DNA of 64,000 nt from a virus, in the IMG/VR virus record IMGVR_UViG_3300035670_000044, positions 32,001 through 96,000 of that record. One strand, given 5' to 3'. Below are positions 1-64,000 of this stretch, in pieces; the first letter of the stretch is position 1; each line of letters begins with the position of its first letter. The notes under the pieces are model-generated. The model had not been told where the DNA came from and ran no database searches. It saw only the letters and a list, made by a program, of their open reading frames with translations. Made by a program: the position numbers and the translations under genes.

Positions 1-2155
1 TGACGTAGGGCGCGTAGTATGCCGCGTGACCGTAGGGAACACCGACAACTCTCTTAATCAGGTTGAGCTCGTCTTGAGCTTGAGAGAGATTTTCAATGTC
101 CCCACCACAATCAATCAGGGCTACGTGCTGGGTACCAGACACACCCTCAGTCACCCCAAAGCGACCTTCGGCCGCAGACACCAGGGTCTGAGTGACCTTA
201 AGGCGCTCAGTGGATGCCTCATTGCGAGATGCGAGGTCGGAATCGGCCGAGTATGCGAGTGTGGCATACGCCTCTGGCGCCATCAAGAATCCAGGAGCGT
301 AGTAATCACCACCCATACCCTTTTCGATTCCGTACACAAAATCCTGTGCTTTGGCGGATGAAGTCAGCTTGTAACTTTCATACCCAATCTGCTCAACAAC
401 CGAAGTCAGTTTGACAACGTTGTCGTCCAGGAGTCCTTGACGATTGATTCCGGGAAGAACAGGGCTGACCAGGCCGTTTTTGGCAGTGATCCGCACCTGG
501 AGGACGTAGTCGAAGGACTGGAAACCATTCGCGACGGATTTATCCAGTCTGGCTGTAGCCCCGGCAGCGATAGCGACGGTGGGAGAAGGAGATACGGTGG
601 CGGCAGTGTCGGTAGTACGAGCAGTCACGGTGTACCGGACTCCGTTCACAACGATTACACTACCAACGCCAATTTCGGAATTAAACAAGGTGCCGGTTCC
701 GGTCACAACACCACCAGTGGTGATGGCAACAGTCCCAGTCAGAACAATGTCTTCAATGTCCGGTCGAATGAAAGGACTACCGGCAGCCGACACAAGGTTC
801 GATACTGCGTATCCGTTATTCGGAGCGTAGTTGGTACCGGAATAGTTAGTACCTGTCGGGACAGCTTCGACGGTGTAGTACTGGGCAAGATCTTTCTCGG
901 TCAGGATCGAAACAATCTCGTCCCGCAGACCCTCAGCCAACTCGTCAGGCGTGGCGCCATTCACAATGATGGCGCGGTTCTCACCCGCCACCGATACATA
1001 AAACACTTGCACGGAGTCGGGCAGGAACCCGGTACGGGTCATACCATCCACGCTTACTGTTCCGGTAGGAACGGTAGGAGTAGCTCCTCCAATTTTGGCG
1101 AAGGTAGTCGTTCCGAGGTCGTAACGCCAGTACGCGGCGTCAGCATCAGGCCATTTGTTACCAGAGCTAACTCCAGAGCTAAAATCCTTGCTAACGGCGA
1201 CAATCTTGTCATCGGCGATAGAGGTTACGCCATTCGCGGCCAGGAAATCTTCGAGGATTTCGGACTGGTCGGTAGCGGGGGCGTAGGTGCCGGCGCTAGC
1301 CGCATTAGCCGCTGCGATGAACAGGCTGACAGCCGATCCATCCACATACAGCACGGTCTCACCAGTAGAGATTTCACGGCTGTTGCAACGGAAATTAATC
1401 TCCTTCACCGAGGTGAACAACCGGACAACACCGGGGGTATTGATATTCAGGGGTGACGCATAACCACTGTCGCTAAAGTTGTAGGCAACGAACCGGTCGA
1501 TTTCGGGAAGGAGCGAGTTGTCCCGAGCAAAAATGCGGAACTTACCCTGGGTAGCCTCAGTAGCGGTCTGTTCTACTTTGTAGAAGTCGGAGAAACCGTC
1601 CGAGTTGCTGCTAGACAGGTAGTTGTACAGGTCGCGAGCGTTATCGATTGCGTCGATGGCCGTGGTCGTAATGACCCGAATCTCGTCACCGTCCGAATCC
1701 ATCACGTTAATCGGAGTACCGAAATAACGTCCGTTAACTTTCAGAGCAAACGCGTTGTAACCGGATCCGGCGCTACTTGCGTTAAGGTCGATAACGGTTT
1801 CGGGGGTGGGGGTAACCCGGGTGAAGTACAGGATACCATTAACACCGACGTTGTCGAAAAATCCTTTGACGGCATCGTAAGTGGTAAGAGCTCCCACCGA
1901 TCCGCTGGGGGTGCTACCACCAATCCGCTGCAGGTAATCCTCGGGTGAGGCTACTTGGGTGGGTGTATAGGGGAGAAAGTTAGAGTAGATGCCCTCGCTT
2001 TCATCACCGTAGTACTCATCAGCGGGAGTAGTCCCGAAGAGATAACCAACGGCGTGACTCGCCAGGGGTTGGGGAAGGCCGCCAGTAGCCGACTGAGTAA
2101 CAAATACTCCTGGTCTGGTTAGGGGGGCGGCGTTGACTGTAATCGATGATGCCAA
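1..2155 (-). CDS. Contractile tail sheath protein (3' end runs off the window)
   Basis: Not in the ORF track; the two ends were translated by hand and are in one frame. TTG start at 2155 with GGAG about 8 nt upstream: MASSITVNAAPLTRPGVFVTQ (sheath-type PGV[FY] N-terminus). At the window edge: HVALIDCGG...GHAAYYAPYV (sheath ALID / YYP motifs). Confidence 0.85.
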   Translation of the reverse strand, partial: MASSITVNAAPLTRPGVFVTQSATGGLPQPLASHAVGYLFGTTPADEYYGDESEGIYSNFLPYTPTQVASPEDYLQRIGGSTPSGSVGALTTYDAVKGFFDNVGVNGILYFTRVTPTPETVIDLNASSAGSGYNAFALKVNGRYFGTPINVMDSDGDEIRVITTTAIDAIDNARDLYNYLSSSNSDGFSDFYKVEQTATEATQGKFRIFARDNSLLPEIDRFVAYNFSDSGYASPLNINTPGVVRLFTSVKEINFRCNSREISTGETVLYVDGSAVSLFIAAANAASAGTYAPATDQSEILEDFLAANGVTSIADDKIVAVSKDFSSGVSSGNKWPDADAAYWRYDLGTTTFAKIGGATPTVPTGTVSVDGMTRTGFLPDSVQVFYVSVAGENRAIIVNGATPDELAEGLRDEIVSILTEKDLAQYYTVEAVPTGTNYSGTNYAPNNGYAVSNLVSAAGSPFIRPDIEDIVLTGTVAITTGGVVTGTGTLFNSEIGVGSVIVVNGVRYTVTARTTDTAATVSPSPTVAIAAGATARLDKSVANGFQSFDYVLQVRITAKNGLVSPVLPGINRQGLLDDNVVKLTSVVEQIGYESYKLTSSAKAQDFVYGIEKGMGGDYYAPGFLMAPEAYATLAYSADSDLASRNEASTERLKVTQTLVSAAEGRFGVTEGVSGTQHVALIDCGGDIENLSQAQDELNLIKRVVGVPYGHAAYYAPYV

Positions 2156-2194
2156 GGCAAAATCTCCGTGTTAGTCGACAGACCTTTCACTAGA

Positions 2195-2203
2195 GCTTTC
2201 AAC
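2195..2203 (-). promoter_or_regulatory. GTTGAAAGC putative late promoter of the tail sheath gene
   Basis: Exact motif starting 48 nt before the TTG start. Confidence 0.7.
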
Positions 2204-2227
2204 GGGTCGGGGACCGGAATTACAAGA

Positions 2228-2236
2228 GTTGAAAGA
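2228..2236 (+). promoter_or_regulatory. Variant motif GTTGAAAGA pointing antisense into the TnpB guide/omegaRNA
   Basis: Divergent partner of the 2195-2203 motif with a 24-nt spacer; no convincing ORF follows. Confidence 0.35.
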
Positions 2237-2298
2237 CTAAGGTGAAAATTCTCCGCTCTTGCTAGAGATTCTTTACCCCTCTGAGATTAACGTGGGTG

Positions 2299-2450
2299 CC
2301 GTGCTAGTCGACAGACTTTTGACATCCACCTACCCGTAAACGGGGAGGATTCCTAGCTTCACAGCTAGGATTTTCTGCTTCAATTCCTCAAGCTCAAACA
2401 TGGCTCTTAGATCCACAGACACTACCCGCCAGCCCGGCGGTGAGAATATT
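2299..2450 (-). ncRNA. Predicted TnpB omegaRNA/reRNA: scaffold ending at 2319 plus guide 2318-2299 (AAGTCTGTCGACTAGCACGG)
   Basis: 8-bp stem TCCTAGCT-GTGA-AGCTAGGA (2351-2370), CCCG-TTTA-CGGG hairpin and GGATGTCAA end directly downstream of tnpB. The 5' limit is approximate. Confidence 0.7.
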
Positions 2451-3632
2451 CTTTGCTGCGTTAACGTCTCGGTCTAGAACCTCTCCGCAAGACGGACAAG
2501 TCCAGACCCGGTCGTTAAGAGATAGTTTCGTTTGGCGTTGAGTACCACAGCAGCTACAGATCTGGCTGCTAGGGAAATACTGGTTAACTTTAACCAGATT
2601 TCTTCCATACCAGCTAGCCTTGTACTCTAACTGCCTGACAAACTCAAACCAGCTAGCATCGGAGATAGACTTGCTCAGACCTTTACTAGCATTTGCTAGC
2701 ATGTCTTTAACGCACAGATCTTCTACAATTACCGTTTGGTTTTCACGGATCAAGGTAGTAGATAACTTATGCAAGAAGTCTAGCCGATTGTTAGCTATGT
2801 CTTCGTGAACTCTGGCAACCTTTCTCCTCTGCTTGTGATAGTTATTACTATCTCTCTGCTTACGGGAAAGCTTTCGTTGTTTACGAGCTAGCTTAGCTTG
2901 ATACTTACGGTAGAAACGGGGGTTAGGGGCTTTAATACCATCACTGTTTGTCAAGTAGCTCTCAAGCCCAAGATCTATACCTAGAACTTTGTTATTCGCA
3001 GGTAGGGCTAGGTTTGAGTTAGGGTCTTCGTAACTAAAAGATACGAACCATTTTCCACTAGATTTCTTAGTTATAGAGATAGAAGTAGGCTTTAGATTTT
3101 CAGGCAAAGGTCTGGAGAATATTACACGCAAAGGTTGTTTAACCTTGGCAATGTAAAGCTCTCCGTTCTTCAGCCTAAAGCTTCCACGAGTTAGCCTCAT
3201 TCCGTTAACCGGGGCCTTTCTACTTTTAAACCTAGGCTTCCTTGCATTACCCCTAAACATGTTTCTAAACGCCCTATCAAGGTTTAAAACAGATTGTTGG
3301 AGGACTACGTTAGAAACTTCGGACAGGTAGAAAAGATCCGGGTCTTTCTTCCAAACCGTAATACGCTTTACATACTCATAACCATTCCATTTAGCTTTAG
3401 GGTTCGAGGCTCTCTTCTGCTCATGTTCAGCCAACGAAAGGTTAAACACCTTCCTAGCACAACCCGAGCTCCGGTTCAGGAAAACTTCCTGCTCCGGGCT
3501 GGGGTAGGACCTGAACTTGAGAGAGTAGTTTCTCATACCTCTACTATACACTATTTTTCGCAAGGCTGGGGATCACGTGCTATGCTTGTGAAAACCGTCC
3601 TAAATGCCGGGGTTTCAGACCCCAACAGACTT
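2319..3632 (-). mobile_element. Non-autonomous IS200/IS605-family (IS1341-type) element carrying tnpB only
   Basis: Right end ...CCCGTTTACGGGTAGGTGGATGTCAA (TCAA terminus at 2319). Left end AAGTCTGTTGGGGTCTGAAACCCCGGCATTTAGGACGG follows ATGAT (3637-3633), which resembles the TTGAT TAM. Removing 2319-3632 restores a sequence colinear with 2166-2235. No tnpA. The left boundary is ambiguous by 8 nt. Confidence 0.85.
2394..3536 (-). CDS. tnpB: RNA-guided endonuclease TnpB (IS200/IS605 OrfB)
   Basis: N-terminal [18 protein letters not shown]; RuvC-I GIDLG, RuvC-II VEDL, zinc ribbon CSCCG..CPSCG, Ruv[14 protein letters not shown]. All catalytic acids are present. Start moved to ATG 3536, which follows AGAGGT. 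Confidence 0.95.
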
Positions 3633-3641
3633 ATCATTAAA

Positions 3642-3650
3642 GCCTTCAAC
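3642..3650 (-). promoter_or_regulatory. Variant motif GTTGAAGGC reading into the tnpB element
   Basis: One mismatch to the consensus; paralogous to the 2195-2203 motif; has a divergent partner GTTGAAGGG at 3675. Confidence 0.5.
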
Positions 3651-3705
3651 TGGACGGGAAGAAAAATTACAAACGTTGAAGGGTCTTTAATGGGGGGGGG
3701 TCGAC

Positions 3706-4002
3706 TCACATCGCTACCGACTCGGTACCATACGCACTATACAACTCATACAAGGATGTCATAAGCCAATCCGAGCACAACGAATCTCCACACTTATCAG
3801 TCCCCATCATCCGGACAACCCGTCTGACCAGGTTGTTGAAATCCTCCGGGCTAATAACCTTCGACACGTACTTCAGGTAACGGTTAAGCTCGTTGACATC
3901 CTGATCCTTAACAACCCGATACAGGATCACCATGTATTGAAGTATCTCAGTAGATTCCATTTCATCGCTAAACCTCTGTAGTTGCGGGGCAGACGGGGAC
4001 AT
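3706..4002 (-). CDS. Hypothetical protein
   Basis: 98-aa ORF closely packed behind 4009-4524. Confidence 0.6.
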   Translation of the reverse strand: MSPSAPQLQRFSDEMESTEILQYMVILYRVVKDQDVNELNRYLKYVSKVISPEDFNNLVRRVVRMMGTDKCGDSLCSDWLMTSLYELYSAYGTESVAM

Positions 4003-4008
4003 AATCAG

Positions 4009-4524
4009 TTAGTTAGTAGGGGGTGAAGATTCACTACCGAACCCATTTGATCCAGTAATACCTTTGACGTTTTTGTCCATCTGGTCCATTGCCTCTCTGT
4101 GTATTTGGCACATGGCGACAAATTTTGACATAGGGACACACTCCATGTTAAAAACATCCTGAAACGATCCGTTTTGAATGGCGTAGCAATTTTTAAGCCA
4201 TGCCTCTTTTGACATATACGACTTCAGGATGTTTTCTTGCACAGCCATGTACAGAGAACGGATAGTCAACGGAACCAGTCCCCCGAAGTTAACTCCGGGG
4301 CGAACAGACAGTGTCCCTAGCAATTCGATCACATCACGGCTCGAGAGAGTGGGTTTGTCCCCAGACAGGAGGGAGTCCAGGTACTCCAAATCCCTTCCAG
4401 TGATGTCCCTAAAAGATGCCTGATTACCCCGAGCATCCGTACACGTTATGGTGTAATCGGAATTAATCCTCGTCTTCAGCTTGGCTTTTGGAGTCGTCTT
4501 CCTTCTCCTCCTCTCCGGTGTCAT
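4009..4524 (-). CDS. Hypothetical protein, possible second part of a tail assembly chaperone
   Basis: The only early ATG (4524) lies in an A7 run inside the upstream ORF; FRDITGRDLE resembles chaperone motifs. Confidence 0.5.
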   Translation of the reverse strand: MTPERRRRKTTPKAKLKTRINSDYTITCTDARGNQASFRDITGRDLEYLDSLLSGDKPTLSSRDVIELLGTLSVRPGVNFGGLVPLTIRSLYMAVQENILKSYMSKEAWLKNCYAIQNGSFQDVFNMECVPMSKFVAMCQIHREAMDQMDKNVKGITGSNGFGSESSPPTN

Positions 4525-4867
4525 TTTTTTCTTCGGACCCCAGCAACTCGTTAATAGCGTCACCAAGCATCTTGATTTGCTTAGACCGTAAACGCCTCGC
4601 ATCTCTGAGGGTTAACTTTCTGCCGCCCGGTTCAGGGCTATGCAAGATGCAGATCACCTTAAGGGTGGCAGGAATCTCATCAAGGGTTTTGTCATTGCTG
4701 ATTTTAGTGATTTCGATCAGGTCGTCGGCGCTGGGTTCCTGCAAGGAGAGAAATTTACCAGGAGCGATCTCGACAGAAATAATTTCCGGATCTCCAAAGT
4801 CAAAATCGGATACTGAGTTAGTAGCTACGGTTTCCAGCTCACGCATGGATTTAGAAGACAGGGCCAT
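4463..4867 (-). CDS. Putative tail assembly chaperone
   Basis: 134 aa, acidic; LSLQEPSADDL...LRSKQIKMLGDAINELLG resembles myovirus (P2 E / Mu gp41-type) chaperones; lies near the sheath gene. Confidence 0.55.
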   Translation of the reverse strand: MALSSKSMRELETVATNSVSDFDFGDPEIISVEIAPGKFLSLQEPSADDLIEITKISNDKTLDEIPATLKVICILHSPEPGGRKLTLRDARRLRSKQIKMLGDAINELLGSEEKNDTGEEEKEDDSKSQAEDED

Positions 4868-4915
4868 AGGGTTAATGGGTGACTGGTGGGGGTATTTCCT
4901 CCACTATACATATGT

Positions 4916-4924
4916 ACTATAGCA
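4916..4924 (-). promoter_or_regulatory. Host sigma70-type extended -10 (TGCTATAGT)
   Basis: TGn-TATAGT about 50 nt upstream of ATG 4867; the same 9-mer occurs at 51542-51550. Confidence 0.5.
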
Positions 4925-4942
4925 CACTTTGTCGGATAGTAA

Positions 4943-4951
4943 GTTGAAAGC
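4943..4951 (+). promoter_or_regulatory. GTTGAAAGC putative late promoter
   Basis: 35 nt before GTG 4978. Confidence 0.7.
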
Positions 4952-4977
4952 CATATGTAAGAGTTGCTAGTATCGCT

Positions 4978-5565
4978 GTGGCTGTCCAAACCAACCCGTA
5001 TCAGCATTGGGAGGACGGACGAGAAAACTCTGATTACCGGGGTCGTGAGACTCAGGCCAGCTCATTGACACGTCAAATGTTGAGGCAGCCTGAGTACTTG
5101 ACCAGTAGCAACAGGGTCAACCCGGGGCCCTTGAGAAACACCCGGGCTTCAGCAGCGGACAGAGTAAACCAGGTTCCGCATGAGACCCGCAGCGAGGATA
5201 TGTGGGGATGGCAGAGGTGGACAGAAAGGGATTACTACTTGGTTGAGTCTGAAACATCTAGCAATCTTCTGGAGGAAACAGATTCTGGTACCAGGGTGGA
5301 CAACGGGGTTGTATACCCGGACTACAGCAAACCGAACGACTGTCCGACTATTATATCTCCTCCTGTTGTGTTGAAAACCTTTGATTTTACCCAGGAACAA
5401 CCATCAGATGAGTGGCTGATTGTCCACAACTTGGGGTTCTATCCCTCCGTAGAGCTATTTAGTAGTTCTAGGGCAGAGATCGACGGGGACGTGGTCCATG
5501 TAAACGTGAATTCCCTCCGGGTGTTCTTCAACCTGCCAATTACCGGCTTTGCCAGACTGAACTAA
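4978..5565 (+). CDS. Putative virion structural protein
   Basis: C-terminal FTQ..PSDEWLIVHNLGFYPSVEL beta-domain typical of phage tail-associated proteins. Confidence 0.6.
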   Translation: MAVQTNPYQHWEDGRENSDYRGRETQASSLTRQMLRQPEYLTSSNRVNPGPLRNTRASAADRVNQVPHETRSEDMWGWQRWTERDYYLVESETSSNLLEETDSGTRVDNGVVYPDYSKPNDCPTIISPPVVLKTFDFTQEQPSDEWLIVHNLGFYPSVELFSSSRAEIDGDVVHVNVNSLRVFFNLPITGFARLN

Positions 5566-5568
5566 ACT

Positions 5569-5835
5569 ATGGCCAGAGAAATACTTACAGACTACGATTT
5601 CAAAAATGTGAGCAGGGTGGTTAACTTGCCCCCTGCCGTAGAGGATGCGGATCCGGTCATACTGTCTCAGTTGAAAGATTATACGGGGGGACCTATTATT
5701 GAGTCGCAGCAGGTGATTTCTGAAAACTACTCGATAGGAGTTGGCAAAAACGGAATTTCTCTGGGACCTGTTAGTGTGTCCGAAGGGGTTTCTGTGACTA
5801 TACCTGCCGGGTCTGTCTGGAGAATTTTGACATGA
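5569..5835 (+). CDS. Small tail-fibre-associated protein
   Basis: NYSIGVGKNGISLGPVSVSEGVSVTIPAGSVWRIL; ATGA overlap with the next gene. Confidence 0.6.
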   Translation: MAREILTDYDFKNVSRVVNLPPAVEDADPVILSQLKDYTGGPIIESQQVISENYSIGVGKNGISLGPVSVSEGVSVTIPAGSVWRILT

Positions 5836-7670
5836 CATTCGGGAAATTACAAGTGGATCAGATTGAATCGTCGACAAGAGTTTTGAACGTCGACGACTTA
5901 CTTTCTGGTACTGAAGACTTAGTAACCAGCGTAGGATTGTCCGCACCTACAGGATTTACTGTATTGGAATCCCCAGTTACGGGAAGCGGAGTTATTTCAT
6001 TAACCTACTCCCAGGGGTACAGTCTCCCCTCTAACACCAGTCAGTCTAACTGGGATACCGCTTATCTCGAAAGGAGGTATTGGGATGGAGGTAGTTCCGG
6101 ACTGAATGCTTCTACTGCTCGTACTAGTCTCGGACTGGGTAATAGCTCTACGTTAAATATCGGCACTATTGCTGGAACGGTAGCAGCGGGAGACGATGCA
6201 AGATTCACCACAAACCTGTCTTACACCCCCTCAACTAGGCTTTTATCAAGCAGTACTGGTAGCGATGTAACTATTCCTGAGGCTACTACAACGGTTCCAG
6301 GTTTTCAAAGCGCAGCGGATAAGGTAAAACTGGACAGTATTGCTACCGGAGCTCAAGTCAATGTTCCTACAAATTTAACCTATACACAGTCTACAAGGTT
6401 GCTCGGGTCGAGTACAGGAGATGACGTAACGCTCCCCGACGCAACTACGTCATTTTCGGGCTTAATGAGTGCGACGGACAAAGGGAAGCTGGATGGCATT
6501 GCGTCTGGTGCTGAGGTTAATGTCAATGCGGATTGGGACTCGGTCAGTGGGGATTCCCTGATTCTGAACAAGCCGGCAATTCCAGCCGCAGCCACGGCCA
6601 CTCCCCAACCACTGGGCACGGCAGCAGCGGGCAACGGGACCAATTACGCGCGCGATAACCACGTCCACGCCATGCCGAACGCGGCGAACGTGGGCGCAGA
6701 TCCATCAGGGACTGCTGCCAGTGCGGTGAGCGCACACATTGGGGACGTAGATCCACACCCCAACAAATACGCATCAGCGGCACAGGGTGTCACCAACGGC
6801 AACAGCCACGACCACAGCGGCGGTGATGGCGCCCAGATCTCCTACAACAGCCTCAGCGACCTGCCGACGTTAGGAGGCGCTGCAGCGCTGAATGTAGGCA
6901 CTACGATCGGCACCGTAGCATCTGGCGACGATGCACGTTTTCACGATGATGTAACACTAAACGCCAGTGTCGCAGACATCCTAGGGCTTTCAGGTCAAGA
7001 GCTTACCGCAGATAATCCCGGCGCTGATCGGCTAATCTTCTGGGATCACAGTGCAGGTAAACTTACTCACCTTGCGCTAGGCGCTAACCTATCAATTACC
7101 GGCACCACGTTATCGGCAGCAAGCACCCTATCTGAGCAAGGCCTGCCGAAGTGGAATGCCGGTACCGGCACCATGCTGGCTCCTGGTAACTGCACCAGCA
7201 GCTTGGCGTCAGCTACGGCAACAGTGGGCACTGTCGTTTATCACCAGATTGGAGTACCGGTAAGCGTGATAAACCCGGCACTGATCTGCCGTGCGTCTGG
7301 TTTGCACACTGGTAGCACAGACGTGAGTCTAGGAATATTTTCTAGTATCAACAATAGGCCGGCAATACTGCTGGCGTCTGTAGCGTTATCGTTTTCAGCT
7401 ATAAACTTAACTCAAGGCGCAACTGCTACCGTGACGCTCCAACCGGACTTTTATTGGCTGGCATTCCTAGCCACGGCAGCTACAGGGGTTCCCTCTTTTG
7501 TGGGCAGCGTTACAAATGCTCCGGGGGTCGGCGCAGGCCTTTTTGCAGAGTTCACTAATGCCACAGGTCCTATTTCAACGCTTCTTGAAACTTCTGAGAT
7601 ATTGCCTGCGACTGCTACACCCACCCTGGGCGGCGGTAACTCTCGTCCCGTAGTATTCCTGGGAGTGTAG
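5832..7670 (+). CDS. Tail fibre protein
   Basis: Ser/Thr/Gly/Ala-rich; two 53-aa repeats (TNL.YT.STRLL.SSTG.DVT.P.ATT...G..SA.DK.KLD.IA.GA.VNV) and two GTVA.GDDARF repeats. Confidence 0.8.
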   Translation: MTFGKLQVDQIESSTRVLNVDDLLSGTEDLVTSVGLSAPTGFTVLESPVTGSGVISLTYSQGYSLPSNTSQSNWDTAYLERRYWDGGSSGLNASTARTSLGLGNSSTLNIGTIAGTVAAGDDARFTTNLSYTPSTRLLSSSTGSDVTIPEATTTVPGFQSAADKVKLDSIATGAQVNVPTNLTYTQSTRLLGSSTGDDVTLPDATTSFSGLMSATDKGKLDGIASGAEVNVNADWDSVSGDSLILNKPAIPAAATATPQPLGTAAAGNGTNYARDNHVHAMPNAANVGADPSGTAASAVSAHIGDVDPHPNKYASAAQGVTNGNSHDHSGGDGAQISYNSLSDLPTLGGAAALNVGTTIGTVASGDDARFHDDVTLNASVADILGLSGQELTADNPGADRLIFWDHSAGKLTHLALGANLSITGTTLSAASTLSEQGLPKWNAGTGTMLAPGNCTSSLASATATVGTVVYHQIGVPVSVINPALICRASGLHTGSTDVSLGIFSSINNRPAILLASVALSFSAINLTQGATATVTLQPDFYWLAFLATAATGVPSFVGSVTNAPGVGAGLFAEFTNATGPISTLLETSEILPATATPTLGGGNSRPVVFLGV

Positions 7671-7675
7671 CAATT

Positions 7676-8020
7676 ATGAATCAAGTTGTCTTTATTGATG
7701 CCGCAGGGCAACAACATATAACCGAAATCACTAGCCCCCAGTCTCCCGATTACCTGGGGTTCTACAACGGCCTGCTCGACAGCATGACGTATCAGGCATT
7801 GCTGCAGATACCCGCCACAGCAGAGCAGGCCAAAGCGTTGGCGATTTTTGTTTCTGCAATTCAAGATTCAATGGCAGGTCGTGCAAATCCCAGGGCAATG
7901 CAGGCCGCCATCTGGAAATTACTGGGCGAGGTGGAGCTGACGGAGGCCCATGCCGTTGAGCTGTCGGCGCTGATGACCACGCACCACCTGAGCAGCGTGT
8001 ATCTGCTGTCGCCGCCATGA
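7676..8020 (+). CDS. Hypothetical protein (fibre-associated)
   Basis: 114-aa ORF directly after the fibre gene, in the same GC-richer segment. Confidence 0.65.
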   Translation: MNQVVFIDAAGQQHITEITSPQSPDYLGFYNGLLDSMTYQALLQIPATAEQAKALAIFVSAIQDSMAGRANPRAMQAAIWKLLGEVELTEAHAVELSALMTTHHLSSVYLLSPP

Positions 8021-8151
8021 CCACCAAACGCGAACAGATCCTCGCCGCTGTAGACACCCTGCTGGCTGCCACTGCAGGCGCTACAGGCCGCGTGTACCGC
8101 TCCAGGCAGAGCGATGCTGGCTGCCGGTCAACAATGCAACCTGCCGCCTGA
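8017..8151 (+). pseudogene. Truncated N-terminus of a siphovirus-type tail terminator (lambda gpU-like) gene
   Basis: Hand-translated MTTKREQILAAVDTLLAATAGATGRVYRSRQ, then unrelated sequence and a stop after 44 aa; ATGA-coupled to the upstream gene. Confidence 0.55.
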
Positions 8152-8267
8152 GTTTCTGCAGGCGCTTGGTGGATAGCCATAGGCACCACCAAATTCTAAC
8201 AGGGGTGCGAGGGAATAACAGATCAGGGATTTATACAGACCTTTTGCTGAACCAGGGTTTTGTTTTC

Positions 8268-8276
8268 GTTGAAAGC
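8268..8276 (+). promoter_or_regulatory. GTTGAAAGC-N4-TAGG putative late promoter
   Basis: 36 nt before ATG 8304. Confidence 0.75.
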
Positions 8277-8303
8277 ACAATAGGACTGTGTTTACCATTT
8301 TCT

Positions 8304-8687
8304 ATGGAAATTCGTTTGTATCGGGCGTTGCGGGAGAACCCTGGTCCCCCCGTTCAACCCCCGGACTCTGACAAGTACGGAAATCCTACTGTGATCACGG
8401 TTTGCCTAGAACGCTCTACTGATCCGGATTCCAACAATCACACTGGATACGATTACTGGGGGGCATACGGAGAATCTAGCGAAAATTTAGACGACTGGGA
8501 GCTCAAAAATTCCGACGTTCTGTCACCCATAGAGTACTCCGAGCTCCCTGACCCTGTCACATTTTATCCCCCTCAGTTCAGTGATGCTACAGTTCTGGTT
8601 AGAGCACGAGATGAAAGTGGAAGGTTTATCCCAGATGACCCTACCACCACAGACGTGAACGAAGCCTGGACCAAAGTGGTCCTGTAA
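8304..8687 (+). CDS. Hypothetical virion-associated protein
   Basis: Start reassigned to ATG 8304, downstream of the motif; C-terminal RARDESGRFIPDDPTTTDVNEAW. Confidence 0.65.
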   Translation: MEIRLYRALRENPGPPVQPPDSDKYGNPTVITVCLERSTDPDSNNHTGYDYWGAYGESSENLDDWELKNSDVLSPIEYSELPDPVTFYPPQFSDATVLVRARDESGRFIPDDPTTTDVNEAWTKVVL

Positions 8688-8714
8688 CAGGATATACTAA
8701 CTCACCCGCACACT

Positions 8715-10235
8715 ATGTCTGCTATGTCTCCGCTACTTCGAGTCAAGGAACGTATTATCGGTCCCAGGGGTTTGTGGGATATCGATAACTCGTGGTACGG
8801 GTACATCGACGAGTTCAGGTATACGATTGGGCTTCCAGGACTCACCGGTTTCGGTGTTGGTTGTTGCCCACCTGATCTGTTGCCGGAGGACATGGCTACC
8901 ATGTCCGGGACCTACGACCGGTTCAGCCCGAATTATGGGAACTACGTGCATGTCCCCAGCGCCAGCATTGTTTGTTTCATACCCTCCCACCAGATTGACC
9001 TTCAGGCCCCCGGATCCGGGAACGGTGCCTTTCTCACCCGGGTGGTGATCAGCAGCACCCAGTCCGGCAACTCGGTACTCGCTAAGACTTTCCGGAATGG
9101 CGGAGGCAGTCTGGCTGGTGTGTTCGTAGACAAATACCAGGGGTCGAACTGCAGGCCGGATGGTTCCGGACGTCCTAATAGTACGGATGGCCTCCCGGGG
9201 ACCCTGCCTTCTACCGGAGGGATTTTCGCCTCGCGCCCCCTTCACTGGCCGGTGAGTGCGATAGGATTGAGCGGTACACTTCGGAGTCCATTTAGCAGAT
9301 GCAATAGCACCGCTTTGAATGGTGCGGCGACTACGCCAGCAGATAGTTACGGTGGGGTCTGGGCCTTATGCAAATCCCGTGGTGCCGATTGGTATCCCAT
9401 CCCGATCTGGACCCGCATCCACCTCGGTTATCTGTCCCTGGCTCACGCTCAAGCCTTATTGACAACTGGAGGTGTCCCGGTTACCGGCGCAACATCCAAC
9501 TCAGCGTGGATGGATATGGCTCCATACGCCCCCAAAGGTAACAACAACATCGGAGCGGATGTTAACAAAACCAGCTTGGTGTTTTCCCGCACCGACGTTG
9601 GTGGGGCTAACGTGGTCAGCGGATTTTCCGGCGAATCAGCCCGGGCGTTTACCGGCGCAGCCAGGATCGGCACCATGTCTGCCATTGAGCAGACTACCCA
9701 CAACGGACAACTGTGCGGTATTGTTGATGTTAATGGTAATCAATGGGATGTCACCCCCGGACTTACAAATAACACCGGTACGAATTCTGGGTATAAGGCT
9801 TTCAGCGATCTAGACGATTACACTGCTGTATCGAGCAATTCTGGTATTACGGGAGCGGCAAACGTAATCTCGTTGGCGGTTAACTCCTCTGATAATGGGG
9901 TGTGGTGGACTGAGGCTAATGCGTATACGTACCTTGTGCCCAATGCCGGTGGTACGTATCACCCATCTTCAACCTGGGCGGCCAACGCCACCCGCAAGGC
10001 CATGGCCGAGCTCGGCTTACCCCGTGAAGCCGGCACCAGCCTCACTCAGACATCCACCAATATATTAGGTGGAGACGGTCTGTTCCGGGCCCACACTAAT
10101 AACTTGCTCCCTGTCTGCGGTGGGACCTGGAGCGACGGGTCCACTGCTGGACCTCTTTCGGTCGGCCTCAATCCCTCGGAGGCGAGCACAGGCCAGTTTG
10201 TGGGGGTTAGGGGTGTTCGCTTCCTCCCCTCCTAG
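8715..10235 (+). CDS. Receptor-binding protein with a C-type-lectin (Mtd/FGE-like) C-terminal domain
   Basis: GVFVDKYQ, HNGQLCGIVDVNGNQWD and terminal GGTWSDGSTAG...VGVRGV motifs. Confidence 0.7.
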   Translation: MSAMSPLLRVKERIIGPRGLWDIDNSWYGYIDEFRYTIGLPGLTGFGVGCCPPDLLPEDMATMSGTYDRFSPNYGNYVHVPSASIVCFIPSHQIDLQAPGSGNGAFLTRVVISSTQSGNSVLAKTFRNGGGSLAGVFVDKYQGSNCRPDGSGRPNSTDGLPGTLPSTGGIFASRPLHWPVSAIGLSGTLRSPFSRCNSTALNGAATTPADSYGGVWALCKSRGADWYPIPIWTRIHLGYLSLAHAQALLTTGGVPVTGATSNSAWMDMAPYAPKGNNNIGADVNKTSLVFSRTDVGGANVVSGFSGESARAFTGAARIGTMSAIEQTTHNGQLCGIVDVNGNQWDVTPGLTNNTGTNSGYKAFSDLDDYTAVSSNSGITGAANVISLAVNSSDNGVWWTEANAYTYLVPNAGGTYHPSSTWAANATRKAMAELGLPREAGTSLTQTSTNILGGDGLFRAHTNNLLPVCGGTWSDGSTAGPLSVGLNPSEASTGQFVGVRGVRFLPS

Positions 10236-10243
10236 TTGAAAGC
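10235..10243 (+). promoter_or_regulatory. GTTGAAAGC putative late promoter
   Basis: Overlaps the TAG of the upstream gene; 32 nt before ATG 10267. Confidence 0.7.
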
Positions 10244-10266
10244 ACAGCAGAGTACAATCAAATCGG

Positions 10267-10461
10267 ATGTCTAATGCCAACCACTCCTTTAGCAAAGACC
10301 AAATCTCCGCATGGCAGCAATGGGCCAGAAGACAACAACCAAGTGGAGATGGACAACCCCGGGTATCAGGAGGAGAAGGTGGAGCTGGCAGCGGACTGCG
10401 AGAAGTCCCCTACCCTAGAATCCGAGCAACCGGATGCAATAGTTGCCGTCGATTCCGGTGA
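10267..10461 (+). CDS. Small basic protein with a C-terminal CxxC
   Basis: First ATG after the motif; ends GCNSCRRFR; overlaps 10274-10573 in another frame. Confidence 0.45.
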   Translation: MSNANHSFSKDQISAWQQWARRQQPSGDGQPRVSGGEGGAGSGLREVPYPRIRATGCNSCRRFR

Positions 10462-10573
10462 TACAGTAGTCTCGGCCATGTCCGAGTCCGACCGCAAGCT
10501 CGCAACCAAAATGACCAGGGCCATTTCGGACCACCTGGGCCTCAGTGGCCGGTCCCGTTCGGTGAAAATGTAA
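10274..10573 (+). CDS. Small acidic hypothetical protein
   Basis: 99 aa; fills the gap up to ATG 10582. Confidence 0.5.
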   Translation: MPTTPLAKTKSPHGSNGPEDNNQVEMDNPGYQEEKVELAADCEKSPTLESEQPDAIVAVDSGDTVVSAMSESDRKLATKMTRAISDHLGLSGRSRSVKM

Positions 10574-10581
10574 TACTAGCC

Positions 10582-10941
10582 ATGTTTAACACAGAACACG
10601 AAAGGGACGTACTAGCGCAGTCTTTGAAGAATTCCGGGGACATCGATGTCGTAATTGAGTCCCTGTACCACGTGGCCCAAAATCACACCCCGTTCGCTCT
10701 CTATATCGCTACAGCAGATCGCTCCAACTGCATGTGGATCTTCGATTCTGATACAGTGTGTGAGATGTTGGGTGGGGAGGATATCCACGACAAAACATTC
10801 CGGAGCGTGTTCGTTAATGATGCCGAGCGCAAGCAAGGTATTCTGTTTTACGTATTACGCAAAATAGGTCCGATCGTTACGATCCGGTTGAGCGAAGATA
10901 CTATCAGATCCATCATACATGCTCTTGAGACTACCAACTAG
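10582..10941 (+). CDS. Hypothetical protein
   Basis: 119-aa globular-looking ORF; convergent stop overlap with the next gene. Confidence 0.7.
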   Translation: MFNTEHERDVLAQSLKNSGDIDVVIESLYHVAQNHTPFALYIATADRSNCMWIFDSDTVCEMLGGEDIHDKTFRSVFVNDAERKQGILFYVLRKIGPIVTIRLSEDTIRSIIHALETTN

Positions 10942-11846
10942 AGTGGTATATATTTGACCCAGACAGTGACTGCTATCGGGACTCCTGATTTATTCACAGC
11001 TCTTACGTACATTTTGCCGTCAACGCTAAGCCCACACACCAAAGGTAATGTTTTGAGCACTAGGTCCCCAACGCTTGTGACTACGTCAATTACCACACCG
11101 CCATTCCTTACGGCAGGATCTCCTTCATCCCTTTGCTCACCACCTCTTGAAACCGAGTCGGTGTAGATTGTGACCCAGGCCGGTACGTCAGTCCTGACAG
11201 ACGTAATCGCGTAATACCTGGTCGCCTCGAGATTAACAGTACCGGCATCAAGAGCGGCTAAAACTGTCGTTGATCCCGATACTTCAATCTCCTCAGTGAC
11301 TACTTGAACTTGGGACAGAGTGGCCTCTACAGACGTAACTCGATCTGATATATTTTGTACACCTGACTCAATACTTCCGACCGAGGAGTCAATGTTATTT
11401 ACCCTTGAGGTTAAATTCCCAACCCCCAAGTCAGTGCTATCAATCAGCTCAGTGAGCTGTGTACGGTAGGTTTCGACATCGGTCTCCAGTGATTCAAACG
11501 CCCCCTCGAGATTCGTTAGCGATGTCGCTACCGAGTCGGATAGGGCCCCTTGGGCCGACGCCACGGCAGTAGCAAACGCCTTCAGGTCTCGGGTCTTCGC
11601 GTAAGTTCGATCAGCAGTGCGGACATTCAATAGGCCAGTTTCGGTGATGGGGTCGATACATTCTGCTAAGGAACTCCCCAACCGCAAGCCGCTTTTTACC
11701 CCGCGACCGTCTTCAACAAATAGGGTTGTGGCGTCCACAAACCCATCCTGAGCCAACACCTCCCCCGTACTCGACAGCTCCTGACGAGCAATGTTAAGCA
11801 AACCGCCAGCATAGTCCTCGATAAACCTTGTTCGTAGATCGGCCAC
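10938..11846 (-). CDS. Putative virion protein with a central coiled coil
   Basis: Heptad stretch LTSRVNNIDSSVGSIESGVQNISDRVTSVE; preceded by the motif. Confidence 0.65.
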   Translation of the reverse strand: MADLRTRFIEDYAGGLLNIARQELSSTGEVLAQDGFVDATTLFVEDGRGVKSGLRLGSSLAECIDPITETGLLNVRTADRTYAKTRDLKAFATAVASAQGALSDSVATSLTNLEGAFESLETDVETYRTQLTELIDSTDLGVGNLTSRVNNIDSSVGSIESGVQNISDRVTSVEATLSQVQVVTEEIEVSGSTTVLAALDAGTVNLEATRYYAITSVRTDVPAWVTIYTDSVSRGGEQRDEGDPAVRNGGVVIDVVTSVGDLVLKTLPLVCGLSVDGKMYVRAVNKSGVPIAVTVWVKYIPL

Positions 11847-11864
11847 AAACTCCCCGTAGCTAAA

Positions 11865-12641
11865 TTACCTGTCTATTTGGCTTTCAACAAAAAAACCGTA
11901 GAGTTGCGGAGGCACAATATCGTAGGGAGGGTTGTTGTCCCATTTCACGACCCAGTTATTGGTCAACAATACCCGGATCTTACTAGCAATCCTCCGATTC
12001 GACCACACTATCTCGTTACCACGTAGATCTAAAACCGTACTGTGTTGTTTTCGGAAAGCCCCTATGCCACGGACATTAGCGCTTGCACAAACTGTCGGGG
12101 TAAAGTCTCTCAACAACTGTTCCATGACCGACTCTGTCATCCTGCAATCTTTGGCAACTAATTCTTGGATGTTTCGGTTAATCCCTAAAGCTACATACTC
12201 CAGCGATACACATCCGCTAATGTCAAGCCTTGACAGTTTTGGGGTTTCGTGAATGTACAGGTGCACGAGATCTTTATTCCCTTCGAGGTTTAACTCAATC
12301 AGTTCCGGCCTGGGAGTGTTGATATTAACATACACAAGCCTGTTTCGCTGGAGATTTAGCTTTAAAATCTTGGGGTCGATGATGAGATTCCTCTCGGGAT
12401 CAATCCAATGGTCGTCCCAAGTAGTCAGGGATTGGTTGGTTAATTTGAACTCGGATATGGGATTTAGCCCCAGACCGTTTTTCTCAATAACTACCTCTAG
12501 CGAGTCGGTCAACTGTTTCCGAACCGACGCACGGTAAATGTCTACCCCTACAGCATGATTAAAGTAACGCTGCTCCGGTCCAAACTCCAGCACAGGGTGG
12601 TTCTCAACATACTTGCAATACCCGTGCAACGTGCTGCTCAT
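11865..12641 (-). CDS. Leucine-rich-repeat protein
   Basis: ILKLNLQRNRL, LIELNLEGNKDL, LSRLDISGCVSL, VLDLRGN repeats; ATG 12641 is coupled (ATGA) to the upstream stop. Confidence 0.7.
   Translation of the reverse strand: MSSTLHGYCKYVENHPVLEFGPEQRYFNHAVGVDIYRASVRKQLTDSLEVVIEKNGLGLNPISEFKLTNQSLTTWDDHWIDPERNLIIDPKILKLNLQRNRLVYVNINTPRPELIELNLEGNKDLVHLYIHETPKLSRLDISGCVSLEYVALGINRNIQELVAKDCRMTESVMEQLLRDFTPTVCASANVRGIGAFRKQHSTVLDLRGNEIVWSNRRIASKIRVLLTNNWVVKWDNNPPYDIVPPQLYGFFVESQIDR
11880..11888 (-). promoter_or_regulatory. GTTGAAAGC-N4-TAGA putative late promoter
   Basis: Within the 3' end of the upstream gene; 42 nt before GTG 11846. Confidence 0.75.
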
Positions 12642-15600
12642 TGCTTTAACCTCCCACCATGTAATGTACTGGGGCAAAACGCAAATGAGTACTTGCCTTC
12701 ATAGGGAGGATCAAACTTTTTACACTTTAGCATCGAAATACAAGCACTGTACTGGTAGGGGTCTTTAAGGCTTGCGCACAGCATTTCACTGCTCTTTAAA
12801 ACCCCGGTTCGCGATAATTTACTCAGTCCGTCAGAGCTAAAGACTATCTGCGGGTGAGCATCAGGGACTGAATTATAAGAGATTCTTTGCCCGAGTTGAG
12901 ACCCGAGCGGACGATCGATTGGGACATTTGTGACTACTGTCGCACCAGATGTCCCGTACCCCATCTCTGGAAACAGAGCTTTGCTGAAGTTGTTTTGACA
13001 CAACTGATCAGGGTCGTACCCTAGATCGCTACACCCTGTCCCACCAAACTTCCGACATGATGCTACTGGATTAAATGCCGGTATGCTAGACAATGGGTCA
13101 GGGGTTCCCGTACTCTCCGAAGTGTCCTGATACGAGACATTGTAATCTCTAACCGGATTGATAATGGAATCGGTGGGGAATTCAGACATCATCGATCCCG
13201 CGACATTTACTCCACTAGCCAACAAATTAGATACTGCAATGCGAATGTAACTTCCAGAGTCTGTAGAATTTTTGGCTGACTTGGTAAAAACTCCCAAGTT
13301 TGTACCGGCCTTTGAAATAGTGGACGCTTCCTCGGGGGTTAATGAATTACTGACCCGCACACTGTTCGGAATTCTGGAGTTGCCGATACCCGGTGATTCG
13401 GCAATGGGTGAAGATCCTACACCAGAAGTTTCACCTTTTACCAGGCTGGTAAAAGCAGTAAACTCTTTGTTCTGTGCTTGGACAATAGGTTCGGAGTATA
13501 TTGTCGGGGGTGATTCAGTGCTTCCTAATTCACCCAAAATAATGCTGGCGATCCTCAATCTCTCTGATAAAGTTTCTAAGGTATCCAACATCTCCATAAT
13601 CAAAGTGTACTGATCCGCAGATTCATTTACAAGTTGACCGGAGTTTCTGTATCCGGACAGTGTGTAGAGTAACCCGAACAGGTTGCAGTATCGAATCAGC
13701 GAGGTCATTTGCCCTCCTCTTACGCCGTCCAGGATCTTTCCGAGGGGGGACGTGGCGCTAGGCCCTCCCAGGGCTGCGTACAGTTCGGTGGGGGTGATGC
13801 CTTCGGTTTTCTCGTACAAACCTGAAACTCCTTCACCAACATTCCCTGCCGACTTCTCAATAAGATCGTTCCATAGGGGTTTTTGACTCTCGTATCCGGA
13901 GTTGTCCGAGGTAACCATCTGCGCAACCATTCCGGACAACAAAGACACCGAGTCACGGTCTTTGATAACTGTCGGCAATCCTCTTTCAACCAACTGCGTA
14001 ATTGACTGAAACAGGTCGAGATTGTTGCTCTTAAGGATCGCGTCGAAGTTTGTAAGCTGGTTGGGGTCGACTGCGTAGGTTAGGGTAACCACGTACCCTA
14101 TCAGGCGGGAAAATTCGCTGCCACGAACCCGGGACGCCAAAGACCTGTTCTTATTGAGAATCTCTAGCAACCTTAATACGGCAGTATCAGGATTTACTCC
14201 GTATAGAAAGTCTGTGTATTGGTCGATTGCCTCTTGTCCTCCAAACTCGTACAGGAGCTTAGTTAGATCATATGCCCGAAAGAAACTGATGACGTCTTGA
14301 GAGTCCGTCATCGGAGCAAAACGAGAAACCAGATCTGTCATCGATTCGATGGACATGATTTCCTGAACCTCTGCGCCATTAAATCCGATGGATTTCAAAC
14401 GCTTAGTTATTAGATCTCGGTCCGGCTCGTACACGGTGAGAGCTAGGGATGGGACATAACCCCCAGGATTAAACCCAACTGACCGTAGGGTACCTGTCAG
14501 GGAACCTACCAACCCGGACATATCTTTTAATTTGTCCCCAATGTTGTGGAGTTTGGGCTCATACCCGAGCAAAGCGTAAAGAGACCGATTAGAGCTGAGT
14601 AGAGATCCGATGGCACCTGTAAACCCTGTACCCCGTTCCCTGACATCGGAGGATTGAGGGAACACTTTACCCAGAGCATCTAGATGTAAGGAAGTGTTTC
14701 CTATGTTAGCTGGGGGACGGTTTAGCAATGACCGGATAGAGTCGCCTACCCTAAGGCATAACAAATACACAGACTCAAGAGTCAAAGACACAAAGTCCGG
14801 TTTGTTTGACGAAAGAGTCGGAGAAATATACCGGTCCGTCAATCCGCTACCGTATTTAACCGCAACCGGATTTGATTTCACACTGGATTGATTACCCGAC
14901 CTTGTGGCGTAGATCGACTCGAGAAACTTCAGTCCAGGTATGGTAGTTTCGGTGACCTTGTGTTCGTAAATCTCTTCAAACTGTCCAAATTTTCCTCCCA
15001 CCAGACCTCCCGGCAACCTCTTACCATACGACATGGCCATCAAGTACTCATAGTACCTGGATTGATAGTCTACCGACCCAACTAGGGATCCCTGGTACCC
15101 CCCAAACTCCATCGAAAATTTGTATAATCTCTTGATATCAGCGTATACCTTGCCCCCTTCACCCGCAAAAGTCGCTGTCAACAACGATTCGTCTACTGGG
15201 GGCAACTCCCCATCTAGTTTTGAATCCGATGTAATCGCATTGATGTCAGGTGATGCTCCGGAGATAACATCTGCTCGGGATGTGACTTCCTGGTCAAACA
15301 CTTCTACAAAGCGAGTTCTGAGCCTGGAGCGATACGTGAATCCGGATTCGTCGGGAACTACCCTGTTACGCTTCAACAGTCGGGATTGGGTAGGAAGCAG
15401 CTCAACCTGTGTACCAGACAGTGCGTACTCAGGAATATTGGAAAGGTATTCCGAAACTCCTCCTTTAAGGAGACTGGAGATGTCAGAAAGTGCTTCGAAC
15501 AACAACTCCTCGTACTTTCTGTACACCCTGACAGTGTCTGGATCAATCAGACCCGACTCGTCAACTTCAACGTACAGGCTGTCAAAAACCAGCTTGAGAA

Positions 15601-15844
15601 GAGTTTGTGTCAGGTCTTTGTCAAAACCAAGAGTAAATACGCCAGACGCCAGTTCATCCCTTAGAGGGGCAAAGGTGTCTATTTCTCCTCTCTCTATTCT
15701 ACCAGTTATCGACAAGACTAAATCTACTGCTACCCTGTAGAAGAGTTTTTTGTCCTCTTCAACAGGAAAATAGCCATACGAGTCGAGACCCCGGGTGACA
15801 ATGATACCGACCCGTTCCCTTACTAGTTCGGTTACCTCGTTCAC
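12638..15844 (-). CDS. Large hypothetical protein (1068 aa) with a Cys-rich C-terminus
   Basis: Long ORF with the motif upstream; no family recognised. Confidence 0.8.
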   Translation of the reverse strand: MNEVTELVRERVGIIVTRGLDSYGYFPVEEDKKLFYRVAVDLVLSITGRIERGEIDTFAPLRDELASGVFTLGFDKDLTQTLLKLVFDSLYVEVDESGLIDPDTVRVYRKYEELLFEALSDISSLLKGGVSEYLSNIPEYALSGTQVELLPTQSRLLKRNRVVPDESGFTYRSRLRTRFVEVFDQEVTSRADVISGASPDINAITSDSKLDGELPPVDESLLTATFAGEGGKVYADIKRLYKFSMEFGGYQGSLVGSVDYQSRYYEYLMAMSYGKRLPGGLVGGKFGQFEEIYEHKVTETTIPGLKFLESIYATRSGNQSSVKSNPVAVKYGSGLTDRYISPTLSSNKPDFVSLTLESVYLLCLRVGDSIRSLLNRPPANIGNTSLHLDALGKVFPQSSDVRERGTGFTGAIGSLLSSNRSLYALLGYEPKLHNIGDKLKDMSGLVGSLTGTLRSVGFNPGGYVPSLALTVYEPDRDLITKRLKSIGFNGAEVQEIMSIESMTDLVSRFAPMTDSQDVISFFRAYDLTKLLYEFGGQEAIDQYTDFLYGVNPDTAVLRLLEILNKNRSLASRVRGSEFSRLIGYVVTLTYAVDPNQLTNFDAILKSNNLDLFQSITQLVERGLPTVIKDRDSVSLLSGMVAQMVTSDNSGYESQKPLWNDLIEKSAGNVGEGVSGLYEKTEGITPTELYAALGGPSATSPLGKILDGVRGGQMTSLIRYCNLFGLLYTLSGYRNSGQLVNESADQYTLIMEMLDTLETLSERLRIASIILGELGSTESPPTIYSEPIVQAQNKEFTAFTSLVKGETSGVGSSPIAESPGIGNSRIPNSVRVSNSLTPEEASTISKAGTNLGVFTKSAKNSTDSGSYIRIAVSNLLASGVNVAGSMMSEFPTDSIINPVRDYNVSYQDTSESTGTPDPLSSIPAFNPVASCRKFGGTGCSDLGYDPDQLCQNNFSKALFPEMGYGTSGATVVTNVPIDRPLGSQLGQRISYNSVPDAHPQIVFSSDGLSKLSRTGVLKSSEMLCASLKDPYQYSACISMLKCKKFDPPYEGKYSFAFCPSTLHGGRLKQ

Positions 15845-15853
15845 AGAATCTCG

Positions 15854-15862
15854 TGCTACAAT
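15854..15862 (+). promoter_or_regulatory. Host sigma70-type extended -10 (TGCTACAAT)
   Basis: TGn-TACAAT about 50 nt before ATG 15909. Confidence 0.45.
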
Positions 15863-15873
15863 ATCTCTAACTG

Positions 15874-15882
15874 GCTTTCAAC
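15874..15882 (-). promoter_or_regulatory. GTTGAAAGC-N4-TAGA putative late promoter
   Basis: 38 nt before GTG 15844; divergent variant GTTGAGAGC at 15893. Confidence 0.75.
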
Positions 15883-15908
15883 TAGGCAGAGGGTTGAGAG
15901 CTAATCAC

Positions 15909-16535
15909 ATGCCTGTAACCATGAGTAAACATTCCATTGCCTTGCTGTACACCGAACGCTCTGAGTCAGAGAAAGACCTGACGGTAATGATCGGTCACTT
16001 GAAGTCAGTATTATCTGAGATCGAAGGGGTCGATGTGACCGCTGAGGTCCTGACCCACGAACGACCTGTCCCTTATGAGGACTACCAGCACCTTGTGTTC
16101 TGTGGCTACGACCATGTAACCCTGGGACATATCCACCTCGCCATGGCGAGCACAGATCCAGGCAGTGTCCGGATCACAATGTATGACGAGCCTGGTGCTG
16201 CCATCGACAGAGAGCTCGGTGCTATTATGTTCAGAGCTATTGATTTGCGGCGAGCACCTGGAACATCAGCGACTCGCCTTGTATCCTCATGGTCTCACCG
16301 AGACATTGTATCCATGGCCCGCCAAGATGTGTTAAGATTGAGCAATGGAACAGACGGACCTAATCAACCGGCTGCTGGCCCTGTCGACTCTTCACCTCGA
16401 TCAGGAAGCTCTGGACGCAGTTCTAGAACACGAAAAGTGGAAGCTAAGGGAAACGCACAGACACGAAAAGGAGATGCGTCAGCTCGAGTTGAGGATGGGG
16501 GTGGCAGTAGCTCCGACACCGTCAGCCCAGAGTAA
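15909..16535 (+). CDS. Hypothetical protein
   Basis: Likely start ATG 15909 or 15921; the low-complexity tail overlaps the next ORF by 191 nt. Confidence 0.65.
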   Translation: MPVTMSKHSIALLYTERSESEKDLTVMIGHLKSVLSEIEGVDVTAEVLTHERPVPYEDYQHLVFCGYDHVTLGHIHLAMASTDPGSVRITMYDEPGAAIDRELGAIMFRAIDLRRAPGTSATRLVSSWSHRDIVSMARQDVLRLSNGTDGPNQPAAGPVDSSPRSGSSGRSSRTRKVEAKGNAQTRKGDASARVEDGGGSSSDTVSPE

Positions 16536-17220
16536 CGTTGATTCCGATTTTAACTCGGAAACTTCCCATAACCAGTGTGGCCCGGAGCACATAGGCTTGA
16601 TTGCCAAAACTAAAGTCGGGTTGGGCGCTTCCCTCCGGGCAAAAGAACTTCAGAATCCGGATAAACTGCCGGTTCAGTTGTTAGCACTTGCTATCACGAT
16701 TTCCTGGTGCGGAGAGCGTATGGGCAAGTGGCCAAGCGCTAAAGACACCAAGGTAGCTCTGGGTCTACGGAACGACCTGACCAAATCTGTTGAAGAGTTC
16801 GGACCGGTTAAGGTCATAAAAGCAGTAGACCTAGTTTCCGAGTCTTTGATTGTGTGGGATCCGAGGATTGTATCGGAGCAACTGGACAATATCCGTGTAG
16901 AGTCTGACCGAATCCGCAGCATGATGGTATCCGGATCCCCCCTATTTGCCGAATTTCGCAAGAATCACCCGCAAATAGATCCAGAACTATTCGATTCGTG
17001 TTATAATCAGAACAACGGCAATTTCACAGAAGCTGCCTTATACCTGTTGCGTCGGCAATTTAAAACCCTGCCCCCAAAGGAGCTCGAGCATATCGACGGT
17101 TGGGGTCAGCGCTGGCAGCAATATCTACCCTCATACCTACAGAAATGGCGAAGCGATTTAAAGAGCATGGAAAACAGGATGAGAACCGCGCAAAGGGCGT
17201 GGAAGGAGTCAATGTCCTAA
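16345..17220 (+). CDS. Hypothetical helical protein
   Basis: 291-aa ORF; no family recognised. Confidence 0.7.
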   Translation: MEQTDLINRLLALSTLHLDQEALDAVLEHEKWKLRETHRHEKEMRQLELRMGVAVAPTPSAQSNVDSDFNSETSHNQCGPEHIGLIAKTKVGLGASLRAKELQNPDKLPVQLLALAITISWCGERMGKWPSAKDTKVALGLRNDLTKSVEEFGPVKVIKAVDLVSESLIVWDPRIVSEQLDNIRVESDRIRSMMVSGSPLFAEFRKNHPQIDPELFDSCYNQNNGNFTEAALYLLRRQFKTLPPKELEHIDGWGQRWQQYLPSYLQKWRSDLKSMENRMRTAQRAWKESMS

Positions 17221-17390
17221 CCAACACGGAGTTTGGGGTGTACGTCGATGGTGCTGAAGAGACCATCGAGATGTACGAGAGGGGTGAGATGACCAGGGAG
17301 GATTTGTACAACACCATCTTGGACCTTGATGTAGTGTATAAGTCCAAGGCAGGTCAGGGAGTTGAAAGCAAGGAAGAAGAGCGAATGTAA
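17199..17390 (+). CDS. Small acidic hypothetical protein (start uncertain)
   Basis: C-terminal part of track ORF 17100-17390; fills the gap before the portal gene. Confidence 0.4.
   Translation: MEGVNVLTNTEFGVYVDGAEETIEMYERGEMTREDLYNTILDLDVVYKSKAGQGVESKEEERM
17361..17369 (+). promoter_or_regulatory. GTTGAAAGC putative late promoter of the portal gene
   Basis: 42 nt before ATG 17403. Confidence 0.7.
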
Positions 17391-17402
17391 CCGTCCATCC
17401 CC

Positions 17403-19313
17403 ATGTCCGAGGATAAAAACACCCCTAAACGTCTTGTAAAGACGGGATACAACGACCGTCTTTACTCATTGGGGGTGAGTCAAGGGCAGCTAGGGGGATA
17501 TAAGTCAGACCCGTACACCTGGGGAGGACTTCCTACCGTCCTCACAGGGGCAATACTCCCCCGTCGCGATGACATCCTCATCGAGGAGGCCGGAGGGGGC
17601 CCCAGGGCGATCGAGCACTATACACGGCTGTTTAACGACTCGGCCGTCATGTCGGCCTGGGAAAAACTGGTGGGTGAAATAATTCAGAGGGAGTGGGAGG
17701 TATATCCGGCTAGCGATTCGGACAGAGACGAAGAAGTTGCCGAGTTTGTTCGTCAATCCATATACCATCTAGGGACTAACGGTCGTCAAAGCCGTGGCCG
17801 GGACATGCTCGTTAACTCCAACAGCGGGTTTAACTCTTTTGTCAAGGGCATGTGCGAAGCATTGATCCTGGGGATCAGTATTGGCGAGGTTGCTTGGGTT
17901 AGGCAGGGGGGATATGTGGTCCCTAGTGAGATAAAAATCCGCGACCCACGCAGGTTCCAGTTTGTACTGAATGACGACGGCTCGATCAGCCCGAGGCTTA
18001 TCACCGTCCAATCACCGGTAGAGGGGTTGCCCATCCCCCTCCGTTCCATGGTGATACATCGCCACTGGTCCTACAGCAACAACATGGATCCGTACGGAAC
18101 GGGCTTAGGGCGTCAGCTTTACAGCTTAGTGGAGTTCCGTCGTACGCTGATGTCATTCTGGCTCCAGTACGCAGACAAGCATACCACACCGACAGCGGTG
18201 GGAAAGTTTAGCCTGGGAACTCCTGACGAGGAAGTAGCGTCATTATTCACAGCTCTGCAGAGACTGGGCCAAGAAACGGCAATCGTAATCCCTAACGAGA
18301 TGGATGTCGACTTACTCACAGCGGACTCCAGGGCTGATGTTTATCAGAATTTGATTGGATATATCGACCAGCAGATCTCATTTCTCATTAACGGTGAGTC
18401 GACGGTGGGCCAGGACACCGGATCGACAGGATCGTACGCCAGGGACCAGGTCGCTGATTCGGTTCGGATGCGGAAGGCCAAAGCCCTATCAGAACAACTT
18501 GACGAAACAATCAACGGGACGCTGATCCGGTGGATCGTGGAGCTCAACTACCCGGGCTCATCGGTCCCCCGACTCAAGCGGAACTTCACCGACCTTGAGC
18601 AGCGCGAAGACCCTGTCAAGACTGTTCAAATTCTGACACAGCTTCAGGCGGTGGGGTATCGACCCAGCGATCTGGATTGGCTGCGCGACAAACTCCAGAT
18701 TCCTTCGCTCGAGAGGGTCGAGATGCCTACGGAGATGTCAGAACCGCAGACCGCTGATGCCGGGGAATCCGACGCCAAGCCGGTTGTAGGCGAAAGCATG
18801 ATTGGACGTATGCTCACAGACGCGTCTGCGGTATCAACAGATAATCTCGACTTTAGCGAGTTCGATGAGTCCGGTGACCTCAAAGACGAAACGGTTCGGG
18901 ATAAAGTTGCCAAACGTATCGCAGAGCGTTTCAATAGTGGGGGGATGGACGAGGTCGGTTGGGATCGCCTATCCGCCGGTATATCTTCAACCGACTCTGA
19001 GAATTCTAAACTCAATATCGATGAGTTCACAACCCCTGGAGACATTATATATACTGCCAAACGCCTCCTCGATGAGATAAGGTCCATACCAGTTACTGTT
19101 CCACCTGAGCATGACAGATTACGAATGGATTTAGTTAGATTTGAAAACATAGCACTGCGTGAGGATGATATGGACGAGAAGGAGGTAGCGGAGTTAGTGA
19201 AAATTTACACCTTGACATATCGTCTTAACCGGAGCCACGTTCACCGTGAATTAGTCAATTTGGATCCGGATAAGGTGGGATATTGGCAATCTTTCTCTCC
19301 GTATTTCCTCTAG
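17403..19313 (+). CDS. Portal protein, Mu gp29/DUF935-like, with a C-terminal extension
   Basis: RDPRRFQF, PYGTGLGRQLY..VEFRR..MSFWLQYADKHTTP, YIDQQISFLING, GSYARDQV, TINGTLIRWIVELNY motifs. Confidence 0.85.
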   Translation: MSEDKNTPKRLVKTGYNDRLYSLGVSQGQLGGYKSDPYTWGGLPTVLTGAILPRRDDILIEEAGGGPRAIEHYTRLFNDSAVMSAWEKLVGEIIQREWEVYPASDSDRDEEVAEFVRQSIYHLGTNGRQSRGRDMLVNSNSGFNSFVKGMCEALILGISIGEVAWVRQGGYVVPSEIKIRDPRRFQFVLNDDGSISPRLITVQSPVEGLPIPLRSMVIHRHWSYSNNMDPYGTGLGRQLYSLVEFRRTLMSFWLQYADKHTTPTAVGKFSLGTPDEEVASLFTALQRLGQETAIVIPNEMDVDLLTADSRADVYQNLIGYIDQQISFLINGESTVGQDTGSTGSYARDQVADSVRMRKAKALSEQLDETINGTLIRWIVELNYPGSSVPRLKRNFTDLEQREDPVKTVQILTQLQAVGYRPSDLDWLRDKLQIPSLERVEMPTEMSEPQTADAGESDAKPVVGESMIGRMLTDASAVSTDNLDFSEFDESGDLKDETVRDKVAKRIAERFNSGGMDEVGWDRLSAGISSTDSENSKLNIDEFTTPGDIIYTAKRLLDEIRSIPVTVPPEHDRLRMDLVRFENIALREDDMDEKEVAELVKIYTLTYRLNRSHVHRELVNLDPDKVGYWQSFSPYFL

Positions 19314-19317
19314 TCTC

Positions 19318-19326
19318 GTTGAAAGC
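19318..19326 (+). promoter_or_regulatory. GTTGAAAGC-N4-TAGG putative late promoter
   Basis: 62 nt before ATG 19380. Confidence 0.75.
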
Positions 19327-19379
19327 TGTGTAGGACGGAGCCCCCTTACCGCTCTACAACTTTCCCAGACATATCTGTC

Positions 19380-19808
19380 ATGATCCAAATTCGACCCGTA
19401 ACCCAGAGCCAATTCCTGGTCTCTATGTCCCCTTTCTCCCATTACTTCACCTCGTTCTCTGGTATTCGCGACACCGCTGCCGCATCCAGCTACCCTGATG
19501 GTGTGAGGCAGCGTATCTTCCAGCTCCGTGGTCCGAAGACCCTCGCTGAGGCAACCTTTAGCACCCCCTTCGATCCAGAGAAGCATGCGGACATAGTGGA
19601 CTTCTGGAAATCAAGCTCCTGCGACTTTCTCTCTGCCACTGTACAGCCTGTAACATGTAGCGAAGATCCCCAACCCCTTGGCTCTCGCACTCTTATCATT
19701 CTGGATGCCCAAATGTCCAGTCTGAACTTCGGCTCTGTGGACAAGTCTAGCGGAAACCCCAGCACTCTGGAAATCACCCTGATCTGTAACGACTTTACCT
19801 ACGCCTAG
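19380..19808 (+). CDS. Tail tube protein (T4 gp19-like fold)
   Basis: 142 aa; FTSFSGI..YPDG...LRGP, DFWK, LNFGSVDKSSGNPSTLEITL pattern. Confidence 0.65.
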   Translation: MIQIRPVTQSQFLVSMSPFSHYFTSFSGIRDTAAASSYPDGVRQRIFQLRGPKTLAEATFSTPFDPEKHADIVDFWKSSSCDFLSATVQPVTCSEDPQPLGSRTLIILDAQMSSLNFGSVDKSSGNPSTLEITLICNDFTYA

Positions 19809-19811
19809 TCC

Positions 19812-20570
19812 ATGGCCGCCCGGACATTCGGCTCGTTACCAATTAGCTGCGTCACTCCGGCGCAGCTACAGGCCCTAGCGGAAAAAAACATTGGGGTGGA
19901 GGGCATTAGTGGCGTGGGTTGTAATAATCCGTTACTTAATACGTGTGAGCGGGACGCCAATGACTTGCTAGCTCAGTACCAGGTGTACGATAGCACGAAA
20001 GGGGTTTATACTACCTGGGGTAATATCTCCCTGTCCTGGGATTTTGAGAATACGGGCAGCGATGAGAGGTGGGGATCGGCCCGATATGTGGACGAAAATG
20101 GATACAGAACAGGTGATCGAGTACTAGTCATCACGAATAACGGCCTTTTGGTGACATTATACGAGTCTACAGTAGACGGTCCGTCCCCATCAGGCCCGTT
20201 TGACCCCAATTTGTGGGTTGAGGTGTGTCATGTTGCCACAGCAGAGCCTGTAGGCCTTAGGGACATCAGGGAATATGAGTACTATGCCCCAAATAAGGTC
20301 TATTCCGTTGGAGATGTAGTCCTTCGGGACACCCGGTGTGGCGATGATACATGCGTGTATATTGCTAAGAGTACCGTACCGACCAATACCAGTCCTCCCG
20401 CACTGGTATGGAGCTTATCCTACTGTTCTTCCAATGGGAAAGCGAACACATGCGCGAAGCAGGTGGTCTGCGGTCCGGGTCGGGTCGTTGTCGACCTATC
20501 ATCCGGAGACCTCGATCAAATCTGTGTACCGGTTGAAAGCACAAACTCCGTAGGTCCTAGTTTTAGTTGA
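19812..20570 (+). CDS. Cys-rich putative virion protein with carbohydrate-binding-like repeats
   Basis: Two Y..GD.V...Y......P....W units; the stop TGA is supplied by the motif at 20566. Confidence 0.6.
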   Translation: MAARTFGSLPISCVTPAQLQALAEKNIGVEGISGVGCNNPLLNTCERDANDLLAQYQVYDSTKGVYTTWGNISLSWDFENTGSDERWGSARYVDENGYRTGDRVLVITNNGLLVTLYESTVDGPSPSGPFDPNLWVEVCHVATAEPVGLRDIREYEYYAPNKVYSVGDVVLRDTRCGDDTCVYIAKSTVPTNTSPPALVWSLSYCSSNGKANTCAKQVVCGPGRVVVDLSSGDLDQICVPVESTNSVGPSFS

Positions 20571-20574
20571 AAGC
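20532..20574 (+). promoter_or_regulatory. Tandem GTTGAAAGC copies (20532 and 20566; the second has N4-TAGA)
   Basis: The second copy is 37 nt before GTG 20603. Confidence 0.7.
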
Positions 20575-20602
20575 AGTATAGAAACTCGCTTCACACACTA
20601 CC

Positions 20603-21013
20603 GTGGCAACTAATCTTTTTAGGGGGTCGTGTACTCCCAATCTCGGTGGAGTTCAGGATTATTACACTAAAGACGAGATAAATCAGTTATTCAGAAAAAG
20701 AACAGGGTCAGATAGTCTGTTTCTCGAGACTAACCACATCTGGGTTGGTAATCTGTCCAATGTTCAGAGCCAGTACAGGCTTGACCCTAATCACTATATT
20801 GTAGACCATGCTACAGGGTCGGTAGCAAATTTGTCCACGGAGAGAGATATTGAAGAATCTAAACTCATTCGTCGTAATGCAACTGTGTCTATTGGAGTTC
20901 CTGGGACAGTGCCGTTTGGAGTCGGACCAATTATTCCCCCGGGCATGTCGTTGGTCGGTATAGGTCCCGACTCCTATAACGTAATAGACACCCGAAGCGG
21001 ATCAGTCTGTTGA
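20603..21013 (+). CDS. Probably truncated fibre/receptor-binding protein
   Basis: YYTKDEIN fibre motif; the last 40 aa resemble the start of the domain in 8715-10235; ends at the TGA inside the motif. Confidence 0.55.
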   Translation: MATNLFRGSCTPNLGGVQDYYTKDEINQLFRKRTGSDSLFLETNHIWVGNLSNVQSQYRLDPNHYIVDHATGSVANLSTERDIEESKLIRRNATVSIGVPGTVPFGVGPIIPPGMSLVGIGPDSYNVIDTRSGSVC

Positions 21014-21017
21014 AAGC
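21009..21017 (+). promoter_or_regulatory. GTTGAAAGC-N4-TAGA putative late promoter
   Basis: 35 nt before GTG 21044. Confidence 0.75.
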
Positions 21018-21043
21018 AGGGTAGAAGTTACACCGCTACCTCC

Positions 21044-22387
21044 GTGCCGTACTACGAAAATCCTCTAGAGACCCATTCCATTGACGAGGCGATCAGTATC
21101 GCCAACAACAAAGCGTTCAATGTCATCCAAATCGCGGATACTCGCGGGGTGATTGTCGATCCGTTTTCTGGCTCAGCGATAGATGCCTTCTCCCGTCTCC
21201 GAACCTCCGAGGCATTTACTCTAGCCGACTACAAGCACGTATATGGGATAAATACCGAACTGCTGGATGAGTTATCAAATGGCGGAACCGTTACCCACGT
21301 GGCCAACAGTGCTTGTGTTCGATTGAGCACTACTTCGAATACCTCCAGCCGATCAGTACACCAGTCTCGCATGTACCACAATTACATGCCAGGAAAATCC
21401 CAGCTAGTGTTGTCATCGTTTGTGTTTTATGGGGCCACTGCCAACGTAACAAAACGAACCGGGTACTTCGATGACCGGGACGGAATCTTTTTTGAACAAG
21501 ACGGAAACGGAGTATTGTCAATGAACGTCCGTTCGTATGTGACCGGTAGTCCTGTGACCGTAAAGATCCCACAATTCGACTGGAATGGGGATCGGTGTGA
21601 TGGTACGGGGGATAGCAGTTGGAATATCGATATCACAAAGTCCCAACTATGGTGGTGTGATTTTCAGTGGTTGGGCGTTGGTCGTGTCAGAGTGGGATTT
21701 GTTCACAAAGACAGCTACGTTGTTGCGCATACCTTTTATCACAGCGACGTCTTAAATACTGTATATATCAGTAATCCTAACCTTCCGATCCGGTGCGAGA
21801 TCAGTAATACCGGTACCACTACCGGGGGGTATTTCGATCAGATCTGCTCTACTGTTATCTCGGAGGGGGGATACACCGAATCGGGAATAAACTTTGGAGC
21901 AAACTCAGGGACGACATTGAAGGAGATTAATGCCGCGAGTGGCGTTGTCCCCATCATGGCAATCCGGTTAAAAAACACGTTCCAGACGTATCCCAACCGT
22001 GTGTTTGTGAGGGCGGAATCGTTGACAATGTACGCGTCGGGCAATCCCGTGTACTGGAGACTGATTAAGTTGCCTGGATTGTCCAGTATTACCTTGTCCT
22101 CACCCACATGGACTAGCGTCGATAGTGGGTCGGCTGTTGAGTATAACCTTACCGCTACTGCGTTTACGGATGGGTATCCGGTGGCTGGCGGTATCGTTGG
22201 TACTGAATCCCCAGGAGGTAGTACGAAGGGTACGGGGGCCGGTACTGGGGCCCTAGGGGGCCCCAAGAAGAGCTTTATTGCGCAGAATTACAGCTCGACT
22301 GACAGTGAAATATATCTTGTGTGTGCTCAGGCAATTGGGGGAAATGCTACTGCGGTTGTTGATTTGACTTGGCGAGAAATTAGTTGA
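21044..22387 (+). CDS. Virion structural protein (Y[MQ]PG / F.W.G family)
   Basis: DAFSRLR, YMPGKS, GYFDDRDGIFFE, WNGD, DFQWLGVGRVRVGF, NLPIRCEI motifs; paralogous to 27781 and 30829. Confidence 0.7.
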   Translation: MPYYENPLETHSIDEAISIANNKAFNVIQIADTRGVIVDPFSGSAIDAFSRLRTSEAFTLADYKHVYGINTELLDELSNGGTVTHVANSACVRLSTTSNTSSRSVHQSRMYHNYMPGKSQLVLSSFVFYGATANVTKRTGYFDDRDGIFFEQDGNGVLSMNVRSYVTGSPVTVKIPQFDWNGDRCDGTGDSSWNIDITKSQLWWCDFQWLGVGRVRVGFVHKDSYVVAHTFYHSDVLNTVYISNPNLPIRCEISNTGTTTGGYFDQICSTVISEGGYTESGINFGANSGTTLKEINAASGVVPIMAIRLKNTFQTYPNRVFVRAESLTMYASGNPVYWRLIKLPGLSSITLSSPTWTSVDSGSAVEYNLTATAFTDGYPVAGGIVGTESPGGSTKGTGAGTGALGGPKKSFIAQNYSSTDSEIYLVCAQAIGGNATAVVDLTWREIS

Positions 22388-22391
22388 AAGC
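22383..22391 (+). promoter_or_regulatory. GTTGAAAGC-N4-TAGA putative late promoter
   Basis: Contains the upstream stop; 31 nt before ATG 22414. Confidence 0.75.
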
Positions 22392-22413
22392 CCAGTAGAC
22401 GTATTTAACGCGC

Positions 22414-23457
22414 ATGACATATTCCGCCACAGCGCCGGTAAAATTATTGTCCGGGACAGCCTCTGCCCCGTCGTTAACATTTGCCGGTGGCCCCGGACTG
22501 TTCAGTCCGGGACCCAACCAGCTAGCAGTTACCACTGGCGGAGTACAACGTCTTTTGATTGGGTCTGATGGGTCAATTGCCTCCAGCGGCTCTTTGTCCG
22601 GATCTTCTCTTTCTATTTCTGGTCAAAGTGCCAGGACAACAGCGTTACAAGAGACTTCTCTGCCTATCGCGCTAGACGCCACTGCAATGCCGGGGGCGTC
22701 GGTGTTGGGGAATGACGGACAGGTTTACACGTCCATCAAGATTGGAGAATCTTATGAGTGGTCCAAGGCACCTTCAGCGTTGTCAACGGGTGAGATATTT
22801 CTAGGGGTCAGCGAGCCACGCGTAAATTTTAACCATGCCATCGCTTCGGGTGGATATAGTTTTGCGCCTGCTATTCAAACCGAAGGCGCTGAGGCATCAG
22901 GCGCTTCAATCGGCATAACAAGGTATGTCGCAGGTAACGGACCATCTTATTTAATCTTGGCAAAGGTCAATAACGATAATCCATTAGAAAATACTGCTCT
23001 TGTTACGAGCCAAGACGTAGGCACTATTTTATTTATGGGCGCCGATGGCACAGAACTGATACCAGGGGCCGCAATTACAGCAACTGTTAGCGGAACCGTA
23101 GGCACGCGGTCCGTGCCCATGTTTCTTAATTTTCGGACCAAACCCGAGGGCGCAGTTGACGGAGTGCCCATCACGGGCCGAATGCGCGTCATGCCCAACG
23201 GCAACGTGTTGATCAACAACACAACCGGCACCGAGCGCTTGTCCGTTGCCGGCAACATCCAAACCACAGACGCTGCCAACGGCTTCATGGTCGGCAGCAA
23301 TCAGGTTGTCGGCTCTCGCAAAACTGGATGGGCCGCGCCAACCGGCACTACCACTCGAACCGCGTTTGACACCGCCACTGCCACCGCTACTGATGTGGCT
23401 GAACGCGTCAAGGCGCTCATTGATGATCTAGCCGCCCACGGCCTTATTGGAGCCTGA
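22414..23457 (+). CDS. Tail fibre protein
   Basis: GTASAPSLTF..GLFSPG..LAVTTGGVQRL, RMRVMPNGNVLIN and terminal QVVGSR.TGW...LIDDLAAHGLI fibre motifs. Confidence 0.75.
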   Translation: MTYSATAPVKLLSGTASAPSLTFAGGPGLFSPGPNQLAVTTGGVQRLLIGSDGSIASSGSLSGSSLSISGQSARTTALQETSLPIALDATAMPGASVLGNDGQVYTSIKIGESYEWSKAPSALSTGEIFLGVSEPRVNFNHAIASGGYSFAPAIQTEGAEASGASIGITRYVAGNGPSYLILAKVNNDNPLENTALVTSQDVGTILFMGADGTELIPGAAITATVSGTVGTRSVPMFLNFRTKPEGAVDGVPITGRMRVMPNGNVLINNTTGTERLSVAGNIQTTDAANGFMVGSNQVVGSRKTGWAAPTGTTTRTAFDTATATATDVAERVKALIDDLAAHGLIGA

Positions 23458-23459
23458 CC

Positions 23460-23615
23460 ATGAAAGACCAGCTCATCACCATCATCAATTCCTATGCCGC
23501 TGCTCGTGCCAGCGGTGACACCATCCTGCAGCAGTTCGCCGCGCAACAGCTCGGCGCCTTCCTGGAGAGTGTCGAAATTACCGCCAACCCCACTGCAAAA
23601 ACTACCGATGACTGA
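23460..23615 (+). CDS. Small helical protein (51 aa, below the ORF-track cutoff)
   Basis: Hand-translated MKDQLITIINSYAAARASGDTILQQFAAQQLGAFLESVEITANPTAKTTDD; abuts both neighbours; similar to 24351-24518. Confidence 0.65.
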   Translation: MKDQLITIINSYAAARASGDTILQQFAAQQLGAFLESVEITANPTAKTTDD

Positions 23616-23958
23616 CCCCGCAATCACGTATAACTGGAAAATCGAGCGCCTTGACTGCGCTCCTTCCGTGAATGAACTCAGCAACGTAGTTCGCAAGATT
23701 CACTGGAGACTGTTCGCCAGTGATGGGATCAACACTAGCGATTTGTACGGAGACATTCTTCTTGGTGACGCCGACCCGGAGGATTTCACAGCTTATGAAT
23801 CACTGACCGAAGCCGAGGTAGTCGCCTGGTTGGAGGCCGCGATCGACGCCCGTGCCGACGAGGAGGAACCGTCCGTTCCCCAAATGCGCAGCGGCCTGGC
23901 TGGCATTCTGGCCGCCATGAGGACACCAGCGGTAGTAGCAACTCCGTTGCCCTGGTAG
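23608..23958 (+). CDS. Tail-fibre-associated protein
   Basis: Start reassigned to ATG 23608; TYNWKIERLD..VVRKIHWR..FTAYESLTEAEVVAW..PLPW is a pattern common next to fibre genes. Confidence 0.7.
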   Translation: MTDPAITYNWKIERLDCAPSVNELSNVVRKIHWRLFASDGINTSDLYGDILLGDADPEDFTAYESLTEAEVVAWLEAAIDARADEEEPSVPQMRSGLAGILAAMRTPAVVATPLPW

Positions 23959-24294
23959 TCAAAAACTCTCTTGGGTTGAGTCGTTAGAGGGTTGTTTCAC
24001 CCCGTTCAATTTGGATAACGTAGTCAACATCCGGTCAAGAAACTTTGGTGGGATACGTCCCTCCAAATCCTCCCTGGCTACATCAACGCTATCCGGCCAG
24101 CCAGACGAAACATATCCAATAAACTCCTTCAGCTCCTCGATCGTAATAAGACGCCCGGGGAGAAGGTCCCAAGAGTATCCTGTAAACACCAGGACATCCG
24201 CGCTATTCAGGACAACAATATCACCCCGAGAGCAATTTTCTCGATCAGGTATTTTGTCGTTATTTTTTCTAAGGATGTAGATAGACGGTCTCAT
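23959..24294 (-). CDS. Hypothetical protein
   Basis: Start reassigned to ATG 24294 (MRPSIYILRK). Confidence 0.55.
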   Translation of the reverse strand: MRPSIYILRKNNDKIPDRENCSRGDIVVLNSADVLVFTGYSWDLLPGRLITIEELKEFIGYVSSGWPDSVDVAREDLEGRIPPKFLDRMLTTLSKLNGVKQPSNDSTQESF

Positions 24295-24323
24295 TGGAAA
24301 GAAAGGGGGGGGGGAAGAGGAGA

Positions 24324-24341
24324 GGGGAGCTTGAGCTCCCC
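24324..24341 (-). terminator. GC hairpin GGGGAGC-TCAA-GCTCCCC followed by a pyrimidine tract
   Basis: Perfect 7-bp stem about 10 nt after stop 24351; the tail is C/T-rich rather than poly-T. Confidence 0.4.
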
Positions 24342-24350
24342 CCAGATGCA

Positions 24351-24518
24351 TCAGAACTCTTGTTTTACAACCTCAGGATCGACGGCGGCTTCAGCGGGAA
24401 AAACCAAATCAAGGGCTTGTTCCAACTGGGTCACCATGCTGTTAATTAGGTACTGGTTTCGGGAAGCCTTAGCGTCAGCGTAAGCTTCTATAAGTTGAGC
24501 AAGGGTGCGTTTATCCAT
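24351..24518 (-). CDS. Small helical protein, paralog of 23460-23615
   Basis: MDKRTLAQLIEAYADAKASRNQYLINSMVTQLEQALD; extended -10-like TGCTAGAAT at 24569-24561. Confidence 0.6.
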   Translation of the reverse strand: MDKRTLAQLIEAYADAKASRNQYLINSMVTQLEQALDLVFPAEAAVDPEVVKQEF

Positions 24519-24570
24519 GGGTAAATGGTCTAGTTGACCTCGATCTGAGGTTACCTTCATATTCTAGCAC

Positions 24571-24579
24571 GTTGAAAGC
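24571..24579 (+). promoter_or_regulatory. GTTGAAAGC-N4-TAGA putative late promoter
   Basis: 33 nt before ATG 24604. Confidence 0.75.
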
Positions 24580-24603
24580 ACTATAGACACGTAAACCGAT
24601 TGC

Positions 24604-24912
24604 ATGGCCCAGGATATTCACGAGTTTGATATCTCTAAGACATTCAGCAATGTCGTCCTGACAACCATAACCCCTCAGCCCGACACCGACGGGGTTCCAG
24701 AGACCTATCTCCCACTGCGCCGGACCGGAAATCTCGCCCTACGCAACCAAGGCCGTCTTCAGGATGGATCTGGAGTAGAAATTCCCCTCGTCTTAGCTCG
24801 CAACGCGATTGAGATTGAGTCAGATCCGGTTACAGCTTACTCCCCTATCCGCCGAGCTGACCTGGTAGGTCTCCAGGCCTCCGCCTTTATTTCTTCTATT
24901 CTCTGGTCCTAA
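24604..24912 (+). CDS. Putative virion protein
   Basis: 102 aa; first gene after the motif. Confidence 0.6.
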   Translation: MAQDIHEFDISKTFSNVVLTTITPQPDTDGVPETYLPLRRTGNLALRNQGRLQDGSGVEIPLVLARNAIEIESDPVTAYSPIRRADLVGLQASAFISSILWS

Positions 24913-24918
24913 TCCGCC

Positions 24919-25314
24919 ATGCTTCTCCCATCCAACACCAGCACCAATGTTTTTAATTCCCCGACCAATGTAGAGGGGGCCGAAGCCGGACGCCTAATAA
25001 CTGTTCCGGTAAATTCTAGTGCTGAGGGGGATTGGCAAAAGAATTTCGTGCTGGTGACCTCTTTGATGTTGTGTAACCGGACTACCACCTCCTTAGCGGT
25101 GTCAGCGAAAATAGTCAACACCACCACGTCCGCACGAATCCTTTCAGGGTTAAATCTCCCCCCTAACACCTCCTACGACGTAATCAGCGGGAACAAATTT
25201 GTACTGAAAGAGGGGGATGTTTTATCGGTTTGGCATAATAGCACAATATCCGGTGCTTTGGATACTGTCTTGTCTTACACCTTGCACCGTCCCCTCACTA
25301 CTTACGACATCTGA
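24919..25314 (+). CDS. Small beta-rich virion protein
   Basis: VTSLMLCN..LPPNTSYDVISGNKFVLKEGDVLSV..LDTVLSY pattern. Confidence 0.65.
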   Translation: MLLPSNTSTNVFNSPTNVEGAEAGRLITVPVNSSAEGDWQKNFVLVTSLMLCNRTTTSLAVSAKIVNTTTSARILSGLNLPPNTSYDVISGNKFVLKEGDVLSVWHNSTISGALDTVLSYTLHRPLTTYDI

Positions 25315-25496
25315 TGATTAACGAAGTTTATAAGGTTGATGGTAAGTACCCTGATCCCTATGAGATAGAAAACAAACTTAAACAGTTAAAGGAGTCCTTG
25401 GATTCCGAGCGAGAGTATAGATCCGCTGTCTCTGAACTTCGTGAAGCTGGATTGGGCACTCACCCCCTCCTCGGGCAATTTTTCGTTGAAAGCTAG
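25314..25496 (+). CDS. Hypothetical protein
   Basis: TGATG-coupled 60-aa ORF. Confidence 0.55.
   Translation: MINEVYKVDGKYPDPYEIENKLKQLKESLDSEREYRSAVSELREAGLGTHPLLGQFFVES
25485..25493 (+). promoter_or_regulatory. GTTGAAAGC putative late promoter
   Basis: 29 nt before ATG 25514. Confidence 0.7.
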
Positions 25497-25513
25497 AGTA
25501 GAGGGAAATTTAC

Positions 25514-27775
25514 ATGCCTTACATCCCGGATCTAGCAACAAGAGCCATTGTCCAAGTTCCGGAGGACAAGAACTCATATACCAATATTCTCAACATTGGG
25601 GCGAGTGGTAAGGGAGACATAAAGTTTTCAGGGAGTATAAGCGATGTCCAAGGGGATATTGTCACGATTAGTGGGGTAACAGACGGAGCAGGAGGGGGGT
25701 TATCCCAATACCAAGAGACGCTAACTCCTCTCACCGACCTGGTCGTGTTTGGGTACGATCTAGCAACTACTCCTGAACCCTCTGTACTTTCCGTCTCGTC
25801 ACAGACCTCAGTCTCGGTAAATTTCTCTTCCAGCATAGCTACCAACTCCAACCTCGCACCGCTGAAATATATCGTTTTTGGATTTGATCCGATCACCGGG
25901 AGACTCCCCAACTTCCGCTCGGTAATCGAGATTGGTACGAAGGTTCTTAATCCCGATCTTTGGAACACATCGCAATACGTTCAACTTAATTTTTCTCGTA
26001 CAAGTCAATACGCGTTGCCTGTAATTTTTAGGGTCTGGGGGAACAGAGTAGATTTCCTTGGTATTGTGGGAAACAATAAAGTTGGCTATCCGGGGTCTGG
26101 GAGTATCGTATTTAGAGATTTCGGTCTGACAGAACTACCTTCCTGGGACACCGACCCTGCCTTGCCCTGGTTTATGTCTGACGTGTTCTCCGTATCCGGT
26201 CTTGACGTAAACCTGGTACGTCGAATTACCGGTAAACTCAAAGTAACTATACAACCCAACTTGCTTGGAAGTCAACCCAATTACATCCAGTGCGACATGG
26301 GTTCGATTAACACATCGTTTGTGACTGGCGGCACAGCTCGATTCGTCATCGACGACACGCAACACATCCAGACCGCAGTCAATCTTGCTGCGACAACTAA
26401 TGTCAAAGAAGTATTTTTTCCCGCTGGTACATACAACATCTCCGATTCATATTTCTTAAACAGTAGTCAAAACAACTACTCCGGGATTACTTTGAGGGGG
26501 ACAGGTTCCGCATCCGTAGTCAAACGCCTCCCTTGCACGTTGGGAAATCCCCTGTACCCTGGATTAATCAACTTTACCGGACAGTCCGTATCCCCACGAA
26601 TATCAGGACTTACGTTTCGCACTCTCTCCTTTGACGGCAGCAAAACCGAGTCTTATTCACTTGTATCCCCCATAACGACAGAACTGGGGGTGAGAATACA
26701 ACACGCGGACAATGTCGTTATAGACGAGTGCGGTGTAGTAGAGTGTGGGGGTGGTGGCATAGGGCTATACAACACCAAAGGCATCACGTTTACGTCAAAT
26801 ACCATCCGGTCTACCGGTCGAGCCTACGAGCAATCCGTCTCCCCGCTAGTCATCGACACAAGCGAGAACGTTGTCGCCCAAGGAAACCTGATGGAGTTTG
26901 CAACCACCGGCCCCCGGGTAATCAGCACAGATTACAGCACCATTAACGGTAACATCATCCGGTCGTGTGGGGATTCCGGCCTTACCCTAGAGACTTCGTT
27001 CCAATGGAGTGCGCAGAACAATCTGGCGTATAGCGACAACGACTCAATAATTCGGTCAATCGACACTTACAACAATGAGTACAGTAAGGCGTCAATTGAG
27101 GTTCGGGCCGGTGTCGCACTCGATCCAGTGTTCATGACCGTCACGTACGGTGGTGAATCCGTTAGTATCGTCAAAAATTCCGTTGTTGCGGATATATTCC
27201 CACTTAACTCTGCTGGAGTCAAGACTACCCCCTCCGTCGGTGCGTTCCGGGTCCTCGAAACCTCCGCACAGCTCGAGGCGGGAATTTTCTCCGTCACACT
27301 TCCAGGAACCACATCGACAACGTTCGGAGGTAAAACCATCCCAGCAACAGGTTCGTTGACAAACGCCAACGGCTACATGTACGAGGTCAAAGCCACCGTC
27401 CGGATCGGTCAGGGGAGCAGGGGGTTTACGCCTCTTTCCATCCGCAGCACGACTGTTGGGTCTACTCCCTACCTCGCCATAGCCTTGCGGAATCCTAGCG
27501 ACCTCCTGGGTTTCCAGATCTACTCCGAGTCTAGCCCAGAAAACGACCGTATCCAAATCAGCGGGTTTTCGAACACCGGCTTAAGCTCTTGGGACCAAAA
27601 CTCTGCTTACACTGTTGTCGGTATCGACACCGACACCAATTCCCTCCTGATCAATCCTATCCCCGGACTCAGTGTATCAACTACCCCAGTTGATTTTACT
27701 GGCTCACCCCGCCTGTTCATCCTACGCTCTAATTACTTCGTCGCTGACGGAAACCTCATCGTTCACACCTTCTGA
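25514..27775 (+). CDS. Tailspike-like protein with a right-handed parallel beta-helix
   Basis: DDTQHIQTAVN...VFFPAGTYNI...ITLRGTG cap followed by N.I / GN.I beta-helix repeats. Confidence 0.75.
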   Translation: MPYIPDLATRAIVQVPEDKNSYTNILNIGASGKGDIKFSGSISDVQGDIVTISGVTDGAGGGLSQYQETLTPLTDLVVFGYDLATTPEPSVLSVSSQTSVSVNFSSSIATNSNLAPLKYIVFGFDPITGRLPNFRSVIEIGTKVLNPDLWNTSQYVQLNFSRTSQYALPVIFRVWGNRVDFLGIVGNNKVGYPGSGSIVFRDFGLTELPSWDTDPALPWFMSDVFSVSGLDVNLVRRITGKLKVTIQPNLLGSQPNYIQCDMGSINTSFVTGGTARFVIDDTQHIQTAVNLAATTNVKEVFFPAGTYNISDSYFLNSSQNNYSGITLRGTGSASVVKRLPCTLGNPLYPGLINFTGQSVSPRISGLTFRTLSFDGSKTESYSLVSPITTELGVRIQHADNVVIDECGVVECGGGGIGLYNTKGITFTSNTIRSTGRAYEQSVSPLVIDTSENVVAQGNLMEFATTGPRVISTDYSTINGNIIRSCGDSGLTLETSFQWSAQNNLAYSDNDSIIRSIDTYNNEYSKASIEVRAGVALDPVFMTVTYGGESVSIVKNSVVADIFPLNSAGVKTTPSVGAFRVLETSAQLEAGIFSVTLPGTTSTTFGGKTIPATGSLTNANGYMYEVKATVRIGQGSRGFTPLSIRSTTVGSTPYLAIALRNPSDLLGFQIYSESSPENDRIQISGFSNTGLSSWDQNSAYTVVGIDTDTNSLLINPIPGLSVSTTPVDFTGSPRLFILRSNYFVADGNLIVHTF

Positions 27776-27780
27776 TCACC

Positions 27781-30700
27781 ATGGCCAACAAACAAACTAT
27801 TATTGGAAAAACCGCTCCGGTACCCCTTGGCCAGCAAAAGGCGGTGAACTCGTTGCCGGTCGTATTTGCGGAAGACCAGCCGCCAATTCCGGTTGAGGAG
27901 CAAAATAAGGTTCAGTCGGAGGTAGCGTTATCTCTGCTGGGTATTCCCCGGGCCGAAGTCTCACTCGGTATCTTCGCCGACGTCAATACTTACGACATCA
28001 ACCCGTCTGAGTGGTCCCAGGTCCCTCTGGAGAACGATCCGGACACCGGCACTGGTGTTAATCACCTGGCGGCTGAAGCCGGAGCTGAGCTGGTCGCATC
28101 GGCCGGTCGGACGACCATCCTGACCTCGAAGCGGTTTTTCCGGTACCAGCCCGGCCGCGTATCGTCTTCTACGATGGGTGTCAAGATGAACAGGACACTA
28201 TCCACCTACGATCCGGCCACCCCCGCCCGGAACATTATGAAAGGTGCTCCGACTATCAAGAAGTGGGGAATTTTTGATAAGTTTGATGGATATTACTACG
28301 AGATTGCGAATGGAGGAGACCGTAACGACTTTCGGTGTGTACGCCGGACACAAGCACTTACACCTACTCAGCCGGCTGGCATCGAATCGACCGGGGACGC
28401 ATGGAACAAAGTCGCAGCGTTAAGCGGTACAAGCAATATCAAGGCGGGTAACTGGGGCGTAGTAGGGGTAGATCCGGTCATTTTCCGCAACGGCTTGTGC
28501 TACGTCGCAGCGGCGATTCACGACCCGAGCTTGTGCTATGCACCGGCCGACGTCCGGGCGGTTGAAGCCTCACCTAACACCCTGTCCGACTACACGTATA
28601 ATGAGGGATACGCCGTTCGCCTCGCTTATCGGGACGGGTCCGGGAGTTTTGTCGAGCATCTCTCCGGCCGCCAGTTCGCTTTTCCATTCGACCAGCGCGA
28701 ATCAAACACATATACGACTCAGGAGTATGAGACATGGAGAACCAATGGAGAGTTTCTAAAACCCGCATCAGAGTACATCCGCCTCGACGCACATTGCCGG
28801 TGGGAGGATTTGGTCACTAACCTTAGCCGTGGTGGCGGCACGGTCTTCAGCAGCCAGATCGGGTTATCTGGTGACGCGTTAGACGTGGCTGTCAATAGCG
28901 CCAGATTTGGGTACGATACGACACCCAGCGAAACCGCTAGCGGTGTTAAGGTTTGGAATCTTTTGGTGACAGTTCAGGGTAGTACGCAAATTTCTAACTC
29001 TCAGTACTCCGCCGCGTTCCCTGCCCCCCACCGGACTAGTTCCTACGATGTTGACAACGCTAATATCGGCCGAAAAAATGTCACGTTAAAGGAGTGGTTC
29101 AAGATTTGTGTTCCGCCACAATACCGGACAGTATACGAGTGGAGGCCGGTCCGAGCCATGTTCTCCGGTGATCAACTAAACGGACTTGCTGACAACACTG
29201 TCCGCTGGAGTGATGTTTCCACGGCTAATGTAGATCCGACGATCATCGGGGTGAAGCGTCCTGGCGACCCCGTCGAACTGAACGGCCAGACTCTAACCGA
29301 CTCCTCAGTATACAATATCGATTTTACCAAAGTCACCATGTGGAAGATTGAATTCTCATGGTACGGAGCGGTTGGTGCGTTATTCCTTTGCTATGTACCT
29401 GTGGGGAATGGTGAGGCCCGGTGGGTTCGAGTTCACCACATGAGGGCGTCTAACCAGCTCGATGTAGCTTCGCTGGGTAACGCGACCTTGCCGATTACCT
29501 ACCTCACTCACTCAGGACTTAGCAACGGACTACCAAACAACCATAGCACGTTGGTGAAGTACGGTGCGTCGTACTATATCGATGGTGGTGACAAGGGCAC
29601 GGTCAAGCTTCTGTCTAAGTCATCCGATTACGGGAAGGAAGTATCGTACAGTGGGATTAAGACCACCGTAGCTACCGCTCCTGTTTCGAACTACTTCAGC
29701 ATCTTGAGCAGTACTGTAGCTCAGGCTGATAAAGATCAGTTGATCGGTGCGTATTTGAAGTCCGACACGACTATGCGGGTAATCTGGGTTGAGAACGACA
29801 GCACTAATATGGTTAGGCTGTATTTTAACCAATCTACGACTAACCTGTCAAACGGTCAGTCTATCGAACTTATTGTCCCACGTCGTCAACGGGCCATGAT
29901 GGCACTGAGAGCGAAGGATGAGGTGACGAATACGACCGGAACCCCCATAAGAAACCGCATCCAGTTGTACCCAATTAAGTACGGGATTGGTGTGATGGAT
30001 TCTAGCAGTGACAGCAATATCTTGACCGTTAACTTTATCAAAAATCCCCTGCTTATTACGAATAATCTTAATAACTCTACTTTGTCTCAGAGTTACCCCA
30101 TCGCCTTGTTCTCCGTTTCCGGGTCCCCCCAATTCGGTCTAGAGGTCGGATCAGGGACGGTACCCCGGGAAATCATCTCCGGTACTAATATCCCCAGTGG
30201 TGATTTCGCTATTCTGACCGGCCTGCTAGCTTCAGATGGTTCGTATCTGCACTGCTACATGCGCGGCATCGCCACCGGATCTGTTCAGGTCGGTGGTTTC
30301 CCAGCCTCCCCGTCCGTGTCTGAGTTTCCGGTTCTCGTCAGGTTCTTCCGCAAAGGTACCAAATATTACGTGCAGAACTACTCAGCTCAGTCTGCTCCCG
30401 TATCGGTCTACGGCTCGCTACTTCCTGTCCGAATGTATACGTTTAACACCCAGGGGACGATAACTCCATTTACCGGTGACTTCACCCACTCCAAGTACGA
30501 GGACCAGAAAAAGTGGAACGAGTCGGGATTTGTTGGTAGCTTTGAGTCCATCGCACAGCTTTCTGGAGCTTCGGTATCTCAAGATTTTCGCCTTTCACCT
30601 GTCGCCGACACCGGTAACACGATCTTCTCCCTATACACTAACAGTGGCGGCTCTCAGTACGACCTGACCGACTACTTCTCCTACAACAAAGAGTACATCT

Positions 30701-30825
30701 CGTATCCGTTAACAAATGAGGTAGATATTCTGTGTGCTTACGCTATGTGGGAGTCGACATCGGCAAACTTACAGCCTTCCAGTACCGTCTCAATCGTCAA
30801 TTCTCTGACTTGGGAGGAGCAGTAA
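27781..30825 (+). CDS. Large virion structural protein (YQPG family)
   Basis: SKRFFRYQPGR, WGIFDKFDGYYYE, KVTMWKIEFSWYGAVGA, KYGASYYIDG. Confidence 0.75.
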   Translation: MANKQTIIGKTAPVPLGQQKAVNSLPVVFAEDQPPIPVEEQNKVQSEVALSLLGIPRAEVSLGIFADVNTYDINPSEWSQVPLENDPDTGTGVNHLAAEAGAELVASAGRTTILTSKRFFRYQPGRVSSSTMGVKMNRTLSTYDPATPARNIMKGAPTIKKWGIFDKFDGYYYEIANGGDRNDFRCVRRTQALTPTQPAGIESTGDAWNKVAALSGTSNIKAGNWGVVGVDPVIFRNGLCYVAAAIHDPSLCYAPADVRAVEASPNTLSDYTYNEGYAVRLAYRDGSGSFVEHLSGRQFAFPFDQRESNTYTTQEYETWRTNGEFLKPASEYIRLDAHCRWEDLVTNLSRGGGTVFSSQIGLSGDALDVAVNSARFGYDTTPSETASGVKVWNLLVTVQGSTQISNSQYSAAFPAPHRTSSYDVDNANIGRKNVTLKEWFKICVPPQYRTVYEWRPVRAMFSGDQLNGLADNTVRWSDVSTANVDPTIIGVKRPGDPVELNGQTLTDSSVYNIDFTKVTMWKIEFSWYGAVGALFLCYVPVGNGEARWVRVHHMRASNQLDVASLGNATLPITYLTHSGLSNGLPNNHSTLVKYGASYYIDGGDKGTVKLLSKSSDYGKEVSYSGIKTTVATAPVSNYFSILSSTVAQADKDQLIGAYLKSDTTMRVIWVENDSTNMVRLYFNQSTTNLSNGQSIELIVPRRQRAMMALRAKDEVTNTTGTPIRNRIQLYPIKYGIGVMDSSSDSNILTVNFIKNPLLITNNLNNSTLSQSYPIALFSVSGSPQFGLEVGSGTVPREIISGTNIPSGDFAILTGLLASDGSYLHCYMRGIATGSVQVGGFPASPSVSEFPVLVRFFRKGTKYYVQNYSAQSAPVSVYGSLLPVRMYTFNTQGTITPFTGDFTHSKYEDQKKWNESGFVGSFESIAQLSGASVSQDFRLSPVADTGNTIFSLYTNSGGSQYDLTDYFSYNKEYISYPLTNEVDILCAYAMWESTSANLQPSSTVSIVNSLTWEEQ

Positions 30826-30828
30826 ACC

Positions 30829-33800
30829 ATGGCTGGCAAACAATCGATCCGGGCGGATAAAACACCCCCCCGGCGCAGCCAAGGTGTTAAACAGATGGTG
30901 GATACTGGGGGATTTGCCCTCTCCACAGAGCTAGGTGCCCCGCTGGTAACAGAAAAGGACGAATATAGGAGGAGTGAGTATGGGAAAGATACGGCGCCTA
31001 GCGTTGTCCTGAACTCCGAATCATATCAATCTGATGCTCTAAGTACCGCCAACAACTTCAGCAAGGGTAGTCCGGCCGCTTTACCTATAGTTGAGAGGTT
31101 CGCCGAGCAAAGTGAGGTATCCCGATCGTTGCTCGGGATCAACCGCGAAACTTCCCAGCAAGGCCTGTTCGGTAACGTGTCAACCTACGGTCTAGACCCC
31201 AAAGACTGGAGAGTTGACACACCGGACACCCGTTTCAGTGGAGATATGTGGTGGTGGATTCGTCGTCCCAGTTCCACAGGGAGTTATTACGAGGCTAAGG
31301 TTACTGAAGACGATAAAAACGCAGCGATTGTACTATCGGCAAGCCCTACACCGTTCCTAGAGCCCCCACGGCCGGGTATCCAGGACCAACTGATTAATCC
31401 GGGGGGTGCAGAGCGGTATACTGGATGGGGGCAATATATTAACTCAGTAGTAGCATTGTATTTGTTCCGGTACATGGTAGAAAAAACAACACCGTCTCAA
31501 TGGGAACAATTCAATCTTGGGTATCTGCTGTCAACCTATCCTCCGATCCAAAACAACAACGGCACATATAGTTTTAACGAACTGTACTGGGATAAGATCT
31601 GGCTGGACATCAAACAAAACAGATTTGGCCCGATTAGTAACTATCCGGTCATCCCAAGCGGCCGAGCATACAATTTTAACACGGCCACCATACCAAACTG
31701 GAGAGATAATCCTGGCCTGTGGGGCAGTAGCAGCGTCATAATTTCCGAGGCTACTAGCCGTCTACCACAAGATCTCGATATCTCCTGGGACTCATTCTTC
31801 TTTAGCTCAACACGGGTGTATTACCCATCCGATCGCCCGGAGGACCGTGGTCACTACCGGATCCAGACCAATCCCCAGGCGGACTTGTGGGAAAAGTACT
31901 TCGGGTTAAGGTACGACCAGCTTCGTAGCGACCTAAGGAATTGGGAGTTCACCGTACACCCGAACGAATCTAGTGTCACCCAACTTGAAAAAGATCTGAA
32001 ACTTCCATACTTCCTTCTTGACACACCCCTAGTCGCCGACAGAGCCAATAACGTCTTCTCGGACCTGTGGCCGTCTGAGTCGTTTGGGGAACAGATTGAC
32101 CTGCCGACCAACACCAATAGGATTGGTGGCGTTCAAGGTATCCGTAGCGAGATCACACTGAAGTCAATTCGGTCGTTTCGGTATCAGCCAGGGAGGATCA
32201 GTGGATTCACGTATGGGGTTAAGCTCAGTGAGATCGGGGCCGGACCAGGCACGGTGCTCGAGTTTGGAATTGAAAACGACACAGACGCGTACATGTTTCG
32301 GCTGAGCAACGGTGCGAACTTCTCAATCGTTCGCCGGTCCACTGTCCCGTTAGAGGACACGCCATTCTTGCAGGGCTCTAAATACGCCGAAAATACCCGG
32401 ACCATCGTCCGTAACGGCCAAGTCCAGTACGAGACGGTGATTGATCAAAAGATCATGAATGGGGACTCGTTGGGGGGAGAGGGAGAGTCAGGGTATATTC
32501 TCGATCCAGATACCGTCACCATGTATAAGATTGAGTTTGGGTGGTACGGGGCTATCGGGGCGAGATTCTATGCGTACATCCCAACCGGTAACGGTGACTG
32601 TCGTTGGGTGACCATGCACACCCTGGTTATCGAAAACCAGCTCGGGCGCCCATGCCTCGCCGATCCTTTCTTCTACTTTAAGTATCGATTGCTGGTTTCC
32701 GACTCCTCAACGATTCGTGTCGACCAGTACGTGAATAAGTTCGGTGCGTCCTACTATATTGACGGGTATGACGAAGGAACTCTATACAGCCTAAACGCAC
32801 AATCTAAAGTTCGTTACCTCCCCAATCCCAAATTTTCCCAGTCCAAGACTCAACTCAACGCGATTGACTGGACGACATTGATGGGTGTTAAGCCTCGGCA
32901 GTTTCTGGTGAACCGTTTTGGTACCGAACTTTACAACAAAAAGGAGATTTTCCCAGAAAACGCCTTTGTTTACTCTCAGCAAGACTGTGAAATAAAGATT
33001 ATCCGTCAACGAGGGTGTCCGGAGTGGGCGTACACACACCAGGAAGGATACCGTTGGTCTTCATTACCCGAGTCCCGGCGCATCAAAGGTAAGTTCACTA
33101 TCGACCCTTACTTCACCCTGGACCGCCCCGCTCTCGGCATTTCAAATGATGACGGGTCCAGTCACAGTGCGGTAGCCGCGTACAGTACGGGTTCGGAGGG
33201 ATCGTTCAGAAACCCGGTTGATTCTACATCGTGGGACGTTAACGTAATCGGCACCCAAGTCGTTCGGATGATCGCCGATGACCTCTACGCTACTTACCCG
33301 TCACCTCTTTACGACTTCAGCGGTGGATCATTAGCTCTCAAACTTCAACGGGACTCAGGGAATCAAGTCTACCTCTCAAGCCGTCAATCTTTCCCCACAC
33401 CTACTAACGTCCACCTACCCAATCTTTACACCCCCGTCTCTCCCTACAATCAAGGATACGATATTGAGTTCGATTACTTCCGCCGTGACCAAATACTCTT
33501 GAGTACTGTTGATGTACTTAGCGATGAATTTTATATTTATTGGGTGGGCGGACCTGGCAGTAATCCGTCCCCCGGACACGCAACCTCACTACGTTTCGGA
33601 TTCGTTTGGCCGGAGACAACAGACACAGGTAGTGACCTGTACGCTACCTCCCCCGACCAGGATTGGGGTATAGAGCTCAACGCATCCTGGGATGGACAAA
33701 ATTTTTACGAAGGACTGCCTTACGATTTTGTCAGTGACCACCCATTGAACACGTTATACGTTGAAACAAATCCAACATTAAATGTCGACACTTACAATCT

Positions 33801-34866
33801 AGAAGTTGGAGAGTTTACCAACTACGAGGATATTTACGGGCTAGAGGATAACCGGATCTCCGTACCAGGGTTGGAGGGGGGAGTATGCCGTGGTCTGTTC
33901 TGCAAGGTGGGTCGAGAAGTCCGTAGCAACGTCACTATTATCTCCGAAATTGACTCGGTCACTAACACGGTAAATTATTACGTGGTCGATCCCAACTCCC
34001 CTTGGCCAAACCTCGGAAACGAGTCTTACATTGTGACTCTGACCCAGGAAATCAGCACGGCTAATGTGTTAACTACTGGGGGGGAAGTCAGGTCATTTGA
34101 AGACACAACACTGTACTTCCTTCCTCTTGGCTCTTCTCTTCCCGTCGGGATCTCGATAGGCACAGTAGACTCGTCGTACAATATCGTGTACATCGCCACC
34201 ATTGACAAACGGTCACAGGTTAGGCAAATTCTAGTCTCGAAAATAGCTCCGGGCAATGTGCCGTTTGTCCGAGTATTTGTCCAGGGTAGACAGGGAGCGG
34301 AATTAGGAGGTGTATGGGTCGGTCAGAAGACTTCTATAGGGGCAGATGTCCGTCCCCTAACCCCCCACCGCAGCACGGTCTCCATTACCGATTCTGGACC
34401 TGCTGACTACCACAGCCAATGGTCGTCTAGCCCGGAATCGGACGGGGCAGTGAAGACAATCACGACCTATACTCAATCCGACGGGCTCGGACTATCCACT
34501 GCACCCACCTTCGACCCAGAAGAGGCCACCATTGACTCGTTTAAGTCCGTCCACAGCAATCAAAGAAAATGTGGTAGTTTTCTATCATCCGGAGGAACTA
34601 ACTCGGCCGGTATTTTTACCGAATCTCAGTACCCCATCCGGTGGTTAACCAGTCCGGGTAACGGCACTCCGCTAGCCACTTACTACGTCACAGCAAACAC
34701 CCCCACCGAGATCGACCTGAACCCTGTATTCAATGTATCAGCGGAAAGCATTGTCAACGAAGACGATGGAAATTTCGCTACGTTCTTCATTGCTCGAGCG
34801 TTAAACAACCACGAGGAGAACGACCCCAACGAGATCTACATGTCACTCAACTATACAGAACAGTAA
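30829..34866 (+). CDS. Large virion structural protein (YQPG family)
   Basis: SFRYQPGRISG, TVTMYKIEFGWYGAIGA, KFGASYYIDG; ends LNYTEQ, like LTWEEQ in 27781. Confidence 0.75.
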   Translation: MAGKQSIRADKTPPRRSQGVKQMVDTGGFALSTELGAPLVTEKDEYRRSEYGKDTAPSVVLNSESYQSDALSTANNFSKGSPAALPIVERFAEQSEVSRSLLGINRETSQQGLFGNVSTYGLDPKDWRVDTPDTRFSGDMWWWIRRPSSTGSYYEAKVTEDDKNAAIVLSASPTPFLEPPRPGIQDQLINPGGAERYTGWGQYINSVVALYLFRYMVEKTTPSQWEQFNLGYLLSTYPPIQNNNGTYSFNELYWDKIWLDIKQNRFGPISNYPVIPSGRAYNFNTATIPNWRDNPGLWGSSSVIISEATSRLPQDLDISWDSFFFSSTRVYYPSDRPEDRGHYRIQTNPQADLWEKYFGLRYDQLRSDLRNWEFTVHPNESSVTQLEKDLKLPYFLLDTPLVADRANNVFSDLWPSESFGEQIDLPTNTNRIGGVQGIRSEITLKSIRSFRYQPGRISGFTYGVKLSEIGAGPGTVLEFGIENDTDAYMFRLSNGANFSIVRRSTVPLEDTPFLQGSKYAENTRTIVRNGQVQYETVIDQKIMNGDSLGGEGESGYILDPDTVTMYKIEFGWYGAIGARFYAYIPTGNGDCRWVTMHTLVIENQLGRPCLADPFFYFKYRLLVSDSSTIRVDQYVNKFGASYYIDGYDEGTLYSLNAQSKVRYLPNPKFSQSKTQLNAIDWTTLMGVKPRQFLVNRFGTELYNKKEIFPENAFVYSQQDCEIKIIRQRGCPEWAYTHQEGYRWSSLPESRRIKGKFTIDPYFTLDRPALGISNDDGSSHSAVAAYSTGSEGSFRNPVDSTSWDVNVIGTQVVRMIADDLYATYPSPLYDFSGGSLALKLQRDSGNQVYLSSRQSFPTPTNVHLPNLYTPVSPYNQGYDIEFDYFRRDQILLSTVDVLSDEFYIYWVGGPGSNPSPGHATSLRFGFVWPETTDTGSDLYATSPDQDWGIELNASWDGQNFYEGLPYDFVSDHPLNTLYVETNPTLNVDTYNLEVGEFTNYEDIYGLEDNRISVPGLEGGVCRGLFCKVGREVRSNVTIISEIDSVTNTVNYYVVDPNSPWPNLGNESYIVTLTQEISTANVLTTGGEVRSFEDTTLYFLPLGSSLPVGISIGTVDSSYNIVYIATIDKRSQVRQILVSKIAPGNVPFVRVFVQGRQGAELGGVWVGQKTSIGADVRPLTPHRSTVSITDSGPADYHSQWSSSPESDGAVKTITTYTQSDGLGLSTAPTFDPEEATIDSFKSVHSNQRKCGSFLSSGGTNSAGIFTESQYPIRWLTSPGNGTPLATYYVTANTPTEIDLNPVFNVSAESIVNEDDGNFATFFIARALNNHEENDPNEIYMSLNYTEQ

Positions 34867-34869
34867 CCC

Positions 34870-34878
34870 GTTGAAAGC
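34870..34878 (+). promoter_or_regulatory. GTTGAAAGC-N4-TAGT putative late promoter
   Basis: 32 nt before ATG 34902. Confidence 0.75.
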
Positions 34879-34901
34879 CAATTAGTAGAGTGATTTAGGG
34901 G

Positions 34902-37900
34902 ATGTCAGAGTCACAGTTCACGAGTTTTGGCAGATTCTCACGACCTGATATTGGACTGACATCCGACAGCACACGAAACCTGGCGGAAATCTTCGACTCA
35001 GATAAGCGGGAAGCCTTAAGAAATATACTAATTCGTCCGGAAATTCTCGACTCTTTGTACAAAGTGTCTGAGAATATTACCCGAGAAGATCTCAGATCTG
35101 CATCAGGGTTATCTCGCCTCCTCCTGCCATCTCTCAACCAGCTCGATGAGATAACCAACGATAGAGTACCTACTCGGTTATATGTCGACAAAGAGTTTTA
35201 TGCACCGGACACGGCCCTAGGGGGAATTGGATCTCCAGCCCTCAACACGCCCAACGTCATCCTTTTAAACGGTTCTGTACAATGTGAAGGAGTGCAATAT
35301 AGAGCGAACACAATAGGTGACAGACTGTTCACCAACCCTAACCGTGTAAACGTCTCCTTGTCTACGTCTAGAGCAAGCTTATTTAACTCCGAGACTGATC
35401 CGGAAAACACGGGGTACTTTCTTAGCGCGAGGTATCCGGGTTCGATACGTGTTCGGAGGAGGTCACATGTCAACAGAATATTAATCCCAAAGACCTCGTT
35501 TCTCACCAAACCACCCCTTCTTGAGAATCCTACTCACTCAATCCAGGTGAATGTGGACAATGGAAATACTGGGACAATTACTCCAGTAAGATTATTAGCA
35601 ACCAAGAACACCCCGTTACGGGTTTATTGCCGTATGTCTACGGGAAGAGTAACCTTCAAGTTTACAGACTCCGCCTCCCCGTATTTTTTCGGATACCAGA
35701 TCCAACCAGCACAACAACGTCCGAACTCGCCACCCGTAGAATTCCTACCCGTCGCCCCGGTATCTCAACAATCCGGATCTGCTACATTCGTCCTTAACAT
35801 TGACATTACGACGACCGGGTACCAGAATCTCTACGACCTGTATCTGTATCTGTACGTAAACCCTGAAAAAGTCTCGGGAATAGAGTTCTCCGGTATCGAT
35901 ATTCGTGAGTTCCCTGATCGTAAAGACCTGGGATTGATCGGGTTTAATAACCTCCGGGATTTTCGGGTGTCCGACGGCTCAATGACCATCCTCCCTTTGT
36001 GGTTAAAAACCCTCAGGACTAGCTTGAGATCTCTTGATCTGGCTTCTACAGGGGATACATGGCGTAACGGCCCCATGGGCTGGTTCGATATACGTGACTC
36101 TTCTGCAATCCCTTCCTTCACCCATCCACTGTATACCGCTGTCAGTTACCTAACCCTCCCAAAATCTGGTACTTTGATCAATGAGGTAGGAGATGATTGG
36201 AATGGTTCTTCTGGCTCTGGGGGGACTAGAGTGACAGGAATCTTTGAGAAATACATTAGGAATCAATCTAGAACCCCCGGTACTGACTACAGGCAGTTTA
36301 CCGAGTTGACATCACTGTCTCTCGGTGACAAATTTTTGGGGCGTAGCCCTCGCTTCGATGACGTATTTCCAAACCTTCTCAGGTTGTCATGGTCAAGACC
36401 TAACGGTAGCCGTACTTATCGTTTTTTGTTTGGTTCTTTACCTAAAATCAACAACAACGGTTCTGTTATAGATTACAATATAAGTGGGTCTGGAGCAGTA
36501 GGAGGTATCGTCGATATAGGAACATCAACTACTCCATCCAACAATGGCCATATTTCTAAATACAAGATGTCCACGTTTAACGTAGCGGGATACTTCTCGG
36601 TAAGAAATAACATCTCTGGGTATATTAATAACCCGGAGGAAGACTGGTCTAGTTGGAGAACAACAACAACGTCCATAGATTACACTTACACCGGATCAGG
36701 TCTCAGAATTAATCTTCAGTCGGGAACTTGGGAGAATCTTGTATCTCTATCCGCTTCATTCTCTGGGGGAACACTTCTTTCAGGGGATTCCTCCCCCCTC
36801 AATACCCCCAAGCTTCGATTGTTGTCACTATACGGATCTGGAACCACCGGCCCCGTGTTTAAGCTCGGATCGGTATCTAACACTAGCGCTCTCGAATCAA
36901 TCAATATCGGTGCATGTAATAGCATATCGCCTACCGTGTCGGTGGGCATCAATTACCTTCTTCCTTTCAATTTTGCTGAGTCTCGTAATCCCGGAAATGA
37001 ACACAGATTAACAACATTCTCCATCTCGTACTTTGCCCCACTATACAGATTCAGGAACCGAGACCTAGACAACCTGTACAATCTTACTTCCCTAAATACA
37101 TCATACAGCAATCTGACTGGCAAGTATCCGGTCTTCCCGTTAAAACGTCTATTTGACACGGATACAAAATCCGTATCGATTCAATCTGAAAATTCCAGTT
37201 TTTACGATCTCCGCAATTTAAGTATCAACCAGTCCAATTTTTACTTTTCTAGGGACGTAAGAAACCTGATCGTTTGGGGTCAAAATTCTGCCGGTGGTGG
37301 AGCTTTAATCCCGTCGTTTGAGGGAACTTCGACCAGTAGTATCCAAACAATCAATGTATCTAATTCCCAGCCATCGATCTACAGGTCCGACTGGTCTGCA
37401 CCAAATCAACGAAATAGCTGCGTGCGTGATGATGATCCGGCCACAGTGATATCCGGACTTTCCATCTCACGTTCCGTACAGCCCGACCCTGATGATAGCG
37501 TATATACACTGACCGGAGCTAGTAATTTTCGTCAACTGGTCCAGGTTGGGGATTCGGTTAGGTCATCAGTTAACGGATCAATCCTGGCCCGGGTTTTGTC
37601 GATATCAGACAGTAGTGTTATCATCGATTCCAATATCCCTGACCCTCTCCCCACCAGTCTATATTTTACCCGACAAACTAACAGTATCTCAAACTGGTTC
37701 GGGTCAGGTTTTAGCTCCCTACAGGTGTTCCGAGCCAGCAACTGCAAGTTGTCTGGTACACTCAACATCCGTAGCGGATTTGGCAGTATTCGTGACGATT
37801 CCCTCCCAGCCCTAGACCTCAGTAGTAACATGATCTCCGGTTACACTGTAGGAGGTCTTGGACGAATATTCTCCGGAAATAGCAGAAGGATAACTATAGA

Positions 37901-38456
37901 CCTGTCTCGTAATAACCTGAGCACCGAAACAATACGAAGTATTGTATCAGAGATTGCCGATCTCGACGCTTTGAGAAAGTTCAGCAACTGCAGGGTTAGA
38001 TTATCTTTAAATAAACTAGACCCTAGTAATCGCTATTCCAACTACACCCAGAACGAAGTATTCCCTGTTACCGTTTTGTCAGGATCAGGCATTGTCACGT
38101 CTCTCTCTCGCAACGAGTTGTTTAAGGTATTTACTGAGACGACTATCACTAACCCGGATGGAACTACAACAACCGAGCGTGTTCAAACGGGAACTATTAC
38201 TGTGAGTGTCCCAGGAGCTTTGGTGGGTAATGTATATTATAAAACCAAAACGGATAGTGCTCAGGTTGCTCAGGAGAACCCAGTCGCGTTAAAGTTTAAA
38301 ACTTTACGGGGCATATTAGTAGACCTAGGTTTCACTTACGTTTCCCCTAGTACAACACCAGTAATTACATCAACAGTTTACAGTAACGTCACCACTCGCT
38401 ACCAGTCAATCCTTGATCATACTGATTATGATCCAGCCGACCTAGTTAACCCTTAA
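34902..38456 (+). CDS. Large protein with dispersed leucine-rich repeats
   Basis: LRSLDLAS, LTSLSLGD, LTSLNTSYSNLTG, LQVFRASNCKLSG, LDLSSNMISG, IDLSRNNLS. Confidence 0.7.
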   Translation: MSESQFTSFGRFSRPDIGLTSDSTRNLAEIFDSDKREALRNILIRPEILDSLYKVSENITREDLRSASGLSRLLLPSLNQLDEITNDRVPTRLYVDKEFYAPDTALGGIGSPALNTPNVILLNGSVQCEGVQYRANTIGDRLFTNPNRVNVSLSTSRASLFNSETDPENTGYFLSARYPGSIRVRRRSHVNRILIPKTSFLTKPPLLENPTHSIQVNVDNGNTGTITPVRLLATKNTPLRVYCRMSTGRVTFKFTDSASPYFFGYQIQPAQQRPNSPPVEFLPVAPVSQQSGSATFVLNIDITTTGYQNLYDLYLYLYVNPEKVSGIEFSGIDIREFPDRKDLGLIGFNNLRDFRVSDGSMTILPLWLKTLRTSLRSLDLASTGDTWRNGPMGWFDIRDSSAIPSFTHPLYTAVSYLTLPKSGTLINEVGDDWNGSSGSGGTRVTGIFEKYIRNQSRTPGTDYRQFTELTSLSLGDKFLGRSPRFDDVFPNLLRLSWSRPNGSRTYRFLFGSLPKINNNGSVIDYNISGSGAVGGIVDIGTSTTPSNNGHISKYKMSTFNVAGYFSVRNNISGYINNPEEDWSSWRTTTTSIDYTYTGSGLRINLQSGTWENLVSLSASFSGGTLLSGDSSPLNTPKLRLLSLYGSGTTGPVFKLGSVSNTSALESINIGACNSISPTVSVGINYLLPFNFAESRNPGNEHRLTTFSISYFAPLYRFRNRDLDNLYNLTSLNTSYSNLTGKYPVFPLKRLFDTDTKSVSIQSENSSFYDLRNLSINQSNFYFSRDVRNLIVWGQNSAGGGALIPSFEGTSTSSIQTINVSNSQPSIYRSDWSAPNQRNSCVRDDDPATVISGLSISRSVQPDPDDSVYTLTGASNFRQLVQVGDSVRSSVNGSILARVLSISDSSVIIDSNIPDPLPTSLYFTRQTNSISNWFGSGFSSLQVFRASNCKLSGTLNIRSGFGSIRDDSLPALDLSSNMISGYTVGGLGRIFSGNSRRITIDLSRNNLSTETIRSIVSEIADLDALRKFSNCRVRLSLNKLDPSNRYSNYTQNEVFPVTVLSGSGIVTSLSRNELFKVFTETTITNPDGTTTTERVQTGTITVSVPGALVGNVYYKTKTDSAQVAQENPVALKFKTLRGILVDLGFTYVSPSTTPVITSTVYSNVTTRYQSILDHTDYDPADLVNP

Positions 38457-38460
38457 CTCC

Positions 38461-40098
38461 ATGTCATCCGGACTTTTTAGCAAAAACAACTTATCAGAAA
38501 ACGGACTTAACGCTGTCGATGCTTTACAGAAGCTGTATGGACCCCAGGTGCAGGAGGACATCAGTTTGTTCGCGTTTTCGGGGAGGCTGGAGTCCAGGGT
38601 TTCCTCGGACAACCAGTTGTATGGGTTAGTTAACGAGTCTATTTCTGACTCAAGCGGAAACGTATCCCCTCGTACTAAGTTTATCACAAACACTTTTACC
38701 TTTTCAGAAAACAATCTGGTGTGGATAGACCGGTCGGAGGGCTATGTCCTCGACAAACGAGCATCTGGTGAGCAGAGTACCGGAGCCCCGGTGAAGTTCT
38801 CGGTCAACGGGTCAGTGGTCAATACGGAGTTTGTGGGCACGGGAACCCAGTACGAGGTCAGGAATGGTTCGGGTGTTCTAGTCCCACTACCAGCTACGGT
38901 AAACGTCAACCTCGCAGGGGTTGAGTCCGGATCACGTAGCTGCGTCGTCCAGGTAACTGTCAACGCGAACGGCACTTTAAGCCGGCCTGGAGTGACAGTG
39001 CTGACCCCCGGGTCAGGATATATCGACAACGAGCTTCTCGAGCCTGTACCGGCCTGTAACCCCCATGACGATCCGTCCGAAGACAAATGTATGAGGTATA
39101 CTGGAAACTCCCTATACCACGTCACCTATAACCAAAATACAGGTACCCAGGGATATAAAGCCCTTCTCCGGAACACTAAGTACCAGTATACCGTTAAATT
39201 TTCTGGCCCGGATGGCTTTTTCTTGTACGACAACAAAGTCTCGGAATGGGTGTACTTAGGGGTAAGTTATAATACGACCCAGGTATTACCTAAACTCCCA
39301 GTACCTGTACTTCAAATTAACAGATACGATACAATATATCCCCAAAACCTTACTCATCTGTATAAGCTGGATGCCAAGTCCTTGTTCTTCTCTTACGGGG
39401 ATTCCTATCAACCTGAGGGCAACCTTAGCTCCAGTATCCGTTCTATATCTCAATCGGTCGAGGATATCAGTTCTTCACTCCAGACTTTCCCCCAAAACGT
39501 CAGGATCCAGGCAAAAATTGGTGATACCACCAATGACTTGGGCATCCCGTATAACATTTTGTCCGGCCAAAATATTCGATCGGATTACCGGGTCATCTTC
39601 AGGGATCCAGACGGTGTCCTGGACAACCCATCTCTTAGTTTTTTCACCCTTAGAAACCTTAATCAGCCAGGAGAGGTGAGATCGGGAAATGTTTCCGTCC
39701 CTGGAATATGGCTTTTCACTGGTGACAAATATCAAAGAGTATTTAGCTCAGACGATAAGCCGTTTTTTAGCCAGTCGAACATGGATTACCTCAGCCCGAT
39801 ACTAAGTAAGTTTAGTTCCGGGTCAGTCGTTTCCGTCTCGTCGTCGGGTGAGTATAAATATGGCATTAGCGCTGGATACTATAAACCCAACGAACCACTA
39901 AACAATACATCTGTTAGAGGATTTAACACCTCCGTCGGTACGTTGATTCAGAATCTATCCCTTACATTAAACAATGGCGGATTTGTTTATCACCGAACTC
40001 TACCAGTAACCACAGTACGTGGGAACATTAAGTCCTGGCCGTTGTTCTCCTACCGGGACGGAGTCTCGACACTCGACGCAAAATTTCTAGCTATCTAG
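38461..40098 (+). CDS. Putative virion structural protein
   Basis: GLFSKNNLSE N-terminus; VTVLTPGSGY motif; co-oriented with 34902. Confidence 0.65.
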   Translation: MSSGLFSKNNLSENGLNAVDALQKLYGPQVQEDISLFAFSGRLESRVSSDNQLYGLVNESISDSSGNVSPRTKFITNTFTFSENNLVWIDRSEGYVLDKRASGEQSTGAPVKFSVNGSVVNTEFVGTGTQYEVRNGSGVLVPLPATVNVNLAGVESGSRSCVVQVTVNANGTLSRPGVTVLTPGSGYIDNELLEPVPACNPHDDPSEDKCMRYTGNSLYHVTYNQNTGTQGYKALLRNTKYQYTVKFSGPDGFFLYDNKVSEWVYLGVSYNTTQVLPKLPVPVLQINRYDTIYPQNLTHLYKLDAKSLFFSYGDSYQPEGNLSSSIRSISQSVEDISSSLQTFPQNVRIQAKIGDTTNDLGIPYNILSGQNIRSDYRVIFRDPDGVLDNPSLSFFTLRNLNQPGEVRSGNVSVPGIWLFTGDKYQRVFSSDDKPFFSQSNMDYLSPILSKFSSGSVVSVSSSGEYKYGISAGYYKPNEPLNNTSVRGFNTSVGTLIQNLSLTLNNGGFVYHRTLPVTTVRGNIKSWPLFSYRDGVSTLDAKFLAI

Positions 40099-43000
40099 CT
40101 TAACGTAGGCGTAGTAAGAGTCTTTCACTTTTTCTTGATTACCGATATGCTCCAAGACATCTTCGTCATAGACGGAGGGATCTAGAGGTACTTCAATTTT
40201 CATTCGGTGTGTGTAGTCGTTAGACAGCAAAGTTACCGGTGTTGACAGAGTCTGAATAGCGCTAAGACCATTAAACTCCAGCTTCTCCGTAACCGTCAAA
40301 GTGTTACCACCAAGTCCTGACTTAGTGTGATCACCCCACAGGACATCGTAGTTCCCTGGGGGTTTGTTATCATATAAGTTAGTGTCACTGATTGCAATCT
40401 CAGAGAGCAATGGATTACCAATAGCATAGGGAGGATAACACAGTCCTCCACCATACTCAGGCAGGTCAAATCCAAATGGTGCAACTCTGTCAGAGGGTGG
40501 TTTAGGGAGTTCGCTGGCTACGGAATCTAGCCCAGGGTTGTAAGTTATCTTGAGGACATCGCTAAAGGATAGACCCTCACCCGTGTCTACAAATCCAAAC
40601 TGAAACGCAATATTTTCTTCTGTATAGAACCTGACAAACTTCCCGTTAAACAGTGAAAGTTCGCTACCGCCAGCCAAAATCGATGCAAGGGTAGTTGTGA
40701 ATACGACTAGTTCGTAACCGTTCACTGTCTCTTTACCTACGGATAGAGTCAGGGGTGCTACGAAACTCCTTACGTTCGTCGTGAACCCAGAATCGTCTGC
40801 CACCTGTATAGCCGTAACTGTTATCGGTGAGATCCAGGCCGAACTTGAAAAGGCGGGGAGTCCGATAGAGGTCGGATTGTCGCTGGATGTTACTGTACCA
40901 GGAGTAGTGTGCAGATAATACTTACCCGATGTCAGGTACATCCTGGCCGAATTTGAGACAGTATTAGCAAACGCCACCGTTTTGTGATTAGGGTCTCCGC
41001 CCAGGTCATTAGCCCCCAACGTATTTGTTCCTGTGAACGTCGAGTTGTTAACCGGAAAACCTGACAGAACCATCCGACCGCCTTCCCCTAACCGATTAGG
41101 TGTCAACCTAAGCCCGATGTAGTTTGATCCACGATTGTCAGAGACACCGTACCTAGCCTCACCCAATATAATATTGGGTTTGTTACTATACACACCCGAT
41201 CCGTTCCCGTATAGCCCGATTCCAGTAGCCGAAGACTGAAGTGACGATTTAAACGAGTTAGGGATCATCCCGTCCAAAGGTGTGTTGGTTTTTGATACCG
41301 TCGACCCACGGTCAAACGGATGACCCTCAGTAATTTTCCACCAGTTCGGACGGGAATTATAGGGTCTCTTTTGAATGTTAGGGGTATAACTGCCATCTAC
41401 CATGTCGGCGTAAGTCTTATGGCTGACCGAAGGAGATGCGATGCGGCCTTTCCACAAAGCGTTCAGGTTTTCGTTGAATTGGCTAGGGCGGTTAGGAGAG
41501 ATTTTTAAGGTGTACGTACCGGAAGTCAATCCTGTTATCGTACTGGACACAGTAGTACCGTTAGTGGTTAAGGTTATAGCAACCGGATCCGGTAACACAT
41601 TATCGTCTTTAGCCACCAAACCATATGTTACCGACGCATTAGCATCCTGTAGGATGGAGATGATCCGGTTCAGCGTACCGCTTGTTATCGACCACGAGCC
41701 ATCCGTACCGGAGAGAGTGATATTATGCTCTTCACTGTAAAACGTTGTAGCCGACGGTACAGTTGTAGTTTTAATAAACAGATTGGGTTCGGTGGGAATG
41801 ATGACGTTTCTGTCCGCTTTATCCGGTCCACCTCGAAACATGCGGATGGTGATTGGAACATAAGAGACCCAGTCGTCTACACCAGAACCTGTAACATACT
41901 TAAATAGACTATTAACCCCCGCCGTGCTGAATGTTTCCGAAGAAACATAAGTGTCCTCATTTTCTTTTGCCGACACGCCCCTTGTATTAAAAACATTCAC
42001 CCAATACGGGCTGGTTGCACCTATACCCAAATCGATTCGGATGTCTACATTTGTCTGAACTTGCAGTCCGTAGATCCCAGGACCTATCCTGAGATATCCG
42101 TCCCACCTTACCCCCCAGTTATACTGTTCTCCTCGCAGTGGTGATGGGTTATCAAACCACTTCATGTTGGAGTCTTCGGTGACGCTATTTTCGCCAATCA
42201 ATTCTTGTTCCGTAGCCGTCCACCTTGTATCGACATACCCTTTACTATACCAATACCCCCTTTGAACAGACGGGACGACAACTCCGTTCTCGCTACGGAG
42301 GACTCGTGCAGATGTATCTGGATCGATATCGTCCGCCCCGTAGGCTAAAGATATCTCCGGATCTCCCGGCATCTGCCCATACCACTCCGGGACATTCAGG
42401 GTGGAGTAAGGTCTGGTAAGGAGGAATGACGCAGTGACGAATACAGTGTTGGTTAGCAGGTTACGGATGCTGGTTAGATTGGCTAGACCTTCTTCTACCG
42501 TCCATGCTGTTCCCGTTAGTCGTAGTGATATGCCGGAGCCAGATAGAGGTATACTTCCGCCCCGACCCGGTATCGTATACCCGTCTAAGTCCAGGACTAC
42601 AGACGTCTCCGTGCCAAGCACGTTAGAAGGCAAGATATTTGTGACATTGTCCGGACCTTTCAGGCTAGAAACGGTTACATTGGATCCGGTAAACGAAAAT
42701 TTAACGTACCCGATCACCTCAGGATCCGGATTTCGGTAGAATTGCGCGTCTGGGCCGCTGTGGAGTTCAGGAAAACTACCTTCTCCGTAGAAGGAGTTAG
42801 CGAGAGACAGGCGGTCTTCGATCCGGATTCGGGGGGTGATAGAGACCGTACTGCCCAGTGTGCCACCTCCAACACTAGCTCCGGACAATGGCAACAGAAA
42901 CTGTTTATCGATTCCCTCGTCAATAAAACTCTCAGTTACAGACCAGTCTACCCCAGTATAAGGCCCTCCGTACTGATTTCTCTCCCCTGTATCGGTTTCG

Positions 43001-43188
43001 GACAGCTTATCCAGCACATTGTCTAGGGCCTCCGCCGGACTATCCACATCTTCCAACGCAGCCGATCTCTTCAGGCCGATGAAATTCGAGTCACCCTCCC
43101 GCCTCGGAGACTTACCTCGCAACTTCTTTAATACTGTCGATTCTCCGGATGTGAAAAGACCTGGGGTTTTATCGATCCGGGTTGCCAT
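40087..43188 (-). CDS. Large virion protein with a PA14-like domain
   Basis: NWGVRWDGYLRI.PGIYGLQVQTNVDIRIDL...VPITIRMF resembles PA14; Ser/Thr/Gly-rich. Confidence 0.65.
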   Translation of the reverse strand: MATRIDKTPGLFTSGESTVLKKLRGKSPRREGDSNFIGLKRSAALEDVDSPAEALDNVLDKLSETDTGERNQYGGPYTGVDWSVTESFIDEGIDKQFLLPLSGASVGGGTLGSTVSITPRIRIEDRLSLANSFYGEGSFPELHSGPDAQFYRNPDPEVIGYVKFSFTGSNVTVSSLKGPDNVTNILPSNVLGTETSVVLDLDGYTIPGRGGSIPLSGSGISLRLTGTAWTVEEGLANLTSIRNLLTNTVFVTASFLLTRPYSTLNVPEWYGQMPGDPEISLAYGADDIDPDTSARVLRSENGVVVPSVQRGYWYSKGYVDTRWTATEQELIGENSVTEDSNMKWFDNPSPLRGEQYNWGVRWDGYLRIGPGIYGLQVQTNVDIRIDLGIGATSPYWVNVFNTRGVSAKENEDTYVSSETFSTAGVNSLFKYVTGSGVDDWVSYVPITIRMFRGGPDKADRNVIIPTEPNLFIKTTTVPSATTFYSEEHNITLSGTDGSWSITSGTLNRIISILQDANASVTYGLVAKDDNVLPDPVAITLTTNGTTVSSTITGLTSGTYTLKISPNRPSQFNENLNALWKGRIASPSVSHKTYADMVDGSYTPNIQKRPYNSRPNWWKITEGHPFDRGSTVSKTNTPLDGMIPNSFKSSLQSSATGIGLYGNGSGVYSNKPNIILGEARYGVSDNRGSNYIGLRLTPNRLGEGGRMVLSGFPVNNSTFTGTNTLGANDLGGDPNHKTVAFANTVSNSARMYLTSGKYYLHTTPGTVTSSDNPTSIGLPAFSSSAWISPITVTAIQVADDSGFTTNVRSFVAPLTLSVGKETVNGYELVVFTTTLASILAGGSELSLFNGKFVRFYTEENIAFQFGFVDTGEGLSFSDVLKITYNPGLDSVASELPKPPSDRVAPFGFDLPEYGGGLCYPPYAIGNPLLSEIAISDTNLYDNKPPGNYDVLWGDHTKSGLGGNTLTVTEKLEFNGLSAIQTLSTPVTLLSNDYTHRMKIEVPLDPSVYDEDVLEHIGNQEKVKDSYYAYVKLDS

Positions 43189-43215
43189 GGAAAACTATTC
43201 CGCTGCTACTTTAAT

Positions 43216-43242
43216 GCTTTCAACGAAAAACCCGTTGAAGGC
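43216..43242. promoter_or_regulatory. Divergent motif pair: GTTGAAAGC (-, 43224-43216) and GTTGAAGGC-N4-TAGG (+, 43234)
   Basis: 36 nt before ATG 43188 and 28 nt before ATG 43262. Confidence 0.7.
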
Positions 43243-43261
43243 AAAGTAGGTGGCAAGTACT

Positions 43262-43516
43262 ATGACACAGAAAATACTGAAGGCGACCGAGAGTACGGCG
43301 TTCCTGGTGGGTCAAATTATCTTTTGTTTGGCATTTCTATCCTCCTGCGAGATTCCAAACTGGGTATATGGTCCACGATTACCCAATGAATGTGTTGACA
43401 GGTGGATGTTCGCGACAGGATTGTTCGTGCCTTCCGGGCTACAAGCCGGGCTAGGGAACAGCTCCCCAGCCCGGACGAAACGCCCTACCCCTCGTACAGA
43501 TCCCGATACGATTTAA
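43262..43516 (+). CDS. Small membrane protein or lipoprotein
   Basis: Hydrophobic AFLVGQIIFCLAFLSSC with a lipobox-like LSSC, then a second hydrophobic stretch. Confidence 0.55.
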   Translation: MTQKILKATESTAFLVGQIIFCLAFLSSCEIPNWVYGPRLPNECVDRWMFATGLFVPSGLQAGLGNSSPARTKRPTPRTDPDTI

Positions 43517-44237
43517 TCACCTCTCTGACGAATTCCGATCGCACAATGTCGTCCATTCCGAATTCAACACAGCCAACAAACCCCTCCAGATGGGAGAGGC
43601 GAGACCTCGCATCGGACAGGCCATCCTTCCCGTAACGGTTAGCCAGGTCACGTTGGATGACATCACCGAGCAGGGCGATAGTGCTGTGATCTCCTAGACG
43701 AGAGAGGATCGTCAGCACGGAGTGGCTGGTAGCATTCTGCATCTCGTCAGCGATAATCATGCAGCGGTGCAAAGAGCGACCCCTTAGGTGTTCGATTGGC
43801 AAAAATTCGATGATCTTCTTGTCGACCAGGTAATCCGCCTTGCCCTTGGCCATAAACACACTCAGAGCATCGCGTAGGGAAGCTATGTGCGGCTCAAGTT
43901 TTTCCATCTCCGAGCCTGGCAAATACCCAATACCCTTCTCTCCCGGCGTATCGACAATCGGCTTGATGTAGTAAATTTTATCTATCTGCCTCTTCTGCAA
44001 CTTTTCGCACGCGATAAACACCGACAACAGGGTTTTGGCTGTACCTGGGGGCCCCGTAAGTACCGTCAGCGTCTTATGCCGCAAGTGGTCCAGAGCCTCT
44101 TTCTGACTCTCATTCATCGGGTGAATGGTCCGGACACCATCCCCCCGTGTCGCCGGCAACCCGTATGCAATCTCATCGTATCCTGGTACCGAAGCCTCTG
44201 TCACTTTGTCCTTGCGAGTCCTTGCTGCTCGAGCCAT
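43485..44237 (-). CDS. phoH: PhoH family ATPase
   Basis: GPPGTAKT, IGYLPGSEMEKLEP, HLRGRSL, IIADEMQN, SRLG, GDVIQRD, DIVRS. Confidence 0.93.
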   Translation of the reverse strand: MARAARTRKDKVTEASVPGYDEIAYGLPATRGDGVRTIHPMNESQKEALDHLRHKTLTVLTGPPGTAKTLLSVFIACEKLQKRQIDKIYYIKPIVDTPGEKGIGYLPGSEMEKLEPHIASLRDALSVFMAKGKADYLVDKKIIEFLPIEHLRGRSLHRCMIIADEMQNATSHSVLTILSRLGDHSTIALLGDVIQRDLANRYGKDGLSDARSRLSHLEGFVGCVEFGMDDIVRSEFVREVIKSYRDLYEG

Positions 44238-44253
44238 TAGGGTTAGTAGTTAC

Positions 44254-44297
44254 AAAAAAAAACCGGACGGCAACACACGATGTGCATTACAGTCCGG
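44254..44297 (-). terminator. Long hairpin plus T9 directly upstream of phoH
   Basis: CCGGACTGTAATGCAC-ATC-GTGTGTTGCCGTCCGG (15 of 16 pairs, including G-U) followed by nine T. Confidence 0.6.
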
Positions 44298-44351
44298 CAG
44301 GAGTTGGATTTCTTTTGGGTCAAAGGTGTTTCCTCATCCCTTACTGAGCTT

Positions 44352-44945
44352 TCACCAACTAAATCCCGAAGCCATATCGAGAGTCGGAGTGTTACCGGCC
44401 AAATGTCCAGGCAGCCTGTGCACACGAGTCCTATGGATAAGTGTCTTTGACTCCAAGTACTGATTGGTATGCTTGTAGTAAGATTCGTGCTCAAGACGAC
44501 GTTTTTCAAGTTGACTGTGGACCCAGTAATCCGTACATTCTGGCCATTGCTCGCGGATTTCTTCCTCGTGCCTGGTCCGGATTGCTGTATCCCACTCATG
44601 CTCGATGAGAACAATACTCAGACGGGTCGACATGCCCAGCAGAACTGACTCTGGCTCCGTGGCAACATAGTCTGGGACCGGTGATAACTGGTACCGGTAA
44701 GGCTCGTAGAACAAAGTGTCGGATACGAACCTATCGAGAATAAGGTAATCGACCTCCGTATCCTTAGTACTGATCCAGAACAGCGTGTCAACAAACTGCT
44801 GTACTGGACTGTGGTCTTTGGGTCTTACACTGCCGAAATGATACACAGCCACTGAGTGACCCCCACCCTCAAGATACTTTCGAGAGTTCCGTATGGCGGT
44901 TGTTTTCCCCACCCTATCCGCCCCCAGCACAATCACTGAATCCAT
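44352..44945 (-). CDS. P-loop nucleoside monophosphate kinase (thymidylate kinase-like)
   Basis: VIVLGADRVGKTT; LILDRFVSDTLFY. Confidence 0.75.
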   Translation of the reverse strand: MDSVIVLGADRVGKTTAIRNSRKYLEGGGHSVAVYHFGSVRPKDHSPVQQFVDTLFWISTKDTEVDYLILDRFVSDTLFYEPYRYQLSPVPDYVATEPESVLLGMSTRLSIVLIEHEWDTAIRTRHEEEIREQWPECTDYWVHSQLEKRRLEHESYYKHTNQYLESKTLIHRTRVHRLPGHLAGNTPTLDMASGFSW

Positions 44946-44988
44946 AGCAATACCTCAATACCCCTCCACCCTAGCACGGATCCGGCTC

Positions 44989-44997
44989 GTTGAAAGC
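44989..44997 (+). promoter_or_regulatory. GTTGAAAGC putative late promoter
   Basis: 35 nt before ATG 45024. Confidence 0.7.
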
Positions 44998-45023
44998 CAT
45001 ATATAGTAGATAGCTAAACTGCC

Positions 45024-45353
45024 ATGACCGTTCCTCTTGTCCGTTGGGGAGTTCGTTTTACCGCTAACACTTTGCGCCGCCAACAATACATACAGGACCT
45101 GTACAATAACGACGAGACATCTGCAAAACGTGGAGAACTGTTCCTCAATGAGGTGCACGAAGAGCTGTACTATGTGGGGTTGGACGGTATTGCGAAGACT
45201 GTGAATGGCACGGGTCCCATCCCCTTTGGCCGTATCGACTTCACGGGCTTGCGGAACTTTGCCGACGACGCCGCTGCCGCTGCCGCCACCCCGGCCGTCC
45301 CGGTAGGTGGCATGTATCGCACAGGGAGTATTTTGAAAGTCAGAGTCGTATAG
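45024..45353 (+). CDS. Small virion/fibre-type protein
   Basis: GELFLN..ELYY and FADDAAAAAA..VPVGGMYRTGSILKVRV fibre-type motifs. Confidence 0.65.
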   Translation: MTVPLVRWGVRFTANTLRRQQYIQDLYNNDETSAKRGELFLNEVHEELYYVGLDGIAKTVNGTGPIPFGRIDFTGLRNFADDAAAAAATPAVPVGGMYRTGSILKVRVV

Positions 45354-45359
45354 GGACCC

Positions 45360-45368
45360 GTTGAAAGC
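45360..45368 (+). promoter_or_regulatory. GTTGAAAGC putative late promoter
   Basis: 56 nt before ATG 45416. Confidence 0.65.
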
Positions 45369-45415
45369 TATATGAGAATTAATGTTTACAGGGTCTATTC
45401 CCAACAACGTCAGCC

Positions 45416-46183
45416 ATGTCCGTAACCACCTTAAAGCGCCTAATCGGTATTGAATACAGCTATAAGCTTGAGCTCCAGTCTTGGTTCAGCACTGTGCTGG
45501 CCGATGAGCTTCTGGTCGGCTGGAGCTCTGGTACCAACACCCCCGCAGTCAGAACCGACCTGTTGAATAAGTTTGTGGCTTGCGGACCTAGCATGGGCTT
45601 CTCAGCCAAACAATTCGCCTACGGTATACTTGAGCTTGTAATCGACGCTCTCGTGAACAACGTCGATGTGCCCACCGACCCGTACGTCAACTCCCTCAAC
45701 TCCCAACTCGTTAATGTCACCCGGTACGTCGGCATGGAGGGCGATGGTGACTACAATTTCATGGTGGCCGTCTACAACCTCAGCGTCACCCTCGACTCGA
45801 TCTTCACCAATGTGGCGTCGGTTAACAACGCACCGGCAGGTACTAATAAGACCATCACGATGGTACGGAGTACTGTCTATACATTCGCTGCTGCCGACTT
45901 TGGCTTTACCGACCCCCTCGACAATCCAGCCGACGACCTTCTCGCCGTAAAGATTACCACCCTGCCCGCAGCCGGCACCTTGAAACTAGTTTCTACTAAC
46001 GTTGTTGCTGGAAACTCCATTCCTCTCGCTAGCATCGGATCCCTCAACTATACCCCTGTCGCTGCTGCGTTTGGTTCCCCTTACTCCACGTTCACGTTCC
46101 AGGTACAGGATGACGGTGGTACGGCGGGTGGTGGTGTCGATCTAGACGCTACCCCCAACACCATCACATTTAACGTAACCTGA
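45416..46183 (+). CDS. Virion protein with a C-terminal cadherin-like/Ig domain
   Basis: VNNAPAGT..YTFAAADFGFTDP.D..LLAVKITTLPAAGTL..LNYTP..FTFQVQDDGGT. Confidence 0.7.
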   Translation: MSVTTLKRLIGIEYSYKLELQSWFSTVLADELLVGWSSGTNTPAVRTDLLNKFVACGPSMGFSAKQFAYGILELVIDALVNNVDVPTDPYVNSLNSQLVNVTRYVGMEGDGDYNFMVAVYNLSVTLDSIFTNVASVNNAPAGTNKTITMVRSTVYTFAAADFGFTDPLDNPADDLLAVKITTLPAAGTLKLVSTNVVAGNSIPLASIGSLNYTPVAAAFGSPYSTFTFQVQDDGGTAGGGVDLDATPNTITFNVT

Positions 46184-46191
46184 GACACAGA

Positions 46192-49100
46192 GTGAATGGA
46201 CTATACCGCTGCCGGTGTGTTGTAGGGTATAGGCCGTACGCTAGCGATCGACTGATCGTGTTCAGTGAGCGGCAGGTAGCAAGTGTTAGCGTGAACCTGA
46301 AGTGGGATGCTAACAACATAACCCGAAACATGGACGGTAATACTGAGGCCGGACAGTTTGCAAATGCGTTGACCGGGTCGACAGCCAATGTCACGCTGTC
46401 CGACCCCTATATGACAGGGATCGCGTGGGCTGCCTTGTTCGATTCGGCTGCCGCGTACGGCAACTCCACCCAGGCGGCATGGAACAGCATCATGTTACCT
46501 CCGTGTAGTGAGAATGAGAATGAAGCGTCGGGCAAATGCCGCAAATACCCCGAGATCGACGACCCGATGTTGCGTAAGGCGGGATTCGGAGACTTCGCCC
46601 ACATCCTGATTAAGTTTTACTACGATGTGGCGGGAACAAAATTCGCCCTGGATACATACTTCAGGTTGCAGAATTTCTCCATACAGCACGGTAATGCCTA
46701 CCCTCAAGTCTCATTGCAGGGGGTAAACCCACAAACGGTTGTCTTCAACCAGTCACTGGTAAATTTCCAGCTCGAGGAGAACAAAACTCTGGAAGAAAAT
46801 CTCACCGAAATTGTTAACGACTACGGGTATAAGGTGTCATTCTGTACCGATCCGGAACAAAAAGAGACCAAGCGATACTTGATGCCCAAGGCGTTTAAAG
46901 AGAAGAGTGTTACGGCGTCTGAGGTATTGAAAAAGTACCTGGATAGTGTAGGGGGTACGATGCAGTCTTTGCCTACTCGCGAATACGCCAAGAAGATCTC
47001 TCTGTGTACCCGGGCCAACCTGAATCAGGGATGCTCGGTCTTCTATCTGGGCAAAGGCCTATACGAAAACTACACGATTACCGGAAACGTCGACCCGAAC
47101 ATTTGGAACCTAAATGCCGAATATAGTGTAGAGCGCGGACTGGGATACAACTACTCCGATGTGCCTTTAAGGGATGGGGAGAAATATACACTGTTTCCGA
47201 TCCGGTCTAAAGAACGTGAAGAGAAGCTCCGTAACGCCAACAAAGTAGCAACCTTTGGCTCGGAACAGTTTGCGGTATACAATAACCGGTACTCGAATAA
47301 GTTGAGTACTAGCGGTTATATTTGGCGCGAGAACGGTCCGAATATTATCACTGAGAGAAAGCAAAACACCAATATGTACGGTATAGGGGTTAACGGAAAT
47401 ACCCCTAAGGCGATGTTGGATGGCACGGTCATCACTCCCCCTAACGGGGCGGGCAGGGTTGTCATCGCCACTAACTATTTCCTTCGGTACTGCAATCGTG
47501 CCGACCCCAAGGTGTGTTGGAATACCGCCATCATGCAAGAGTCGGTCAACCTGGCCACTATTGCTGAGGGGCTGAAGGCGTACTCCAAGGTGAAGATCGG
47601 CGATGTGATCGGGACGGCGACCAGCGATAAGCCGGAGTTCATTCGGTTCTATGTTGGGGGAAACGGGTCGAGGGGGCGGGAGGTGACGATCACTCCGGGG
47701 TTGGTGTGGAAATACGCCATCCCGGTGGAGAAGCTCACTGAGGAGGAGAAGAAGAATATAGGACTGGAGAGCACGGCTGATACCCCGAGTGGTCCGGTAA
47801 CCTCCGCCCCGAGCGGGTCGTCAGCTTTTGCGGGGAGGGTAGGAAGTACCGGAAGCAGCACCGGACCTCACCTTCACGTAGAACTCTTCCTTGACTCTTC
47901 CACTGGGGGTAGGGGACAACCTATAACGTCTTCCGAAGTGGATCCATATGTTTCCATAGGTGGAACTCCTGCAAGCACTTGGGGGGTTTATTCACCCTAT
48001 GGCCCTCGGAGCGGAGGATTTCATTACGGTATAGACTTCTCTGGTCCAGGTCCGGGGGGTAAAAATATTAACAATCAAGATATAACAATAACCGGAGGGG
48101 CTGTGATTACTAAAGTCACTCCGAATAGTGGTGGTTTTGGCAATTCTGTGGAAATTAGGAGACCTGATGGGAAATATCTACTTCTGGCTCACCTAGCTGA
48201 CGGATCAACTAACAATGTCACCGGGACCCAGATCGGTACTGGATCGAAGGTTGCTACAGGGGTTCAAACCGCCCCCACATCTCTAGGGGCCGAACTCACC
48301 ACCTCGTTCCGGGGTATCCCGAGGGCATTGAGGATCGTACCGGGCCGGACCATCTTGTCGTTTGTCACCAAGTATGATGAGTGGGTGGAGCAGGGACGAC
48401 CTGCCAGTATCGATCCGGGAGTATGGATCGCCGGCAGGTTCTCGCGCTGGTTCGTGAAGGATGTTAACTACCAGTGGGGACAGGGGGACCTGCGCGTATC
48501 GGTGTCGGGAATTACCGACTGGGGTAACATCACCTCGAGGTTGAATGCACCGACGTTCGAAGAGTACCTGGAGGCATATCAAAATTCCGGAGACTTCACC
48601 GAAAAAACCATAGATTACTACGGATACATCCGGTCGGCTGGAGACTTGTGCTGGAAATTAAAAGACGGAAAAACATCTTGCGAGGTGATTTGCGAGGAAG
48701 CTCAGCAGTTCCAGAACTACTTGAGGGCTGGTCAGGACCAGAGCTCTGATCCCTCGGTTACGAGCAATTACCCTCCAGCCAATTGCCAATACACCGGGTC
48801 CAAATACCCCCGAGACCGGGTCAACGCAATCATCAACGCGGCGAGGCAGGGTGGCATTACTACGAGGTCGGGATACGCGGGGGTTGTAGGCAATGCCCTG
48901 GTCGAGTCTGGAGTGGCTCTTAGCCCTACGGCTGAAAATCCAGACACCAAAGCTTATGGTGTATTTCAATGGCTTGGTGGGAGACGTATAGGCCTAGAAC
49001 AATATGCGGCTAGCAAAGGAGCCTCTGCCAGCAGTTTTAATATACAAATGGAAAGATTCGTTCAAGAACTAAAAGGAGCTGACTTCCAGGGACCTGCAAC

Positions 49101-49254
49101 CGTACGAGCCCTAAACTCATCGGGGGACCCGTCTCAAGCTGCTTCGGAATTTAATCGACTGTTTGAGAGAGCACCCGGACAAAAGGAAGCAGAACGGCAA
49201 CAATATGCTAAAGAGATCTTCAACGACCTGAGCTGCCAATCGATCAACCCCTAA
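46192..49254 (+). CDS. Baseplate hub-like protein with an M23 peptidase insert and a C-terminal phage tail lysozyme
   Basis: GSTGSSTGPHLHVE, HYGIDF, GGFGNSV and LAHL (M23); AGVVGNALVESG..AYGVFQW..QAASEFNRLFER (tail lysozyme). The hub assignment is inferred from context. Confidence 0.75.
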   Translation: MNGLYRCRCVVGYRPYASDRLIVFSERQVASVSVNLKWDANNITRNMDGNTEAGQFANALTGSTANVTLSDPYMTGIAWAALFDSAAAYGNSTQAAWNSIMLPPCSENENEASGKCRKYPEIDDPMLRKAGFGDFAHILIKFYYDVAGTKFALDTYFRLQNFSIQHGNAYPQVSLQGVNPQTVVFNQSLVNFQLEENKTLEENLTEIVNDYGYKVSFCTDPEQKETKRYLMPKAFKEKSVTASEVLKKYLDSVGGTMQSLPTREYAKKISLCTRANLNQGCSVFYLGKGLYENYTITGNVDPNIWNLNAEYSVERGLGYNYSDVPLRDGEKYTLFPIRSKEREEKLRNANKVATFGSEQFAVYNNRYSNKLSTSGYIWRENGPNIITERKQNTNMYGIGVNGNTPKAMLDGTVITPPNGAGRVVIATNYFLRYCNRADPKVCWNTAIMQESVNLATIAEGLKAYSKVKIGDVIGTATSDKPEFIRFYVGGNGSRGREVTITPGLVWKYAIPVEKLTEEEKKNIGLESTADTPSGPVTSAPSGSSAFAGRVGSTGSSTGPHLHVELFLDSSTGGRGQPITSSEVDPYVSIGGTPASTWGVYSPYGPRSGGFHYGIDFSGPGPGGKNINNQDITITGGAVITKVTPNSGGFGNSVEIRRPDGKYLLLAHLADGSTNNVTGTQIGTGSKVATGVQTAPTSLGAELTTSFRGIPRALRIVPGRTILSFVTKYDEWVEQGRPASIDPGVWIAGRFSRWFVKDVNYQWGQGDLRVSVSGITDWGNITSRLNAPTFEEYLEAYQNSGDFTEKTIDYYGYIRSAGDLCWKLKDGKTSCEVICEEAQQFQNYLRAGQDQSSDPSVTSNYPPANCQYTGSKYPRDRVNAIINAARQGGITTRSGYAGVVGNALVESGVALSPTAENPDTKAYGVFQWLGGRRIGLEQYAASKGASASSFNIQMERFVQELKGADFQGPATVRALNSSGDPSQAASEFNRLFERAPGQKEAERQQYAKEIFNDLSCQSINP

Positions 49255-49260
49255 TCCGCC

Positions 49261-49818
49261 ATGCTCCTCATCAAGTCCATCCTCGGCATGTTCATGCGCG
49301 ACGTCATCGAGGACTCGATACGTGGTGTCGTCAAGCGAGAAGCGGTAGCACAACTGTCAGAATCGGTCCGGGCTGAATTTCTCCGAACCGTAGCGGAGGG
49401 CTACACTCGCGAAGTCACCCACAACATCGGACAATACGTCCGCTCGGTAGAGGCCATGTCCGTGGTGGTGTCGAGCGACAACACCGGAGAACGGCTATAC
49501 ACCGCCCTCCAGAGTTCACTGAAAAAGCTCGAAGTCGAGCTGGAACGTCAGGGTCCCGACTCCGCAGTGGTTAAATACCTGCAGGAGAAATACGGGGTAC
49601 GGGACGACCGGGCTAATGCTTACTCCGTGGTGGGTCTGCAACAACGTCCGGTATACTCAATGTTGTCAGGATACTCCGAATCTACCCAATCCGATCAGCC
49701 CTGGCTCAACCGTGCACTGGCCGACTCCCCTGAGATCGGGGAGGTCCTGGCCACCGAAGCGTCAAGGATCTTCGACAGGTTGTTCAGTAGCTCTACCGAA
49801 GTAGCGAGCTCCCTTTGA
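49261..49818 (+). CDS. Hypothetical protein
   Basis: 185 aa, directly after the lysin gene. Confidence 0.65.
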   Translation: MLLIKSILGMFMRDVIEDSIRGVVKREAVAQLSESVRAEFLRTVAEGYTREVTHNIGQYVRSVEAMSVVVSSDNTGERLYTALQSSLKKLEVELERQGPDSAVVKYLQEKYGVRDDRANAYSVVGLQQRPVYSMLSGYSESTQSDQPWLNRALADSPEIGEVLATEASRIFDRLFSSSTEVASSL

Positions 49819-50484
49819 GCTATTCTCGGAGGCGTCCAAGACCTGGAACTCCGCATGCAAGGCGTGATAGTCAAACCAGGACTCGGCCATTTCAACCGAT
49901 TCCAATCTGCACACCGTGCCGCGACACCTAACCGGTATTGTTTCCAGGTCAAACCCATTCTCCCTGCACCACTCCTCCACTAGACGGATAAACGGGTACA
50001 CATGATCTACATGATACGGCCCGAAGATCGGGCGTCCGGTCAACGACGACTTTATGACCGATTTTCCCGCAAACCGTCTCCGGTATTCCCTGATCTGCGG
50101 CTCGATAACATCCCTTAAAGCCCGCAACACCTCCCTACGATTGACTTTGCCCTGATCGGGTATGTTGGTATTGGGGAACATCGCCCGGACAACGACCTGC
50201 TTGCCCACCCACACCTCATGCCCGGAGTTAGGAGTGACAAGCACAATCCCTTTTACCCTCTTCCCGTTAAAGGACTTCTGAACGACCCTAAACTGCACTT
50301 GCCCCCTATCCATGATCCTGGAGAACCTTGAGATCCGCCTAAGAACATCAGACAGGAATGACGAATCGTCCTGTGATACCGTCAAACCGATCTCGTACCC
50401 CGATACTATCGCCGACCATCTCGCCCCAAATCTCTTCTTGTTGTACTGGACCCCCGCTACCTCTACGTACCTTCTGACGGACAT
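49762..50484 (-). CDS. Putative HNH-like endonuclease (possible DUF3223/DCL-like N-terminus)
   Basis: ALRDVIEPQI, YHVDHVYPF..., WFDYH..AEFQVLDASENSSKG (His-Me finger-like). Confidence 0.55.
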   Translation of the reverse strand: MSVRRYVEVAGVQYNKKRFGARWSAIVSGYEIGLTVSQDDSSFLSDVLRRISRFSRIMDRGQVQFRVVQKSFNGKRVKGIVLVTPNSGHEVWVGKQVVVRAMFPNTNIPDQGKVNRREVLRALRDVIEPQIREYRRRFAGKSVIKSSLTGRPIFGPYHVDHVYPFIRLVEEWCRENGFDLETIPVRCRGTVCRLESVEMAESWFDYHALHAEFQVLDASENSSKGARYFGRATEQPVEDP

Positions 50485-51182
50485 TCCGATTCTCCCAAAA
50501 TATAAGCCATTAGCTCACTAGTTTTTTTCCGTATCCCCTCGGAAGAGTTAACTCCGGGATATTTACGAAAAATCGTAGAATTTGCCCGTTTTTCGATGTA
50601 AGTATCTGACAAAAACTCGATTTCAATTTCAGGGAGGCAGAACAGACGATCGATGACACCCTGATAATCGTCTAGCATTCGGTCCAAATTGTCGTCATTC
50701 AGGTCAACGCTGTCTACAGGCATCTCTGTATCCTCGTTAATCTCGAGGAAAGTGGTCTGGTAAGCGGCTCGAGTCTCCGTGACCATCGAGATAGGAATGT
50801 CTGTCAACTTAGCCAATTCCTTGTCAGACATATCTGGATCGGATCCAATATGCTTTCTGATCCTCATGTAGCAGTCTGCGTATGTACGCGGAATCCTGAT
50901 CATCCTGGAGTGATCACGGAGGTAGTTAAGCACCTGGAAAGTAAGTGAGCGGTTTAGCCAAGTACTAAAGTTGGCCTTACTGGGGTCCCATTTGTCATAG
51001 AGTTTTACCATGGCCTCCAGGGCTACAGAGCGTAAATCCTCAAATGGAAGACCACTGAATTGTGATACTTTCCGGGCCGTATGTCCCGCTTTCCACATGT
51101 TCTCCCGGATATGCTTGTCCCGGGTCCTCTCATACTCTGACCGGTGTACACCTTTAAGGGGCTCTAGTTCTAATGGTCTCAT
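50463..51182 (-). CDS. Phage RNA polymerase sigma factor (SigF/FliA-like)
   Basis: Region 2: PFEDLRSVALEAMVKLYDKWDPSKANFSTWL..VLNYLRDHSRMIRIPR; region 3: ELAKLTDIP; region 4 is divergent. Confidence 0.85.
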   Translation of the reverse strand: MRPLELEPLKGVHRSEYERTRDKHIRENMWKAGHTARKVSQFSGLPFEDLRSVALEAMVKLYDKWDPSKANFSTWLNRSLTFQVLNYLRDHSRMIRIPRTYADCYMRIRKHIGSDPDMSDKELAKLTDIPISMVTETRAAYQTTFLEINEDTEMPVDSVDLNDDNLDRMLDDYQGVIDRLFCLPEIEIEFLSDTYIEKRANSTIFRKYPGVNSSEGIRKKTSELMAYILGESECPSEGT

Positions 51183-51183
51183 G

Positions 51184-51510
51184 TCAGTTCTTGCACGACC
51201 TGATTACGAAGTCCTTGAGTTGCGATGCGGGCATGATCCCCTCCCCGTTGAAGGCAACCAACTCGCATTCCGAATTGAAAACGGCGATCTCCGGTGTTCC
51301 GTTACCCGATTCACCGGGCACCAGGGTCTCCAAGAACTCCCAACTATCATCGAGGACATTCATTTCCCCCCAGCCCACCCGAAGCTCAGGGTACTCCTCG
51401 GACACTTCCCCAGCTACTTTCGCCCAAATGGGCTTCATAGCATCGCACGCTGGGCAGCCCGGTTGGGTAAATAAAACTACCCGGTACTTAAACTCACCCG
51501 TTTCAGACAT
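51184..51510 (-). CDS. Thioredoxin
   Basis: LFTQPGCPACDAMKP (CxxC) and GTP cis-Pro motif. Confidence 0.85.
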   Translation of the reverse strand: MSETGEFKYRVVLFTQPGCPACDAMKPIWAKVAGEVSEEYPELRVGWGEMNVLDDSWEFLETLVPGESGNGTPEIAVFNSECELVAFNGEGIMPASQLKDFVIRSCKN

Positions 51511-51541
51511 ACTACCTCCCCGTAGTTACGAGTACATACGT

Positions 51542-51550
51542 ACTATAGCA
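51542..51550 (-). promoter_or_regulatory. Host sigma70-type extended -10 (TGCTATAGT) for the thioredoxin-sigma-HNH unit
   Basis: In the intergenic gap upstream of a strong GGAGG RBS and ATG 51510. Confidence 0.55.
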
Positions 51551-51558
51551 CAATTTAC

Positions 51559-53139
51559 TCACAAGTAGTTAGTCCGTATTGATCCCCGTCCCAGTCTCCC
51601 AGTGGCCCTCTGTTGTCCTCCCTGGTAATTAGCCACAGGCAAGCGAATACGACTACCGCCGTGGGCAGCTTTAGATGAATTCATGATTTCATCCCGGTAA
51701 ATTTTAAGGCCAGCACAGAATGAGTCGGTAAAATCGTCGTGCTTAGTGTAGGGGAAAGCTGTTAGCTCAGACATGAACTGGGGCAGGTTGGGGATATCTG
51801 AGTAGATAGATACGCGACCATCTTCAGCAACAGGGGCAACCTCGTTGGCCCGAAGAACTTTATCTTTGCTAGGGATAATCTCCCTAACGGGGATCTGAAG
51901 CTCGGTTCTTAGCATCTGGATCAATGGCAACCCGGAAGCTCGAGCCTCAATATACAGAGTCCGTACCCTCCACATCTTCAACCACACAGGCATGGCTTTA
52001 AGTAACTCTGGGAACTCCATTTTCTCGGAATATACATGAAGCAAATGAAGTTTTCGGGTCTTCCTGACTACCCCGAACACGCAAATTACAGACGAGTCGT
52101 TCTCCTGACCCTTCTTCAGGGCAGTATCGGCAGTGGCGTAAACATACTCATAGTTTTCTCGATTTTTGTCATGATACTCAAACCAAAAATCCTTAAATAT
52201 CGCCCCACTCTCACCCCTCGGATTACCCTGATACAACACCTCGAACGTCTTTTCATCTTGCTTCTTAATGGACTCGAGAGCGGAGACCGGGAAAAACTCC
52301 GGCCAGTGAGATTCCCCAAGCTTCCTGCCCAGGGGGTCGGTCTCCTCATCAATACACAGGGCGGGGACGTTAAGTTGTTTCCATCCTTCCGGATCGCTGG
52401 CAATCAGCCTCCCAGACACATCCTCCTTATGGAACCTAGTTCCAATACTAGCCACGCAGTTATTGGGTAGACCTCTGGTTAAGAACTGAGTCGCGCACCA
52501 TGAGAATGTTGACTCCAGGACTTGAGAACTATTACCATCTTCCAGAAGGTCGTCGAGGATGCCAATACCTGGCAGGTCGTCTTCGCTGATTACTCCATAT
52601 CCAAACCCGGTAACACCGCCACCAGCCGATGCAGACATGATCAGGCCACCCTGCTCAGACCGCACCGTCTTCAGATTGGAGTTTTTCTCCAGGACCAGAC
52701 ATTCCGGAAATATCCAGTGAAATGCTTCGCTAGTGGTATACGCCAATATCGCCCTAGAGTTCTCCTGTGACAGCTTTAGAGCGTATGATGCCATAATCAT
52801 CTGAGCAGTAGGAGATCTCCCCATCTGCCAGCTAGGCATCAGCTTGCTGAGTAGCATAGATTTGCCCGTCCTGGGTGGTAGTGAGATCACCGTTCTTCGG
52901 TAATCCGGATCCCCATCACATATCTTTTGGACGTAATGACAAATCAGCTCATGCACTTTGTAGGGTACAAATGTTCCGCTGCTAGAAACTTCCCTGGTGA
53001 TAAATTTAGCGAACGTTGTGAATTCTGTGCGGCATCTTAACCGTAACAGCTCTTTTCTATCTTCAGTGCTGAGGTCATTGACCCTGGCGGTCATTTCGCG
53101 AACTCGGATCTTCTCCTCCGACAGTTGGATCTTATTCAC
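51559..53139 (-). CDS. terL: Terminase large subunit
   Basis: ISLPPRTGKS (Walker A), GILDD (Walker B), IGTRFHKED, LYQGNP, ADTA, YIEARASG, FPYTKHDDFTDS; likely GTG start at 53139. Confidence 0.93.
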   Translation of the reverse strand: MNKIQLSEEKIRVREMTARVNDLSTEDRKELLRLRCRTEFTTFAKFITREVSSSGTFVPYKVHELICHYVQKICDGDPDYRRTVISLPPRTGKSMLLSKLMPSWQMGRSPTAQMIMASYALKLSQENSRAILAYTTSEAFHWIFPECLVLEKNSNLKTVRSEQGGLIMSASAGGGVTGFGYGVISEDDLPGIGILDDLLEDGNSSQVLESTFSWCATQFLTRGLPNNCVASIGTRFHKEDVSGRLIASDPEGWKQLNVPALCIDEETDPLGRKLGESHWPEFFPVSALESIKKQDEKTFEVLYQGNPRGESGAIFKDFWFEYHDKNRENYEYVYATADTALKKGQENDSSVICVFGVVRKTRKLHLLHVYSEKMEFPELLKAMPVWLKMWRVRTLYIEARASGLPLIQMLRTELQIPVREIIPSKDKVLRANEVAPVAEDGRVSIYSDIPNLPQFMSELTAFPYTKHDDFTDSFCAGLKIYRDEIMNSSKAAHGGSRIRLPVANYQGGQQRATGRLGRGSIRTNYL

Positions 53140-56101
53140 AAGCCGTTTTCCTCTCTCGACCCGTAATGGCGTCGTATAGTGAGCTTTCACCTGGTGCGAG
53201 AGGGGTCGCAACACCGCTCACCAATCCAGTACCTTTTAGTACTTCCACCTGGCTGGGTGAAAGCACCGAGTCCAGTAGGGGTTGGGGCTGTGGAGATGTC
53301 TCGCCCAGTTTCGACTCAACACTGATCGCCAAAATCCTGTCCCGGTCAAACAAAGTGCGTTCGGAGGGGTAGGGGGACGGGATAGACGGACCATAGGTGC
53401 CTAGGACCGAGTTGTAGTTGATACCTGGTGTCAGGCCGCGCCACTCTCTATCCGCTGGGACAATCCCCCCCCGCAATATTTTCAGGGCCTCGGCGCGGCT
53501 CTTCCGGCCCAAGGCATCCAGACCGGGTATATTGGCGAACGAATCTGCCAGGTTCCGCGTCACCCTGACTCCTGCGCTCCCTCCATCTTTCACCTGATCC
53601 AATTTTTTCACAAACTTATACAGGTCCCGGATAGCCTGAGCGTTTTCCCGGACATCACCAAACAGGTTGGGGAGAATTCCACCACCACCCCTCTTATACA
53701 CAATGTTGGTGAGCAAGTTGTACATCGAGTCGATAAGCTTCCGTTCCACCGACTCCACACCAGTGATATTGTTGTCGGCGGTTTTAAACGACTTCTCAAC
53801 TGCTTCGAAAGTGTATGCGAGCTCGGCTAAATGCTCGGGGAGATCAGCAAACCTGGCCGCGTTAAACTTTTCGGCCATGTCCTTCACCCGACTTACCTGC
53901 TCAACCATCTTGGTTAGATCAGCTCGATTGGACGGGATAAGCTCTGATCCGACAGCCGTATCTGTCAGACCTTGCTCTGCTGCTACCGGGCCTGTATTGT
54001 TCGGAATTGGGACTCCGGACGGATTGTAGGAGTTAGAGTTGTTAGCCGTAAGTGCTCCGCACTTCTCAAGCAAATTATTCCCGTCGCTATCCTCTCCGTG
54101 CGAGACTTTACGACATTTGGGTCCGCATGGGCAGTCAGAAACCGAAGAAGATCCTGATCCGAATACTCCCCTCAGTCCATCAACCCCACCAATAATAGTA
54201 GCGGCGGCATTGAACCCACCACCGACAAGTTGGTTTAGTTGGTCGATCCCGATACCGCCATTCCCTAGCAGTTTTGTCATTGATTCGGACTGACCAATGA
54301 GACCTAAGGCGGTAGTGGCCAGAACCGGCAACGACCCCAACCCGGTCGGTAACTTCGACACGGCATCCAGGTTGGATAACGACCCGAACAGTTTCGGAAT
54401 TTCACCAAATGCTCCCGATGTCAACCCCGATGCCACATTACCCAACAGTGCCGGACTCACTACATTGGCCCCGATGGCAGTATTGATAATCCCGGTGACT
54501 GCACCGAGCAGTCCGCCACCAGTGGAGGAGTTAAGGATGGTCCCCAGGGCGGTGGGGTACGCCGACTCCAACAGACCCTGCGCAATGTCGATAACCGGAC
54601 CGACGTACTTGCTGACCTCGGGGGGTAGTTCATCCAACCCGACAGCCACCGCACTGTCGATAGCTCCGGCTATTCCACCACTCATCAGACCGGTCATAAC
54701 AGATGCGGATCTAGGCTCGAGAGTTAACAACGCACTCTGGAGGGTGTCTTGGCCGATCTGGAGCAATGCGGCTCCGGTATCCCCCGTTACAACCCCGTTC
54801 ACCAATACATCCGCTGCAGCACCCACCCCCGCCAAGATGGTCCCGGTCTCTGGTGTCAGTGAACCGTTATCATCAAGCTCCTCCCGGATCGTCTGGAACA
54901 GGGTTTCGATGGGAATACCGATCCGGCTAGACAACACCTCTCGGGCCGCTTGCTGCAGAGTATCGCCCCCGTCGAATGCGGTTGCCGGCACCAGTGATGC
55001 GGATTGCAGTAAGGCCCGCAGGGCCGGATCCGTGCCAGTGAGGGGAATGTTCCGAACCGTGGCGTCGAAAGCCACTCTGGCAACATCTCCAGAGACCCAA
55101 TCGTAGTTTGTAGACGCTAGCGTCTTTTCCTCCAACGCCTTAATCGGCTTATAGCTGGTCGTGAACTCAACACGGCTTAGCGGCTTGTCCTGGGTGTGAA
55201 ATTTGTGGGGAACACGTTGACCCTGCTTCACCCACTTCATCGAACCCTGGTACCGTTGACAGATCAACATCTCGGAGTTGTTTCCATCATCGAGTAGAGC
55301 CTCCATCCCATGAAGCTTCTCGGTGCAGTTCGGCATTGTGGTCCGGAAATACGTCGGTATCGCACTGCTTGGACGCCAACCCCACGATTTGTTCTCATCC
55401 CGTTGGCATATCATCTTGATGGTGCGGAAACTCCGGTCTTCGGAGAACTCGTGTTCCTCGCCAGCTAGCGCCTCACTGCACTCAGGGATGCCCGGGTTCC
55501 GCTTCTGTCCCTGTTCGATCGCCAGTGTGGTTTCGTTGCCGGGATTGACCCCCTTCTCAACCCACAACCCGTGGGTGAAGGATTTCCAGGCCCAGGCCGG
55601 CTTCGACCCCCCCTGCTTGCTAGTGCGGCGTAGACACACCACGACATCCTGATTCATCTCATTGCTGAGGACGTAAACTCGCCCCTGATTACCCTCGTTA
55701 CAAGACATTCCCTGGTCGGTGGAACCATTCCACACCGCCATACTCTCATCGATTACGGGGAGTTGTAGTGGGTTGCCGTTAATCCCCACATCCGGATCGC
55801 TACGTATTACACCGATTACATACATGTCGTCCGAGCGACCACTCCGTTTACCGATCAGAACCTGCGCCCCGATATACCTAGCGCTCAACGTCCCACTATT
55901 TGACCCGGAGACAGGTATCCAAGACGATGTGATCTGGTCATCGGTCCTCACCTTAACCCTGCCCAACTTTAGTGGGTCGTTAACATCCGAAATTACCCCC
56001 TCCTCGTTGAAGGGATCGGAATACGGGACGCCAAGGGTTTCAATAATCCTAGTCTGGGTTTGCGCTATAGACGCTATAGGAATAAAAGGATTCTTGTTCA
56101 A
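53132..56101 (-). CDS. gp5/gpV-like baseplate spike protein with a long C-terminal extension
   Basis: N-terminal OB-fold GVISDVNDPLKLGRVKVR..SSWI; lies in the baseplate operon. Confidence 0.7.
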   Translation of the reverse strand: MNKNPFIPIASIAQTQTRIIETLGVPYSDPFNEEGVISDVNDPLKLGRVKVRTDDQITSSWIPVSGSNSGTLSARYIGAQVLIGKRSGRSDDMYVIGVIRSDPDVGINGNPLQLPVIDESMAVWNGSTDQGMSCNEGNQGRVYVLSNEMNQDVVVCLRRTSKQGGSKPAWAWKSFTHGLWVEKGVNPGNETTLAIEQGQKRNPGIPECSEALAGEEHEFSEDRSFRTIKMICQRDENKSWGWRPSSAIPTYFRTTMPNCTEKLHGMEALLDDGNNSEMLICQRYQGSMKWVKQGQRVPHKFHTQDKPLSRVEFTTSYKPIKALEEKTLASTNYDWVSGDVARVAFDATVRNIPLTGTDPALRALLQSASLVPATAFDGGDTLQQAAREVLSSRIGIPIETLFQTIREELDDNGSLTPETGTILAGVGAAADVLVNGVVTGDTGAALLQIGQDTLQSALLTLEPRSASVMTGLMSGGIAGAIDSAVAVGLDELPPEVSKYVGPVIDIAQGLLESAYPTALGTILNSSTGGGLLGAVTGIINTAIGANVVSPALLGNVASGLTSGAFGEIPKLFGSLSNLDAVSKLPTGLGSLPVLATTALGLIGQSESMTKLLGNGGIGIDQLNQLVGGGFNAAATIIGGVDGLRGVFGSGSSSVSDCPCGPKCRKVSHGEDSDGNNLLEKCGALTANNSNSYNPSGVPIPNNTGPVAAEQGLTDTAVGSELIPSNRADLTKMVEQVSRVKDMAEKFNAARFADLPEHLAELAYTFEAVEKSFKTADNNITGVESVERKLIDSMYNLLTNIVYKRGGGGILPNLFGDVRENAQAIRDLYKFVKKLDQVKDGGSAGVRVTRNLADSFANIPGLDALGRKSRAEALKILRGGIVPADREWRGLTPGINYNSVLGTYGPSIPSPYPSERTLFDRDRILAISVESKLGETSPQPQPLLDSVLSPSQVEVLKGTGLVSGVATPLAPGESSLYDAITGRERKTACE

Positions 56102-58002
56102 CTCACGACCTCTGGTTCAAAAAATACATCGTCGGCGACTAGTAAGTCAGCTACCGAATACGCATACTGTACTCTATTTATTGAGGTACTGGGGGCATAA
56201 TTGTCCATTACCGATACAACGGAGTCCCAGCTACGACCGTTCCGGTTATAGTAAAATGGCATACGTACTACCGTAGTATTTGCAGATAGCTCATCTTGGC
56301 AGGTACCGATACCCGCTATAAGCTGGTTGGGGTAATTAGATACCTCCGCGTCTGTGTCGGTGCCAGCCCTTAGCACATCAACAATGTAAGGAACGTTAAT
56401 AGGAGCATTGAGCTCGCGATCCCGGAGTCCACTCCGAACAACAAATGTTCCCGTACTCGGGTCATACCGGAGTTCTTCCGGGGTGTGAGCCTTTATGCCC
56501 AAAGCCCAGAGCATAAACAGCAATGTCAATGTGCTACCACGGGAAGGCAAAATACCCTGCCAACGGGATACATCAACTACCAAGTTATTAAAAGTCCCGA
56601 CGGTGGTGAGATCGGTGGTTGTGTTGTACACCCGTCCGCTATACCTATACGCAGTGGTGACAACCCCTGTACCCGAATTCACTTGAACCCGCTCGATCCG
56701 ACCCATATCAATACGGCGCAGCGTATCTAGTGAGGGGGTTTGAGTCCACATTGATCCAGACACCCTGTTCACATGGGCGTTGCTTAACAACAAGCGCTTA
56801 GTGGAATTCGACCACTCAAGGTTCCACAAACCACCAACAAAGCCGAGGTGTTGGGCAAGCCAGTCAAGATTAGGAGGATAACAGGTGTCGGGATTTAGGT
56901 AGGTTCGGTAAAAATTATCCACGATGTGTTTGGTACCAGACAACATATCGTCGGCTCCAGATGTCAGCCACTTCGCCGGAGTATCAGGTTCGTCCGGATT
57001 GTTGTAGGTACCCTCGACACCGGGTAACCTCCCATACACCGGCCTCCCGATCCGGTCATCAACCGAAACCCTCGACCCCTGTATACCTGACATCATCACC
57101 TCGACCCCTGACCCATAGAGCTCGGTTAGAGCCCCATAGGCCTCTATGGCAAACTCTCTGTTTGTTAGATTTACATTCCAGATTGAATAGATAGAGTCCG
57201 ATACAAACTCGTACCAGGCCGGATCCAGGAGAGACTGTAAGGTGTCTAGTAACCGGTCACGTACCGCCGTCTCAACTCTTACTGTAGCCTGGTCAGTCCC
57301 CAGCAACGCCCGAGTAAAGTTGTCAGCCGAATCAGTTAACGAACGGACCGTGACAGAGTCAGAGTATCGGGTTTTAATTACCCTTCGGGTAAATGTCTCC
57401 TCTAAGTACGTATTAGGGGGTAGATATATGGTTGCCGGGATGCTTGCTACCCTGGGGACATTTACCGTCCCTGCTCCAGCCGGCAAGCTAAACTTCCCCC
57501 GGGTGATGCTACGTAGCGTGATCTTGTCGGTACCAAATACAAAATAGTACAGCCCCGGAACCGTGAGGGAATCATATCTCCAACGGTCCCCAGACACACG
57601 GCTTAGGGTTCCTACGCCACATTTGCCCCTCTCACACTCTGTATCGCTACCAGTCCCTTGGCATTCCGACCCAGCCATAGCACAATTTTCTAGACCGTTG
57701 CTGGTGGGAATCCCATGCCCCACCACCACCAACTCTTCTCCGAGCAGAACCGGAGTAATATGAACATGGGCTACCGATTTGTAGGCAATATCCCCATAAA
57801 GACCCTCTATCTGTTCGTTGCGCCCCGATGACAACTGGGAATCCAATCCGGACCTAAAGTCAACACGTCCCAAGGTATGGGAAAATATCTTACTTGACCT
57901 ACGATTTTCAAACTCGTAGATTACACGTCCGGACCCCTTGGTAAACGCCGGGGATAAAGTTTTCTTAGCCTCTTTCCGGTCCCAAGTGCTATTAGACAAC
58001 AC
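56098..58002 (-). CDS. Baseplate wedge protein (P2 gpI-like)
   Basis: YLNPDTCYPPNLDWLAQHLG..WNLEWSNSTKRLLL; follows baseplate J. Confidence 0.75.
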   Translation of the reverse strand: MLSNSTWDRKEAKKTLSPAFTKGSGRVIYEFENRRSSKIFSHTLGRVDFRSGLDSQLSSGRNEQIEGLYGDIAYKSVAHVHITPVLLGEELVVVGHGIPTSNGLENCAMAGSECQGTGSDTECERGKCGVGTLSRVSGDRWRYDSLTVPGLYYFVFGTDKITLRSITRGKFSLPAGAGTVNVPRVASIPATIYLPPNTYLEETFTRRVIKTRYSDSVTVRSLTDSADNFTRALLGTDQATVRVETAVRDRLLDTLQSLLDPAWYEFVSDSIYSIWNVNLTNREFAIEAYGALTELYGSGVEVMMSGIQGSRVSVDDRIGRPVYGRLPGVEGTYNNPDEPDTPAKWLTSGADDMLSGTKHIVDNFYRTYLNPDTCYPPNLDWLAQHLGFVGGLWNLEWSNSTKRLLLSNAHVNRVSGSMWTQTPSLDTLRRIDMGRIERVQVNSGTGVVTTAYRYSGRVYNTTTDLTTVGTFNNLVVDVSRWQGILPSRGSTLTLLFMLWALGIKAHTPEELRYDPSTGTFVVRSGLRDRELNAPINVPYIVDVLRAGTDTDAEVSNYPNQLIAGIGTCQDELSANTTVVRMPFYYNRNGRSWDSVVSVMDNYAPSTSINRVQYAYSVADLLVADDVFFEPEVVS

Positions 58003-59284
58003 GGTACAGTTCCTCGTAAGTATAGGTCAATGTGCTAAAATCCACTACAGATACAAGTGAAACTACGGCCCGGTAAATCCTAAATCCGGACGTAGAGTCT
58101 GGAACCGTTAATGGAGTAGACGAGAGTTTATCGATAACCTGCTCATACTCATACGAGCACGTGCCAGCTACCTCGTCTTCAACACCCAAGAACCTTCCGC
58201 AATATCCGTCAGTAGACCCGGTGATAGTGGGATCTAGAGACATCTGTTTAATGTCCAGAACGGGAATATCAACCACAAAGTCCAGAGCAAGAAGTTCTCT
58301 TAAAACAGTAGCCCCGGAAAGATTATTCCCCAACCCAATCGTCGAAGGATAAATTATATCTGACAAGAGGGTTTTTACCTGATTAGCCAGTGTATCCGTA
58401 AACGTAGTTGTGACTCTGGGGTCCCACTGGATAGTTGCAACCACTTCAACCGGGAGAACGGTAGGGGATGACAAATACACCTTAACGTCGAGGGGTACTC
58501 GATCCCTCAAAGACGTCAGCAGAAGAGACTGAGTCGGCACGCTAAGCTTACTGCCGTCATCACCACCTGCCACAACATACACCCCTCTAGACTCAGTACC
58601 GAATCTGTCCTCGTACGACATGACTTTTACCAGTGTCGCCTCTGGTGCAATAGCGGAAACTTCGCCCTCAAAATCAGAACGCGATGTTAAATTTCTTCTA
58701 CCGAACAGCTCAAATGCCCTGAGCTTCATCTCATCCACGGTCTCAAGGTCGGTCCCCCCAGCAGCCGGGGAGTTATTCGTCACCAGATCTAGCCCGAGGA
58801 AATTGCGCTCGATCCGTCCTATACTCCCAGCCGGAACATTGTATACGGTTCCCCATCTCTCCGACTGAGCTGTGACAGTGGCACTGGACTCTGTCATCCT
58901 TACCTGATCCAGGAGTACGAACACTTGTCCGGAGTTGGCATACACCTTTGTCCCAGAGGGGATTGTTATGGGGCGGGTGTACCCGGGTACCCTGAAAAAA
59001 GTCACATCGACGAGGGCTCGGGAACCAATCCGACGTTGAACCCCCAAACTACGCAACCACTGGATCGTTACCGCCTCTGGCAGGGAGTTCAGGTAGTAAA
59101 GTAGCTCGGCTTGGGCAAATCCCTGACCCTCGCTAATAGCAGCAAGGGGGGATGCAGGTGTAAAATCAGTCAACTGACCACCAGACTCAATGTGGATCCG
59201 GGATTGAATAGCCCGAACGACCTCATTGACGTTTCTGCTGTCAAGCTGTAGAGGGAGTAAAGGTCCGAATATCTCAGTTGCCAT
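57992..59284 (-). CDS. Baseplate J-like protein
   Basis: TDFTPASP, ITIPSGT.V, GTVYNVPAGSI, VTNNSPAAGGTDLETVDEMKLR, TSRSDFE. Confidence 0.9.
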   Translation of the reverse strand: MATEIFGPLLPLQLDSRNVNEVVRAIQSRIHIESGGQLTDFTPASPLAAISEGQGFAQAELLYYLNSLPEAVTIQWLRSLGVQRRIGSRALVDVTFFRVPGYTRPITIPSGTKVYANSGQVFVLLDQVRMTESSATVTAQSERWGTVYNVPAGSIGRIERNFLGLDLVTNNSPAAGGTDLETVDEMKLRAFELFGRRNLTSRSDFEGEVSAIAPEATLVKVMSYEDRFGTESRGVYVVAGGDDGSKLSVPTQSLLLTSLRDRVPLDVKVYLSSPTVLPVEVVATIQWDPRVTTTFTDTLANQVKTLLSDIIYPSTIGLGNNLSGATVLRELLALDFVVDIPVLDIKQMSLDPTITGSTDGYCGRFLGVEDEVAGTCSYEYEQVIDKLSSTPLTVPDSTSGFRIYRAVVSLVSVVDFSTLTYTYEELYRVV

Positions 59285-59296
59285 GGTAATTAGTTA

Positions 59297-60316
59297 TCAG
59301 TCGAAGGTTGAGGTGCGGGGACGTTGCGAATATGGCAGACCGGTATCGGAGTTTTCGGAGGAATAATCCGGCGCCAGAGCGATGTCGATAAAGTCACCGT
59401 TGGAGTCAGTGGCTGGGTCGTAAACGGTATAACCATTCATCCCGACAACTATTTCGGACAAGTCGACACTGTACATAATCTGGTCGGCCGGACTCATAGA
59501 GCCAATGCCGCTCAGATCTTTCAAAGTGCCGATTGTCCCCAGACCAGCGATAGCCCTATTCGTCCCCCGGATGTCTGAAATGTCCGCTAGAGACATTAGC
59601 GTGGCAAGTCCTGGGCGGAGCAAGTCATCTAAGGGCTGAAGGGTCGCATATCCCTGATACCCCTCGGTTAACGACTTGACAATGTTATCCGGGAGATTAG
59701 TTCCGTCTACTCCCATTCCAGGATATGCAATCCCGTTAAAATAATCTCTAGGAGTCAGGTACCCAGTGGGGAACCCAATACCGCTCGAGTCGCTATCCAA
59801 ACTGGTACTATCGTCCAGTTGGATTCTAGTTCCGGCTGGTAGCTTATCCAACTTGTTGTGTGTGACGTTGGAAGCTAATCGGCTATACAGATCCAGATCT
59901 GCTACCGATTTAACAAGGTCGTCTTTTACCCTCTGGATATTCAAAATAACCCCCAATCCCCCAGTAACGTACTCTAGCGCATCAGTTAGAGAGGATTCGT
60001 ACGTTGAGAATTCGTTGTAAGCCTGCAAAACATCGTGGTAGAGTTTTTCAGACCAAAAAGACAAAGTCTGACCTTGACTGTCGATAAATCTAGTAAAATC
60101 TTGCCCCCTGTCGTATTCAGACGTTAACGCGTTGGTAAAACTAGACAAATCAAGACGACCCCCAATTACATCACCTGGGGGTGTCGGTCCGAGAAAACCC
60201 GTAACCGATTTGCGCCGCACCTGGTTGGCCACCTCCGGATAGCGATCTGGAGAGCCGTAAGCTACCGCTGCCAGCCCGGATATTGTCGACCAGGGGTCGG
60301 TCAGATACGTTGCCAC
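59297..60316 (-). CDS. Putative baseplate protein (LysM/gpX-like N-terminus)
   Basis: STISGLAAVAYGSPDRYPEVAN; first gene of the baseplate operon. Confidence 0.55.
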   Translation of the reverse strand: MATYLTDPWSTISGLAAVAYGSPDRYPEVANQVRRKSVTGFLGPTPPGDVIGGRLDLSSFTNALTSEYDRGQDFTRFIDSQGQTLSFWSEKLYHDVLQAYNEFSTYESSLTDALEYVTGGLGVILNIQRVKDDLVKSVADLDLYSRLASNVTHNKLDKLPAGTRIQLDDSTSLDSDSSGIGFPTGYLTPRDYFNGIAYPGMGVDGTNLPDNIVKSLTEGYQGYATLQPLDDLLRPGLATLMSLADISDIRGTNRAIAGLGTIGTLKDLSGIGSMSPADQIMYSVDLSEIVVGMNGYTVYDPATDSNGDFIDIALAPDYSSENSDTGLPYSQRPRTSTFD

Positions 60317-60340
60317 GGCAGATGTTCAGTCTTCTAAAGG

Positions 60341-60359
60341 GCTTTCAACGGTTGAAAGC
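60341..60359. promoter_or_regulatory. Back-to-back motif pair GCTTTCAAC-G-GTTGAAAGC, each with N4-TAGA
   Basis: 33 nt before GTG 60316 (-) and 30 nt before GTG 60381 (+). Confidence 0.8.
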
Positions 60360-60380
60360 AGGGTAGAAGCTATTAATTCT

Positions 60381-60857
60381 GTGGAAGCAACTGTACAAAC
60401 ACTTACAACCTCACTGCCCGGCGAAGAGCCGTTTATCGGAGATGGGGCCGAAGGGGAGCTGATTACCAACACGGCCGATGGCAGGTTGTGGGCGGCGGAT
60501 GTTGCCGGAAACCCCATTGAGCTGGGGGGTGCATGCGTCAATCGACCGATTAACGGAAATCTGTTCGCCGGAAACTACCTTGACCTCGACGTCACCAATC
60601 CGGATAATTTGCCGGTTCCGGTGCCCAACCCCAACAATGTTCCGTCAGGATTTTACCGTGAACTACGTATCCTGTTGAGGTTTGTTGGTACTCCATTGGA
60701 GACCTTCGCTACTTACTTTGATTACGATGTTGATTGGGGGGAAGGAGTAAATCCAGACACCTACGCCGAGACCGGTTCCCTCGTACTAATCGAGCTGTGC
60801 TCATTCGGGCCAAGTCCAGCGTGGCTGGGACGTGTCGTTTGGCACCGTCTCCCCTAG
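60381..60857 (+). CDS. Putative virion protein
   Basis: EGELITNTADGRLW fibre-type N-terminal motif. Confidence 0.65.
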   Translation: MEATVQTLTTSLPGEEPFIGDGAEGELITNTADGRLWAADVAGNPIELGGACVNRPINGNLFAGNYLDLDVTNPDNLPVPVPNPNNVPSGFYRELRILLRFVGTPLETFATYFDYDVDWGEGVNPDTYAETGSLVLIELCSFGPSPAWLGRVVWHRLP

Positions 60858-60877
60858 CCTACACCCACTCGTTAGTT

Positions 60878-60886
60878 GTTGAAAGC
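60878..60886 (+). promoter_or_regulatory. GTTGAAAGC-N4-TAGA putative late promoter
   Basis: 43 nt before GTG 60921. Confidence 0.75.
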
Positions 60887-60920
60887 CCTATAGAAGAGCC
60901 AGCCAATCCCGTCATTACCT

Positions 60921-63900
60921 GTGGATCGTATTGTATTTCAAAACGGCAGAGCCGTGTCCAGCCAGTACCTTAATTCTGTCCAGGAAGGTGCAAAGTTTAC
61001 TGGGGACACCAGGACTAACTACTACGCTGATCCAACGACGGGAGACGAAGCGGGTTGGGAGATCGGTCAGCGAGACGGAATCAAGGACTGGGAGATCGCT
61101 GACCCCCGTGTTGATAGAGAGTCCTCTTTGGGGCGTAGCGCACATGACGGTATTGTGCTGGGTTGGAATGGTACAAGCGTGGTGGTGCCGGGTGTACCTG
61201 CCACCCGTCCCTCTGGCTCCAGCGGGGTCGGAGTCACGGTTGAGGCCGGCACGTTCATCAGCCGTAACGGTAACCAGGTATCTTGGTCGCGCCAGCTTGT
61301 TCAAATTCTAGGCGGAGGCAATTCCGTCTCGTACTTGTACGTTCTTGACGACGGCAGCAATCCGGTTACAGTTTCAATGGGTAATTCATTGCCCAGTGTG
61401 ACAGCCGCTCACGTTCCCCTCGCCCGAATCCAGCTTAATTCGACAGGGAACGGCCTGGCCACACATCCTACCACCGGAGAAGTAGTCGGCACTGGGTATA
61501 TCGACCTCCGCCCCAACACATTTGTTGGTAACCTCAACTCCTACCCACAAAACCTCACCAACACTGCCATTAAGTCAGCGGACTACACCGCTAACGTTTG
61601 GGATCGGGTCATTGCTGACACCAGCAACGGTAGCACCATTATCACCCTGCCCGAGTCACCCTCTGATTCAGATCGCGTAGCCGTTGTAGACATTAGCGGG
61701 ACGTTTGATAGATTCCCACTGATCATTCGTCAAAACCCGATCAGCAGTGAGTTCCTTAATAACTCTTCGGACGACTGGATCATCAATATTCGAGACGCAC
61801 ACCTGGAATTATTCTTTCACGACGCGACTAACCAGTGGAAATTTGAAGAAGCTCCTGGGTCTGAATGCAATCCGGTCCTGGGGACATTCCTCTCCTGCGG
61901 CGGTCGTGAATTTATCGGAGATCGTGTAGCTACAGAGTGTCCTGATGGGGGCGCACTTCCTTCGCGTTATCCTAACCAAAGTCCGGGTACTTACGAGTTC
62001 GAACCATCCCCCTCAGATCCGGCTCTCGGTAAGTGCTATAGGTCCTACAACAACCTGGTTGCGCTGTTTGCGAACGGAACCGGCGGGCTGATCAGTGTAA
62101 CCAACGCCCCCCGCTGCGACCGGAATGGTGCAGCTCTATCTACTTCAACTACCCGAAATACCATCTACATCGACCCGAGCATTGGTGACGACTCGATCGG
62201 AAACTCTGGTACTGACCAAAACCGTCCTTTCAGAACCCCAGAGCGAGCAATTATTGAGGCGGTGAGGGAATCGCGCCGATCCGGGCAATCCAATGACCGT
62301 TACGACCGGGTAATGCTCGAACTCGCCCCTGGGGACTACTACATCGATAACAGCCCTGGATCCTTGGCAACTTTGTCAATCACCGAGGACACCGGACTGA
62401 TTCAGAGGACTAATACGACATACAGGGTCGGAAGTGTTCTGGTCGGAGATCGGGTTACCCATCTTACCGTAGATGTGGGAGACCCGGTGTCCACTCAGCC
62501 CCCACGCCCCCTAAACCTGGGCCGAGTTCTATACTCTGAGTCGGGCGGCGTAGGAAACATCTCTCGGATCGAAAAACAATCGTCGTCCAGCTCGAACTGG
62601 ATCGTTACTCTTGAATACGTTAACGGTTCTTTTAACGTAAACGACGAGCTTTATTACGACAACCTCGCTGTTGTCAACCCCCAAACCGGTGGACTTATCG
62701 TACCCCGTGGCATCTCCATTGACGGTACCGACCTCCGAAAGGTCAGGCTCCGCCCCATGTACGTGCCTGAGCTGACCCCCGTTCAGAATGATCCTCAGGT
62801 CAACCGGACCGCCATCTTGAAAGTGACTGGGGGCACATATGTGTCTCTGCTCACCTTCACTGACAACCCCCAGTACGCCCGCAGCCACAACACCGTGACT
62901 TCGGTGGCATTTGCGTCACAAGCCGAAATCAATGGTGGTGGAACCGAAACCCCGTACTACAGCCGTCTCAACAATTTGTTCCAGGAAATCGATAACTGGG
63001 GGGCTGAAGGCCTCGAGGCCATCCCGGCCGAGACTACCATTGTAGCTCCGATTGCCAGCAGCAAAGCCAACAGAGCCCAGGATCTCGAAGAGAACCAGAC
63101 CGGGCTGTTGGTGACTGGTGGTGACAGTCGTTCTAACGCACCTGTCTCTTACCCCGGAGCAACCCGTATCCGTGACACGGACGGTTCGATTGTCCCGCTG
63201 CCGGATATCAACAGCACGAGATCGTCCTCTCCGTACGTGTTCAACTGTTCCGTCCGGTCGATTTTCGGACTGAATGGTTTGTGGGCTGATGGCTCTCGTG
63301 TGGCCGGCTTCAAGTCGATGGTTACAGCGAACTTCACCCAAGTCTCCCTGCAGACAGACCCGAACTGCTTCGCCCCTACCACATATTTCCAGGATCCTCC
63401 TACCGACAAAGAGTCCGGAACCGGAAAACAGTATAAAACCTGCAGCACCGACTTGTTCAAGTACCGCCACTTCGGTATGCGTGGTAGCAATGATGCCACC
63501 ATCCAGATTGTGTCGGTATTTGTTATTGGCAACTCCGATCACTTCGTTTCAGAATCCGGAGCAGACCTTTCAATCACCAACTCCTGCTCGGATTTTGGCG
63601 ACATCTCATTGCGGGGTATCGGGTACAAAGATAAGTCGTTTAGTCAGGACGAGGCTACAACGGCACCGGGGTATAGCGGCACCCGCATCACCCAAATCAT
63701 TCCGCCACTCCCTCTCTCTTACTCCCCCCTCTCCGACGGTCGTCCTGCCACCTTAGAAGACACCGAGATTAATACTGGATTGACGATAGACTACAACAAG
63801 ACTCTGGCTTACACCTATAAGAACCGTACTCCTGGTGGTGACTCTCCGAGCACCATGCGGATATATGTTCAAAACTCCAACACCGCGTCGGTACTATCGC

Positions 63901-64000
63901 TAGTTAATCCCCCATCCGCCTCCGACATCGCGTTCGGGCAGTTCTCTTACACCAACAAGGTAAGTGAAGGGGTGTGGGAGCTGGCCGGAGGACCCAGCCG
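60921..64000 (+). CDS. Very large virion/tail fibre protein of cyanomyovirus type (3' end runs off the window)
   Basis: Not in the ORF track; segments hand-translated from GTG 60921: MDRIVFQNG..., RPFRTPERAIIEA, GGLIVPRGISIDGTDLRKVRLRPMYVP, SSSPYVFNCSVRSIFGLNGLWADG..GFKSMVTANFT. Confidence 0.8.
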   Translation, partial: MDRIVFQNGRAVSSQYLNSVQEGAKFTGDTRTNYYADPTTGDEAGWEIGQRDGIKDWEIADPRVDRESSLGRSAHDGIVLGWNGTSVVVPGVPATRPSGSSGVGVTVEAGTFISRNGNQVSWSRQLVQILGGGNSVSYLYVLDDGSNPVTVSMGNSLPSVTAAHVPLARIQLNSTGNGLATHPTTGEVVGTGYIDLRPNTFVGNLNSYPQNLTNTAIKSADYTANVWDRVIADTSNGSTIITLPESPSDSDRVAVVDISGTFDRFPLIIRQNPISSEFLNNSSDDWIINIRDAHLELFFHDATNQWKFEEAPGSECNPVLGTFLSCGGREFIGDRVATECPDGGALPSRYPNQSPGTYEFEPSPSDPALGKCYRSYNNLVALFANGTGGLISVTNAPRCDRNGAALSTSTTRNTIYIDPSIGDDSIGNSGTDQNRPFRTPERAIIEAVRESRRSGQSNDRYDRVMLELAPGDYYIDNSPGSLATLSITEDTGLIQRTNTTYRVGSVLVGDRVTHLTVDVGDPVSTQPPRPLNLGRVLYSESGGVGNISRIEKQSSSSSNWIVTLEYVNGSFNVNDELYYDNLAVVNPQTGGLIVPRGISIDGTDLRKVRLRPMYVPELTPVQNDPQVNRTAILKVTGGTYVSLLTFTDNPQYARSHNTVTSVAFASQAEINGGGTETPYYSRLNNLFQEIDNWGAEGLEAIPAETTIVAPIASSKANRAQDLEENQTGLLVTGGDSRSNAPVSYPGATRIRDTDGSIVPLPDINSTRSSSPYVFNCSVRSIFGLNGLWADGSRVAGFKSMVTANFTQVSLQTDPNCFAPTTYFQDPPTDKESGTGKQYKTCSTDLFKYRHFGMRGSNDATIQIVSVFVIGNSDHFVSESGADLSITNSCSDFGDISLRGIGYKDKSFSQDEATTAPGYSGTRITQIIPPLPLSYSPLSDGRPATLEDTEINTGLTIDYNKTLAYTYKNRTPGGDSPSTMRIYVQNSNTASVLSLVNPPSASDIAFGQFSYTNKVSEGVWELAGGPS

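Follow-up and report, generated by a model that had tools for sequence, protein, structure and literature searches.

TnpB, the RNA-guided nuclease of IS200/IS605 elements, keeps its transposon from being lost by cleaving donor sites that the element has left. TldR proteins are nuclease-dead, TnpB-derived RNA-guided repressors in which RuvC catalytic residues have been lost or the nuclease domain is truncated. TnpB also drives the spread of IS605 among plasmid copies, according to the accessible portion of a recent preprint (Mears et al., bioRxiv 10.1101/2025.02.20.638934), and the free-standing homing endonucleases of T-even phages (SegF, SegG and MobE) carry out intronless homing and localized marker exclusion, as described in the accessible part of a 2026 review (PMC13565253). 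On the spread of TnpB between phages the literature searched holds a theoretical proposal only, the "transposon non-restorative homing" between co-infecting phages that the same part of this review presents as theoretical. Here we suggest that a tnpB gene lodged in the tail sheath promoter of a phage genome forms part of a transposase-less, RNA-guided homing or competition module lying at TGAT followed by AAGTCTGTCGACTAGCACGG in the sheath core promoter/leader, a reading drawn from comparative sequence analysis to which we give a probability of roughly 0.55. The module probably spreads from phage to phage in the manner of a homing gene. If so, homing-endonuclease biology would extend to RNA-guided enzymes, and the frequent presence of tnpB-only genes in phage genomes would be easier to explain. 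The architecture would be that of a selfish nuclease that occupies an essential promoter at no cost by bringing along a spare, putatively uncuttable copy. The locus also offers a natural testable case, since predicted susceptible, candidate resistant and module-bearing alleles are all found in sampled phage populations.

The window, by which we mean the whole 64,000-nt stretch analysed (positions 32,001 to 96,000 of IMG/VR record IMGVR_UViG_3300035670_000044), contains the following features near its start. The coordinates in the initial annotation, given for the minus strand, were all verified.

2..2155, minus strand: tail sheath gene, with a TTG start at 2155, running past the window start
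2166..2235, minus strand: promoter cassette 2, the resident working sheath promoter/leader
2236..2298, minus strand: spacer of 63 nt, from the guide template to cassette 2
2299..2318, minus strand: predicted 20-nt guide template, AAGTCTGTCGACTAGCACGG, the 3' remainder of cassette 1
2319..3632, minus strand: TnpB element of 1,314 nt, its ends set by comparison with the related elements L111, L112, L114 and L031
3633..3682, minus strand: 5' part of promoter cassette 1, now facing into the TnpB element
3706..4002, minus strand: 98-aa ORF upstream of cassette 1, from the ORF list

The sheath gene belongs to PHROG 17610, tail sheath (E 3.1e-174). The 98-aa ORF has no match in Pfam or PHROG, and its coding 3' end is kept immediately upstream of the sheath promoter in 28 relatives. 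Between these two genes the order of the module is the original promoter up to the position of the transposon-adjacent motif (TAM), the TnpB element, the 20-nt remainder of the site, the 63-nt spacer and a heterologous promoter copy. On the minus strand the element's left end begins AAGTCTGTT, with a hairpin at 3623-3609, and its right end reads GGATGTCAA at 2327-2319.

The tnpB ORF is intact, running from an ATG at 3536 to a stop at 2394 and encoding 380 aa. Its product carries the OrfB_IS605 (PF01385, 1.2e-30), Cas12f1-like TNB (PF07282, 1.4e-25) and HTH_OrfB (PF12323, 2.9e-10) domains, and it matches the ISDra2 TnpB structures 8bf8, 8exa and 8h1j at E 1.7e-62 over residues 2-370. All RuvC catalytic residues had been reported as present, and they are: D188, E272 and D357 align with the GVDVG, the E in "gtehl" and the DRDENAA of ISDra2, and these three, together with the zinc-finger cysteines C327, C330, C347 and C350 (CxxC...CxxC), are invariant in 21 aligned sequences. 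In protein family, in its three Pfam domains, in the RuvC D-E-D triad and in the zinc finger, the locus is thus like IS200/IS605 TnpB (ISDra2, or the tnpB-only, IS1341-type elements), and the protein looks nuclease-competent. Unlike ISDra2-type elements, it resides in a lytic-type phage genome and in a record that lacks TnpA: neither a Y1 (PF01797) nor a serine (PF00239) transposase was found in the 127,396 bp of the record, which is estimated to be 79% complete. The absence of TnpA fits the tnpB-only subclass.

That absence also speaks for another explanation, which we think unlikely while giving it real weight: a stranded, functionally irrelevant IS insertion in the sheath promoter, with a TnpB that is inactive or decaying and that has been spread by ordinary phage recombination. 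In one variant an earlier tandem duplication made the interrupted copy redundant; in another, a second promoter was captured later because the insertion harmed sheath expression. Three substitutions at otherwise conserved TnpB positions point in the same direction. L24S (L in 19/19 others) and T197N (T in 20/20) are absent from every other aligned sequence, as is E149K (E in 17/20 others), and this copy could be decaying after fixation. Against such decay stand the uninterrupted reading frame and the retention of every catalytic and zinc-binding residue.

A guide-RNA (omegaRNA) scaffold is predicted at about 2500-2319, overlapping the 3' end of the tnpB ORF. It is conserved: across five elements, 10 of its 49 predicted pairs show compensatory changes, and hence covariation. 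Sequence conservation ends at GTCAA in 5/5 related elements (those of the window, L111, L112, L114 and L031), and the same right-end boundary is found in 8/8 copies of a more distant Endozoicomonas genome. A structured RNA that runs through the gene's 3' end as far as the element boundary, with the flanking DNA supplying the guide, is as in IS200/IS605 TnpB, and so is insertion immediately 3' of a short motif. A scan of 1900-4000 against Rfam, at E up to 1, gave no guide-RNA family; its sole match, a miRNA, was at chance level and was rejected, as it merely mirrors the CTTTCAAC/GTTGAAAG inverted repeat.

In four independent insertions of this clade the left flank reads ATGAT (the window), GCGAT (L111), CTGAA(G) (L112/L113) or ATCAT(G) (L031), a set that is TGAT-like and not uniform. 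Since TGAA flanks L112/L113, a TGAA at the TAM position may not protect a site from the enzyme, and this weakens the claim of TGAA-based immunity. The clade has been found only in viral or metagenomic contigs, and the TAM cannot be borrowed from cellular relatives, because identity to the closest cellular copies does not exceed 48% and the eight Endozoicomonas copies (~41-48% identical) have TTTACC-like flanks. A single-sequence search of IMG/VR with the TnpB gave no match; contig-encoded TnpB relatives at 88% and 86% are P0004 and P0005. Other members of the clade lie at unrelated sites, with L031 splitting an ORF, much as plain IS insertions do, and this again favours a stranded insertion. 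A second near-copy of the guide close by is seen in one of the five clade elements, that of the window.

This near-copy is best understood from the organization of the promoter region. The sheath promoter/leader cassette is ~70 nt long, and the TnpB element splits one copy of it. The 5' part of cassette 1 contains CCTTCAAC...GTTGAAGGCT (a phage promoter motif, 3650-3641)...ATGAT (3637-3633, at the TAM position). Cassette 2 is another allele, located 63 nt downstream of the split copy and directly before the sheath gene, and it contains CTTTCAAC...GTTGAAAGCT (2203-2194), GTGAA at the TAM position (2190-2186) and the pseudo-target (2185-2166). There the 20-mer recurs as AGGTCTGTCGACTAACACGG, an 18/20 match with mismatches at position 2 (2184) and position 15 (2171), lying between GTTGAAAGCT and GGAGA, the ribosome-binding site of the sheath gene (2167-2163); in all of this the initial annotation was correct. 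With up to 3 mismatches allowed, the 20-mer occurs at these two places only in the 64 kb, and 0/100 shuffles matched. The further statement that similarity stops at nt 20 holds on the 3' side and fails on the 5' side, where similarity can be followed past the insertion: joined to the 20-mer, the left flank (3682-3633) aligns without gaps to 2235-2166, with 53/68 positions identical from TTCAAC onward, and the 5' part of cassette 1 (3633..3682) is paralogous to 2235-2186. Because the whole cassette aligns across the element, the 18/20 match is the tail of a split, diverged cassette duplication. The guide had been described as aimed at the phage's own promoter, a view that we revise: the resemblance exists because the element occupies a spare promoter copy, and the allele in working use is foreign and of the type found in the relative L027. 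As had been pointed out, this working copy does deviate from the guide at positions 2 and 15, and its TAM position is changed as well.

The promoter motif itself is GTTGAAAGC-N4-TAGA, and GTTGAAAGC has 34 exact copies in the genome versus ~1 expected. The predicted target overlaps the conserved box of this motif, and a constrained site such as a promoter box suits a homing nuclease. A sigma-70 promoter scan of 2100-3760 returned 0 sites. By BLAST, the 63-nt spacer (2236-2298) matched nothing elsewhere in the genome and nothing in loci L003-L192, its fold is not significant (z 0.05), and no terminator-like site was found in it on the minus strand.

A guide that resembles a promoter region, paired with a TnpB-type protein, recalls TldR as portrayed in the accessible part of PMC10705468, and regulatory binding has to be weighed. 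The protein could tune sheath expression at the 18/20 site in a TldR-like way, or could repress its own gene at TGAT + AAGTCTGT(T), an 8-9-nt seed match at 3637-3624; we regard either as very improbable. In support, the left end of the element, directly after the TAM position, has the same 8 nt with which the guide begins, inside the promoter that reads into tnpB, and this element alone does so among the four clade elements with the left end available; moreover, whether TnpB regulates or cuts can depend on guide length, as stated in the accessible portion of a 2026 study (PMC13507860). However, the conserved left end G[GT][CT]TGTT, present in L111, L112 and L031, by itself accounts for part of this 8-nt repeat. 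Unlike in TldR proteins, the catalytic triad is intact, and the resident sheath promoter has a changed TAM position and a seed mismatch at position 2. On both grounds the TldR-like repressor that had been offered as an alternative is disfavoured.

The homing reading predicts an empty site, that is, relatives without the element that carry TGAT and the intact 20-mer at the sheath promoter. As relatives we took 28 loci homologous to the sheath region, found in IMG/VR. None of the 28 has tnpB, and each has a single promoter cassette. A tandem promoter preceding the insertion, as a stranded element in a previously duplicated promoter would have it, was seen in 0/28. The expected empty site, already anticipated in the initial annotation, is present in L003, an element-free locus whose sheath protein is 92% identical: its one cassette is exactly the left flank plus the 20-mer, reading ...GTTGAAGGCTTTAATGAT + 20-mer + AGATTTTGCC-TTG(sheath), with ATGAT and a 20/20 match directly before the sheath ribosome-binding site. 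The perfect target occurs in 1/28 relatives, which is a narrow present range for a drive. Within IMG/VR, in a search from which the window's record was possibly excluded, the 18-nt core (with R at one position) was found only in the L003 and L027 contigs. Of the five contigs with the GTCTGTCGACTAG core in common, four (L004-6 and L027) have alleles with TGAA and a G at guide position 2, L003 being the exception. In the phage GenBank collection, blastn with 6 kb gave just 89-nt sheath matches to S-TIM5-like cyanophages and no close isolate.

Comparison with L003 and L027 shows the region to be a mosaic, with an L003-like left flank and 20-mer, an L027-like cassette 2 and an L003-like start of the sheath gene. 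The 117 nt that lead up to the insertion point equal those of L003, the length of a C-run apart, and on the guide side homology to L003 ends exactly after nt 20. Cassette 2 is 90% identical to L027 over 80 nt (72/80) versus 81% to L003 over 78 nt, and it is L027-like also in its TGAA at the TAM position and its mismatch at guide position 2. Beyond it the resemblance to L003 resumes, with the first 300 nt of the sheath gene at 92-97% (vs 84-89%); to the right of the insertion site a further 47 nt are identical to L003. An origin of cassette 2 by in-place duplication of cassette 1 was considered and rejected, given 15 differences in 68 nt, adjacent sequence that is 92-100% L003-like, and the greater closeness to L027. 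Mosaicism of the sheath and its flanks is found among the relatives regardless, which is again in favour of a stranded insertion. Such an insertion does not account so readily for a target remnant of exactly 20 nt, nor for a working copy that differs exactly at the TAM position and in the seed. The locus is here unlike ISDra2-type elements in two respects: instead of a continuous target, the guide template consists of 20 retained nt with foreign DNA after them, and the element is accompanied by a replacement promoter.

Module-bearing DNA contigs were found in three other runs (X4, X6 and X8), which carry three study codes and possibly come from one campaign. One contig each spans 1500-3900 in X4 and X6, and three contigs, with a 29-nt gap at 2899-2927, represent X8. 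Differences to the window number 69 in the sheath gene at 1500-2174, 4 in 2175-2898, 0 in 2899-3150, 2 in 3151-3521, 2 in 3620-3772, at most 17 in 3522-3619 and 3773-3900 jointly, and 34 in 4028-4265, all counts being obtained by subtraction among contigs that agree at every one of the 40 listed variants (of 111 places) that both of them cover. The module is ~99.5% identical and both flanks ~86-90%, the right edge of the near-identity block being approximate. A near-identical module in backgrounds that differ by 10-14% on both sides argues against a stranded insertion, even if a conserved block between diverged flanks needs no nuclease, phage genomes being mosaic anyway.

We posit the following course of events, in which expression, guide length, TAM, cutting, self-immunity and homing are inferred from sequence. 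The promoter of cassette 1 would now read into tnpB, and the 3' end of the transcript would be processed to a guide RNA in which the retained 20 nt serve as guide. The second promoter copy would drive the essential sheath gene and would escape the nuclease through its TGAA in place of TGAT and its mismatch at guide position 2. When a genome of the L003 type co-infects, with its single unsplit promoter offering TGAT and a 20/20 match, TnpB would cut the rival's sheath promoter, and repair from the module-bearing genome would copy the whole module, a non-restorative or "intronless" homing in which the flanks would be co-converted. It is also possible that the rival genome would simply be lost.

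If loss were the only outcome, TnpB would be a competition weapon without copying, cutting L003-type sheath promoters and removing relatives from the burst, by exclusion and not by homing. The anatomy would be the same and the target is an essential late-gene promoter; classical phage homing endonucleases can, according to the accessible part of PMC13565253, confer a competitive advantage by killing rivals whose genomes have diverged too far to be converted. We consider this improbable, since the homology to L003 described above, 117 nt on the left and 47 nt plus 300 nt on the right, is ample for donor repair, and the presence of the module in a second, diverged background implies transfer.

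Under homing, the locus would be like SegF, SegG and MobE in that a nuclease gene lies between conserved genes and is absent from relatives whose cognate site persists, in that the resident site differs by few substitutions, and in that the flanks look co-converted. It would be unlike them in that recognition would use a guide RNA and not a protein, self and non-self being told apart by TAM and seed, and in that the TnpB element interrupts a promoter and brings a spare along. As in the spread of IS605 among plasmids, the guide would record the insertion site, TnpB would cut element-free copies of a multicopy replicon, and element-bearing copies would win. What differs is that a phage takes the place of the plasmid, that the insertion lies in an essential promoter, and that a resistant replacement promoter is predicted to come with the module. 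Carried further, the module might be a self-contained phage gene drive, combining a nuclease, a hard-wired 20-nt guide and a resistant replacement promoter at no cost to the carrier; alleles with TGAA and G at position 2 would then be escape alleles in an arms race, and TnpB would be able to hold its own promoter in check by way of the TAM and the 8-nt seed match at the element's left junction. We advance this extension tentatively, and hold it to be possible, if somewhat doubtful.

One metatranscriptome (X11, contigs from a single RNA run) also covers parts of the locus, at 1500-2174, 2294-2643, 2910-3521 and 3620-3772; no contig covers 2175-2293 or 2722-2909, and such gaps in contig cover prove nothing. 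The RNA library may contain DNA, and nothing is concluded from it about transcription, the guide-RNA 3' end or a terminator. The X11 sheath contig stops at 2174 in 24 letters that we take to be Illumina adapter, and this stop hints, faintly at best, at an RNA 5' end 12 nt beyond the TAM position.

The TnpB element of this phage (1,314 nt, 3632-2319) splits one copy of a promoter/leader cassette of ~70 nt (cassette 1), since its left flank and the 20-mer after its right end together align with the region upstream of the tail sheath gene, where a second copy (cassette 2) serves as the putative working promoter. The parts of the locus are as follows.

3536 to 2394, minus strand: tnpB ORF, ATG to stop, 380 aa, three TnpB Pfam domains
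2327-2319, minus strand: element right end, GGATGTCAA
2318-2299, minus strand: 20-mer after the right end, AAGTCTGTCGACTAGCACGG
2235-2166, minus strand: cassette 2, a diverged copy lying 63 nt beyond the cassette 1 remainder and adjoining the sheath gene
2203-2194, minus strand: promoter motif before the second 20-mer copy, GTTGAAAGCT
2185-2166, minus strand: second 20-mer copy, AGGTCTGTCGACTAACACGG, mismatches at positions 2 and 15
TTG start at 2155, minus strand: tail sheath gene with GGAGA ribosome-binding site (PHROG 17610, E 3.1e-174)

An in silico fusion of the left flank (to 3633) and the 20-mer aligns gaplessly with 2233-2166 (53/68 identical), and the alignment spans the inverted repeat, the promoter motif, the 20-mer and, before it, the transposon-adjacent motif (TAM) position. 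Within the window, a 16-nt cassette signature occurs only at the two cassette sites. In both cassettes lies an inverted repeat of two 8-nt arms, 24 nt apart (CCTTCAAC...GTTGAAGG at 3675-3682/3643-3650; CTTTCAAC...GTTGAAAG at 2228-2235/2196-2203), the sole difference being compensated on both arms, and the repeat could form a hairpin, bind a dimer or be left over from a divergent promoter motif. The near-match to the 20-mer, placed between GTTGAAAGCT and the sheath ribosome-binding site, had been pointed out in the initial annotation, whose coordinates and mismatches we confirm: with up to three mismatches allowed, these are the only two sites in the 64-kb window, and 0 of 100 shuffles had a match. 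The five bases preceding the 20-mer are GTCAA at the right end and GTGAA at 2185-2166, and the left end of the element is preceded by ATGAT (3637-3633, minus strand).

By every sequence criterion, the element would be classed as an IS200/IS605-type, tnpB-only TnpB. Its protein matches the solved ISDra2 TnpB structures over nearly the full length (E 1.7e-62), with D188, E272, D357 and four zinc-finger cysteines invariant in an alignment of 21 sequences, and neither a Y1 nor a serine transposase was found in the 127,396-bp record (estimated 79% complete). All close TnpB relatives found (58-99%) lie in contigs of viral or metagenomic origin; among 185,579 species genomes, no match exceeds 48% identity. 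Related elements occur at loci L031 (58%), L111 (71%), L112/L113 (72%) and L114 (63%). The window element and four relatives have in common, in their final ~180 nt, an RNA structure that covaries (49 pairs, 10 with compensatory changes), and conservation stops at GTCAA in 5/5 elements, with unrelated sequence beyond; the right end GGATGTCAA is also shared by eight copies of a ~41-48% identical TnpB relative in one Endozoicomonas genome. Both observations put the boundary where it had been proposed, and we regard it, and hence the 20-mer as predicted guide template, as well supported.

In the sheath cassette, a T-A-G-A box overlaps the TAM position (motif positions 14-17) and is directly followed by the protospacer, which would make the target a constrained core sequence of a late-type promoter. 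The box stands 4 nt after GTTGAAAGC (pattern NNN-A-T-A-G-A), which has 34 exact copies in the whole genome against ~1 expected, mostly upstream of ORFs and on both strands (in the window at 2195-2203, 8268, 10235, 20532 and 20566, for example), and which seems to be a promoter motif specific to this phage. The element is flanked at 3625-3632 and 2311-2318 (minus strand) by the 8-nt direct repeat AAGTCTGT, its left end opening with the same 8 nt as the guide. Cassette 1 thus keeps the 8 nt that follow its TAM position and may still fire, reading into tnpB. Left ends of the related elements share G[GT][CT]TGTT, then a hairpin; the repeat is partly this conserved left end, as seen in L111, L112 and L031, and, among the four clade elements whose left end is available, the match to an element's own guide occurs in the window element only. 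IS200/IS605 elements are not known to make a target duplication, and the repeat may either keep the downstream part of the promoter or reflect microhomology at integration.

A sheath-protein search gave 28 IMG/VR loci, each with one promoter cassette immediately preceding the sheath gene; none of them was found to carry tnpB. The closest, L003 (92%), reads ...GTTGAAGGCTTTAATGAT, AAGTCTGTCGACTAGCACGG, AGATTTTGCC and the TTG start, which is exactly the window left flank, the 20-mer and the sheath leader, with a TGAT motif and a 20/20 match to the predicted guide. An element-free relative carrying TGAT and the 20-mer had been anticipated, and the L003 sheath promoter is this empty site. The earlier idea that the nuclease could cut the sheath promoter of co-infecting relatives is partly supported and sharpened; what has changed is the account of the match, which reflects a split and diverged promoter copy. 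An 18-nt core (R at one position) occurs in the L003 and L027 contigs only, in an IMG/VR scan that perhaps left the window's own record outside. The TAM position reads TGAT in 13 of the 28 contigs (several of them near-duplicates), CGAT, TGAA and CGAG in 4 each, TGTT in 2 and AGAA in 1.

The final 117 nt before the insertion equal L003 except in the length of a C-run, and identity drops to 72-88% further upstream. Cassette 2 is 90% identical to L027 (80 nt) versus 81% to L003 (78 nt), its 3' 34 nt matching L027 but for a unique G-to-A at guide position 15, and it is followed by 47 nt identical to L003 and by a sheath gene whose first 300 nt are 92-97% L003-like versus 84-89% L027-like. The working promoter, L027-like between L003-like stretches, is thus a foreign allele and not a local duplicate. 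The 63-nt spacer gave zero BLAST matches in the rest of the genome and in loci L003-L192. In metatranscriptome X11, one sheath-gene contig of high depth, from that one run, stops in adapter-like letters at 2174, 12 nt past the TAM position of cassette 2.

Public runs contain a 2-kb stretch spanning the locus, and from these we compared contigs of X4, X6 and X8 (freshwater DNA; three study codes, maybe one campaign) and X11 (RNA). Single DNA contigs in X4 (51.7 kb) and X6 bridge 1500-3900, including the whole module (cassette 1 parts, element, 20-mer, spacer and cassette 2). Differences number 69 in 1500-2174, 4 in 2175-2898, 0 in 2899-3150, 2 in 3151-3521, 2 in 3620-3772, at most 17 in 3522-3619 and 3773-3900 together, and 34 in 4028-4265, a diverged 127-nt stretch separating the last interval from 3900; these counts were obtained by subtraction between contigs sharing every variant listed (40 of 111 variant places). 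The module is ~99.5% identical, and the flanking genes of that phage ~86-90%. Such a pattern would be expected if the module had moved between backgrounds, and ordinary phage mosaicism could also explain a near-identical module between diverged flanks.

We suggest, with a probability of roughly 0.55, that the module acts in RNA-guided homing or competition, being copied into, or eliminating, co-infecting L003-type genomes. The tnpB gene and guide RNA would be transcribed from cassette 1, with the retained 20 nt as guide, and upon co-infection TnpB would cut L003-type genomes at the sheath promoter; the break would then be repaired from the carrier, whereby the module with its two promoter copies would enter the cut genome, or else the rival would be lost. 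TGAA and the mismatch at position 2 would let the carrier's working promoter escape TnpB. In its mode of action the module would resemble the free-standing homing endonucleases of T-even phages, but with recognition guided by RNA. Against this reading stand the single relative of the 28 with a perfect target, a clade relative inserted beside TGAA, and the substitutions L24S, E149K and T197N, unique to the window TnpB at positions conserved in 19-20 other sequences, which could mark decay (five residues differ from the 99% relative P0003). In recent sources, TnpB drives IS copies through plasmid populations (2025 preprint, bioRxiv 10.1101/2025.02.20.638934), homing into co-infecting phages is listed as theoretical (2026 review, PMC13565253), and the tnpB of Anabaena cyanophage A-1(L), identical to host copies, has a role only speculated on (2026 preprint). 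The literature searched on TnpB with phage homing endonucleases, co-infection, marker exclusion and cyanophages yielded neither a demonstrated phage case nor a description of a promoter-replacement architecture.

Insertion sites vary among the related elements. The L031 element (3912-5209, 1,298 nt; an IMG/VR phage contig) splits an ORF whose joined flanks read through in one frame, and the L112 element (1416-2721; L113 has the same insertion), whose left flank is TGAA(G), stands 4 nt before the ATG start of a 33-codon ORF, a second leader/promoter-proximal insertion of the clade, without duplication. At least eight copies lie in the one Endozoicomonas genome (L212, L223, L224, L236, L252, L253, L254 and L259), four of which (L224, L236, L252 and L259) have a common left flank like TTTACC; as these keep the right end, the terminus is conserved and the flanking motif is different.
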